Source of the DNA: Oopsacas minuta
Taxonomy: Eukaryota; Animalia; Porifera
Length of the DNA: 64,000 nt
NCBI GenBank assembly: GCA_024704765.1
Contig: JAKMXF010000343.1
Location: 806,001 to 870,000, forward strand
Direction: 5' to 3'
Under the pieces are notes generated by a model, which saw only the letters and a program-made list of their open reading frames with translations, did not search any database and was not told where the DNA came from. The position numbers were made by a program, and so were the translations under genes. Shown piece by piece: positions 1 through 64,000 of this stretch (position 1 is the stretch's first letter; each line of letters starts with the position of its first letter).

Positions 1-1382
1 CCATCAAATGTTAGCAAAACATACTGTGCCCCTCCGAGCGGGGTAAATATTGTATAATTATTGAATAAAAATAAATAAGATGCATATTTATATAAAGAGA
101 TTAAGCGTAACGAATGGTAACAATTTGTTCCAATACATTTTAGATGTCGGACTTTACAAATTATTGTTGTCCGATTCATATGAACTAAATTAACATACAC
201 AAATATAATAAATTCACGTTGGAAGGGCCACAAGGAAAAAAACGACGAACATATATATCTATTCAAATGTACAAAAGAAATTCAATCAATTTCAAATATC
301 TATACTTGTATCGTGTCATTGAAGTCAATTGATTTTCTTCAAACCGCAAGAATTTAAATTCCTAAAATTTGGCATGATGAGGTTTAATATGGATTAATTA
401 TTGATTAATATAAACTCCAACCAAGTTTAAGGTGCTCAACAAAATTCAGGTGAATTGATTGGATAATGACTGATATTTCAGTGTTAATCTGTGGTACATT
501 GCGCTGGTAACTTCATACACGTAGTCAAATTTATGTTCTATTACATTGATGTGATTGGATTTCATTGAAGGATTATAAAATATCTCCATTATAAGTTGTT
601 TAACACATACAGTTAAGATGTCCATCACATTCGCAACGGCGTAACTAACTGCTGTGTCACAGTGCTATCCCTAATTTACTGTCTGATCGACTGGTGGTTC
701 ACTATGATATTCCAAAAGATACGACGTGAGCTATCGGTGGGCGACAAAAAATACAAATCAAGTGAAAATTTTATTTCAGTATTGTAATTATGCCATTTAT
801 AATGGTTAGGTCTATTGAAATAGCGATAATAGGCTCTTAGCTTGGCATAAATTTATATGACACAAAAGTTTTAAATGTATTTTAGAGAAATTTCAAAACT
901 AGTATATTTGTTAGATTAAAGCGATAAGATCTGAAAGTCCTGATAATTGCGCGAAATAGGCAAATATGACAAGTATCTCAAGATGAAATAATATTCTCAA
1001 AAATGATTTCTTGAAAATATTGGTGATGCCAATAGTAAGTCAATATTTTTGTATAGCTTCAATTTACTGTCGCGACGCGAAAGTGTAATACGTTCCCAAT
1101 TAGCAAGTATTAATAATATGAATTGTAAGCTAATTTGATAAATTCATGAATTAATTTGTCAATTAGATTGCGAGTCAGTCTGGGAAAATACTATTCCAAT
1201 CAGGAAGCTCTTTCTTTTCGTTGAGTCTGTTGCATGATATCTTGAGACGCATGGTAGATTGAGATACTATGATAGATTGAGACACTACTATAAAAGCAAG
1301 TAATAACTTAATTTAGTTGGTTTCTTGTCGTAATTCATAATGAAAATAAAATATAATGAGACCCCAACTTTATGAGTCTCAC

Positions 1383-1688
1383 TTCAGATGGTCCAAAATC
1401 ATAAGTGGAATTAGGCTCCTGAGTCTGTGTAGGCAAAATGACCTCGTACAACCCGTCATATACGTACTGGGGCCCAGTTGGGCCCAACGGTGGCTCCTGA
1501 GAGTTTGAATATCCAGTAATTAACTGCTTCATCCGCTCTTAAATTATACAATATCAGAGCGTAGTTGTCAATTTCACGGATCCCATAATCGGCCAGGCAT
1601 TATACTCACTGTAGAAGCTAGCACTCATACGTGCTACCACTAAGTTGAAACTCTCTGAGGTACATTTGTACCTAACTTGGACATTTAA
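1383..1688 (-). CDS. Two candidate exons (1688 or 1671 to 1610, and 1537-1383) of an unidentified host gene
   Basis: A GT-AG intron of 72 nt (GTGAGT...TTTAAG, 1609-1538) joins the frames to give ...YKCTSESFNLVVARMSASFYKRMKQLITGYSNSQEPPLGPTGPQYVYDGLYEVILPTQTQEPNSTYDFGPSE. A GTGAGA donor follows. I do not recognise the family. Confidence 0.35.
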
Positions 1689-2002
1689 CTATAAATTTTA
1701 AGCCATGACTCATGGGAATTCTTTACAGTAAGTTGTTAGGGCAGGGACATATTCTGCAATTGGGCATGCGCATACAAAAGAGGTCAGTTTGACCAATTGG
1801 TCCGCCTATATATTACCTATATAGTAAATACTAGATGGTTATGTGTATGTGTGCTAATTCATTTGTCCAGAATTAATTGTGAAACTATAGGTCGTAGAAA
1901 GCTGAAAATTTCCAAAGAGAGATAACTTTATCCTACGACAACGATCTACTGGTTTTTGAAGCGATATCGCCAAGCCTTTACCGAGAGGGGTGATAAAATG
2001 CC

Positions 2003-2060
2003 TTGACCAATCAGATTTGACGGATTTAATAGTCCTATAAATTTTGACCAATCAGATTTG
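2003..2060. promoter_or_regulatory. Tandem CCAAT-box (NF-Y-like) motifs
   Basis: Perfect 17-bp direct repeat TTGACCAATCAGATTTG at 2003-2019 and 2044-2060. A third TTGACCAAT lies near 1789. Confidence 0.3.
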
Positions 2061-3004
2061 GGCTGTCTCATAGGACAGGATAGGTACATATACATTCGAG
2101 TAAATTCGTAAATTATTATTGATCAAGCAACTGTTTGGAGAAGATGTCTCCTAAAAGGAAACCTGGATTCAGTGTGGGAAACGGTTCATAAAATCGAGGG
2201 AGGAGAATAAAAAGATAGTTCTCAACTTGAGGGACAAAGGCGACGAGCTACCTAGGTATTAGTGTGAATTCATACACTCGTATATATAAAGTAACATGCA
2301 TAGTTGATGACTTACTCATTGTATAACAATTTAGTAAATAACATTATAGTTGCTAGATTACAATAACCTCAAACAAATTAATAGGACTTCTGAAAAGTTC
2401 ATAACTATGCTGTGAAATCTTATTACAGAACTATAAAGTAATATGAAAATAATTTCATTGTCTATCATCACTTTACATTCAACACTACACATCAGTTAAT
2501 GAATCAATCACTGAATCAATTAATTCTTTCTACTAGAATTAAATACAGACTAATACAAAGAAATTATCCAATTATTCTGGAAGGAAAATATCCTGAGGCT
2601 TCACTAGATTCACGATAGACGAAATGGAACTACAAGAGAAGAGTATATTTCATTGGAGAATCTAACAGGCTATTCAAGGTGAGGTTGACATTGCAAATCC
2701 GAAATTACCTTGAAATTACATCATCTATAGTTTTTGTTAAAAAGTTAACCAGTGGGCCTAAGTAGTAAGCCTTTTAGGCTGATCCAAATTATTGAGAATT
2801 CATAATAATAATAATAAATTTCACTTATCCTTAGTTAAATACGTACGTATATACCCCAAAGAACAGTGTTTGTGCACTCTGACAGAATATGCTCGAATGC
2901 AATATGCTCGGCTTCATCGAACAAGTAATTCACTTTGTTATTCATCTTACTTTTTAATTAATGTATTTTCTACTTAGAGTTAAACTGAGAGGCAAAAGTA
3001 ACAG

Positions 3005-3160
3005 ATATGAAGTTCCATTGAAGTCTCAGTCTGTAGTGATATACAACAAGTTCCACAACCAAGTCGGACATCCTGGATAAATTCTAAACTTTATTCAGTT
3101 CAGCAAAGATACACATGATCAGCAATTACCCAAGAGATTCCAAAATTATTTTCATAATGA
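3005..3160 (+). pseudogene. Possible relic of an LTR-retrotransposon integrase zinc-binding (H2C2) region
   Basis: Frameshifted reading ..NKFHNQVGHPG / INSKLYSVQQRYT*(W)SAITQEI resembles the Gypsy H-x6-H-x-G...Y-x-W motif. It is short and very degenerate. Confidence 0.25.
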
Positions 3161-3884
3161 TAGATATATTGTAAACTAATAACTAGTCAATATTCGCATT
3201 CGTTCGTTTTCGTTGTTAATTCGAAATGTGCTCATTATTCTCTATAAAAAGAATAGCTTAATGATTCTGTATTTCTATTTATTGGTGAGTGATTCTACAC
3301 ACTTTATGAGTCAGCTTGTCTGACTTATGTCTAATGTAATACCAATATTAAAGCAATGTACTAAATATATTCATAATATTTCAACTTTGTTGAAGGTAAA
3401 GACTTTCCATGCATATCAGAATACTGCGGTATTACCACCTCAGACAAAAGAAGTTCCAACAAACTCCACCTCCTTCCAAAACATGTAAATAGATTAAAAT
3501 GGATCTTGTATGTGATTTGCCTAAGAGTGAAGACGGTTATAAACATATTAGGGACTGTTTGTTATCTGAGTGATTATGTTATTGCACGCCATCTCAAATC
3601 TAAAACTTCAGAAGAAGTCATTATAATCTGCAAGATATTTACCTGGGTCTTATTTAAGTAAAATAGGTAAACTTAGGAAAACTAGTGTATAATATTTATT
3701 ACTAAAAACTGCGTAGTTTGCTAAATATGCACACAAAATTTCATCATTTTGTTAATAAATAGGCAAACTCTCCAAACAGCGCATCAACTGCATTAGTTTC
3801 GAATAAATTTTATCCAAATATTACAATTGACTCTAGCTCGCTTTTGCCTGAAGAAGAATATCAGTGATAGGTTTAATGAATCAA

Positions 3885-4600
3885 GAGTATGCGGAACGCA
3901 CTGGATTCATACAATGATACAGAACCTATCAGCCATTACAGGATAACTCAAGTTATTCTCTACATCTACACGATAAATTGTAGCGTCTCTTCATTGGAGT
4001 ACTGTAAGATCATATTCAATATCAATCACCGACTAGCTGTGGCATTACAATTTATGGCAACCGATGCCTTCCAAATTGTGATTGCAACTAGCCTGTCATT
4101 TCTCAGCCATGTGTATCTAGATACATTGCAGCAGTACCAGTACATACTTTCCAACTTGACTAAATATTACAAAGAGTAACTTAACAATACTCATTCGATA
4201 AACATACAAGCAATCTGTGACAGCGAATTACAATTGATTGATGCAGTAGCAAATGGCTAGGAAGCATAAATGATGCGAATGTCAGGAATATCAGGAATAT
4301 CAGAAATTGCAAGTGGAGATGTAACTATCATAAATGGTTTCTTGGAGTAGGGGATATCCTTTACGTCCTAATCTGCTCACTCCAATATCGTCTCATGAAA
4401 CCTCAGCGAGAGGAGATATAACTGGGCATTCCTGAGGACCCGTAAAACGATCGAATGCGAATTTGACCTGTGGAAAAGTCGATGGAGATTGATGGATAAG
4501 ACTGGATGAGCACAATGTTATAGTACGGAAAGAGTTGTCGACTAGTGGTAGCAAAGATCGTTTAACATAATATTTGTATCCAACATGGATAGCAAAGGGA
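3885..4600 (+). mobile_element. Degenerate PIF/Harbinger (HARBI1-like, DDE_Tnp_4) transposase
   Basis: Fragments in shifting frames: NALDSYNDTE..YRI, VALQFMATDAFQ, QAICDSELQLIDAVA, GYPLRPNLLTP, RYNWAFLRTRKTIECEFDLWKSRWR, HNICIQHG. Termini were not found. Confidence 0.75.
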
Positions 4601-4742
4601 AATAGAATTGCCTGATGGAGTAGTGGATGATAAAGTCGCCTTAACCTTAGATACTACTACTAGTGGACATTCAGTCCATCTATCAGTCATAAATGATTAT
4701 TTTAATTAATACTATTAATGGAATAGCACTGTGATATGCATA

Positions 4743-6970
4743 CAGTAGACTCTGGTAAATCGGGTCAGCCGCGTAATTGGATCAGTTCTTCTTGGAACGA
4801 AATCATGCCCATATAGCTAATAGAAAATATAGATGGGTAAATGTAAAAATTATGGCAAAGGCATCCCTACGTGGTAGTATTATGGTCTAATCTAGTACAA
4901 CTAGTACCGATATGTAAATTAGTTCGGGAAGAACACATCAAGTGTAGTCTGCTCCTTGCTTGATAACAACCTATTGAAAACCTCCTCTGCACATATATCC
5001 AGCGCTGCATTTTGTACTTCAGAGACCCCCTGCTCTGAGAAGTACCGTTGCAAGGTTTGAATGCACTGTCGGCAACTTGATGTGTAATAATCGGTTGAAC
5101 AAACTCATCATCAACGTCAACATCTTCTGGATAGTCATCTAAACATATCTTCTTGCTTACAATTTCGTTTATAATTTCCTTATCAAAGTTTTGGGCTTCT
5201 TCAAAGCAGGGTACATCTGTGTCGATCAAGTAATGCTCACCGTTCAAGACTCCTGTTAAGGCTAGTTCTTCTTCCATCAAAATTGTTTCATCTTCAGATT
5301 CTCCACTAGAAGAGGTTTGTGTCCTAAAAGCCACATTTTCTAAAGCAGTTGCCTATTGTCTCGGGTTTCACCTTCCGCCAGCTCCTGGCAACGAAGTAGA
5401 TTGCATCCAGGAGCGAGATGCTCGAGCTTATGCCAATTGCTAGGCTGATGAGCTGACTAGATTGTCATCAATACCAGCAATAGTCTTCTGAACCACTTCC
5501 TGTCTGTAGAAATATTTCAAGTTCATGATAATGCCTTGGTCTAGTGGCTGGATTAGCGACGTTGTATTTGCTGGTAGAAATTCTAGTCGAATGTTTGTAA
5601 GCGTGCTAATGCGAGGATGGGCAGGACAATTGTTCAAGAGCAGTAAAATTTTACGGCAATTCTCCCCCAGTACTGAATCCCTTTTAGAAATCCATTCTTG
5701 GAATATGGTCCTAGTCATCCAGGCATTTTGTTTAGAGCAGTAAGTGATTGGTAAGGTATTCATTTTAATGTTTTTGAAACATCTTGGCTTCTTGCTCTTA
5801 TTGATCATTAGAAGTTTCACTTTGTTTTTACAAGATATGTTGGCGCACAAGAGTATTGTGATACGTTCATTGCCCTTTGGAAACTACTAATCTGCTCGTA
5901 TGTATGACAGAAGGAACTATCCGGTGTTGCTCGATAATACAAACCAGTTTCATCGGCGTTTTAAATGTTCTCAGGAGTATACTCTAGCAAAAGTTGAGGT
6001 AGTACCGTTGATACCCAAAATTCAGCTCCTTCGAAATCGGCACTGCTCTTTTCACCATGTATTCGCTTGGCCTTTATCTGGTGCCTTGCTTTCCATCTAT
6101 ATAGCCAGCCTTCAGTTGCCACAAAACCTGGTTTTCCCAATCTCACTGCAAACTCTTCAGCTTTGGACCTGAGTATCACACCGCTAATTCTCACTCCTTT
6201 GTCTAGAACGGGTTTAAACCATTTGTTCAAAGCTTCCTCTACTTCTGGATCCTTCCCTGATCTCTGGCGTTTTCCTTGCTTCATCCTCTCCTTTTGTAAA
6301 ATATCTCTCGCAAATCCTGTTCTTGATTAAGAAGTCTCCCCGATCGTGGATCTCGATACATCAACATGTCAGACAATACTCGATGATTTGTGTTAGGTTG
6401 AAGTAATCTTATTTTGTCATAGAGTTTTACTTTATCTGACGAGATAGCTCTATTCTTGACGCCATTTTCTAGTCCAGTTATAAAATAAGATACGTACGTG
6501 TATGCAAAAGGCAGTAACGTTTCAAAACAACGAAACACCCCCAGAATATGATCTTATTCGAATTAGGAAATGAATACATTGTTGCTAAATCTTGTCCAAT
6601 CTTATCACCATTCTACATACTAGCTTTTAAGTACTGTAGTTTGATATTATTCCCAAGGTTATGCAAGAAATTGCATTAAAAGTGAGCTCAAACAAGGTTG
6701 ATATAAAGTATTGTAACCAGGTGACATCAAAAATGACCCAATTAAACGAAAATTTGACCCAATTAAAATTAAGTTTTGACCCAATTAAAAGAAATTTTTG
6801 ACCCAATTAAAGAAAATTTGACCCAATTATACTAAGGTTTTGACCCGATTCACCAAATTTCCACCCGATTAACCGAAAATATAATGTACATTTTCGGTTA
6901 ATTGGGTTCTCTGCCTAATCGGGTCAAAATGCTCTGGAACCAAAGTGACCCGATTAAGCGGAGTCGATTG
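4743..6970 (-). mobile_element. pogo/Tigger-type DNA transposon, defective
   Basis: TA-flanked imperfect TIRs (CAGTAGACTC..AATCGGGTCA / CAATCGACTC..AATCGGGTCA). CENP-B-type HTH ORF at 6284-5961 (EEALNKWF..ISGVIL..ATEGWL.RWK). DDE_1 ORF at 5850-5440 (NAWMT..F.EW, LLL.NCPAH, FLPANTTSLIQPLDQGII). Confidence 0.85.
6733..6852. repeat. Subterminal array of about 6 TGACCCAATTA units in the Tigger element
   Basis: Period is about 21-23 bp. The unit matches the inner TIR motif TGACCCGATTAA. Confidence 0.8.
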
Positions 6971-6982
6971 TATTATATTAAT

Positions 6983-7046
6983 AACATAAATAATAATAAT
7001 AGTTATTATTATTATTATTATTCTTATTATTATGATTATCATTATT
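6983..7046. repeat. (AAT)n/(ATT)n microsatellite
   Basis: Imperfect trinucleotide run seen directly in the sequence. Confidence 0.8.
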
Positions 7047-7511
7047 GACATTCATTCCTTTGCCAAACAAATGATTGCTTAATTGTGCATAAATATTTGG
7101 GATATTAGTTTCAGCCTAACAATTTCATGTACAAATATAAATCAATAATCATGTTATGTATTATAATATCACGGATAGTATGTATTCCACTGATTTCCAA
7201 TGTAATTATAGTAATTACATCAAAACATTATATATATATACAATATACGTCTCGTATTTCGTATTTAGGTATTTCGCGATTCGACAATTACGATTAAATT
7301 TGTATTGCGCAAATTCTACCGAATGATGAAATAATTGCGGGATAACAAAAATCTTCGACAGCAGCAGAGGTTGGTAAGAATCCACTATTCTGAACATACA
7401 TATCTATTAACGTTAAATTTAAATCACCTCCGGAATAGGACCTAAAAAAAGAATTAGTTTCAAAAGGTAAACTAAGAAAAGCGAATTTGACTAAGTTTTC
7501 CTTTGTGAATA

Positions 7512-8161
7512 CAGTGGAAGCCCCTTAATCGGATATCCGATTTATCTGGACAATGTATTGGTTCAGATATAAAAAACTACCTCGTCGGACAATTGGGACA
7601 TCTAATCGATTATCGAGATTTCTTACCCCTCCCGATCAAGCGAATATATAAAGTATATTCGCTTAATTGGGATTTCTATCCCAGTTTGAAAGTAGAAATT
7701 TTGACATTTATCTATAACCATAACAATACAACACCGATTCAATTACAATTTACAAAAGTTATATTATTAACTTTGCTCACCCGTCTCAGGTCTCATTGCC
7801 TATTCTATCTTCAATAAATTACCCAATAATTCAGAATGTCAATTACCCGAACGTTTTGCATGGTCATACTGAGTACGGATAATTGGTTGCAGTAATAAGT
7901 ACGTGCATTATTCTCTAAACATTAATTACTTACTTTCTATCAAATATCACAACGCTTTTTATGACCTCTTGAAGCGGAACTATACCATACTACAACGACT
8001 TATCTATATTAGACCCCATATAAATCGTGATTTTGTAGTGCAATAATATATTTCTGGTGATAAGACCATGAATAACGAGTTTTGAATACTTAAATAAATC
8101 ACATTCGGTTAACGGACAATACAATGATTCCCGAGCAGTCCAGATAAATCGGCTTCAACTG
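7512..8161. mobile_element. Non-autonomous pogo/Tigger-like element
   Basis: Left end TA|CAGTGGAAGCC..CCGATTTATCTGGAC and right end GTCCAGATAAATCGGCTTCAACTG are inverted repeats. The interior is homologous to 23075-23420. Confidence 0.6.
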
Positions 8162-8593
8162 CACAAACTTAGTTATAATTACCGATAAAATACAAAATGA
8201 CCAAGGGCCTTTCGTAGTTCACAAGTAAATTGAGGAAAATAATCACTAGTAAGGATGTGATTACCTATCTAATTATGTTTAGATATTCAAAGAGTTTCCC
8301 CAGAACCTGGCACTGGATGATCCTAGCACTCGCACTTACGACGACACAATGGGCAACGGCTTAGTTGAACTACACAAGGATATCCTCTAATGTTAGTATT
8401 TCATCAATATTATTGTTGTAGGTTTTGCGATGTGTTCTTTATTAAGTAATTAAGTACATATAGAATTTAGCAAGCCGACTAAAATGGAGAGCGAAACTAA
8501 GGGACATTGGTCCAAACTGCTAAAATCTTTTACACTAGCAATGTATCCAACAAGAAAAGAGCATATGGGCAAACTCCATTCAAAGTTATGTAG

Positions 8594-8614
8594 GAGAGAG
8601 AGAGAGAGAGAGAG
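8594..8614. repeat. (GA)n microsatellite
   Basis: About 10 GA units. Confidence 0.85.
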
Positions 8615-10930
8615 TCAATGCATCAAGATCTATCATCAGGTATAAACAATATGCAGCTTAACACTCAAGAAGATATTGAATTAGAGGAATCATTATTTGC
8701 TGATCTCTTACCTCCAGAAGGTTACACAGAAGAAATCCTAGAAGAGATATTCTCCCCACCTTCTGACAATCCCCAAAAAAGGAGTTGAAATTATCAGCGA
8801 GTCTCGTACTTCTACACAACTATCAGCTATGGACAGTATCGATTACGAGCAACTCAAACAGAAGTTACGATATGACAAGAAGTTTTCGAAGGGCGGTAAG
8901 TTCAGCCATCGCCTGGTTCAGCTAATGATGGAATACTGAATTCAATATTTGTTAATCACGTTCTCTTAATATCTGGATTTACTGAAGTTAGGGAATTCAA
9001 TGACATTTATTTTTAATCGTATTAGTTCTAATAACTGAAATAAAAATCGATCAATTTCAGTTGACAAAAATACTACATTTCAGTTTATACAAGTTTATCC
9101 GCTTAGATTCTCCCTTCAATTTCCTCATATAATCAAAATATACTATTTTACAAATGGATACATACTACCATTTTAGATCAACCCTTCTATGCCATTAAAT
9201 TATCACTTGACAGGTTAAGATTGTTTGGTGCTGCTATACAAATTGATGCAGGATGCGTTCCTTATCAACACGGAATTTAGAGAACAAAAAAATAGAATCA
9301 GATCGTGATAAGTTAGATTTGATGGAGGATTTCTATTAAAATATTGAATAAAAATAATGTAGGACATATTACATACATTTGTGCGTGGACTAATATCTAG
9401 TAAAAAAGAGGAATTTAGTTTAAAGATTACATTTCAGTTTCAGTTCAAAATTGTAAAAATTTCAGATGGATTTCAGTTTCAGGTAGCAGCACTAGTTCGT
9501 GTGCATTAAGTGGTATTACAACACATTTGCAAAACAAAATAAATCCATATTTTTCATTCTCAAGCATTTCATCCGTGTATTTGTATCTATATATTAGCAT
9601 CTTAATCGACGTTTTAAGTACCCGATCATACAATGTAAATAATTGCTATTTGAATTGTCAACAATTATGCATAAATATTTTGCTAAATTCTTTCTCAATA
9701 ATTTCTACACCCGCTCAGACGCCCAATTATAATTTTCTTTACATTGAATGTATGGGGTACGCCGATTTAGATGAAATGTATTTTTAGAAAAGCATAATTT
9801 TCGTTATAACAATTATATAAGTATCTCTAATTCAATAGTATCAATTATGAAGTATCCTATGCAGAATTGAATTCAGTTCACGCATTGTTATTCAAGTTTC
9901 ATTAAAAATATGGCTGATAAGCCAAGAAATTTATTATTGAACCATAATTATGAATTTGATGAAAATACCACTGATTCACAGTCCCATGTCAAAAAATGCA
10001 ACTGAAAACCTAGTCCCATTTTCGAAATCTACAGTTGATTTATTATATACAGGACAAAATTTTAAGTTTAATCATCGGGTTAAGTACCTCTTACCCATAA
10101 TCGCCATTTTCCACACTGTGCATATGTGTGAAAATAATATCAAAAAATATATTCCAACAAATCTTATTCGTCGTTACTCTAGCCCCATTAGTTATTCATA
10201 ACTAAACAAAGTCATTCAAGATTATAGTAACACGAAGAGATAATAGTCTAGCAGAACTAGGGTTGACCCCGAATTAATTACAGCAAAAGTGGATTAGCAT
10301 TTTCTTGTAGCTGTGTTATTGCAGTTTACAAGGAGAAGAGTTTCTGGGCTAAAGGTATGTGGAACCTCTATATTTAGACATTCAAACGTGCTGATATAGA
10401 AACATATAGAAGATAATAATGCATATAACTCTACACTTTAAATCTATAAGAATTTCTTATGCTGAAAATAGTAATCAGCGAAACATTTCACGTCGTCTGA
10501 GTACTCACTTGAAGATATTAAGGAATAAATTTGCTAGAAACGAAGGAATATCAGAGGTATATCTCATGAATTTGGCGACATTCCATTTTCACAGCAAAAG
10601 AGTGACCCCTCTTGTTTACTTCCACACCCTTGTAAATATTCTTTTATAGAATATATCTTTAGTCACAGCATTTTATAAATTAAGGGAATGGTGGTGATCG
10701 ATGGACTTGGACCTATGATATGTCAAGCCAGTCCTAAGGATTTATATCAGTTGTGATAAAATATAAATGGTACATTTTGGAAGGTATAAGAATATAATTG
10801 AAATTTGATTTTACACACAGTCTACATCTGCAAAATATTTTCAAACTAAAACGATGTTATCCGATTGTTCAGTGTGTTCCATGTTTAAACTTCTATAAGT
10901 GTGAAAATAATACATTCAGGTTTCAAAACA

Positions 10931-11144
10931 CAGTACACCTCGCTAACCCGAACACCACTGTTCCGATTGCAAAAGAATTCGTTCGGGTTAGTGAAATTGT
11001 TCGGATTAGCGAAATGCATTGAAACAATACCATAGAATCTGGGAGTCAATTCTTGGATATAAATCGGCCATGTTTTTAAGTATTGGACAATTTTCCAAAT
11101 ATTATAAAGCACTGAGAGCTATTCGGATTAAGGAGGATCTACTG
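10931..11144. mobile_element. pogo-type MITE
   Basis: Ends CAGTACACCTCGCTAACCCGAA and TTCGGATTAAGGAGGATCTACTG|TA. Internal inverted CCGAAC/GTTCGG repeats. Confidence 0.5.
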
Positions 11145-11150
11145 TACATA

Positions 11151-12440
11151 CGAGGGTCAGTTCAAAATTTTTGTTGTACAAATGTTCCATTTTGTCTTCA
11201 ATCAAATAAATACAACACTATATACTTAGATATATAATGACTCTACAATTAATTTGAGCTATATTCAACACATATTTCCTGAGTAACGCTATTTTATCCA
11301 TAAGCCTATATACAGATTTTATTATTACTGAATGGAACCGGAAAGAAGGGATTTTAGAGCCATGATGTTTTATGACTTTATGCGTAAGATATCAGTGGAG
11401 CAGAGTCATGATAACTTGGTGGGAGCTTTCCAAGATCAAGCTCCATCTAAGTGTACAATGGAGCGTTGGTATCTAGATTTCAGGAGGGAGAGAACGTCAT
11501 TACAAGATGAGGCTAGGTCTGGGCAACCGTCAACCGCCGTCACTCCAGAGACTATTGCTGCTGCTGAGACATTAATCAAAGAGGATAGTCGCATTAACTA
11601 TGAGCAGTTTGCTGAGACCCTAAAGATCGGGAAGGCCACCATCAATACTATTCTACATGATTATCTTGGTGTCAGAGGGCTTTTGGCCCGATGGATCCCT
11701 CATAATCTCTCTGAAATGCAATTAGAGGCAAGGGTAGAATGGTGCAAGTTTATGCTCAAGAAATTTAAAGGAGGAGAGTCTAAACGAGTTTACGAAATAC
11801 TAACATGTGATGAGACATGGATCTATCAGTACGATCCCGAAACAAAGCGGCAATCTTCAATCTGGGTGTTTCCTGGCGAAGATCCCCCTGTTAAAGTTCG
11901 CCGGGCTCGCAGCGTTGGAAAGAAGATGGTGGCTGCTTTTTCTGTAAGACTGGCCCAGTAGCAATAATTCCTCTCGAGGATCGTCGTACCGTCAATGCTG
12001 ATTGGTACATTAACAATTGCCTGGCCAAGGCTTTCGAAGCTTGGAGTTTTCGTCGCCCTAAGACCGGTATTAGAGGACTTCTCCTTCACCACGATAATGC
12101 ATCTGCACACATAGCAGCCAAAACATTGGACTTCCTGGCTGGAAATTCGGTCCAGTTGGTATCGCATCCACCTTACAGTCCAGATTTAGCTCTATGCGAC
12201 TTTTCTTGTTCCCAACAATCAAGGAAAAGTTCCGTGGAATAAGATTTGAGAGTCCTGAAGAGGCTCGTCTGGTATTTGAAGAGGCCCTTTGGAGCCTGCC
12301 AGAGGAAAAGTGGCATAGTTGTTTCGACAGTTGGTTTCATCGTATGCAACTTTGCATAGATTGTTGTGGTCGTTACTTTGAGAAACTGTGAAAGTTTGAT
12401 TAAATTTGTTATCATATTTTTTGTGTACGACAAAACTTTG
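11151..12440 (+). mobile_element. mariner (DD34D) transposon, frameshifted, right TIR truncated
   Basis: Left end TA|CGAGGGTCAGTTCAAAA. ORF 11332-11961 has WIPHNL and TCDETW. Downstream frames give HHDNASAH..HPPYSPDLALCDF, with 34 aa between D2 and D3. Confidence 0.9.
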
Positions 12441-12541
12441 TCATAATAGAGTTCGGCGTTCCAGAGTTATAATAGTGACTATGGATGGCATATTTTGGCA
12501 ATATTCACCTATAACTTGAAATTGACAAAAGGCACGGATTA

Positions 12542-14705
12542 CACAGGTCAAAAAAAATATTTCTATCTCTTGGCTCAGATTGTTGGAGTGTTTTTAGGGT
12601 ATATCGGGGTTGCTATATCCGAAAGTACTATTAGTTTTGCTGAATTAGCTCTAGTTTTCTAGATATTACACAACCTTAAATTTGAAGGTAATACTACAAA
12701 TATTTTCGGTTTGTATGTTTATATCAACATTTAAAACTATTTGTCCACAACATAGAACCTTTTATGGATTCAAAACGCATTAGACGTTGTTGCCTCAATG
12801 ATCCCGATGTCTTTCGCTATATTTGTGGTGAATATATGGCAAAGGAATATCGTCTTAATATTAGAGATATCAGCAAAATAGCTTATCAAGCTTACTTTGG
12901 TTTAAATTAAGCGATCAGGATAAGTCATGGCGCCCTCACAAAGTGTACAAATATTGCATAGAAACCCTCCGCCTATGGACCCAAGGAAAAGCCAAATCCA
13001 TGAAGTTTGGGGTACCAATGGTTTGGCGAGAGCCCAAGAACCATCATGATGATTGCTACTTCTGCATGGTTAAAATGTCTGGATGGAACCAGCAGAAAAG
13101 AATTCGTGGCATTATACTGACATACATTCTGCAAGACGCCCAATTCCACACTGCAGCGAAATTCAGGTGCCTGTTTTTACATCCTTAGCTGATACTGCGT
13201 TTACTGAGGCAATTGATGAATCGTCGGACAGCATTTACAGCAGCAATAGCTGTAATGAGTTGTTACAAATAAGTAAAGCGGAGCCTTTCACACAGGGGCA
13301 GCTCGACGACTTAGTGAGAGACTTAGGCTTGTCAAAAGATGCTTCAGAGTCCTGGCTTCCCTTCTCAGCGAACACCATGTTCTCCACAGTGAAGCTAGGA
13401 TAACTTATTACCGACGCAGAGGCGAAGAACTTATTCGCTATTTCAGTGAAGAAGGCGGTTTCGTGTTTTGTAATAACATCCCAGGACTTCATTCAGCAAT
13501 TGGACTGTCCCAATACAATCCAAGTGAGTGGCGTTTATTTATCGACAGCTCTAAACGGAGTCTAAAGTGCGTGTTGCTGCATAATGGTAACAAATTTGCC
13601 TGTGTTCCGATGTGACATTCAGTAATCTTGAAAGAGCACTATGCAACTGTAAAGATGGTCCTACAAAAGCTGTGTTATGATGAACACAACTGGATCGCGT
13701 GTGTGGACTTGAAAATGGTCAATATCCTGCTAGGACAGCAAAGTGGTTACACTAAATACCCATGCTTTCTTTGTTTGTGGGACAGCAGGGCGGATGAGGT
13801 GCACTGGGAAAAGAAGAACTGGCCAGTTTGTCAAAAGATTGTCGTTGGGGAAAAGAATATCATTAATGAGCCAATAGTTAGCCGTGACTGTATCATCCTA
13901 CCACCACTACATATCAAGTTGCGACTGATGAAACAATTCGTAAAGGCATTGAACAAAGATGGTACCTGTTTCAATTACCTCTGCTCAGTATATCGTGGTC
14001 TGAGTATCGAAAAACTTAAAGCAGGAATTTTTGATGGGCCACAAATCAGAAACTGATAAAAGATGAAGAATTCGCCTCACACATGACTGGAGTTGAGGCT
14101 GCCGCGTGGTATTCCTTTGTTGATGTTGTAAAGGGATTGTTAGGCAACACCAAAGTGGCTAACTACCATAATCTGGTCAAAGGCATGCTCAAGAACTTCC
14201 ACAGTCTGGGAACCAGAATGAGCATAAAACTCCACTATCTCTATAGTCATTTAGAGAGATTCCCTGAAAATCTTGGTGATTTAGCGAAGAACAGGGCGAG
14301 CGATTCCACCAAGATATCAGGACTATGGAGAAACGGTACCAAGGAAGATGGGATGCTCACATGTTGGCAGATTACTGCTGGAGCCTTATGCGTGATTGCC
14401 CCCAAGAACCTCACAAGAGGAATTCGTATAAGAGAACATTCGTTCATGATTGATAAGTATTCAGATTATGTTATATCTCAAATTATCTGCTTCTTACGTA
14501 CGTTCAATTCTAGTTATAAGGTAATACATACATACTATATGGTATCAGTGAACACAGATTCACGGATGCTGAAAAACATAATTTTACAATATCACGAAAA
14601 GTAGAGCCAATTGACCAGAACTAGTGCCATTTTTGAACTCAGTGACCCCGATATACCCTAGAAATAGTTTCAACTTATCAGCCAAGAAAATGTTGTTGGC
14701 CAGTG
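12542..14705 (+). mobile_element. Chapaev3-like (CMC superfamily) transposon, defective
   Basis: CACAGG...CCAGTG termini with long imperfect TIRs (shared TAGGGTATATCGGGGT) and a 3-bp TTA duplication (12539-41, 14706-08). Protein fragments: FCYICGE, PMVWREPKNHHDDCYFC, FIDSSKRSLK, GQQSGYTKYPCFLC, PPLHIKL, MSIKLHYL. Confidence 0.8.
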
Positions 14706-15678
14706 TTATATGTACCTTGGGCCCAGGCGGACACCAACCATAGGTTCTCTTGGCACGGTTTGCCATCGCATTATTCGTAAAAACATGGCAATTAAATGAT
14801 AATTAATCCACACAAATATCTCTGATACCTTCTATAATACATTTCCGGAGTTTAGACTACAGGAAATCTTTGCAAATATTATCATATCATTTGAATTATT
14901 TCGGACCTGATTCAAGGGCATATCATTAGCACTAATCTAACCTTAAAGCTCCATTTTATAACCCGATTTGCTCAAAATCCCAATAACTTCCTTGAACGTA
15001 AATTTCGATAAAAATATAAATAAACTAGAATCCTTGACAGATAATGATGGTAATTCTAATATTCAGCAAGTTGAAACAAATTACTAGTAAATACTTTGTC
15101 TTCTGGATCAGCAAAAGAAAAGTGATAGTGCTAAAGTGACCGTTATCTCTGTAGTTCAGGTACTATTCCGCCGTCTGGTGAATTTGTATGGGCACCTTAT
15201 GTACTCGGGGCATGGGCGACCACCCAGTCCGCTCCCATTTAATCTTCCACTGTATAGCAGCCTTCAACACACTAGCCAAATCATTTTACAGAAATAAACT
15301 CGGGCCTCTCTTATCCGGACCTTCGAGATACGGACGTCTACATCAGAAGGGGACAATTTTTCCAAAAGGTATGTAGTTAATTTGACAAATTTTCATAAAT
15401 TTTCATTAGAACAGAGGTGGTTTTACTTGTAATTTCATATCTAAAACTTTCTTTGTAACTATAACCGATATAACATCTGGATTCGTCAATTCATTGCCCG
15501 ATATCCTATAATTTAATCTCCCATTGGCAATAGAGTTATTTCTGAGATCCGGAAAAATCCTGATTTTCGGACACCATTTAGTTCGACACTGCTAGGAGTA
15601 TATTAAGCGGCCAGAAAATATCTCGGAGTTTCTTATAGGATAAGAATTACAAAACGCATATAAATAGATTATCCATAC

Positions 15679-15787
15679 TTGTTGGGATTCTATTTTTCTC
15701 TCCTCAAAGAGTCTCTGTCTTTGTAACTCCAACTTTTTAATCTCCAAATCCTTTTCATCCTCAGTACGAATAGTCACTCTGTCTTCC
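15679..15787 (-). CDS. MFAP1: MFAP1 (microfibrillar-associated protein 1 / Spp381-like splicing factor) internal exon
   Basis: AG acceptor at 15789-88 and GTATGG donor. Encodes (K)EDRVTIRTEDEKDLEIKKLELQRQRLFEERKIESQQ, collinear with vertebrate MFAP1 KDRVTVQEREAEALKQKELEQEAKRMAEERRKYTLK as I recall it. Phase matches the exon at 24809-24730. Confidence 0.8.
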
Positions 15788-17049
15788 CTAATTACAAATT
15801 CATTGTTAACTCATAATTCATAATTCAAATTAAACGAGCGGTTCATAACGTGGGGTGGGTGAAGTTGTATAGCTCACTCACTCTCCTCGACATCCCTGCT
15901 GCCATTGGAACCAATATCAACGTCTAAGAATCAGTCATCAGCATTTACTAGAGCCAATAATATGATGCTAGACATGTTCTTGTAGTTGAAGTAATAACAT
16001 AACAGTGATACAACATATGGATACAACAATGAAATCAAGTATATATTCTAAGTCCCAAGGACACTGTCCTAACCGTGATCCTGACACTTATTAAATTTCA
16101 GTAGAGTTAGAACGCTAATCTAGTAGGCATTTCTCATTAGTTATTACTCTTCTCTTGTTAAGTCAATTACGATAGGTTTGCTTGGTAAATTTGTATACTA
16201 TTTCCCTTTACATGATTTTCTTTTAGTACTTCGCCTATAGCACAAAATGTTTCAGGAATGATTTGTCCAATAGTCTGTGCTGGGACTCGGGATAAAAACT
16301 TAATACCCACATAAGTTTCGCATAAAGCCAATTAATTTCTAATTTGAACAGTAGTGTATAAAAGTAGTTTACTTGGAATTAGAAGATACTAGGGGTAGAA
16401 ACTAAAGCATTATTTCAAACTGAATATACTTCTATAACTTGATCTATCGATTAAAGAAATTTTTTCATCAATTGATGAAATGCAGTTTATGACTCGATTC
16501 TTCATCCAATCCTCAACAAGGTGATTCTTAGCATAAGTTGGAGGATTAAATGTGATCTCGGACGAAGTAGAATACTCAAGAATGTGCAAATAAGAATACG
16601 TGTTTTGAACATTTAATATATTTCCCAATTAGCATTACATACCTAATAACACCGAAAACTAGTACGCTTATAGAACACGAAAAGGATATTACCATGCAAC
16701 ATTGTTGTTTACAACTAATTCGTATACAGCAAAGTTCCGTGCATGCTACCTTATTGAAAACAACAAAGTTGCATCATTTTCTTCCTAGTAAAGTAAGAAT
16801 GTTCCAGGAATGTAAAAACTTTCCAGTTTAAAAATTGTCCTAACCCTATAGAGTGACCCCTTGTACGATGCCGCTATGCTAGCTGAGTCTATTTATAACC
16901 ATATCGACCCTCTAAGGTATAATTTAAAAATATTTTACCATATAGTCCACTAAGGACTCCAAACATTATTATATACAGTCAGGGGACAAAAGTATTCGAA
17001 CACACAAATATATTGTCATAAATTGTATACTCTTTCCCGCTCCTTTATA

Positions 17050-18387
17050 CAGGGTGTAACAAAAATATTGTTGTTTTATATCATGAATCAAACGTAAGCA
17101 AAATACTACAATTATTACATTATTATTTCCCAATATAGTCTCCTTGTCTTTCTAATACGAGTGCTACTCGCCTGGGCATACTGGAGACCATATTTGCAAA
17201 ACATCTCCTGAAATACCACTCCATGCCTTTTCCAAATTTTTGACGAGGTTATTCATGGTGCTTGCTTGCTCAAACTCTTCCACTTTGTCTTTCAGTATTG
17301 ACCATAAGTTATCAATGTGATTGAGGTCAGGTGAGTTCCAAGCGATTCCGCTTTCTGCCAAAACGCTGGAAGATTCTGTTTGCACCATTCTTGCGTTAGT
17401 TTGGCCGTATGAGCGGGAGCCCCGTCTTGCATAAAAATTATCTCGGACATCTTTGAAGTCGTGGCCCGCTGTAAAACCGATCCATTTTTTGCTCTTCTAT
17501 CGATTGCATCTTTGCAAGATCCAGCCAAAATCTTCGTACGATAGTACTCTCCATTAATAGTTTGCCTCTGAGGTATAACATGCAACTTAGATAGGGCTTG
17601 GTGAGGCATCATGCCCCAAACTTGAATTTTCGCAGGAAATTTTATCTTTGTGCAGGGTTCGATTGAACCAGAATCCTTGCTCCAACCGCGGTCATTCTGT
17701 ATGTTTGTGGTAGGAAACAATTCGAATGGAGATTCATCCGACCACAGAACTATATTCCAATCCTCTACAGTCCAACCTTGTGTTTCTGCGGAAATTCGAT
17801 CTGGTTTTTCTTCATTTTCAAGGTCAATCGCGGCCTTTTCGGCCTTTTAAATGGCGCAGTATCTAGAGACTTTCTCAAATACGATGTACAAAGGTGTGAG
17901 AGATATCACAACCCCTTCTCGTTAATCTCAGAGCTAGCTTTCGTGTAGATTGCCTTCTCTTCCCCAAAGACTTTGCTATGACATTTTCGCAACTCTATCA
18001 ATTTTCGGCGGACGTCCAGAATTAGGCTTTGATTCTATTGGAAATCCCAATTTATCGTTACGCCCCTATCTCTGAACTGATCAAATGTTGACATTCAACA
18101 CTTGAGCAACCTTTTTAGGCATTTCTCCTGCTTTAAGCATCCCCAATGCCTGAGATCCTAAAGATAATCCGTAATCCTGGACATTCATATCACAACAATT
18201 AGGTAAAAATTTCCAAAATGACGAAAAGAATTCCAAAATATATTAATGTAAGATTTGACTTCACTCGAGTTTAACTAAGCAATATAAAACATATTTACTG
18301 AGAGAAATCAATAGCGAGGATTGCATACGAATGTGGAATTTGAATTCATGTATATTAAAATGACGACAATACTTTTGTTACACCCTG
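17050..18387 (-). mobile_element. Tc1/mariner DD37E-family element, degenerate
   Basis: TA duplication and 26-bp TIRs CAGGGTGTAACAAAA. ATG at 18188 (MNVQDYGLSLGSQALGMLKAG). Fragments VWSDESPF, FMQDGAPAHTAK and NSPDLN are collinear with the 356-aa ORF at 19001. Confidence 0.9.
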
Positions 18388-18799
18388 TATTGTGTAGTCT
18401 AGATTCGTACTGCTATCTAGTAATTTGTATAGAATAACATATGTTTTTCACGAATTTCAAAAAAATATTTTCGATTTACACTTTTTGAAGGTGTTAATTA
18501 TTATTAATTATTGGATAATTATTGATAATCAAAATATGTGGTAATTCAAAGCCTATTCAGAATCTATAATTTGACTTGATATTTGAATTCTACGTAGGCG
18601 AGTTACCCCAGATGGAAATTTCCAATCGGATTGAACAATTTTTACCAGAGTTATAGATGAACTTCAATTTGTGCCATTTGTGCCACCTTTTGCCCAAGGT
18701 GGTACAAGTGGCCGCTACCAAGAGGTTATTTTGTAATTCAAGGGTTAGCATAGTCATATCATTTGAATATATTACTTCGACTTATTCCTCCTAACCCTA

Positions 18800-20145
18800 C
18801 AGGGTGTTTCAAAAGTCTTGGTACCTATTCTAATGAAACCATCTATCTAGTTCATCAATGTAAATACTGTTAGATCTGAGTACTATCTTATTATAATGTC
18901 AGTTCAAGTATTCTAACGCATTATTCACCCTAATACCTTATATATTGTCGATAATCACAATTTTTTTTCGTTTTTTTTGTAATTCGTAAACACTAGAATA
19001 ATGAATGTCGGAGATCATGGAATTGCAGTCCGTTCTAAAGCAATAGGGATGCTGGAAGCTGGTGTATCACAGAAAGATGTTGCTCTGAGGTTAGGTGCTG
19101 GATTACGTTCCATTAAAAGATGGTGGGCAGCAGCTAAATGTGGTCATTCATTGGAGACAAAGGCAAGGTTTGGCCGTCCGAAAACTCTAAATCGGGCCGC
19201 TAAGATAGTAATAGCGAAATCTTTGGAGAAACGAAGACATTCAACCCGAAATATAGCCAAGAGCTTAGCCGAAAAGGGCTATTCTGCTTCTTTTTCGACT
19301 GTCTATCGACATCTGACAAAAAGTCTTGGTGCTAGAGCATTCAAACGGCCCCAAATCCCGCGAATTACTGAAAGGATCAAGGGAAATTGGCTTTTGTTCG
19401 CCCACAAGCATAAGAATTGGACTACTGAAGATTGGAGAAAGGTTCTTTGGTCGGACGAATCGCCCTTCGAACTATTTTCAACACCAAATCGACAGAACGA
19501 TAGAGTGTGGAGCAAAAATGGCAAAGATATCAGCCCAGTTTTCAAGGTGAAATTTCCTGCTAAAGTCATGGTATGGGGCATGATGTCATACCGTGCCTTG
19601 TCAGAAATGCACATAATTCCTCAAAAGCAATCTGTAGACGCAGCATATTACCGTGATAATATACTAGGAGTTACTTGTCTTGATGCCATTAGCCGTTCTT
19701 CTAAAACAGGTAGCATTGTGGAAAGATCAATGTTGTTAAACATGTCGGATTTTTTATTCATGCAGGACGGTGCTCCAGCACACACGGCTAAAGCTACGCA
19801 AGAATGGTGCACAAACAATTTCCCCCGCTTTTGGAAGAAAGGCGAGTGGCCAGCCAACTCTCCTGACCTAAATCCTATCGAGAATTTATGGTCTATATTA
19901 GCTGATAGAGTGGATAAGTTAGGTCAAGTTAACACAATTGATAACCTAATTCAGAACCTCAAATTGGCCTGGATCAGTATTGATGTGGATATTTTAAATA
20001 ATTTAGTTAGTGGCATGTCTGATAGGATTAGAAAAGTAATAGAATTGCATGGTGATTATATTGGCCAATAAAATCGATAGTGTGTGTATGATATGTAGTA
20101 TATAATTTACGTTACTCGAGGTGCCAAGACTTTTGAAACACCCTG
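18800..20145 (+). mobile_element. Tc1/mariner DD37E element, apparently intact
   Basis: TA duplication and 27-bp TIRs CAGGGTGTTTCAAAAGTCTTGG(T/C)ACCT (26/27 identical). It contains a single uninterrupted ORF. Confidence 0.95.
19001..20071 (+). CDS. DD37E transposase, 356 aa
   Basis: N-terminal HTH region. Catalytic motifs WSDES, MQDGAPAH and SPDLNPIEN, with 37 residues between D2 and E. Confidence 0.93.
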   Translation: MNVGDHGIAVRSKAIGMLEAGVSQKDVALRLGAGLRSIKRWWAAAKCGHSLETKARFGRPKTLNRAAKIVIAKSLEKRRHSTRNIAKSLAEKGYSASFSTVYRHLTKSLGARAFKRPQIPRITERIKGNWLLFAHKHKNWTTEDWRKVLWSDESPFELFSTPNRQNDRVWSKNGKDISPVFKVKFPAKVMVWGMMSYRALSEMHIIPQKQSVDAAYYRDNILGVTCLDAISRSSKTGSIVERSMLLNMSDFLFMQDGAPAHTAKATQEWCTNNFPRFWKKGEWPANSPDLNPIENLWSILADRVDKLGQVNTIDNLIQNLKLAWISIDVDILNNLVSGMSDRIRKVIELHGDYIGQ

Positions 20146-20741
20146 TAGTTGATTTCCTTGTTGTGGCGCTTTTTCCTGCCACTTGTGTCACTTTTTTCAA
20201 GAAGAGGCACAAGTGGCACAAATTGAAAGTCTTTTATAGCTTTGGTAAAATTGTTCAATCACATTGAAAATTTTAATCTAGGGTAACTCGCACATGTAGA
20301 ATTCAAATATCAAGTCATAAATTATTGATTCTTAATAGGTTTTGAACTACCACATATTTTGATTATTAATAATTATCTAATCGTTATTAATAATGAACAC
20401 CTTCAAAAAGTGTAAATCGAAATTATTTTTTGAAATTCTTGACAAACATATATTATTCTATGCAAATTACTAGATAGCAGCTACGAATATAGACTACACA
20501 ATATATAGGAGCGGGAAAGAGATACAATTTATGACATTATATTGGTGTGTTCGAATACGTTTGTCCCCTGACTGTATATATTTGAGTATTTCTTACATAA
20601 ACATAATTTCATAGACTGTATTTGTGAGAAATTTATGTATGTATAAAGTATTCTTAAGATGTAAAAAGAGGCATAAGAACAATTAATTGGTTGTCAAAAA
20701 ATATTCACTTTGAAAGTCTAGTAACTACGCCAAATATAATA

Positions 20742-21297
20742 CTAGCGGGCATCACTTGCTGGGTCGCTGAGCTACAGCTTAGTGACTCAGGTTAAGTAAG
20801 TACTAAGCAGCTAAATTTCTTAGTGTGTTTGGTCGCTACGCAACGGGTTTTACCCTGCACTTCGTGCCTTGAGAATATAATGTAACAAAAATTTAAGATT
20901 TTGTTATCCATGTTCCATTAAAATTACATTTACTGGCCCTCTATGGTGACACTCGAGATGCCATGTCGCTTTTGGTTAGATATATAATCATTTCAAGATG
21001 AATTTACATTAGCAAAATATGACTTGGGACATTTAGCACATGAAGGAGACCTGTGATTCATATTTCTTAGTTCTATCAAATTAATATGCTGAGAAATGGT
21101 TGATATAATGTGAATTAGCGAAAATCAAAAAAGGTGACAATAGTGTAAATTTCGTCATAGGTGTGAATTTCCTCCAAGACTCGAAATTGCCCGAGCCAGG
21201 CCCAGAATACAACTCTTCTAGTTTCTTCCACCAATTCCGAACATACATACAATCATATACACACACATATCTGATTCATTGCTTATAATAATATAGA
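20742..21297 (-). mobile_element. Probable non-autonomous Helitron-like element
   Basis: On the minus strand it begins A|TCTATATTATTATAAG and ends GCCCGCTAG|T, with an internal (TG/TATG)n tract. Part is homologous to 40546-40720. Confidence 0.4.
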
Positions 21298-21934
21298 TAA
21301 CTGAATTGTATATCCTGCTGATTGCGTATAATCCAGATTCTAGAACTGAAACTCTATATTTTGTGGCAAGGTACACGGGCAATTTGTTTGGCGCTATATA
21401 TGATTTCCCATTGAATATTTGGATAATCCCTATCCACTTGATATATAATTTTGGAATTATATATAAGGAATAGTTACTAGAGAACTAGACGTCTTCTGAT
21501 GAACTCAACATCTTAAACATAGATTAAACACTTAAAATACCATTTTTACAAATATTTACTATGAAATCATGTTACCGGAAGAAATATATAAATATAGAGA
21601 AAATTAGTAGGTTGTAAATTACGATCTACGAAAATTATGATAAAATACAGTATATTGATGTTAGATAAGGTTTATATAGACTCAGCCGAAGACTTCTAAA
21701 GATAAGGCCTGATAACAACTTTTGACAAGGGATAAAAGGAAGTGAGTATACTTGATGTGTGCAATTCAGAAAAACAATAATTGGGAAACTTTTGATGAAT
21801 TTAGATCATAATGATGTCATCTGTCACAGTAGTCAGTCATTATCAATAAAAAATGCACTATCTCTAAAACCATGTAGAATGTGAATACCCAATGATCTCA
21901 AACCTTTTCTGAACAAAATAGAAAACATTGTTAG

Positions 21935-22258
21935 AATAAAGTAAGTACGTTTCTGAGTTATCGCACAGCCCATGAATTGTACGTGCTTTGTCTAATCACC
22001 ATAGTCAATAATTGGTACATACCTCTTGTATTCCATTTTAATATGATATGTCTCATCAATGTAACGTAATCAAGACTATACAAGATTGTGTATAATCTTC
22101 AGAGATATCCTATCAAAATGTAATACAAGATGTGTGTATACAAAAAAATGGCTATCCTGTTTGTTCATAATTCAATGAGTGAAGGGCTATAAATGGATGC
22201 TCATAAAACAAGTGCAATTCATGGGTTATGCTATACTCAGAAACGTGCGTACTTTATT
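21935..22258. mobile_element. MITE with about 55-bp imperfect TIRs, superfamily unclear
   Basis: AATAAAGTAAGTACGTTTCTGAGT..CCCATGAATTG is inverted at 22210-22258. Confidence 0.5.
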
Positions 22259-23074
22259 ATTACAAAATTCAAAATATGCATAGAAAGGATTTAGATCATT
22301 TGGCATCAATATTTGACAACAGAGAAATAATAAACGTTCTACATAGTTCCAAAGATGGAGGATTTAGACACATTTGCAAATTACGCTAACAAATGAAGTC
22401 ACAGCTATCCGAAATATTCACAAATTTGGTTTTGTGAATAGTTGCATTTCAATAATACATTTATTCGGGTGAAAAATGTAACAGTTTCGAATTTTCGCGA
22501 ATTATAGAACTACCATTAAATAAATCCACTTCATTTCATCACTGGTCCAGTGGAAATTGACTCAGTGAGTAGGCGTTATCTTCAGTAGGCTATGAGCGGC
22601 AAGAATAGAGCCGTCGAACTGAGGGATCACTCTATTGGGTTACGACAAATTTTGAGAATGTAATGTGTTACATTCCTGGGACAATGCTATGTTAATAGGG
22701 AAACAAATCTAGAACATATTAGAGTGAACACTCAACCGAAGCGAAAATTGACTCTGATGATATATATCGACTTAAAAATCGGGAACCTAATAGGAGTTAC
22801 TTGTATGAATCGGTAAGATAATCTAAAAGTGGCAAATTCAAAATGGCTGACACAAGTGTCAGAGAGCTTTTTTAAGATGACTCTACATCTAAAGTAATTA
22901 CTAATGGTCTGTATGTAGATGTTATGTGCAAAGGTGCATGTTGTATCAGTAAATGCACATTTATATATTTAACAGCCCTACCAAGTGTAAATACCATTAT
23001 ATTGAGAGTAAGATGCGAACCATGTAAGTTAAGCGAGAGTAATTTCCAGTATATTAGTAAATATTTCAAAACTA

Positions 23075-23420
23075 CAGTAGGAGCCGCTTAATTGGGACTC
23101 GGATAATCGGGATATCCCCTGTAAGGGACAATGTTTGGGAAAAGATGTTTTTCATACAAAAATCGACGGATAACTGGGACATAGAATCGGATAATGGGGA
23201 TTTCTTATCACAATAAACCAAATGAAATTGTATTCGCTTAATTGGGATTACTATCCCAATTAAACCATTTGTATATTTATTGAGAATAATTGTACAACGG
23301 ATGTTCATATCTAGGAATTTAAATATTATCCAACCATAACAATACAACACTGATTCGATTACAATTTACAAAACAAAAATATTAATTGTGCTCACTCGCC
23401 TCAGGTACCATTGGCTATCC
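23075..23420. mobile_element. pogo/Tigger-like non-autonomous fragment
   Basis: Left end TA|CAGTAGGAGCCGCTTAATTGGGAC. Shares TATTCGCTTAATTGGGATT and ACCATAACAATACAACAC with 7512-8161. Confidence 0.5.
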
Positions 23421-24729
23421 CATCATCTATAAATGGATTCTAGTCTCTTCAATCTCTTTATAACAAGTCCTTCTCGGAAGATATTAGTTTCCATGACATT
23501 AAGTGTAATTGGGGGTAATGAAACTGGGTTTTGGAGAAACAAATGTCCTACTTATGACAACAATAGGATGGAATATCTTAGAGAAGATTATTTTTCAGCA
23601 ACCAACTGTATCCTAGCTAACAAAGTGAAGAACATGAATTCGTTGAAAGGACATTAACTAAAAGCTCGCACAACACTTGTAAAACACCAAATTCAAATCA
23701 AATAATTATAATTTTGCTGTTGGCATCTCTTTGTTGCCCTAGCATTTCTTATTCATACAATTTTTGTTGTAGTGTAAAATATGATCACCTTCTATCTACC
23801 ATTCGGTAAGAATATTGTCAAATACAATGGTATTAATTTCAACATATCATATTCAATATATGCACTTTAAGTTATCCATGGTGCAAATGAACAGTCAGGC
23901 CTTATATTACGTAGGTCACGGTGTAATCCAAATGTCAACTAAGTTCCAAACTTGTATATATTACATAGAATATATTTATCATTTATGGGTTAATAAAAAA
24001 CGTAAATTATTTGCACTTATGGGTTAATAGCATGATAAAAATTATAAGTTAAAACAAGCCGATGCCTTTGTAAATTCGCTAAACACCAATTATTTTATAA
24101 TGCTGTATTATACCCTTCAATGATGATTAATCCCATAATTAGATACATTTAGTTCGGGAGCATGGTGCATACTTGGTCTTGATTGCATAATCAGTTGTGA
24201 GGACGTATGTTAGTAGGCTATGAACACAGAAATTCATATAACTCATTGCAGTTCAATACTGGGTGACAATATTAGCTTATGTTCAGAACAGAAAAACTAA
24301 AAAGGATCGAGAACCAAATAAATCAATAACTAAGATGGGTCCGATATGCGAGAGTGGTAGTAAACTAGTAATTAATGATGCCTGCAAATTTTTAAGTAAT
24401 TGGTGTGAATAATAAATATTGTCTCATTAATCATAGTAATTGTTTGCACTTAAGTTCGAACTTAGTGATTAACTTCTAAGCAAATACTGCGGTTGATATC
24501 CAGTAAATGATAATAATTTTCATGATGCATCACCGTAGCACGTGACCATAGAAACACCCAAATTAACTAGCTAGGTTTGGCCAGTGGCGCATATTGAGAA
24601 CCCCTGACTTAGACTAACAGCTGTTTCCTTGGCTAATGAAATGCAAATTTAGGTAAATTTCGACATGCTGTTCGCTGTGCTAGTTCGGGTACATCCAACC
24701 TATAGAGAATACACCCAGAGATAACTCAC

Positions 24730-24809
24730 TTCTTGACAAAAAATGGTTTTAGTCTTAGAGGTCCTTCTTCATCATCAGAGTCTGAATATTCTTCATATTC
24801 TGAAGATAA
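24730..24809 (-). CDS. MFAP1: MFAP1 internal exon
   Basis: TTTAG acceptor and GTGAGT donor. Encodes LSSEYEEYSDSDDEEGPLRLKPFFVK(K), compared with vertebrate SEYEEYTDSEDEMEPRLKPVFIRK as I recall it. Confidence 0.9.
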
Positions 24810-24960
24810 CTAAACAAATGAAAGATAAATAAAATATAATATATATCACTCGAAGCGCTTTACAATTAGGTTGCAATATGATTACAATAGTGGCTTATAG
24901 TGAATTATCAAATAAACATAATTCTCGAGCACTTAAAACATTTGGACAAAGTAAAACCAC

Positions 24961-25068
24961 CTGTTCTTCTATATCAGAAATTTCATCCTCATAATCCAAC
25001 ACATCATAAACATTTCCAGTTTGTTCTTTCAAACGCTGTTTGATTAATTGTCTCCTGGAAGAAATCTC
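24961..25068 (-). CDS. MFAP1: MFAP1 internal exon
   Basis: CCTAG acceptor and CAG|GT donor, 108 nt, phase 0/0. Encodes EISSRRQLIKQRLKEQTGNVYDVLDYEDEISDIEEQ, compared with EIERRRGMMRQRAQERKNEEMEVMEVEDE as I recall it. Confidence 0.8.
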
Positions 25069-25556
25069 CTAGGAAAATAACAATATTAAGAATAATAAAT
25101 CGAATAGAGTTACTGATAAGGAAGTATTCTATAGCATAAACTACTAAATTTAGGGGCATTTAATTATACCAATAATTAAGTAAATGTTATAGTATAATAA
25201 ACCTAGAAATCAAAGATGCAATAATAGATGTTCTAGAAGTTACAAATGTAAATAATGAGGATTGTTTCGAAAATGTAGACATTAGGTCACCAGATACACA
25301 AGAGGCTTAGTAGTTGAGAAGTAAGAAATTTTCATAGTAATGGTTTCATTCCTTTATGGCTTCATTGTGTTTCGAAACATTCGAGTAGCATACATTTCAA
25401 TTTTCAAATCATCTGGGAGCCTATTAGTTATGTAAATTTGAATCGAATCTTCGTGATTTTTGATGCTGAAATTAAGCTTTCGGATGCAAAATATAAAAGA
25501 TTTTCACATTGAATCTGATTTCTCATAAAATATATTAGCAATCCATGCTGCATATA

Positions 25557-26873
25557 CAGGTGGCCAATAAGTTCTATCCCATAACTTTATATAGTAATAT
25601 ATTGTATGCAACCATGATAAATAGGTAGCTTTCGTATTCAATTCATTGATTTAAGTCTTAAAATCGAAAGTCAACAGAATAGTATAGCATTTAGTACATA
25701 GCAACAAATTTGGTGGCAATGGAAAGCAAACGATCAGCAATAATCGAATTATTCAAAAATGGAAAAATCAAAAGAAATCATGAGAATACTAAATATTCCA
25801 GAAAACAAGAAGAAAGTTGATATTTCGAACTATAAAAGGATTCAACAAGACTGATAGCATTATAGACAAACCTAGAAGTGGTCGCCCAGTGTCAGTTACG
25901 ACTATACGGATGAGAAAGACAGTCAGGAGTTGGGTAAGGAGGAATCCTCAGCGATCAGTAAGAAAAATGACCAAAGAAATAAAAATATCTCGTGGATCGC
26001 TTCGAAATATTGTAAGAAGAGACTTAGGGTTATCTTCTTTTAAGCGGAGAAAAGTTCACTTCATTACTGATCAAATAAAAATGAAGAGGCTGTCAAGAAG
26101 CAAAGGACTCCTTTCTCGATTCGCCGCCCAAGGCCTTGATCGAGTACTTTTCTCTGACGAGAAACTCTTTACTGTGGAGTAAGCATCTAAGCATCAAATC
26201 GTCAGAATGATAGAATTTTGTCGACACGTACCTCTGCCATCCCTGAGATATACAAATTTGTCAAACGAGTACAGAAACCACTCTCGGCGATGGTTTGGGG
26301 GGGAATATCCTCTGTTGTCGGACACCGCTTGCTTTCGTCCCATCTGGTGTAAAAATCAACACTGCAACATACAAGGAGCTCATTCTAGAACCATTAGTGA
26401 AAGACCTTGGCAAGACCATGTTTGAAAATGGTTCATTTGTTTTCAACAGGACGGTGCGCCTGCTCACACTGTAAAAAGCACTCAAGAGTGGCTTGGTGCA
26501 AATATTTCCCACTTTATCACGAAGGTAGAATGACCTCTTTCTAGTCCAGAACTAAACCCTTTGGATTTCTCTCTTTTGGCCGATTTTGGAGTCAAGAGCC
26601 TGCTCGAAGTCTCATACGAATATCGAATCATTGAAGACATCTTTGAGGCGTTAATGGGAAATATCCCTTAAGAAATTGTTCGTACCGCTGTAGCGGTAGT
26701 CAATCAGCGTCTGAAGTCTGTGATCAACCAAAAGGGTGGATATATTGAATGACAGTCGTATAAAATATATGTAATAGTATGTAGAAGCGTATGTTAAAAT
26801 GTCAACAAGATCGAATGAGAATTCGTTAAGCTACAATAATTTTTCAATATGGCAGAACTTATTAGCCATCCTG
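25557..26873 (+). mobile_element. maT (DD37D) transposon, defective
   Basis: TA|CAGGTGGCCAATAAGTTCT...AGAACTTATTAGCCATCCTG|TA. Motifs FSDEKLF, QQDGAPAH and SSPELNPLDF, with 37 aa between D2 and D3. Confidence 0.85.
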
Positions 26874-27178
26874 TATTCTAGACAATTTTTGGATGCTGAT
26901 TTCAAATTTTGTATCAGATATATTCTAAACTGTGTACTTTTCACGTGAAGGATTGTTGTACCAAGGGTAAAATGAATCCAATTTTCCATGGATAAAATTC
27001 TGAAAGTGTCTGAATAGAAAAGTCAAGGAACGTCAAAGCGAAAATAATACCAGTTGTTGGTACAATTTATAGTATGTTATGTGAAGATGACAGGCTGGAA
27101 CAGTGCGTAAATTCGATTTTTGGTTACATTCCATTGTCTCTAACCGTTGCTATGGAAATTCCTAAAGTGATATCCGTA

Positions 27179-28510
27179 CTAGGGCGTTCAATAAGCCTTG
27201 CGGGTGATATTATAGAATATGATATAAACACTATACACACTAATTCACTATAGTATTCATTCAAAGTAATCCCCTCCTACAGATACACAAAGTTTTAATT
27301 AACCTTTCCACCCACTTGTAAAACACATTTCTGTACTCTTCTTCGAGGATGGATTTGAAGTACTGGTACAGGCCCGTTCCGAGTGCTTGTAATGTTTTAA
27401 AATCTTTGCCTTGAAGGTAGATTGTAAGCTCGGGGATTATCCAAAATCACATGGAGCTAGGACTGGTGAGTATGATGGATGGGGAAGTAATTCTAACCCT
27501 TCTATATCCAAGAAATTTTTGGTAAGCTTGGTTGTAGGGAACTGGCGTTATAAATTAAAATCTTCATTCCTCGAGTTCCGGTTTTCGGGCGGTAATTTTC
27601 TAAATTTTTATCAAATTTGAAACACTTGCTTGTGAAGAAAGTAGCAGTAACAGCCTTGCCACTCTCACAAGGTAATTGCAAGACAATTCCATGACTACTG
27701 AAGAAGATAGTATACATAATCTTAACTTTACTAAAGTCGGGCCTAGGAACTTTCGCCGGTTGTTCGTCGCCTCTCACCCATGATCGCTTCTTATACTTGC
27801 TATATGGTGTTGAATAGTACACCCACGTCTCGTCACCAGTAATAATCTCTGTTAGGCGTCTAGAATCGCAGTTCTCATAAGTTTCCAAGAGTTTCTTGGC
27901 AATATTTAGTCGTGCCAACCTTTGATTCTGACTAAGCTTATGCGGGACCCATTTCCCACAAATCGATCGGTAGCCAGGCTCAGTAGTCAGAATTGTATGA
28001 ATAGCTCCTGATGAAATCTCCATACTTTGTTCTAACTGATTGACAGTAATGCACTTGTCTTTCATGACCATACTTTCAATGAGTGCGATATTCTCTGAAG
28101 TGGTGGCGGATACCGATCTTCCAGATAGAGGCAAATCTGTGACATCAGCATTACCAGATCTAAAACGGGCAGCCCATCGCTCTACAGTAATCTGGAAGGG
28201 CAATCCACGCGCAATATCACCTGTAACTCGCTGAAGATCTGTACGGGCTGGATCTTGAGTATTGTGCGAAACTCTATGTAAGCTCGCCATTTGAGGTTGA
28301 AATTATCATCCGTTGAAGCCATAAATTCAACAGTAGGTATAAATTGACTACACGTAGCTATCTCAAAAATTCATGATTTGTATTGAATAAGCTTGAAACT
28401 TTCAGTATATGGGGTTTAACTATATGGGCTTATAATATATGAAAGTTGATATATTACTTGACTAATTCCTAAGATATATCACGACTCGCAAGACTTATTG
28501 AACGCCCTGA
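27179..28510 (-). mobile_element. mariner transposon, defective
   Basis: TA-flanked TIRs AGGGCGTTCAATAAG. ORF 28290-27502 has WVPHKL and ITGDETWVY. Confidence 0.88.
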
Positions 28511-28991
28511 TAACTATGTAATTGAATACTCGTCTAATCATAATTATTCTTGGAAATACTGCACAAAAATTAAACATATAAATATGTGTATATACATTTA
28601 CTTGGGGTTTTGAATCATGCACCTCTATTTTCTCATAGGTAATTTATTCGTGATCAATGGCAGAACCAATGGCTGCGATGACTTCCCCCGAATCGCGTCT
28701 CGATTTAACGAGAATCCTAAAAGCAAATGGCAATAGCGTCCAAACAACTCTCTGTACCTTGGAGATTTCCATGGATTAGACCATGCCAAGCAGGATAAAC
28801 TTGAATTGATTCCACATAGAATAAGAGATACGATTAGAATTTCAAAGATATCACTTGAATCTCTGCATAGAGATTGGTGGCATTCTGAAATTTGCTTAGA
28901 ATTATTTATCGCTTAAAAGTCCCTCAAAACTAAGTCGGTGTGCCAAAAGAAAGAACTTAACAATCTTTCATTCCAACATCAGCGTTTCTGC

Positions 28992-31900
28992 CAGGCACGT
29001 AGCTACGGGGGGCAAGGGGGGCAGTTGCCCTCCAAAATTTTTCTCGCCCCCCAAGATAAATTTGGAAGTATTCGTTTTTATATCCAATGTAGTTAGCTTA
29101 TTAGTAATATTGCTCTATTAACAACCAGCTTTTGGGTCCCAAACGGGATTATAATGTTAATTGCCCTATTAGCAACCAAATTTCTGCAAAATCCGAGTTG
29201 CCAATAAGCGAACGCCACTTTAGTAAATAGCCTATGTACTTCAACTGCATCGCCAAAACTATGAAATCATTAACTCTCGTTGCGATGATGGTTTTAATAC
29301 TAGACAAAAAGTAACGCTCATTGATAGTAAACTCGTTCTATTTTGACAGGCACTGAATTTCTACTATAATTTTAGTTGAATTAGCACGAGCACTAGTAAT
29401 TATTGTCAGAAGTTAGACTGTCCATTGAAGAAATTGAAGCATTGGTGATGGTCTTAGGGTTTCAGTTTTCAAAGCTTGTTTTGAAATTTACACATGAGTG
29501 AAGCCAATTTCAGATATTCTCAATAAGTTATAAAGTCATTCTAAATCATCATATCTTTCACATTTTCTGTTCTTCAATTAGTTCAGTTACTTGTATCTCA
29601 AACAATTCTAGATGACTAAAAGACTACAACAAAGCGAAGTTCAGGCATATTTTAAAAGAAATCGAATAGAAATCGAAGATCATGTCGTCTCTTCAAATTA
29701 TGACGAGGTAGAGCCTGTTGTTACGAGTCTTCAAGTTGCGAACCCTTAACTTCCGATTATTGTACAACTATATCAACTCCGAGTTTAAATACGACTCATA
29801 TACAATCATCAATTGTGACTGTAAATGATTTGTCCAAAATGGTGAGAAACCGAGGCAGCCTTCTATTATCTTCCCAAAAAATGAGGCCGATAGACATTTT
29901 AGTACTCATTGGTATGCCCAATTCTCCTGGATAGAGTATAGCAAAGAACTCGATGCTAGATTTTGCCAACGTGTCGGCTTTTGGAGGATCAACAGTTGAA
30001 GCAACGTTCTCAACAAAAGGATTTTGTGACTGGAGGAAACTTGGGGACAAGTGCAGAAAGCACGATAGTTCTGTGTGTCATATGGCAGCTGTTGAAACAC
30101 AGAAAGTCTGGGCAATTCATCAAATAATAGGGACGGTAGATAAGCAACTGGATCCAAATTTTCGAAATGAGAAATTCATAGATGACAATCGGAAACATTT
30201 AATGACTGTTCTTGACATTATTACTTTTTGTGCCGAACAAGATATTCCTGTCCGAGGAGATGATGAATCAGGTCAGTCGCTTAATAAAGGGAACTTTCTT
30301 GAAATATTAGAACTTTTAGGAAAATATGATAGCAATGTGACCAAGAGGATAGAAAGTCTTCCAGGAAATGCAAAAATGGTAAGTCCAGATATTCAAAAAT
30401 GATTTGCTTACATCACTCGCTTCAGTGCTTCTAGACTATGTTAAAAGTGAAGTAGAAATCGCGTCTTGTTATGCCATTCTAGCTGACGAAGTAAAAGATG
30501 CATCTAAGAAGGAGTTGTTAGGTGCTTATTGCGATATATCCATAAAGGTAATGTCCGAGAAAGAGCTATTGGCTTTATTGAATTGAAGGACATGGATGCG
30601 GGCACCATCTCTGAAAAACTGATAGAGCTACTTAAGCTTTTGAGCGCGATCCTCTGAAATGTGTAGGGCAGGGTTATGATGGGGCTAGTGTTATGTCAGG
30701 AATACACGGTGGTGTCCAAGCTCGCATGAAAGGAGCAGGTTATCGCAATGCCACATATGTTCATTGTGCTTCACATAGGCTTAACTTAGTATTAGCTGCA
30801 ACTGCTGAACGACATCCTCTGATGAAATCTTCCTTTGATATATTGGATTTGACGTATTCGTTCATGAATGGAACAAAGCGACATGCAGTTTTCATAGACG
30901 TCCAGGAAGAGCGCTATCCGAAAGTCCAAGCTCTTGAACTTGCACATTCATGTAGTACTCGTTGGTCTTCCCGTTCTTTGCAGGTGGAAAGGTTTCTGCG
31001 TCGGTTTGATTGCATACTTGATACATTAAGCGTATTCGAAAATGATAATGATGCAAACACAAATTTAGCAGCTAAATCTTTACTGGATAGTCTACAACAA
31101 AGAAATTTATGACCATCTTAGTTTACTTTGGTAGGCTGTATGATTACTCTGATTTTTGCACTAAAGCTTTTCAGAAGTCGACAGCAACTGCTTCTTCTTG
31201 CTTGATATTACTTGTCGATCTGAGGGAAAGGTTGGTCAATTTGATTTTGACAAGGTTGTCGAATATGCCAAAGATCTGTCCGGTAAATATTCAATCGAAA
31301 TTTTTGATGTAAGAGACACAATTAGGCAACGGCGTCTTCCAGAAAGGTTTAGAGAAGGATATCTAAATAACTCTGTTGGACACAAACACATCCAACTTTG
31401 AAGAGCCTGAAATATTGTTACGCAAAATGTCCGCGAGATCTTAGCAGAATTGGATGCCCGTTTTGGTGCAGATCAATCAGACATCATGAAGGCTGCTGAT
31501 TGCTGCTTACCAAGGTATCAAAACTTCTTAACAAACAGGAATTGAATACACTATCTGAACAGTATGCAATATATATCAAAGATTGTGAAACAGACGTTTT
31601 CTGTTCGTTTATTGTTCGGAAAGATGAATCTCAGCTAAATACTTTGATCGATGTACTGGATGTGATTGACAAAGATATTTTCCCTGATATTTTCAACTTA
31701 TACCAAATTCTTGTGACTATCCCTCAGACGTCTTGCAAGGTTGAGCGAATGTTCTCATCTATTAAGAGAATAAAAACACGTTTGCGCTCACAAATGACCA
31801 CTGAGAGTCTCAACTATCTTGTCCTGTTATCTATTGAAAAATATATTGCAGAAACACTTTGTTATAATGATATGATTGAACATTTTAAGCAGATGGAGCA

Positions 31901-32168
31901 CCGCCGCTTTCTTTTGTAATGCCAAATAGTATCCCTGAATTGAGTTTAGTATCTTAATAAATGCTCTTACTATGATGTACACTAGTCCAGTGTTCCCTAA
32001 CTTAGTAATCTGGTACTTTATGAATTAAAAAGGTTATACATGTAAGAAAAGGAGACTGGATCGTACTTGTTATACACAAGTAATTAACTTTTCAAAAATA
32101 TTTATCCCTGAAATTGCCCTCCCGAAATACTTCTTGCCCCTGAATGTCTTACTCTAGCTACATGCCTG
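28992..32168 (+). mobile_element. hAT transposon, Tip100/ZMYM1 (DUF4371)-like, defective
   Basis: TIR CAGGCA(C/T)GTAGCTA with 8-bp duplication GTTTCTGC/GTTTCCGC. Motifs F..KGF.DW, RGDDES..NKGNFLE, ADE..D.SKKE, YVHCASHRLNL, TRWSSR and the dimerisation motif ERMFS. Confidence 0.88.
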
Positions 32169-32414
32169 GTTTCCGCATCTTTAGTGTTCTTGAGTCTATC
32201 AAGTCCTTCTCGGTAATCGAAAACACTTCTGAAATTGCAATTTTTATGCAATGAAGAAGGCAATCAATAATTTGCAAGGGTATCTAAATCAAATGGGCAG
32301 GGAAAATTCTCCGATCAATTCGGACGTGCATCCAAAAGCAGAGAATTGGATGTGGACAAGGCATTATTTCTTTTGGATCTACTAGAGATTGGCAAGAGGA
32401 AGTAAACTCTACTA

Positions 32415-34729
32415 CAATGGTTCTGAAACTTTTCTTATTGTGTACTCCTCAAGTTGGATCTTGTGTGTGATGTACCCCTTAAAATGGTAGCATTGTAAAT
32501 ACTAGGATTACATTCCTTTCTACCCAGTTGTGGAAAATAAAAGTGTTTTATATTCTAGCAATATAAATAAAATAATTAATTAGTGGGAAGGCGAACTTGC
32601 ATATTGAGTACTAGGCTATCGATTCGTGGCACCGTTTTTGTAAGGGCCAGACGGAGATCAGCTTCCACATGCAACTGCGCTCTAAATTAGCATTGAATTA
32701 GTAATAGTGCTGAAAATCCGTGTTCACAAAGGTAAGTACTGGGAAACATCAACAAAGTTTTACTGAGCTGTCTGCCATGTTGGGAAATATCAAGCTCATT
32801 TCGTACCAGAGCTTTATGAGTGCGAATGTTTCAAATTGATCTCGGGCATTAGAATCATTGACTAATTCAACAAATCCCTCTTGAACTCTAACTGGTATAG
32901 AACTTACATCGCATCTAAATGGATTTCGAATCATTTTCATGTGCAGGTCGCTCAGATCTGGGAAGTAAGCTTGAAATTCATTTCGAAAGGCTGAGACGTG
33001 AGCCTTCACTAGAGCAAATAAACTCTGATCTGTAGTACCCTCTTTTCCAAGAGTTGCTAAGAGGCTTTCAAAAAAATCGAACTTTCCCACGATTAATTCG
33101 GCTTCCCAGAGTTCTTACTTCTTAATAAATGCCCGAATCTTGTCCACACAATCAATGACGATAGTAGACCGTTCTTGGAAGGACTCGTTGATCAAGTTGA
33201 CTGGCGAGAAGATATCATTCAAGTAGGCGAGTTTTTTCAGCCATTCTTTGTCTGAAAGTTAACAGAAGAATACTTTTGACTTCTTTTTCCCATCTCGTTC
33301 AAAGAATTCAAGCAAATGGTATTTCATTGAATATACTCGAGAGAGCCAACGAACTTCAGTATGGAACAGCAAATTCTGATGGTCAATATCTAATTCTTGG
33401 CACAATAGGCGAAACACACGTGTATTCAGAATACTGGACTTGATAATATGACCATGGTAACAACATCATCAAGAACAAGTTTTAGATCGGATGGAAGTGT
33501 TTTAGACGCACGAGCGTATCGGATATCATACAGTGATTGTGTTTCGAAACGGGATTCACTGTCTTCACACGAGCTCGAAATCCCGAATTAATTCTAAGCA
33601 TAGGTAAGCATAGGTAGGAGCACCATCTGTTGTGCAAGCAGAAACATTCTTCCAGGATACTCCCATTCTATCCAACTAATCAGAGACCTGCTTGAAGACA
33701 TTTTCACCTTTTGTAGTTGTTTCCAAGCAATGGAAAAATAGGAACTCTTCCTTGAATTCCCCGTCTTTGATGTACGAGCAAATACCAGTAGTTGTGCATA
33801 ACTAGAAAGTCCGTTGACTCATCAAGTTGAAACGAAACGTGTTCAACGGGGTTCCAAAATCTCAGCAACTACCTGCTACTCAACGCCATCTGCCATATCT
33901 GTAATTCGGTGCTTGATTGTGACGTTAGAGAGAGGCAGAGAGGCGAGTTTCTTTTCGTCGCTATCTCCCAAATGCAGTGCACGATGTCCTTACAACAGGG
34001 GAGTATAAGATTTTCTGCAATCGTATGCGGTTTCTTTTCTTGAGCGATTCGCAAAGCCACCATGTACGAGGCACGAAGACCTGCTTGAGTCTGTTGACTT
34101 AATTGTCCTCTGTGATCTATACGGATTCGCTTTACTCCTACCTCTTGGTGCTTGAAGAAATCTATATCCTTATCTGCAAGATTAGGGTGGCACCCGCTTA
34201 AATGGCGTTTTAGAAAACTTGGTTTCACCGAGCCCTCAGATAGCACCTTATAACATATTACACATTGTGGTAGTTCCCGTCCCTCTTTAAGTATGGATGT
34301 AAATCCATATTTGATATAGTCTTCATTATACTTCCGTTTCTTAGCAGATTCCATATGAATTTGGTGATAAAGTCAAGGTCTCAAAGAAATACTCTTCTAA
34401 TTTCCATTTTATAAGAACAATACGATACACGGGTGGGTGTGATATTCTAATCAATATGAGTTGGCACATATTACGGACAATGGAATCCTTAATTAGCATA
34501 ACCTCAAACATTAAATATTCAAGGGTGATAATAATTAGTGATGAAACCATTGTAACTGATACATATTAATTATTTGGCATGAAATTACTATCTATGTGCT
34601 GAGTCTGTTGACATGATAGTGTGTAACTCGAAATATTTGTATATGATTATTACAGAATTGAAATGATTAGGTGAAACACCGGCGTACCCCTAGGAAAAGT
34701 GCTGGCGTACCCCAGTTTGAGAACCACTG
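32415..34729 (-). mobile_element. hAT transposon, Buster/ZBED5-8-like, defective
   Basis: TIRs CA(G/A)TGGTTCT(C/G)AAACT. ORF 34354-33869 (KRKYNEDYIKYGF..PQCVIC..KPS.LKRHL..H, KKPHTIAENLILP). LFHTEVRWLSR is present on the minus strand near 33345. Confidence 0.88.
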
Positions 34730-34737
34730 ATCTAGAA

Positions 34738-36672
34738 GTATAAAGGTAGCTAACTAAATTAAAAGTGTTGAGAGTACGACTTCCTTTTATATATCTTGTT
34801 GGGATTATCTCTGAAGAGCCTCCAACAGTAATCGGACATCATGTCCTCATTCCAGAAACCTTGGTATCGGGTTTCCATCTCCTGTATGTCTTGGTGGAAT
34901 CTCACAGCCTGTTCATCACTTACAGCACCAAGGTTCTCAGGGAAAAAATCAAGGTGAGAGTGCAAGAAGTGAAGTTTTAGCGACATGCGACAGCCCATCT
35001 TCTCGTATGCGTTAAGCAAGGTTTCCACTCCTCTCTCTGTAGTTGGACGACTTCTTGTTGCCCAAAAAGTTTTCACAAACCCATTTGAAAGAATTCCAAG
35101 CACTCATTTCTAATTCGGATAATGTCTTCTCGAAATCTGGATCTCTGAATACTTGTCTGATTTGTGGTCCTACAAATACTCCCTCTTTTAACTTGGCCTC
35201 GCTTAGTTTCGGAAATTTGCCTACCAAATGCAGAAATCTTGCTGAATTTGTTTTGCCCATTGTTTTAACGAATGTTTTCATTAATCCAAGTTTAATATGA
35301 AGTGGGGGTAAGAAAACTTTGTTTGGATCGACTAATGGCGAATGCTGTAAATTGGTTTTCCCCACTTCATAGGTTCTCTTCGGCCAATCACATTTTTTAT
35401 AATGTTCACCAGTTGCTCGGCTGTCCCATAGACATAGGAAACAACAATACTTTGTAAAACCTTGTTGCAAGCCCATCAATAGCCCGATTATCTTAAGATC
35501 ACCGCAGATATTCCATATATGTGTTCTATACTGTATTGCCTCCAAAACTTCCTGCAAATTGACGAAGGTTTCTTTGAGATAGACGGAGTGAGCAATTGGA
35601 ACGCCAGGCTTTAGATTTCCGTTATGCAACAGAACAGCTTTCAAACTGCGTTTTGATGAGTCGATGAAAAGGCACCAATCAGAGGAAGAATGTTCTTGTA
35701 ATAGATTTGCATAGAGTCCTTCGATATTATTACAATAGCACAGTGGACCATCAGTGGTGTAGTATTGAGCGAGATCGAAATTTCGTTTGCGATAGTGGGA
35801 TACTAGGACATCTTTGTCGAGTAGGCTTTTCTGTTTGAGCCTGAATGCAAGGAGTTCAGCTTTGTCTTTAGATAAGTCTAGATCCCTGACCAGGTCATTC
35901 AATTCTCCCTGTGTAAATGTTTGTGGCTCTAGTAATTCATCTTCCGGGACATAATTAGCATCTGTAGAATCTGCATGAAAATCTTCCACCATATCAGACC
36001 CGATTTTAATTTGCTGTGGCTTGGGAATTGGGATTGGCAATGAGATGTCGTGTGGAATTGTCCTGCGAGCAGAATCCAAGTCTGGGTAAACAAGAGCGTG
36101 CTTATTCTTGGCTGAGAATCCTGTAATGTCGATAAGGCAAAAGTAACAATCATCAAGGTGATTTTTCTGTTCCCTCCAGACCATGGGTATTGCAAATGGC
36201 ATTGAAACTTTCCTTTTGTTCAACCAATCACGTAGTCCACTTGAACAAGAAGTGCATATAACATGTGGTGCCCACAACTTGTCTTGGCCACTAAGTGGAC
36301 ATTCGAAGTACAATTTGTATATGTTCTTTAATTGATTTGTGATTGGTCGTATTTGTGATTTTACGCAAAAAGACCACATACGTAACAGAAATTGTCGGGA
36401 TGAGTTCTACAATTACGATGCATGTTTATAATTTGATTTGCTTGAATTCAAATAAGTAAAGTCATTTATATTCCAGATAATTGAATCAAGATAGGCATGC
36501 TCATAGAGCAATTTAGTAACTAGGTAATACTATACTATTGAAAAAATGGATATTGGATTTCAGAATAACTAGACGTGCTAGAGAAATTCTGATTGCAGAT
36601 TCGAGTTCAGCATTCAAAAGTATGCTAAGATAAATGTATGTGATCTCTGATGAGAAATCTTGTTGAGTTGTG
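34738..36672 (-). mobile_element. Chapaev3-like transposon, 3-prime terminus missing
   Basis: 5-prime end TTA|CACAACTCAACAAG at 36672. The 455-aa ORF 36379-35012 plus 35103-34759 has WAPHVIC..C, PMVWREQKNHLDDCYFC, FIDSSKRSLKAVLLHNGN, PPLHIKLGLMK and FHQDI. Confidence 0.8.
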
Positions 36673-37480
36673 TAATAAGTCAATAATAAAATAATTATAC
36701 TATGGTGCGAAACTAAATATTCCAAAATAAACTCACTTGTTCGTTCAAATCTTTATCATTTTCATAACTAAATATAGGATACATTATTAATTCAGTATGA
36801 TTGCTATATATTATCAAATCTACGAAGCTGCAGTTTACAGAAGCAGGAATTTCAGAAGATTACCAAACAATAACTATTAAGGAATGTTATTAGGTGCCAA
36901 ATGAACAGAGACAATCTAGCAAGCTAAGTACGTTGCAAGGCATTATCTAGGAACGCCGGATGCTCCTCTAGGAGCATGATCTTTCCCTATACTATCACGA
37001 CTTTCATTATTTAAGTGTATGAAATTTAGAGAGGAGCGCTAGGATCGTCCTCAGAAATCACTGAAAAATTATTGCCTAAGTGCTTTGTATAACAAGTAAT
37101 AGTGAATTTAATGAAAATAATATACAGCACTCTATATAAGCATTAATAAGCAGATGGACAAGCATTAGGTAACTGAACGATATGCCATTGTAGCTTTAAT
37201 ATCTCCATAAAGATATTTTATCAAAGAATAAATGAAACAAATTTTAGGCTTGCAGATGATGTAGGTTGATTTTCGATGTCTTTTTATCAAAGTAAGATGT
37301 ACATTGGTCCAACATTAGAAACACCAAATCAATCATATAAGAAACCACAATGGCTGATAAGTTGATACAGCAGAGTCGTAGATTTAGCGAGGTACTTATT
37401 ACTATTCGGACTTGATTGTGGCCACAAAATATTAAATAGAATGTTCGCATTCAGTATTAGAGGTGTTGAATAGTCAAATA

Positions 37481-39701
37481 AAGTAAAACTTCCATTAGGG
37501 AACACCTCCGATTAAGGAACACCGCCGTTTAGGGGACGCTATTTTTAAGTCCCGATTTTCTCCTATGCTTTGGCATTGATGCCTACCTACCTTTAAGAAA
37601 CACTTCTCTATAGTGAACAAGGAACACTCTTTTAGGGTTCCAAATATCACTTAGCCATATATATGTACTTCCCATTAAGGAACATAAGTGTCTATCATAA
37701 TTCGTGGAGATCAATGTGACAGTCAGTGGGCTGTAGTTTGTGCACATTTTGTGGGGATCTGTGTGATGAATATTGTTTTGTTCTTTACACACTGATTATT
37801 GAAATGACAAATGCTTATACGAAAAGGAAACCATATCCCATTGTTAGGTAAACATACATATCACTGTCCCTATGAAAAAGTCACTTAGTTCAAATCTTTG
37901 GTCTGTCAATCTCAAAACAAATCATAGAATGTCTTGAACAAAATTAAGAAAGAATCTATCCTTCACCGCTGTTAGAGATATTGAAGGATGGTGAAAAATG
38001 TAATCAACTGTCAGTTGCCGCTAAGTTTGGCATTTCCCTTGGAGTTGTTAAGCGGATGGCAAAACGAAGGGTAGAACTAGAGAAATTGGCCCAGAACAAC
38101 TGCCATGGTGCTAAACGCGCAAAATAATCAAAAACTAAGATCTCAATGAGAAAGTGTGAGAGTGGTTCGTTGCAGCTCGATCCAAGAACATCCCAGTGTC
38201 AGGTTCTATACTCCAAGAGAAAGCTCTGGATATTGCGACAGAACTCGAAAAGACTGACTTTAAGGCATCAAATGGCTGACTTGAAAAGTTTCGTCTTGGT
38301 TAAAACATCAACTTCAAATTTTTGAGTACTGACAGCGTAGGTGTTGACTAAGCTTCGTCAAAACCTGGAAGCAACGCATTTAACTCCCTCATCGACGAAT
38401 ACAGCCCTTAAGACATCTTCAATTGCGATGAAACAGGCCTCTTCTAAAAGGCATTGCCAACCAAGTCACTCGTGCAGAAGAGAATCTACAGCCATGGGAC
38501 GGAAAGTACCAGAGGATAGATTTACTATTCTCCTCTGTTCCAACATCTCAGGGACGGAGAACTTCATTCCGCTGATGATTGGGAAGAGCAAAAAGCCCTG
38601 ATGCTTCAAGAACATCTAGAAAGTCTGAGAGCTGCCAGTGATCTAGAAACACAACAAGAAAGCTTGGATGGACACAACCATGTTCGATGAGTGGCTGAAA
38701 GACTTAAACCGCAGCATGGCAAAGAAGAAGAGGAACATCTTACTGTTCTTGGACAATGCTCCCAGGAATCTCCAGATCAAACTCTCCAATGTTGTGAGCA
38801 AGTTCTTCCTTGCCAACTGCACATCAGAACTGCAACCCATGGACCAGGATATCATCAAGAAATTGAAAAATGGATACAGGAAGCGACTACTCCGTCGCGT
38901 CATAGCCAAACTCGACTCCGTTGAGACTGGAGATGAACTGATCTAATCCGTTAACGTCCTAGATGCCATCTACTGGATCGCACAACAGGGCAAGATGTAG
39001 CATAGGAAACTATCCAGAAGTGCTTCACTTGTAGTGAGTTCGAATTCTTCGAGGCATTTGAGTCTTCCGAGACACCAGATTCAACAGAAATAAATAGTCT
39101 TTTGAAAAACTTCGCAATGATTATCGAGACAGAGTCCTGAACACCGAGTATGTGAGAATTGGCAGTTGGGAACCAGGTTCATACTTTGGAATCAACTGAC
39201 TGGGAGACTGAACTTCACTCATATATTAATGATCAGGCCATCACACTAGATGAGACTTCCCAGGATTTACCAGAACCTTCAGTGCTTTCCGACGAGGATG
39301 TTTACAGTGCCATAGAGGAGCTCAAGTTATATGCAATTCACAATCTAGTGTCCTAGGGTCAATCATCAGTACTGAGAGTGTCGTTCATAAGACATATTAT
39401 AGGAAAGCGTTGCCACATGTCTGAGAAATGTATCACAGAATTTTTTCAAAGTTTAATCAATTGGATTACTTAATGACATGTGTTATACTGAAAATGGTTA
39501 ATAAAACACATAAAATGAGGTTATTTGATCAAAGTTCATTACTTACAGTAGTAATCTTGCACAAGTTTACAAATAACATTTATACACCTCATAAAGTTTA
39601 TGATATGGCACTAAAAGGCAAACCTATTATCAAGGGATACCTGCATATTAGGAACACTTTTCAGCAGTCCCAAAAGTGTTCACTAATTGGAGGTTTCACT
39701 G
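37481..39701 (+). mobile_element. pogo/Tigger-type transposon, defective
   Basis: TA-flanked TIRs (C)AGTAAAACTTCC / GGAGGTTTCACTG|TA. Fragments [48 protein letters not shown] and ANCTSELQPMDQ. Confidence 0.85.
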
Positions 39702-40545
39702 TATAGACGAACTCGCTTGCGAGGATGGATACGATATTGATATACCAATACTAAGTATTCGATTAAAGATGTTTTTTACAATAATACAAAAATAGATACA
39801 GCAACTAAAAAATATCAAGAGAAGACACTGATAGTGCTCCGTGTCCTGCGTGTGATACATAATCCCTTAAAGTCTGAGGAATTATGAATAAATGGTTAGA
39901 AACGATTCTATTTGATTTAACGAATATATTATTTCCTAACATTTAACTGAATCCAGCTTTGGTTCATATAGTAAATAATAACTTATTGTAAACAGATGCT
40001 GCGCTTTTTCTCAGCAAACCGGTTCAGTATATCTTCATAGATGAGAGTAACTATGTTCGATTAACATGAGCAACACCAAATCGCTACCCAGCTCTAAGAA
40101 CATTGTCGAGCGAAGGTAGGGTTTCACCCGTTTCAGTCCACTGAATAACATTACCACGTGGAGTTGGTAAAAGGAACTGTCGCAGCAATTTTGGATTAGC
40201 ATGAAATACGTTGAGAAGAGTCACAATTCCGTTGTGCACCTTAAGCTAATTATCCATGAAGCTTCGATCGAACTCTTTCGACAGGGCGGGACACAGTGAC
40301 AGAAACAATCGGTATCAAGAGTCATCTGGCCCTAGAAGTTACATACATGCCTTCCTTCGGCGCGAACGCTGCGAACACGATAGACTGGAAGTACAGCTAA
40401 GGCCATATAAATAATATACTAGTTTATCATCCCCGCCCGCCCCATTTAATCTCCCCCCTCGGCAATTTTTTCACTTCAATACACATCTTTATTTAATACA
40501 AATATTCGCAGATGAGCATCTTTGAAACAAACTAACTATTTAACA

Positions 40546-40720
40546 CTAGCGCCCTTCGCTTGCTAGGTCACTGAGCAGTGTGACTAGTCATGTGATTTTT
40601 GAAAATCCAAAAAAGGTGGCACTGGCATCATAATTTCGTCAGGTGCGAATTTTCGTCCAAGACTCAAACCTGTCCGAGTCAGGCCCAAATACCCCTGCCT
40701 GTATGGCAAAAATCAGCTCT
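40546..40720 (-). mobile_element. Fragment of the Helitron-like family at 20742-21297
   Basis: A|CTAGCG end plus shared AAAATC.AAAAAAGGTG..AATTTCGTCA..GGTG.GAATT..CCAAGACTC..CCGAG.CAGGCCCA. Confidence 0.35.
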
Positions 40721-40942
40721 TTGGTGTGCACTAAATTTTTATTATTATTATTATTATTTATCATCATTATTTAAATTGTGCAATAATTCAGATTATAGAG
40801 AGGAACTGAATATTAGTTTTCTCATATACAGTGTAAGCTTAATACGAATACTAACGGTCGGTACGGTTAAAATTTATTCGCCTTTCCGGAGTTCATAAAC
40901 CGGAGTAATATCCATTGAAGTACGATTGTAGGGACCTGATTA

Positions 40943-42230
40943 CAGGTTTAGGCATAAGTTCTGCAACCAGTATAAACTGGTATATTTCTTATTTTACCAC
41001 AATAGTAGTTGAAATTCGTAATGACTTAGTGAATATACATACTAAGGATACGAAATTAATCTAGCTCTTCGAATGTATTGCCCTCTGCTGCGATACATAG
41101 GCTCAATCGCTTATAGAAATTATCGACAGCAGCACGCAACACATCCTCACTGATTAAATCCCACTCTCTTCTCAAGGAAGACTTCAGACTTTCGACATTC
41201 TTGTGAGGCTTTGCACATGCCCTGGACACTAAGATGACCATATACAGAATTCCATAGGGTTTAGATCTGGAGAAGAGGCCGGCCATTCTTCAGTTGAATT
41301 CAATTCCGGTACATTAAGTTTCAACCACTCAGATGTCATTTTGGCTTTGTAGAAGGGAGCTGAATCTTGCTGGAACACCCAATGCGCGCCATTGAAGTGC
41401 CGCCAGCCCAAGGCTTCAATGCGTTCTCTAAAATGCTCTCTACATACACCTCTTTGTTAATTTTCACCCCTTTGTCAATGAACACCAGAGGTAATAGCTA
41501 ACCAAACCATGACCGATGCAGGTTTCTGAGTCCTTATGATTGTGCCTATTGATGACGATATAGACTTTTGATCTGGAGTAAGAATTAGACTGTTTTGGCG
41601 ATTATATGCCATTTCTATGGTAAAAATCTACTCATCGGAGAAGACAATACTCTGGTGCGTACCACCAGTGAACCTTTTTCTCAGAATCAGACATTTTTCA
41701 TGCCTACTCCTCTCATTCACCTCAGAAAGTAACTGTACCTCTCGAAATTTGTAGCATTTCAAGCCTAAATCCTCTTTTACTATCCTCCCATACTTCTGGT
41801 CGAAATATTGAAGTCTTTTGCCATGCCTTGGATGCTTCTGACAGGATTCTTCCTGACCCTCTCCCGGACGAGCGTCCTAACAACAGGAGTAGGAACAGAA
41901 CGAGGTCTAGCTTTTCTGAACCTGTCCTGGGTACTGCCTGTCTCCTTGTAACGTTTCATTATACGGTAGACTATCCATCTGTTTATGGACAGTATTTTTG
42001 ATATTACGGAAGCTGACTTGCCTTCATTATGATACAAGATTATCAATGACCGTTTTGCTTCTTTGTCCATAAATCAGAAAAATTTTTCTAGTAGGACTCA
42101 ATACTCTAAATATTGTTTAAAAAGATATTGAAGCATAAAGGTAATATATGATAAATAAATACTCACCTAAAACCATTCGCAGAACCTCTAGCTTATTTTA
42201 AATTTGTTACAGAACTTATGGCTAACCCTA
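40943..42230 (-). mobile_element. maT (DD37D-type) transposon, defective
   Basis: TA-flanked TIRs (CAGG/TAGG)..TTAG.CATAAGTTCTG.AAC. ORF pieces MDKEAKRSLIILYHNEG, VFSDE, VFQQDSAP and WPASSPDLNPM. Confidence 0.85.
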
Positions 42231-42821
42231 TATGTACGAATATTGCTCGTCTTATCAGAAATTCGTATTAACGAGATAGTTTAAATAGATCAGTGAAATT
42301 ACGCTAAGCAAAAAATAAAAATAAAATGTCACCCCTGCCCCTATTTCACAGAAAAAAATGGATGAGAAACAAGTAATTTATTTTACATGGCCTAACTCAG
42401 AATGAGTAGTCAATCTATACAGTATGAGGGTGCTCGAAGCGATTTGAAACGATGTCACTTAGAGAATTCACAGTCTGGAAGACATCCATCATAGTCTCTG
42501 CTTTGCCATGAAGTATCTCAGTAGCCACCGAGCATATGTGCAGCAACCAACGCATTGTCAAGAGGTGAACCACCAAACAAGAAGCTATAATTGGAAATTG
42601 CAGGGCTTAGCACCGCAACTCCACTTTCTTCCGCAAACTCGCCGATAACGTCTCTCACAGCGGCAAGATTTGCAGACAGCTTAAATAAAATCTATACTGG
42701 CAGACTCATTGAGTCTCAGAAATCCTGGGAATCTGGCGCCTCTGAAGCTCTGGGCAGAGTTCATTTTGAATAACAACATAACTGGAATGCACTACGCTGC
42801 TGGTAGAGAGTGGCTGTAGAG

Positions 42822-44991
42822 CAGGCATGTACAACCCCCGGCCCGCATAGGACAAAACTTATGGAATATATAATCGCCCACATCCTTATTTTATTAACCC
42901 ATAATTGATATTTTCAATTTCTATATTAGATATTTTGGATATTTAATCAATTTCCTGAATATCCATATTACATGACTGATATGGCTGCTAAGCGAAGAAA
43001 AATTGACTTTGAATGTCGTGCATTCAATGATAAATGGACTGAAGAATATTTTTTATTTTTCAAGAAGACAGACCATTTGTCTTATTTGTCCTCAATCAGT
43101 AGCTGTAATCAAGGAACACAACATTAAGCGACACTATATGCTAAAACATGCTGATAAATATGACAGATTCACGCTTAATTTACGAAAGGAAAAAGTTGAA
43201 AGTCTCAAAATATCTCCTCCAGGCACAGCAAGCTATATTTACAAAGGTTAACAGAGATGAAGAAGGCGTAGTAAGAGCTAGCTACGCCGTAAGTGAAATT
43301 ATTGCTAAAAATCTCAAGTGTTTCACAGATGGAGAATTTGTTGTGGACTGTATTAAGACTGTCACTGAGATTTCGTGTCCTGAGAGAAGAACTAATTTCC
43401 TAAATCAGTCTGTCCCGTATTACAGAACCTCGAAGGCTAGATGACTTGGCAGAAAATTTAGAAGCATTGTCGATAAAATGTTCAGAAAATTCCAGTGTCT
43501 ATTCCATTTGTCTCGATGAATCTACTGATGTGGGTGATACTGCACAGCTTGCAGTATTTGTCCGAGGTTTATACACTGATTTTAATATCACAGAGGATCT
43601 ATTAGAGTTATGTAGTATGAGAGGTACAACTACTGGAGAATAACTGTTTGCTGAACTGAAAAATTCGTTGCTGAAATATAATTTAACTTTCTCGAAACTC
43701 ATTGGATTAACTACGAACGGTGCTCCCTGTATGTTGGGAAAGAGAAAGGGCGTAGTTACGCTTGCATTGAGAGAGAGCTATCGATATTAGGTTTAGAATC
43801 CGATCTAATAATATCCATTGCATAATTCACCAGGAAAACATATGCGCTAAACGTCTCCATATGAATAATGTAATGTCTGTTGTTGTAAATACAATAAACT
43901 TCACCCGATCAAAAGCTCTAAATCATAGACAGTTTAAAGAATTCCTGATTGATTAAATGCTGAATATGGCGATGTGACTTATTACAGCGAGGTTCGCTGG
44001 TTAAGTAGGGGAAATTGTTTGAAGAGATTCTACAATCTTTTACATGAAATCCAACTTTTCGCCGAAATGAAAGATCACCATGTGCCTGAATTACAAGATG
44101 AGTCTTGGCAGATGGACTTAACATTTTTGGTGGACATAACAACACACCTTAATGAATTGAATACAAAGCTCCAGGGAAAAAATCAACTTGTCACCCAACT
44201 CTAGGAACATATCAAGGCATTTCAACTTAAACTTCGAATTTGGGAGAGGCAGCTGCTGGAAAATAAGGCTAGTCATTTCCCTTGCCTGGATAAACTTACT
44301 GTAAATGGGACAGCATCAATCAATTTGACCAAATATGCTGAAGAAATAACAATACTTAAAACTGAATTTTCTCATAGGATGGCGAGTTTTGATGTCCACG
44401 AGCAAGATTTCAAAATATTTTCGTCTCCATTCGATATTGATGTTGATCTAGTTCCAGAAAGATACCAAATTGAACTAATAGAACCACAATGTACATCACA
44501 TCTAAGAGAAAAGTTTAGAGATGCTCCCTTAATAGATTTTTTACAAGCAATATTTTCGAAGACAACATTCCCAAAACTTTATTACCATGCACTTAAGATG
44601 GCATGTGTCTTTGGCAGTACCTACATCTGCGAACAATTTTTCTCGAAAATGAAGCTTACTTAAACCAAAACTAGAACCAACCTTACTGACAGACATCTCC
44701 TAAATCAGCTTCGAGTTGCAACATCAACAATCAGACCTGATATTTCAATGATAGTTCACTCCAAGCAGTGTCAAGTATCTCACTAGTTATCATAATTTAG
44801 TTTTTTTACTATAACATTAGGAGCTCTTAATTTATCCTTGTAAGTTGCAAGATAATTTCTAAACATCGACAAGTAATTTAATCTGATAAATATATAGTTA
44901 TTACAAATTGTGAATAAAAATTAACACCCGGCCCGCAACATAGTTTGAATATCGTATTATGGCCCACTTCTCGAAAGGTTGTACATGCCTG
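42822..44991 (+). mobile_element. hAT transposon, SPIN/GTF2IRD2-like, intronless, defective
   Basis: Perfect 15-bp TIR CAGGCATGTACAACC. Motifs CLIC..V...KEHNIKRHY..KH, CLDESTD, IHCIIHQE, YYSEVRWLSRG and FGSTYICEQFFS. The 8-bp flanks do not match (CTGTAGAG / GTCTATAT). Confidence 0.9.
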
Positions 44992-46298
44992 GTCTATATG
45001 GTAATTCAAAGAACTAACTAATATTATTATTACAGTATTATAAATAATGATATCTATAAATCCTTATATATATCATAAATGAGGATGCTTTGACCAATCT
45101 GGTTTGCTTTAGCCCAAATATTGAACATTTCAAAAGTTTTTATTTGATTCAGGATTAATTTCAAATAAATTTTTAGATGATTACACAAAAATTGGAGAAT
45201 TAAAAACTGTATATTTTTTGAAATTTGGATATTAATCAAGGCAAGAATTGACAGATTCACTAAGAAAAGCTGCATAGCTCTAAGAGAAGAAGCTCTAATA
45301 ATTTGGATAGATAATATATTCATACACTTCTGCTATCCTTTTGAATACGAAGAATTTAGTGCTGAAGATATCAGCACTAAATTGAACATCGAATAGCGAA
45401 CATAGGTCTATCGTAATTTCATATACAATTAAATCAATTGGTGAGTATGTTGTTAGCGTTGCGCAGCGACATAGAAAGCTGAGATTCATATACAATGGGC
45501 TAATAGGACAAAATGACGATTTAAAATTCAAACCAGATGCTATTCTGCACACCTAGCAAGTTCACAGGCTTGTCAGTCAGCCACCCACCTTTAGAATGCT
45601 TGAAGGACGTGGAACATTGTCAATCTTGAGAAAGCTAGTATGATTACAAATAAGATATAACAGAAAACAATACAAATTGATGATGTACCTGTCACATTGT
45701 ATCGTTGTTGGCTCCTAGAAAAATAAGAGATAAATATACAAAGAATGAATCAGGTGAATGCCATAGGAGAAATGGAACGCATTTGGAATTGTCGATTTCC
45801 TTCTCTATGAACCAGGTTGCATTGCAATCAGGGTATTATCTAAGCGGGTGCGGCGCGGCTATAGTAGCATGAAGGAAGTAGATCTATAGGTGTACGAAAA
45901 TTGGACAAGATACCTATGTAGAAAGTCATGATAATTATATCGTTAAGACATATAGTCAGGTGGTAGAACTTTTTAGAAGGTGAGTAACTTCATCGAAGTT
46001 CAGGGCTGTGATGTGCACTCAGTTCATGTGTCAATTTTGGACACAATTTCAAGGTGTTAAATGAATATAAGTCAACGAGTTTGAATCGAAACAGATGTAT
46101 ACTCGTAATCAGTGAAAGATTTCACGTCGTTTGAATGGCCACTTGAAAATGTTAAATAGTTTGTCACAGCAACACAGAACTATCTCATGGATGTGACAAC
46201 ATTCCATCCCCCAATTTTGTGAAAAAATAATCGATTTACCCATTATTCGAAGCAGCAGGGTTAGTTGAGCTAATTATGCATATATCTACACCATAAAT

Positions 46299-48843
46299 CA
46301 GGAGGCCCCAAACTGCAGCCCGCAAAAGCCTAATATGCGTCCCGCCAAAGAATATTGGCCAATTGAAATATTTAGCTCTTCGTCCATTTACACTTTTGTT
46401 GGAAGCTAATCTATAGTTGACTGATAGAAATAATTATTTGTTTTCGACGCTTTTAAGCTGACAATATCATATTAGAAGCCTAAAACTTATTAGAAAGGAT
46501 TCTGTTCTTTCAATTTCATATTTATATCTAATTGCTATCAATTTTCTGATTCCACAAAATTTAGAAAGTACAAATATAGAATGTCAATCCCGAAAAAGTG
46601 AAAAATCGAGGAAGAACATCGAGGATTTAAAGATAGATGGACAGAAACTTATTTTTGTATACAAAATAGAGATAAAAGTGTCTTGTTTGATTTGCAATGA
46701 GGCAATTTCGGTTTTTAAAGAGCGTAACATTCGTAAGCATTACGATACAAAGCTTAAAGTAGATTACGAGCAATTTACAGAAAACCTACGTGCAGGTAAT
46801 ATTACAACACATTTTATCAGTACAGAGGTAGCGGAAACAGTTCAAATGTTTTTGTTCATGCTTGTCTGACCTTTCAGTGTGCACCGCCCCTGTAGTAGAT
46901 ATCGGATAAATGTGCACCGCTTCTAGCGTGGAATTAGTACATAGTAAAGTAGTAACTTAATGTCTGAGTGCAATATATTATAACCGACTTTCCCTCTCTA
47001 CTCTGAGTGTTTTAGTTTAAAGTACAATGTTTTATCAATTTTCTTTCTTAGACAAACTCGAATATTTAAAAAGGAATCGATTATCTCAAATGAACTTATT
47101 CAAAAAGAAAGTGAATGAAGATTCTGCCACTATTTTTGCGACATATTATGTGTCACAGATTATTGCACAAAGTAGTAAACCGTTTTGCGATGGCGAATAT
47201 GTTGAAAAATGCTTACTCAAAGTGGTGGATTGTATATGTCCTGACAAAATGAATTTGTTCGAGGCTGTAAGTTTGTCTGCTAGCATTGTTACACGACGTA
47301 TGGAAGAAATAAGTGACAATCTACGATCACAGTTGTTGAACGTTAAAGATAAATTTGAACGTTTTTCAATTGGGTTAGACGAAAGTTGTGATGTGAGTGA
47401 TACAAGTCAACTTCTAGTTTTTATACGTGGTATTGACAAAGACTTCCATATAACTGAAGAATTAGCTGCTCTACATAGCTTGAAAGGGACTACAACAGGA
47501 CATGATGTTTTCGAAAAACTTCATGAAACATTACGATCCCTGAATCTAGATTGGAAGAAACTCACATCCATTACAACAGATGGGGCCAAAAGTATGGTTG
47601 GAAGGAAGATTGGATTAATTGGACGAATAAATAATCATATGGAGGATGTTGGTACGAATTTTCCCATCGCCCTTCACTGTCTCATTCACCAACAAGCGCT
47701 TTGTGCAAAATCACTTGACTTGGACTGTGTGATGAAGACAGTATTTAAAACAGTAAATTATATCCGTGCACATGCTCTGAACCATCGTCAATTTCAGAGT
47801 TTTTCGAAGGAGGTAGACACAGATTATGACGATGTAATCTACCACAGTGAAGTACGTTGGCTTAGCCGTGGTAAAGTTTGAAGCGATTCTTTGAGCTACG
47901 TAAAGAAAGAGATTATTTCATGACTACAAAGGGGCGTCCAGTAGGTGAACTGTCTGATGGCAAATGGGTATGGCAGCTTGCATTTCTAGCGGATGTCACA
48001 CAGCACCTTAATGATCTCAACTTACGGCTTCAGGGGAAAGGGAAGCTAGTCAATCAAATGTTTTATGACGTTAAATCCTTTGATTCAAAATTATGCCTTT
48101 TTGAAAAAGAACTTTCAACAAGCAATTTGACGCTTTTTAAACTATGCCAATTGTCAAGAATGATGTATCAGTTACCATACCATTTCCCGAATCATGGGCA
48201 AAGATTGCCATTGAATCACTCAAAGAACAGTTCAAACGACGATTTGAAGATTTTTATGCATACTCAAAGGATATTTTAATGTTTGCAGATCCATTTATTG
48301 TTGATGTGGAGGGACTTTGGGAGGATCTGCAATTAGAAATCATAGATCTGCAGTCAAATAACGATCTTAGGTAAAAACTTAGAGAGTTGTTCGCACTGCA
48401 ATTTTATCATACTCTGCCTTCAAGTATTTTCCCGAATGTTTGTGCCCTTGCCATGCGAATGGCTGCTTTATTCGGCAGTACTTATATTTGCGAACAAACC
48501 TTTCCAGAATGAAAATCGTGAAATCCAAAACTCAGTCACGATTGACTGATGGACACCTACATGATTTGCTTCGCCTCAGTGTTTCAAATTTGATTGTAGA
48601 AATAGACCAATTGGTGAAAAGTAAACAGGCTCAGATCGCCAAATGATACTCAACATATAGTTATAATTACAATGGTGTGTCTTGTAATTGATAATAGTCA
48701 ATTAAAATTAGATTATTTAAAGCTGGGTTAAAAAGAAAATGTATATCTATCTGCAGTTGAAATATTATATTATTAGTGTTGCGACCGCGAACAAGTTCAT
48801 ATAACTAATGTGGCCCTCGATTGAGAAAGGTTGGGGACCCCTG
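46299..48843 (+). mobile_element. hAT transposon, SPIN/GTF2IRD2-like, copy 1 (intron-containing, defective)
   Basis: TIRs CAGG(A)G(G)CCCCAA / TTGGGGACCCCTG. ATG at 46581 with an early TGA and frameshifts. Motifs GLDESCD, ITTDGA, LHCLIHQQAL, YHSEVRWLSRG and FGSTY.CEQ. Confidence 0.92.
46796..47051 (+). other. Putative 256-bp phase-1 spliceosomal intron in the hAT transposase (mirrored at 52618-52363)
   Basis: CAG|GTAATA...TTTTCTTTCTTAG|AC. Splicing fuses the ORFs at 46678 and 47027 in frame: ENLRA-D-KLEYLKR. Confidence 0.75.
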
Positions 48844-48851
48844 CCCTATAC

Positions 48852-49191
48852 AAGGTCACCTGTACAAAACGGGCACTTAAAACATTCCCCTTCGAATTTC
48901 TATTTTTTACAGTGTTCCCAAATTCCTGACCTCATTACTTTGAACTATTGCAAACCCATCATGACTGTCCAAAACCTCAAAATTCTCAATATTTCGGGAT
49001 ATTTTTTCTAATTTCTTAATACCAGAAGTTAGAATTTCTTAATGACACGATGTATGTATGTATGTATGTGTGTATATAATTCCAGAATTGAATGAAGAAA
49101 CTGAAAACCCGCAGGGCTGATTTTGTATAAAGGAGATATAATTGAAATATTGACCACCGAGCACTATCAAATGAAATTGTACCTTATGTTC
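48852..49191. other. 340-bp spacer inverted between the two hAT copies
   Basis: Flanked by CCCTATAC (48844-51) and ATTTATGG (49192-99), the reverse complements of the outer flanks GTATAGGG (53116-23) and CCATAAAT (46291-98). Confidence 0.85.
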
Positions 49192-49385
49192 ATTTATGGC
49201 AGGGGTCCCCAACCTTTCTCAATCGAGGGCCACATTAGTTATATGAACTTGTTCGCGGTCGCAACACTAATAATATAATATTTCAACTGCAGATAGATAT
49301 ACATTTTCTTTTTAACCCAGCTTTAAATAATCTAATTTTAATTGACTATTATCAATTACAATACACACCATTGTAATTATAACTA

Positions 49386-50754
49386 CAGTATGTCCAATAA
49401 TTATTGCAACACTAGGGAGATTTCTTAGCGTAACCCAGAAACAATAAATATGAAAGTATATGATCTAATTTTATGTCTACTTGTTGAGAATACACTAAAG
49501 ATTAATATTTGATCTTATTTCCATCGTTTTCTACGACCATCTGACATCTACGCTTCATAGACTTCCAATAGGGTTCCAAAAATTCGGGTGTGAGAGAATC
49601 CCAAATTGTTTGGATACACTTTTCAAGCTCAGCTAGTGATTTGGCATGTTGTTTTACAACTTGATTTTTCAACCAGCCGAATAGATTTTCTATCGGATTA
49701 AGGTCTGGTGATTGACTGAGCCATTGAAATACATTATTTGGCATTTTTTCTGAGATCCATTGTTGGGCTAATTTTGAACGGTGCTTTGGATCATTATCCT
49801 GAACGAGAAACCATCTATTTCCGTGGAAAGCCTCAGCCTGCGAAAGAAGATGCCATTCAAGGATCTTAACAAAGAATTGTGCATCCAAATTCTGACGAAA
49901 TATGCACAATGGGAAGGTACCGAAAGACGAAAATGCAGCCCATATGTGTATTTTCGGTGAGTGTTTGGTAGTTTTTTGTGATCGTTTTTTTCCAGATTTT
50001 GTCCACATTCGAACCTTCCCACGATTAAGCCAGAAAGAGGCTTCATCTGCAAACACAGCTCTACACCACAGTTTAAATTTGTTTTTCTGTGCCCATTCAA
50101 TTCTGAAGAGACGATTTTTTTTCAGATAGCAATGGAATCTGGACAGGAAATGGCTTAGAGTATTTCAGTTTCTGAAGAGTAAGATGGACTGTACTTTTAC
50201 TGACAGTCAGTTTCTTTGTTTTAGTTATCCTGGTTGTAAGTTTACGTACACTAGTCTCTGGATCCGATTTGATGAACTGAGTAGCTGTATATTTTATTGA
50301 ATTGCCGAGTAAATTTGGTCTACCACCGCCTCTTTTGTGTTTAAGGGTCATATTTGTTTGGAGCCTTTTTTTAACCCTGTAAACTGTCCCTCGATCAACA
50401 TCTAAAATGCGTGAGATTTCAGTAGGTGTATGTTTATCGCCAATCAATAGAGTTTTGATCTTTTCTCTCATCACCTCTTGAGCCATATCAACGCTAAATG
50501 CTAAATTATTCAGCTAAAAGGTAAGAGAATTTTCTAATTTATGATGAAAGGTACTAAATGATGACGTCATGGTAAATAATGACGTCATCCTCATTAGCAA
50601 AAAATATAATCCCATTGTGTTTACTCAGATTTATCTTCAAATAGATACCAATTAACTTTCAATATTAGTACAGTAACTACTACTTATCAACTAGAACTAT
50701 AGCAGTGGTTGAAATAGAAATAATGATGTGTTGCAATAATTATTGGACATACTG
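49386..50754 (-). mobile_element. Tc1-like DD35E element, one frameshift
   Basis: Perfect 27-bp TIR CAGTATGTCCAATAATTATTGCAACAC with TA duplication. ORFs 50486-50097 (HTH) and 50056-49502 (FADEASF, VQDNDPKH, SPDLNPIEN; 35 aa between D and E). The break falls at a T8 run near 50115. Confidence 0.92.
50561..50588. promoter_or_regulatory. Two CRE/ATF-type palindromes upstream of the Tc1 ORF
   Basis: ATGACGTCAT at 50561-70 and 50579-88, 75-100 bp upstream of the ATG at 50486. Confidence 0.4.
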
Positions 50755-53302
50755 TATATGTTGAGTATCATTTGGCGATCTGAGCCTGTTTACTTTTCAC
50801 CAATTGGTCTATTTCTACAATCAAATTTGAAACACTGAGGCGAAGCAAATCATGTAGGTGTCCATCAGTCAATCGTGACTGAGTTTTGGATTTCACGATT
50901 TTCATTCTGGAAAGGTTTGTTCGCAAATATAAGTACTGCCGAATAAAGCAGCCATTCGCATGGCAAGGGCACAAACATTCGGGAAAATACTTGAAGGCAG
51001 AGTATGATAAAATTGCAGTGCGAACAACTCTCTAAGTTTTTACCTAAGATCGTTATTTGACTGCAGATCTATGATTTCTAATTGCAGATCCTCCCAAAGT
51101 CCCTCCACATCAACAATAAATGGATCTGCAAACATTAAAATATCCTTTGAGTATGCATAAAAATCTTCAAATCGTCGTTTGAACTGTTCTTTGAGTGATT
51201 CAATGGCAATCTTTGCCCATGATTCGGGAAATGGTATGGTAACTGATACATCATTCTTGACAATTGGCATAGTTTAAAAAGCGTCAAATTGCTTGTTGAA
51301 AGTTCTTTTTCAAAAAGGCATAATTTTGAATCAAAGGATTTAACGTCATAAAACATTTGATTGACTAGCTTCCCTTTCCCCTGAAGCCGTAAGTTGAGAT
51401 CATTAAGGTGCTGTGTGACATCCGCTAGAAATGCAAGCTGCCATACCCATTTGCCATCAGACAGTTCACCTACTGGACGCCCCTTTGTAGTCATGAAATA
51501 ATCTCTTTCTTTACGTAGCTCAAAGAATCGCTTCAAACTTTACCACGGCTAAGCCAACGTACTTCACTGTGGTAGATTACATCGTCATAATCTGTGTCTA
51601 CCTCCTTCGAAAAACTCTGAAATTGACGATGGTTCAGAGCATGTGCACGGATATAATTTACTGTTTTAAATACTGTCTTCATCACACAGTCCAAGTCAAG
51701 TGATTTTGCACAAAGCGCTTGTTGGTGAATGAGACAGTGAAGGGCGATGGGAAAATTCGTACCAACATCCTCCATATGATTATTTATTCGTCCAATTAAT
51801 CCAATCTTCCTTCCAACCATACTTTTGGCCCCATCTGTTGTAATGGATGTGAGTTTCTTCCAATCTAGATTCAGGGATCGTAATGTTTCATGAAGTTTTT
51901 CGAAAACATCATGTCCTGTTGTAGTCCCTTTCAAGCTATGTAGAGCAGCTAATTCTTCAGTTATATGGAAGTCTTTGTCAATACCACGTATAAAAACTAG
52001 AAGTTGACTTGTATCACTCACATCACAACTTTCGTCTAACCCAATTGAAAAACGTTCAAATTTATCTTTAACGTTCAACAACTGTGATCGTAGATTGTCA
52101 CTTATTTCTTCCATACGTCGTGTAACAATGCTAGCAGACAAACTTACAGCCTCGAACAAATTCATTTTGTCAGGACATATACAATCCACCACTTTGAGTA
52201 AGCATTTTTCAACATATTCGCCATCGCAAAACGGTTTACTACTTTGTGCAATAATCTGTGACACATAATATGTCGCAAAAATAGTGGCAGAATCTTCATT
52301 CACTTTCTTTTTGAATAAGTTCATTTGAGATAATCGATTCCTTTTTAAATATTCGAGTTTGTCTAAGAAAGAAAATTGATAAAACATTGTACTTTAAACT
52401 AAAACACTCAGAGTAGAGAGGGAAAGTCGGTTATAATATATTGCACTCAGACATTAAGTTACTACTTTACTATGTACTAATTCCACGCTAGAAGCGGTGC
52501 ACATTTATCCGATATCTACTACAGGGGCGGTGCACACTGAAAGGTCAGACAAGCATGAACAAAAACATTTGAACTGTTTCCGCTACCTCTGTACTGATAA
52601 AATGTGTTGTAATATTACCTGCACGTAGGTTTTCTGTAAATTGCTCGTAATCTACTTTAAGCTTTGTATCGTAATGCTTACGAATGTTACGCTCTTTAAA
52701 AACCGAAATTGCCTCATTGCAAATCAAACAAGACACTTTTATCTCTATTTTGTATACAAAAATAAGTTTCTGTCCATCTATCTTTAAATCCTCGATGTTC
52801 TTCCTCGATTTTTCACTTTTTCGGGATTGACATTCTATATTTGTACTTTCTAAATTTTGTGGAATCAGAAAATTGATAGCAATTAGATATAAATATGAAA
52901 TTGAAAGAACAGAATCCTTTCTAATAAGTTTTAGGCTTCTAATATGATATTGTCAGCTTAAAAGCGTCGAAAACAAATAATTATTTCTATCAGTCAACTA
53001 TAGATTAGCTTCCAACAAAAGTGTAAATGGACGAAGAGCTAAATATTTCAATTGGCCAATATTCTTTGGCGGGACGCATATTAGGCTTTTGCGGGCTGCA
53101 GTTTGGGGACCCCTGGTATAGGGGGTGGCCGTTAGGCAGGTTTGGTAGTATACACACATACCCACAGATTAAATGTGTTCAAATAGCTTTTGAGTCGTAT
53201 TGCTTCAAGTTCTGTTTACCTAAATTTGTCCTCCGAAAAATGAATTTATGAATTTATGAATTTAGCGCATTATTTGGACTGTAGCATCTCTTTGATATAC
53301 AT

Positions 53303-56300
53303 TAGGCCGGATCGAGAAAAGTATAAATCGTCGGTTCAACTTCTACCTATGGGAATTGTTGCCTTTACCATTTTCTAGGAAAATGCGAGACTTAAATTTG
53401 AAAAATATTTCGATTTGACCCTTGCGGTTTTATATTTTTGCTGTGTCACTTTCGAAAATTGATTTTATATTGTCCGAATTTTCAAATTCCTTTGACTTAG
53501 CCCCTTTATATATATTATTTGGTAATAGTAAGTCGCATATTTGCTATTGAATGGTATATTAATCGAATTTCTATGTCCAAGGATACTTAAGTTATCAAGA
53601 TTTCTTTTGCATATTCTATCATACCCCAATATTATTACCCACCCCCCTTTTTTCCGATTATTTGAAAATTATTAGCTTTTTTATCTATCGTGGTATATGA
53701 TTCAATTATGTTATATCAAGTATATTTAACATGCATAATCTTTCTTTGACTCAAATGCGGGCATTTTTTCTCTTGATGTTAGGGTTGAAAGAATTAATCC
53801 ATGTCTCGCATCTTCTCCTGTTACTGAACACGAACTTTTAGTGACTAATTGAATAGTTCTTTCAACAGCTTGTGTATGATATGGATATGCTTGAATTTCT
53901 AGTGGAGTACGTACACAATTAATTAGTACTTCTTTTGAGAGGTATCTTGTAAAAGCGGTTCTGTGATAAAAGAGGTTTCCCAATCAATCATATCCACATA
54001 TGTTTCAGCAGTGAACCTAATTGAAGGAAGATTAAATGGGCGAATTTCAATCGGTCTAAATGATGAACTGTTAATTCGGATATCTAAAATAGTCTTCACT
54101 GCCTTTTGTCTAATTTGTTCATCATTATCTGCAAGCATCGATAACAGGAGATTTTCTGGATGACAAAAATATGAGTTTCTCTGTATCACATCGCAAATTA
54201 CTTCTTGGTCAGACTCCGGTAGATCTGGTAGCAAAGATATCGCAAAAAACATATTTTTAGGTCCATCTGTGCAAATCGGGTTACTCTTGATTCTAAACCA
54301 AACTGGTGCATAATAATTGACAATAAAATTGACAAGTCGGGATAATTCAGGTGTGGGATGTATCGTAGAAATGTACGACCTAAGTAATCTGTTGACCAGT
54401 GTTGTCCATCTAGCATGATGTATAGGACCAGGTTGCATCGATGCCAGTTCAGATGAGCAAATACCAGTCTGAACTGCATGGCAGATATTATATAGATATT
54501 TCTGATCTTTATTTAAATTCTTGAGACTATCGTAATCAATAAGTTGAGTTTTACCGCATAAAGGATGATACGCTGCAATTGGTTTGCAAGTAAAATCACA
54601 ATTAAGTTCTTTACCAATTACTCCTTTAAAAGAATTGGGTCCACTGGTTTTTCCATCTATTATTTGAAAGAGATGCCTCAATGGAAGTTCATTACCATGT
54701 AATTGGCAAATAAACCAGTGGAGTGGTTTTGCGAACTCTAGTTCAAGTAATCTAATACACCCATTGTAGATTCCAGTGTTAACACGAGCTCCATCAGCTC
54801 CAACCGCCATTAAATTTGAATTACGCTCCCTGCAAAGATCAGTCAATTCCTTTGCTATATCTTTGGCTTTACCAGAACTTGGTGTTATATGGCCAACATA
54901 CTGATTCTCCGGTTCAGATAAGACAGTATAATGTTCTTCATTTGCAGTATCCTGATGCAAATGTCCATCTTCTCTTTCTACCAGTACTCGAGTTTTGATC
55001 TTTACGGCCATCAAAATATGTTGCAGATATATCATTGATAGTTTCGTGAGCCTCATTAGCCAATTCCTTTCTCACAGAGAATCTAGATCTATGGAGTTTG
55101 TTTCTATCAATAATTTGACTATCTTCTTCCTGTGTGATACTACCGTAATCTTGCAGTACTGCGTTAGCTATAGCTGCGCCTGCCCGATCGCTAATTTGAT
55201 ATCTATCACACATTATGGCTAAATTTCGTAATTGATTATGATTACGTGTATACTTGTGAGTATTAGATATGCTCGAGTCAAAAGATTCAAACTCTTCAAA
55301 GTCACATTCTATAAATTCTTGCGAAGGTTGAACTGCATGTAATCTCTTCATTTCCCTTTCTTCTCTTTCATATTGTGCCTCTTTTCTTTTTTGTTTAACA
55401 AAATTTTTAGAGGTTGTCATGCAGTCCAAGCTGGATATAAATAATTTTCGAGCGTTTCGCTGATCAAAGAGAAATGGCCACTCACGGCGTGGTATCTTTT
55501 TATCGAGAGAGCAAAAACATTTACCTTCCTGAATTAGGCATTTGCAACTTGAGACATCGAACAAGACATTGAATTCGGAAATAATAGGCTGTATACGGTC
55601 AGGTTGTTGCTTGTTTTGGATACTTTTTCCATAGTATTTAGCTCTCTCAATAATATCAGAATTGATGTACTGTTTTATTTTGAGTTCTGATATAGTGGGT
55701 ATGGAAGCCAAATTATAGATACGCACTAATACTTCAGTTAGTTCTTTCGCTATATCATCTCTAGTTGATTTAGAATCTTCATTTCTAAGCATTCTATAAT
55801 GATTGTATAGATCTAGTTTTGTTGGAATTTGATTTTCTGGAATGGGTCCTGGATAGCCAAAAATAGGATGAAATACTTTACTACGCGTGTTTTCTGCCAT
55901 TTCAAAAATAAATATATTTTAGGAATATGATCACTCAATAATATGAATGATTTGATCGAGCATTGATATAGATACTATAATTGACCATAAATTCCATGCT
56001 AGATAAATGGTAACTAAGTTAGAACAAGAGATAAGGAATGTTGGCAAAATTTCTTTGTGGTAACCTATTGAGGAATTTGGATCTAGATAAAGAAATATAC
56101 TAAGTTTGGTGATTATATAGCTAGTTTTACTAAGAATATAGAATTTTCAAATAATCGGAAAAAAGGGGGGTAATAATATTAGGGTATGATAGAATATGCA
56201 AAAGAAATCTTGATAACTTAAGTATCCTTGGACATAGAAATTCGATTAATATACCATTCAATAGCAAATATGCGACTTACTATTACCAAATAATATATAT

Positions 56301-56505
56301 AAAGGGGCTAAGTCAAAGGAATTTGAAAATTCGGACAATATAAAATCAATTTTCGAAAGTGACACAGCAAAAATATAAAACCGCAAGGGTCAAATCGAAA
56401 TATTTTTCAAATTTAAGTCTCGCATTTTCCTAGAAAATGGTAAAGGCAACTTTTCCCATAGGTAGAAGTTGAACCGACGATTTATACTTTTCTCGATCCG
56501 GCCTA
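53303..56505 (-). mobile_element. Long-TIR hAT-like (hATm-type) transposon, two frameshifts
   Basis: TAGG termini, about 365-bp nearly identical TIRs, and 8-bp duplication ATATACAT (53295-302, 56506-13). ORFs 55900-54938, 55056-53923 and 53983-53726 carry YFDGRKD, GADGARVNTG, CQLHGNELPLRH (CxxH) and HTQAVER. The subgroup name is from memory. Confidence 0.78.
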
Positions 56506-57127
56506 ATATACATATACATATTGAATATAGTAAGATGTGCATATAGAATATACAGATAGCTATATACAAGATACTAATAACCCAAATTTAGCAAAGTCCC
56601 AGATCCTCATAGAGCAACACAGATATATATTCTTGACAACATATGGAAGGGGTTACAACGATTGAGTTATATAACACTTGAGAAAAGATGTATACCGCAT
56701 AGTAACAAGGAAAATACTAATCCATAAATAATTTGTCCATCACTGAACTTAAAATGAATTCATTAGACACATTATTTCCCAAGTTTCATCAATTTATAGG
56801 TTTGATGTAGATTTAGCTAAAATTATTCTTCTGGTGTATTATTGACCCAGGGTCATTGGTAGGGGCGTCACAATGATCACAATTGTGACAAGACCCGGGT
56901 CATAAAGGGTCCAGTGTCAGCTTAATTCATAACGAATTTCAAAATAATGTGGCCAAACTGTGCGGAATGTCGTGCATACCAATCCAGTCATTCAAACCTC
57001 TCCTTAGTTATAAACTGACAATTTGACGGAGACAAGGACTAATCAAGCAGTACGTCCTGCCTTAACTCATTCAACCTAGACCTTGCATTTTCATCTTGGA
57101 TTGCTGTCGCATAAAACTTGGTAACTA

Positions 57128-59597
57128 CACAGGGCTGCATAAATATATATTTCAGTACACAATCTAAGTCATCCAATTTTTCTAATACAACTTTTCGTGC
57201 TGAGTTTGAAAACGCATCCATTTATGGCCATCACGTCAGGATTTTATAGTATAGAACAAGGCTTGTATTCGAATAGTCATTTTAACATCAATATATATGG
57301 TTAAATAAAATGTTCCCAACCTCAAATTTTCATGTGTAAATATGCTTAAATAATATATTTCTTGTTCACTACATACTTCTACATATGAAAGGACATATAC
57401 CATGTGTTATTCTATAAATTTTCTTAAGAACCTAGATTAGGACTCCAAGAACTTCCTTTTATGAGATTTTCTCGCGTAATGTATGCCACACAATCTCGCT
57501 TCAGGCTCCAACAGTAGTCCGCCCTCATTTTAATGTCATACCTTCCTTGGTAACGCTCTTCCATCATTTGAACGTCCTGATGAAACAGTTCACCCTGCTC
57601 ATCCGATATGTCTCCAAGGTTTGTTGGGAAGTCATCCAAGTGGCTATGTAAAAAATGAATTTTGATGCTCATATTACATCCCAACTTATGAAAGCTTTCG
57701 AGCAAACGATTGATTAAATTCACATAATTATAGTCTCTTATATTTCCTAAGAAGCCTTACACAACCGATACAAAGGCTTGCTATGTACTCAGTATTCAAC
57801 ATATGAGCAGTGAAATTGGGATTTTTCATCAATTTTGGGATGTCTGGCCCATTAAAGATACCAGATTTGACTTTTTCATCGCTCAGCCGGTGGAATCGTG
57901 AGCCAAGGTATTTAAAACAATCCCTATCCCTGTTAAGAGCTCTTACGAATTGCTTAATTAACCCGAGTTTAATATGCAAAGGTGGAAAACAATCTTTTCC
58001 CGACCAGTGCTTCGTTGATCACATTAGCACAACCAACAATTAAATTTTCTCTTTTTGGCCACTCCTTTCTGATCCAATGTTCATTCTTCGCTCTACTATC
58101 CCACATACACAAAGAACAAGGATATTTTGTGTACCCACTTTGTTGCCCGAGAAGGAAGCAAAGCATTTTTAGATCTAGACAAGATGATCCACTTATGAAA
58201 ATCGTATCTAATTAATTGTAAAACCAGATTGGCATTTTCATATTTTTCACTTAATGTAACAGAATGAACAAGGGATATTGAGCCAAACTGATTGCCATTG
58301 TGAAGTAAACAACTTTTAAACTCCTTTTTGAGCAATCAATAAAAAGTCTCCATTCATTAGCATCATATGTTTTCAGACCAAGTTCTTTTAACAGGCCCTC
58401 AATGTCACGACAGTAAACACAATTTTCACGTTGAGCAAAAGATCGTAAGAACTCCTGTTCTCTATGACGATAATATGAAATCCTAGTGTATGGACCCAAC
58501 AAATTCTTTTGATTAAGCCTAGATGCTAGTAGTTTGGAAGCAGCTTTTGACAAACCAGATCACGAACCAAGTCATTTAACTCTTCTTGGTTAAATGTTTG
58601 CAGTGGTTTAGATTTGATAAATTCTTCATCTCTACTCTCATCAGGCGACTCCACATCATCAATTTTCTGGTTCTGGATAAGGTAAAAATTGATGACAATC
58701 AGTAATTACAGGTCCAAGTTCAGGATTTTTCCAAATGAAACCGGAATTTCATCACTATTTTGAACCGGCCTTATTGCGGAAGGTATAGAGGGATACTGTA
58801 TTCTTTATTTGTTCCTTCTGATTGAAACCTAGTGTTTTGACCATACAGAAGTAGCAATCATCAAAATGATTTGTCGGTTCTCTCCATATCATAGGAATTC
58901 CAAATTGCATTGACATTAGTTTGCTACGTGACCAGTTAATAAATTCATCAAGCATTTCTGAAAACTATATGTGGTGACCACTCTTTGTCTTGGTCGCCCA
59001 ATTGCATCCCAAAATATGCATGGTATAAATTGCGTACTACATCATCTATCACCCGTTTCTGTGTTGGAAATGTTAGCTCTCCACAAATAGAGCAGAAAAT
59101 ATTGGGATCATTAGAACATTTCCTCCTTGAAGATGCCATAAAACAATTCGCTAAAATACAAATAAGTGTTAATATCTTACTATAACTCTCTCTATACATA
59201 GTGACTATAAGCCTACTAAATAGCATGCATAAGAATAACACTATTCTATTAATATCTCAGCTAAAGTTAGGATTCCTTATACTATGAATGAAATTTCCAC
59301 GATAAAATGTGCCTGACTCCGAATAAACAGAGTTTTGGAACACCCAAATATCTAGTAATAGAAAACACAATAGCAAGGAATATGATGTGTTCTAGAAACA
59401 CCGTTAAACAACAAATCACATAATTAAAACTTGGGAAGACTAGGCCTAGATGAAACTGCGCCAAAAATTACGAAACATCAACATCAAAAAATCTGGACGT
59501 GATGGGCACAAATGAATGGCGTTTTTGGCCTCAGAGGCTAAAAGTTAGTTAGAAATAATCAATGGGATAGTTTGTGTAAAAATACTATTGCCCAGTG
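57128..59597 (-). mobile_element. Chapaev3-like transposon, defective
   Basis: CACTGGGC / CACAGGGC termini with about 120-bp imperfect TIRs and a 3-bp CTA duplication (57125-27, 59598-600). Motifs CSNDPNIFCSICGE, PMIWREPTNHFDDCYFC, GQQSGYTKYPC, HIKLGLIKQFV and FHQD. Confidence 0.82.
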
Positions 59598-60768
59598 CTA
59601 TATGTCAGGCTAGATAGCTAAAGTTTCAAGGACACCCGAAACAAGACAGGGCCAGTACGCATTGTCGACGGCTCTGTATTGATCCATAATTATAAAATCG
59701 GAACAAGTGCCTGGGATTACGTCATAGGTAAATTCGCAGATATGTTATAGAAAATGCAATTGTATATTGAAATCTAAGTTGTCTATTTATACATGTGAAA
59801 ACTACATGATGCTTATTCCAAATTTTATGTGATTGGCTTAGTCCAGATTTCTCTATAATTGCTATTTTTCAACACTGTGTAGTATTGTTATCAGCATTTG
59901 CAAATATTTGCTGTTACTTAGATATTTATAGTAAAAATTTCTAAATATTGTAATAATGCTGTTTTACTTGGGTGATCGAATAAGCTGATTTCGAATTTAG
60001 CGCTTTAAATACCTTACATTTAAGAAATTATTGTTCATATAAAGTAATTCGATGCACGAAGTGCCAAGGTATATGCGAACACAGAGTGTTCGCAAGCTGC
60101 AAGGTGAGAGCAAATGAAGTGGCTAGTAATTATACATATTAGAAAGCACCAGTTACCCTGTTGTTTGAAAACAGAAATACTATTAAGACCAAATTATGAC
60201 GCATTTGTCACTAGTAAATCGAATAAGCACATCAATCTAGTATGGTGTGGCGGACAAAATTAAAATGAATTCGATAGCAAACCAGTAAATTTGAATAGGT
60301 TGAAAGAATTGGTACGATCAACTTTAATGAATTGAAAGATTTGGATCCAAGAAAAATGACTTGGTAAACCAGCACTGAGTTTTGTTGTAAATTCGAATAA
60401 ATTGCATCTCCGTAGCAAAATTACAAAAATTAGCCTATCGATCTGAAGTTATAAATGCATTATCTCAGCATTGTCAGTCATAAATAGTAGACATTAGTAA
60501 AAGAGTAATCGAAAGTTAGCAAATACATAGGATGCAAATCGGTTATTGGACAGTAGGTAACGGCAATGAGACAAATATATCTCGTAATGCCTTTTGGTGA
60601 TTAATCATAATTTCACACCTTTCTATCTCAAAAGATTGCTCGAGAATAGGTTTCAACATTTTGTAATGGGTAATTGGGTGCGTAGAGTCCAAGATCTTCA
60701 GAGCCTAATAGCAACAAATTCACATATTAATCACTCGATTAATCATATTTTTAATCCTTTTAAAGTTA

Positions 60769-62073
60769 CGAGGGGCACTCGAAAAGTTTTGTCGTTTATA
60801 TACTTAAATAATAGGTATTACATATTATATGGTCACATTTTTCAAAATACTCGCCCTAACACTCTATACACCTTTTCATGCGTTTAAACCCGGTATCAAA
60901 GCACTTTTCCATTCTTCTTTAGGTATCTCCACAATTGCTAAGAAAAGTGCCCGGGCAACTCTTCATTGCTGAAAAATCTCCTCCCACGAAGTTGATCTTT
61001 CAACTTTGGGAATAACCAAAAATCGCAAGGGGGTAGATCTAGACTGTAGGGTGGGTGGGGTAGCGTTCCGATCCTATAATTCCCTAAAAATTCACGAGTT
61101 CTTAGTGCTGTATGCGATGAAGCATTATCGTGGTGAAGCAGGATTCCTCGGACACCTGACTTCTCACGTTGTTTTTCGATAGCACTGAATACTTTCGGAA
61201 GACATAGTGTGGTATACCAATCAGCGGTGACTGTCTCCCTATCCTCAAATGCAATTCTTTCAACAAATCCATTACGTCTAAAGAAAATCACCCACATCTG
61301 CTTTCGACTGATCTAATTCTCCGGACCTTTGTTGGAGGTAAACCACCTTCTTCGACCCACTCCTTAGAATGTCTCTTCGTTTCTAGATCATAGTGGTATA
61401 TCCATGTCTCATCGCCTGTGAGTATTTCAGAAACAGCTCTAGAAGTTCCATTAACAAATCTTTTAAGCATAATTTTGCAAAAGTCCACTCGGCACTTTTT
61501 CTGATCGGACGACAAAGAATGCGGGATCCAACGTGCACATAACTTTCTAAGACCGAGCTCTTTATGTAAGATGACGTTTATACTCCCCGATGACAATTTG
61601 GTTTCATGTTCTAACTGAGCGTAAGTAACATGAGGGTCTTTTGTTACTTCGTCCAACACCAGCTCTACATTTTCGACCGTGTGTGTAATACTGGGCCTAC
61701 CAGGACGGGGACCATCTTCAAGAATACAATTTCCATGCATAAACTCTGAGTACCATCGCTCTACTGTTCTCAAACAAGGAGCTATATTTGGGAAGCGCTT
61801 CTGCAAAGTTTAGTGTATTTCCAAACGGCTTTTCTCAAGTTTGAACAAAATTAAAATCATCGCTCTAAAATCGCGTTTTGTGAGGTCAGATTCTGGTTGA
61901 GGAATCATACAAGCTATAGCTTTTAGAAATCAAGCAATTCGAAAAGTACAAAAGATAAACTGATGAAATTTGTTGTGACGTAAATAATATGCGTCTAAAT
62001 ATATATAAAATAATTTTATTAGAAAATACTTGTGGTTTAATAACAAACGACAAAACTTTTCGAGTGCCCTTCG
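60769..62073 (-). mobile_element. mariner (DD34D) transposon, defective
   Basis: 29-bp TIRs CGA(G/A)GGGCACTCGAAAAGTTTTGTCGTTT with TA duplication. Motifs WIPHSL, TGDETW and HHDNASSH..HPPYS.DL.PCDF. Confidence 0.92.
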
Positions 62074-62708
62074 TATTTCAAAAGGATGCTAGAAATTTGG
62101 TTTCACCAACAGGTAAGGGTAATTTAAGTATTATTTACCAATTGTTACATTTTCAAAATCTGTATCTATCCTAATAATCATATTTAATTACTTTATGAGA
62201 AAAATTTGGAAAAAATAGGACTCAGATGCCCGAGCAGCTAACCAAGTCTGTCAGCTGGACATTATTGCTTATGAAAACATAGGAAGGCTATGGATATTCA
62301 TTGTTACTAATCATATTTATTGATTTTCCCAATTGTAAACTATATAGCATATCCACAAAATTCTCTCTAACGGTCGGTAACGAAGTACTCTCAACCAATT
62401 TATGAGAGTAGCTTGCCTTGACAAAACTGTTTACGTTCATCAATTATCTTTCTACATATCAAATTATGAGAATTTTTCATTAAATAATGGAATATCAGGT
62501 TAAATGTAGAAAAAATAGGTCAAATCGGGATATTATAACTACTGACGGTACTAGAGTCGGGATAATGTAACAAAATAGGGAGAATCTCGACAAAGTCTGC
62601 TGGATTGGGTGCTATGCTCTTATAACTTATTCAGTATTCAAATTCACAAGAGAATTATACAAGCAGGCTTTCATGCAGAAAATCGAGTAAGCTAGATAGC
62701 AACGTTGA

Positions 62709-62736
62709 ACACTGACTAGGGATCCCTAGTCAGTGT
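62709..62736. repeat. Perfect 28-bp palindrome
   Basis: ACACTGACTAGGGA|TCCCTAGTCAGTGT. Confidence 0.9.
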
Positions 62737-64000
62737 GGAATTGACCATACCCATAGATTAGTAGAAGGATAAATTATATTACGTTAAAATTAGAATACAC
62801 CGTCTCAAATCCGAACAACACTGTCACAATTGTAATATTGCATGGGGAATAGCAATTGCATAAACCAATACTATATGATATTTTCTCCAATATTCCGATT
62901 CCTCGCATCCTTCGTATATCCCGTCGTGTAGGAATCGAATTATCAAGTCAAAAATATATGCAATACAGAAAAATTAGAAGTGGACTATTCCCCATTTAAT
63001 TTAGAGATAAATCGAGATAAGAAGTGGAGATGATATACAATAGTCGCGAAGTAGTCAGACTGTAGAGTAAATTAGGTTCTAAAATACGTACGGTGAATGT
63101 ATAATTCAATATGTAGCAACCAATCAAACAGATACATAATGTTCGAGTGTGAATTGAGAAAAGACAAGTTCTGCAAAAGTAGGTGTGTCAAAATGTGAAG
63201 GTTGTTTGTTGGGACAATGAAGTCAATGTCTCAGGCAAAGCACATAAGTGCTCTATTAAAAGCGCTTAGAAGTCAAAAGAGGCACTTTGTTCTACTAATT
63301 CAAGCTATCCCAGTGCTCTAAGAAAAAGAAATACCTGGGTAGATGTATTATCTGTTGCTTCGTAAATTATCTCTGGCTCAGCTCGAGTACTTCTAAAAGA
63401 AAAATATGCATGAAACAAAACATACGTGGTAGTAACAAAAGACAGCCTACCTGGAAATTACTGAAGAATCACAAATATTGCTGCGGATATCATCTTCATA
63501 CTGGAAATTTGAAAAATCCTACATGAGAAATCTTGAGTTATGCAATGAAGAACAATGTTTGATAACTATTATCAATTCATGACAAATTAAAAGTTGTAGA
63601 CTCAAAGTTAAATAATAAAATCGTAAAATCGAAAACAAAATAATTTTAGCAGGAGGATAATTCGGAAAAGCTTTTGATAACAAATATGAAGAACATAAGT
63701 TTGTGTATCTAAATATAGAAGAGATTGACCTATGTAGGGCAGTCTTGAAAAGGCAAAAATATGAGCAGTTAATTTTATATTTTTACCGTATATACTCGAT
63801 GACTACTGTGTTGAATATTTAATCAAATGTGTTAGATATTTCGCAGGATTGGTTCTCCCCCTTGCTATTCGATTTGACACCTATTGTCACTTTTTGACTG
63901 TCAAACTTATGTCTGTACTCTTGTAAAAGTATGAAAAAAGGACAATAAATTTAGATCATTTGAAAGAGAATAATGTGAATTTCATAGTGCCTACGATGAA

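Follow-up and report, generated by a model that had tools for sequence, protein, structure and literature searches.

The window, i.e. the whole 64-kb stretch of Oopsacas minuta DNA that was analysed, carries two oppositely oriented copies of one defective hAT transposon. A repeat search of the window detected two inverted arm pairs, 46288-48659 / 50755-53126 and 48658-48848 / 49195-49385, parted in copy 2 by a segment that itself ends in 29-bp inverted repeats. Each copy is bounded by two different 8-bp sequences, and each of these recurs, as its reverse complement, at the other copy. Along the window the order is CCATAAAT[copy1]CCCTATAC - 340-bp spacer - ATTTATGG[copy2]GTATAGGG. This order, written A[copy1+]B - 340 bp - rc(A)[copy2-]rc(B), is exactly the one given, with the same positions, in a first-pass annotation of this DNA. 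The distance from element to element is 356 bp (340 bp for the spacer itself).

The swapped 8-bp flanks sit exactly at the TIR ends of both copies, and the computed chance of two 8-mers matching in such a swapped arrangement is approximately 2e-10. Homology between the copies ends exactly at the TIR tips, with the flanks outside the palindrome; therefore, the layout is not a fold-back palindrome.

Features of the inverted hAT pair and its surroundings (positions in the 64-kb window)
Feature	Position	Strand	Remarks
Older repeat (family X) holding site A	45960-46298	+	Repeat copies elsewhere in the genome continue across A
8-bp target duplication A, CCATAAAT	46291-46298	+	Left of copy 1
hAT copy 1, defective, 2545 bp	46299-48843	+	Ends read and compared base by base with copy 2
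8-bp target duplication B, CCCTATAC	48844-48851	+	Right of copy 1
Spacer, 340 bp	48852-49191	No strand	Inverted relative to the rebuilt empty site
rc(A), ATTTATGG	49192-49199	+	Adjoins the 3' end of copy 2
hAT copy 2, 2545 bp + 1371 bp (Tc1-like element and one extra TA)	49200-53115	-	
Tc1/mariner-type element, 1369 bp	49386-50754	-	29-bp TIRs; TA duplications at 49384-85 and 50755-56
rc(B), GTATAGGG	53116-53123	+	Adjoins the 5' end of copy 2
Terminus of an older TA-flanked CAGT repeat (consensus CAGTCAAACCTGCTTAACGGCCACC)	53124-53148	-	Split from its continuation at 48852

The identity of the element was examined from its ends and its coding remnants. Copy 1 ends in CAGGAGGCCCCAA on the 5' side, where two changes are derived, and in CAGGGGTCCCCAA on the 3' side. 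In copy 2 the 5' TIR is the family consensus CAGGGGTCCCCAA, and the two ends match at 13 of 13 positions. This consensus TIR is short and has the CAG/TAG start of hAT elements. The target duplications are 8 bp long at A and B, and a family member elsewhere (L003) is flanked on both sides by CACTAAAG. A and B each match half of the hAT target consensus nTnnnnAn, a degree of agreement that is not informative. In a protein search, a 286-aa piece encoded at 47021-47878 matched 164 proteins, with E values down to 4e-95 for relatives outside this family. The matched proteins are named as GTF2IRD2-like, FAM200-like or SPIN-DOC-like zinc-finger proteins; they carry DUF4371 and several also carry PF05699. 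Three such proteins align along the element in frames 3, 2, 1 and 3, as far as position 2336, and the element therefore contains at least three frameshifts. Direct Pfam matches of the open pieces fell below the cut-off (PF18658, Spin-doc zinc finger, 1e-4; PF14291, DUF4371, 0.0053), as did the hAT dimerisation domain PF05699 on L003 (E 0.0098). Searches of PDB and NCBIfam with the transposase piece gave no matches. The C-terminal dimerisation domain and DUF4371-type core of a hAT-type transposase are recognised through the protein homologues. The intact catalytic residues of an autonomous element are lacking, given the three or more frameshifts and the fact that all family copies are broken. 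Because 8-bp duplications and transposase remnants occur together, we assign the element to the hAT superfamily and, within it, to the Charlie / GTF2IRD2-like group, as a defective member.

The family is small. The genome searches covered an assembly of 61,460,524 bases in 365 pieces, and the G+C content of the window is approximately 36%; the published assembly has 365 scaffolds, about 61 Mb and 36% G+C (PMC10280926). Besides the twins, three full-length copies (93-96.5% identity) and two fragments were found, and the copies are each broken in different places. The genome contains at least 139 other hAT-like matches, many with open frames of 400-632 aa. No autonomous partner of the twins' family was found among these matches, the intact ones being at most 44% identical.

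The two copies were then compared base by base. They differ at 3 of 2545 positions (99.88% identity), a count to be taken as a lower bound in that the near-perfect identity of the arms may partly stem from graph collapse and polishing. The differences lie at element positions 5 and 7 (46303 and 46305 in copy 1, 53111 and 53109 in copy 2) and 2383 (48681 and 49362, respectively). Element positions 8-2361 (2354 bp) are identical in both copies, and the 3' ends are identical over 162 bp. The next relatives reach only 93-96.5%, and the twins are thus either very young or homogenised. As earlier noted from the sequence, only a few bases differ, and the two copies have the same stops and frameshifts because they are nearly identical (frames 3, 2, 1 and 3 when set against intact homologues). 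Using the other family copies as outgroups, the derived states were assigned to copy 1 at positions 5 and 7 and to copy 2 at position 2383.

If the 8-mers are target duplications, the sequence on either side of each should be continuous once the elements are removed. The rebuilt empty locus consists of the left flank, A, the reverse-complemented spacer, rc(B) and the right flank. At site B, the 21-mer adjoining rc(B), CAAACCTGCCTAACGGCCACC, has 58 matches in the genome at up to 3 mismatches, versus 0 for a control pattern. A direct DNA search with the sequence adjoining B returned only itself, and the family surfaced through the mismatch-tolerant pattern search. In 14 fetched copies, the 21-mer stands after TA-CAGT; past a gap of about 8 bases, ACGGTCACCTGCACATAGCGGCCACCTAAAAACAG...CCCTCCGATTTCCCAT follows. 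Other copies of the repeat likewise show the terminus, an 8-mer and then ACGGTCACCTGCACATAGCGGCCACC..., which matches the window from 48852 onward. At the present locus, this continuation lies on the opposite strand, 4.3 kb from the terminus, and the left 70-90 bp or so of the spacer continue the TA-CAGT repeat begun at 53124-53148 (-). Five independent repeat copies align straight across B in the rebuilt empty locus. Turning the spacer back thus rejoins the repeat terminus at B, as the first-pass annotation had proposed. Its term "pogo MITE" is not demonstrated: a TA-flanked CAGT terminus is seen in the 14 copies, but no inverted partner terminus was found within 1.5 kb at up to 4 mismatches.

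The rejoining at A provides a second, independent line of evidence, in addition to the one at B already put forward. Of six fetched copies of the older repeat that holds site A (family X), five extend 26-75 bp past A, and they do so only when the spacer is turned back. Neither the present arrangement nor one that leaves the spacer unturned gave any extension. The right 26-75 bp or so of the spacer thus continue family X from 46298. As a control, 300 random 100-bp extensions were aligned at each junction and the summed alignment scores were compared. The observed scores were 231 at A (control maximum 210) and 448 at B (control maximum 341), and at either junction none of the 300 controls reached the observed value. 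A genome search with the left flank gave family X only, at up to 78% identity, and yielded no second allele, haplotig or paralogous empty site.

Because independent repeat copies cross both rebuilt junctions and none of the 300 controls does as well, we consider both 8-mers to be true target duplications, each present once in the rebuilt empty site, and the spacer of the assembly to be inverted relative to that site. One 5' end and one 3' end would have integrated in concert at each site. The reciprocal swap of target duplications claimed at the outset is borne out in this way, with both 8-mers at the exact TIR tips and both empty sites rebuilt.

The segment that interrupts copy 2 belongs to another superfamily. 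It encodes DDE_3 (PF13358, 5.5e-20) and HTH domains, including HTH_Tnp_Tc3_2. TA duplication, TIRs and DDE_3 with HTH, the marks of a Tc1/mariner element, are all present. It is inserted after hAT position 2361, in copy 2 only. Five other copies in the genome are at least 99% identical to it, and this Tc1-like family has therefore moved recently. The events at the locus can be placed in order. The hAT ends interrupt both older repeats, which therefore predate the hAT pair. The Tc1-like insert came last: it is confined to one twin, it is flanked by a TA duplication of its own, and its family includes copies of 99% identity or more. The same order was previously suggested (older repeat, hAT pair, Tc1 into copy 2), on the evidence of the cut repeats and of the insert confined to one twin.

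We tentatively favour, with a probability of about 0.4, an origin in which a local hop created the inverted twins and these then recombined with each other. In this scheme, a defective hAT element, mobilised in trans, would have been present at one of two sites 340 bp apart. A short local hop, with the donor retained, would have placed a second, oppositely oriented copy at the other site. Homologous recombination between the 2.5-kb inverted copies would then flip everything between the crossover points, exchanging one 8-bp duplication per element and inverting the 340-bp spacer. Starting from A[E+]A - M - B'[E-]B', one crossover would give A[E+]rc(B') - rc(M) - rc(A)[E-]B'. The Tc1-like element would later have inserted in copy 2. 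Inversion by ectopic recombination is conventionally recognised by duplications that have been exchanged between copies in opposite orientation (PMC2775673), and the twins show both the opposite orientation and the exchanged target duplications. Two steps instead of one, and the correctness of the assembled order, are both inferred. Several points weigh against local hop and recombination. It needs a very short hop (340 bp) that keeps the donor, as well as a second event; a one-step model yields an identical product; and the pairing of flanks across 2354 identical bases is that of the assembly.

In the one-step model, called hybrid element insertion or sister-chromatid transposition, the element would first be replicated. 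Transposase would then pair its 5' end on one chromatid with the 3' end on the sister, and both ends would integrate into one of the two chromatids, 340 bp from the donor. The donor flanks would join to form a footprint chromatid, and the ends would integrate at B' on the fragment bearing the 5' end. One of the two possible orientations gives the observed molecule, A[E+]B..rc(A)[E-]rc(B), with an inverted duplicate, an inverted spacer and no loss; the other gives a deletion and a circle. The observed order was derived exactly from these cut-and-join steps, whichever site comes first. The sister-chromatid layout, with the old duplication on the outer, uncut ends and the new one on the cut ends, fits this derivation, as does the 99.88% identity of the twins. 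Moreover, the 8-bp duplication is clean at the TIR tips of both new junctions, a single event is more economical than three, and hAT elements are known for such behavior, as in Ac/Ds sister-chromatid transposition (10.1101/2020.01.07.897926). Both models give the same product, and either site could have been occupied first. Aberrant transposition and hop plus recombination, the two mechanisms offered in the first-pass annotation, indeed both predict exactly what is observed. The same equivalence was stated by Delprat et al., for whom the sole sequence criterion is whether the copies are chimeric (recombination) or identical (hybrid element insertion) (PMC2775673). Applied here, where the copies differ at only 3 positions, this criterion favours one step. 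All three derived changes and the Tc1-like insert lie on A-flanked ends; this fits one parental element bearing all of them and looks like chimerism of one mutated and one pristine parent, but about 1 in 4 is expected by chance, there are only 3 variant sites and both models predict the same distribution. Changes after the duplication fall at random in either model, and the comparison of chimeric with identical copies is therefore without power. No feature at the locus is unique to the one-step model, and the assembly contains no intact transposase of the twins' family (best intact relatives at most 44% identical). We regard it as rather unlikely. More specifically, we think it quite improbable that the locus records a single sister-chromatid (hybrid-end) hAT transposition in a glass sponge, which would be the first natural alternative-transposition footprint in a non-bilaterian animal.

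Both of these mechanisms take the assembled order as given. Mis-pairing in the assembly could also create the swapped appearance from two ordinary hAT insertions with matching duplications at each, either because the identical 2354-bp arm was joined to the wrong 5' flank or because the spacer was flipped between the 162-bp identical 3' ends. The assembly was made with SPAdes on Illumina and Canu-corrected PacBio reads, followed by SSPACE, Pilon and GapFiller (PMC10280926). A de Bruijn graph collapses identical arms into one edge and, with positions 8-2361 identical, the pairing can be fixed only by a read or mate pair that exceeds about 2.4 kb. However, PacBio reads and Nextera mate pairs existed and normally span 2.4 kb, the window has no N runs, and SPAdes usually breaks contigs instead of guessing. 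Moreover, the Tc1 junction and the SNP at position 2383 are 184 bp and 163 bp from the spacer, respectively, so that ordinary read pairs can orient the spacer. Among possible artefacts, real copies with mis-paired arms or a flipped spacer are more likely than a false duplication. Because there are no N runs and PacBio reads normally span 2.4 kb, we think that assembly error is not the most likely reading, and we hold it to be doubtful. Finally, chance resemblance, or a fold-back replication error without transposase, has nothing beyond the palindromic layout in its favour. The TIR tips are directly abutted by two exact 8-mers (chance about 2e-10), the homology ends precisely with the TIRs and leaves the flanks outside the palindrome, and both empty sites were rebuilt from paralogs. 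On these grounds such an origin was rejected, its likelihood being negligible.

The phenomenon itself is already known, from P-element hybrid insertion, Galileo and Ac/Ds and, in form, from bacterial replicative inversion. In hybrid element insertion of P elements in Drosophila melanogaster, ends of sister copies insert near the donor and produce an inverted duplicate; the superfamily differs from that of the twins, and the process has been seen in experimental crosses. Intramolecular replicative transposition of bacterial IS/Tn elements ("adjacent inversion") leaves an inverted second copy, an inverted segment and a split new duplication. The product is identical to the twins, but the chemistry is truly replicative; hAT elements are cut-and-paste and mimic replicative inversion only through sister chromatids.

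Recombination and hybrid element insertion have likewise been debated as mechanisms for the Galileo inversions 2j, 2q7 and 2z3 of Drosophila buzzatii (PMC2775673). Those inversions span megabases and are polymorphic; sequences of uninverted chromosomes were obtained, and the copies could be proved chimeric from many variant sites (PMC2775673). In contrast, the present case involves 340 bp, a hAT rather than a P superfamily element, one allele and only 3 variant sites. Sister-chromatid and reversed-ends transposition of Ac/Ds in maize concern the same hAT superfamily, with 8-bp duplications (PMC3744419, PMC8225341, 10.1101/2020.01.07.897926). As could be the case for the twins, ends from different copies are used together, resulting in inverted element duplications and inversions. 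In maize, however, the events were observed as they happened, together with their reciprocal products and footprints, whereas here the end product alone is seen. Most of them also involve Ac and a fractured Ac, and much larger segments than 340 bp.

If the arrangement is real, the locus would be an unusually clean record of a transposon-made rearrangement, with both empty sites recoverable, no sequence lost and four insertions that can be ordered in time. Rearrangements of this class are known from maize, snapdragon and Drosophila, and a hAT case from a sponge would join them. The 2.5-kb hairpin locus would moreover be a possible source of silencing RNAs; if transcribed, the hairpin could feed small-RNA silencing of the hAT family. 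Small-RNA silencing has been shown for Ac inverted duplications in maize (10.1101/2020.01.07.897926). The practical value of the locus is perhaps larger as a warning, as it tests the trust placed in the orientation of inverted repeats in the Oopsacas minuta assembly.

Two of the three differences between the twins lie two bases apart in the 5' TIR of copy 1, where CAGGGGT has become CAGGAGG. At element positions 5 and 7, G and T are retained in every other copy of the family. The two changes may represent one multi-base mutation event in the quasi-palindrome GGGGTCCCC. The changed 5' TIR of copy 1 is probably disabled, which would leave copy 2 as the sole twin with two consensus ends.

The two near-identical defective hAT copies of the window, which lie in opposite orientation, differ at just three positions. 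Two of these, at 46303 and 46305, are two bases apart and fall in the 5' TIR of copy 1, which reads CAGGAGG versus CAGGGGT in the family. Both substitutions are derived; they are possibly a single mutational event in a quasi-palindrome, and have probably crippled this terminus. The hAT reading frame comprises a zinc-finger piece and a core piece. Fishes, amphibians, crustaceans and molluscs have GTF2IRD2-like proteins that share 50-60% identity with the core piece. This value is high for hosts so far apart, and might reflect horizontal spread. In the 61-Mb genome, hAT-transposase-like matches number at least 139, and many of them have retained open frames that span 400-632 aa.

Site A, the 8-bp target duplication to the left of copy 1, falls in an older repeat without a name, family X, for which at least 45 matches were found at 66-78% identity. 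Its continuation in the 340-bp spacer between the two hAT copies includes a (TGTA)n microsatellite, and a long array of the same microsatellite is present on another piece of the assembly (C11:410762-411015).

Coordinates of the features in the window
Feature	Position	Remarks
hAT reading frame, zinc-finger piece	46462-46866	
hAT reading frame, core piece	47021-47878	
Gap separating the two hAT pieces	46796-47051	
Family X repeat	45960-46298 and 49050-49191	site A inside
Tc1-like reading frame, DDE_3 piece	49502-50056	184 aa
Tc1-like reading frame, HTH piece	50097-50486	129 aa
3203-bp element	53303-56505	immediately right of the hAT twins; terminal inverted repeats and 8-bp direct duplication
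Inverted repeat pair	12568-12667 / 14588-14687	
Inverted repeat pair	17342-17454 / 19738-19850	
Inverted repeat pair	18410-18712 / 20178-20480	

The Tc1-like family of the insert in copy 2 (49386-50754) has been recently active. Six copies, including loci L085-L089 elsewhere in the genome, were recovered at 99% identity or more, with an additional set at 92-94%. The reading frame of the window copy is split in two pieces.

The 3203-bp element may represent a transposon whose transposase has yet to be described. Its terminal inverted repeats of approximately 340 bp begin TAGGCCGG, and the direct duplication, ATATACAT, is perfect (53295-302 and 56506-13). Two long ORFs (377 and 320 aa) are present on its minus strand, and a Pfam search with both returned no match, even at E 5. 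At least 40 matches to its ends, at 95-98% identity, were arranged in pairs about 3 kb apart, indicating at least 20 young copies. Finally, the three other inverted repeat pairs, with lengths of 61-113 nt, complementarity of 70-90% and spacings of 1.5-2.3 kb, resemble the termini of further TIR transposons.
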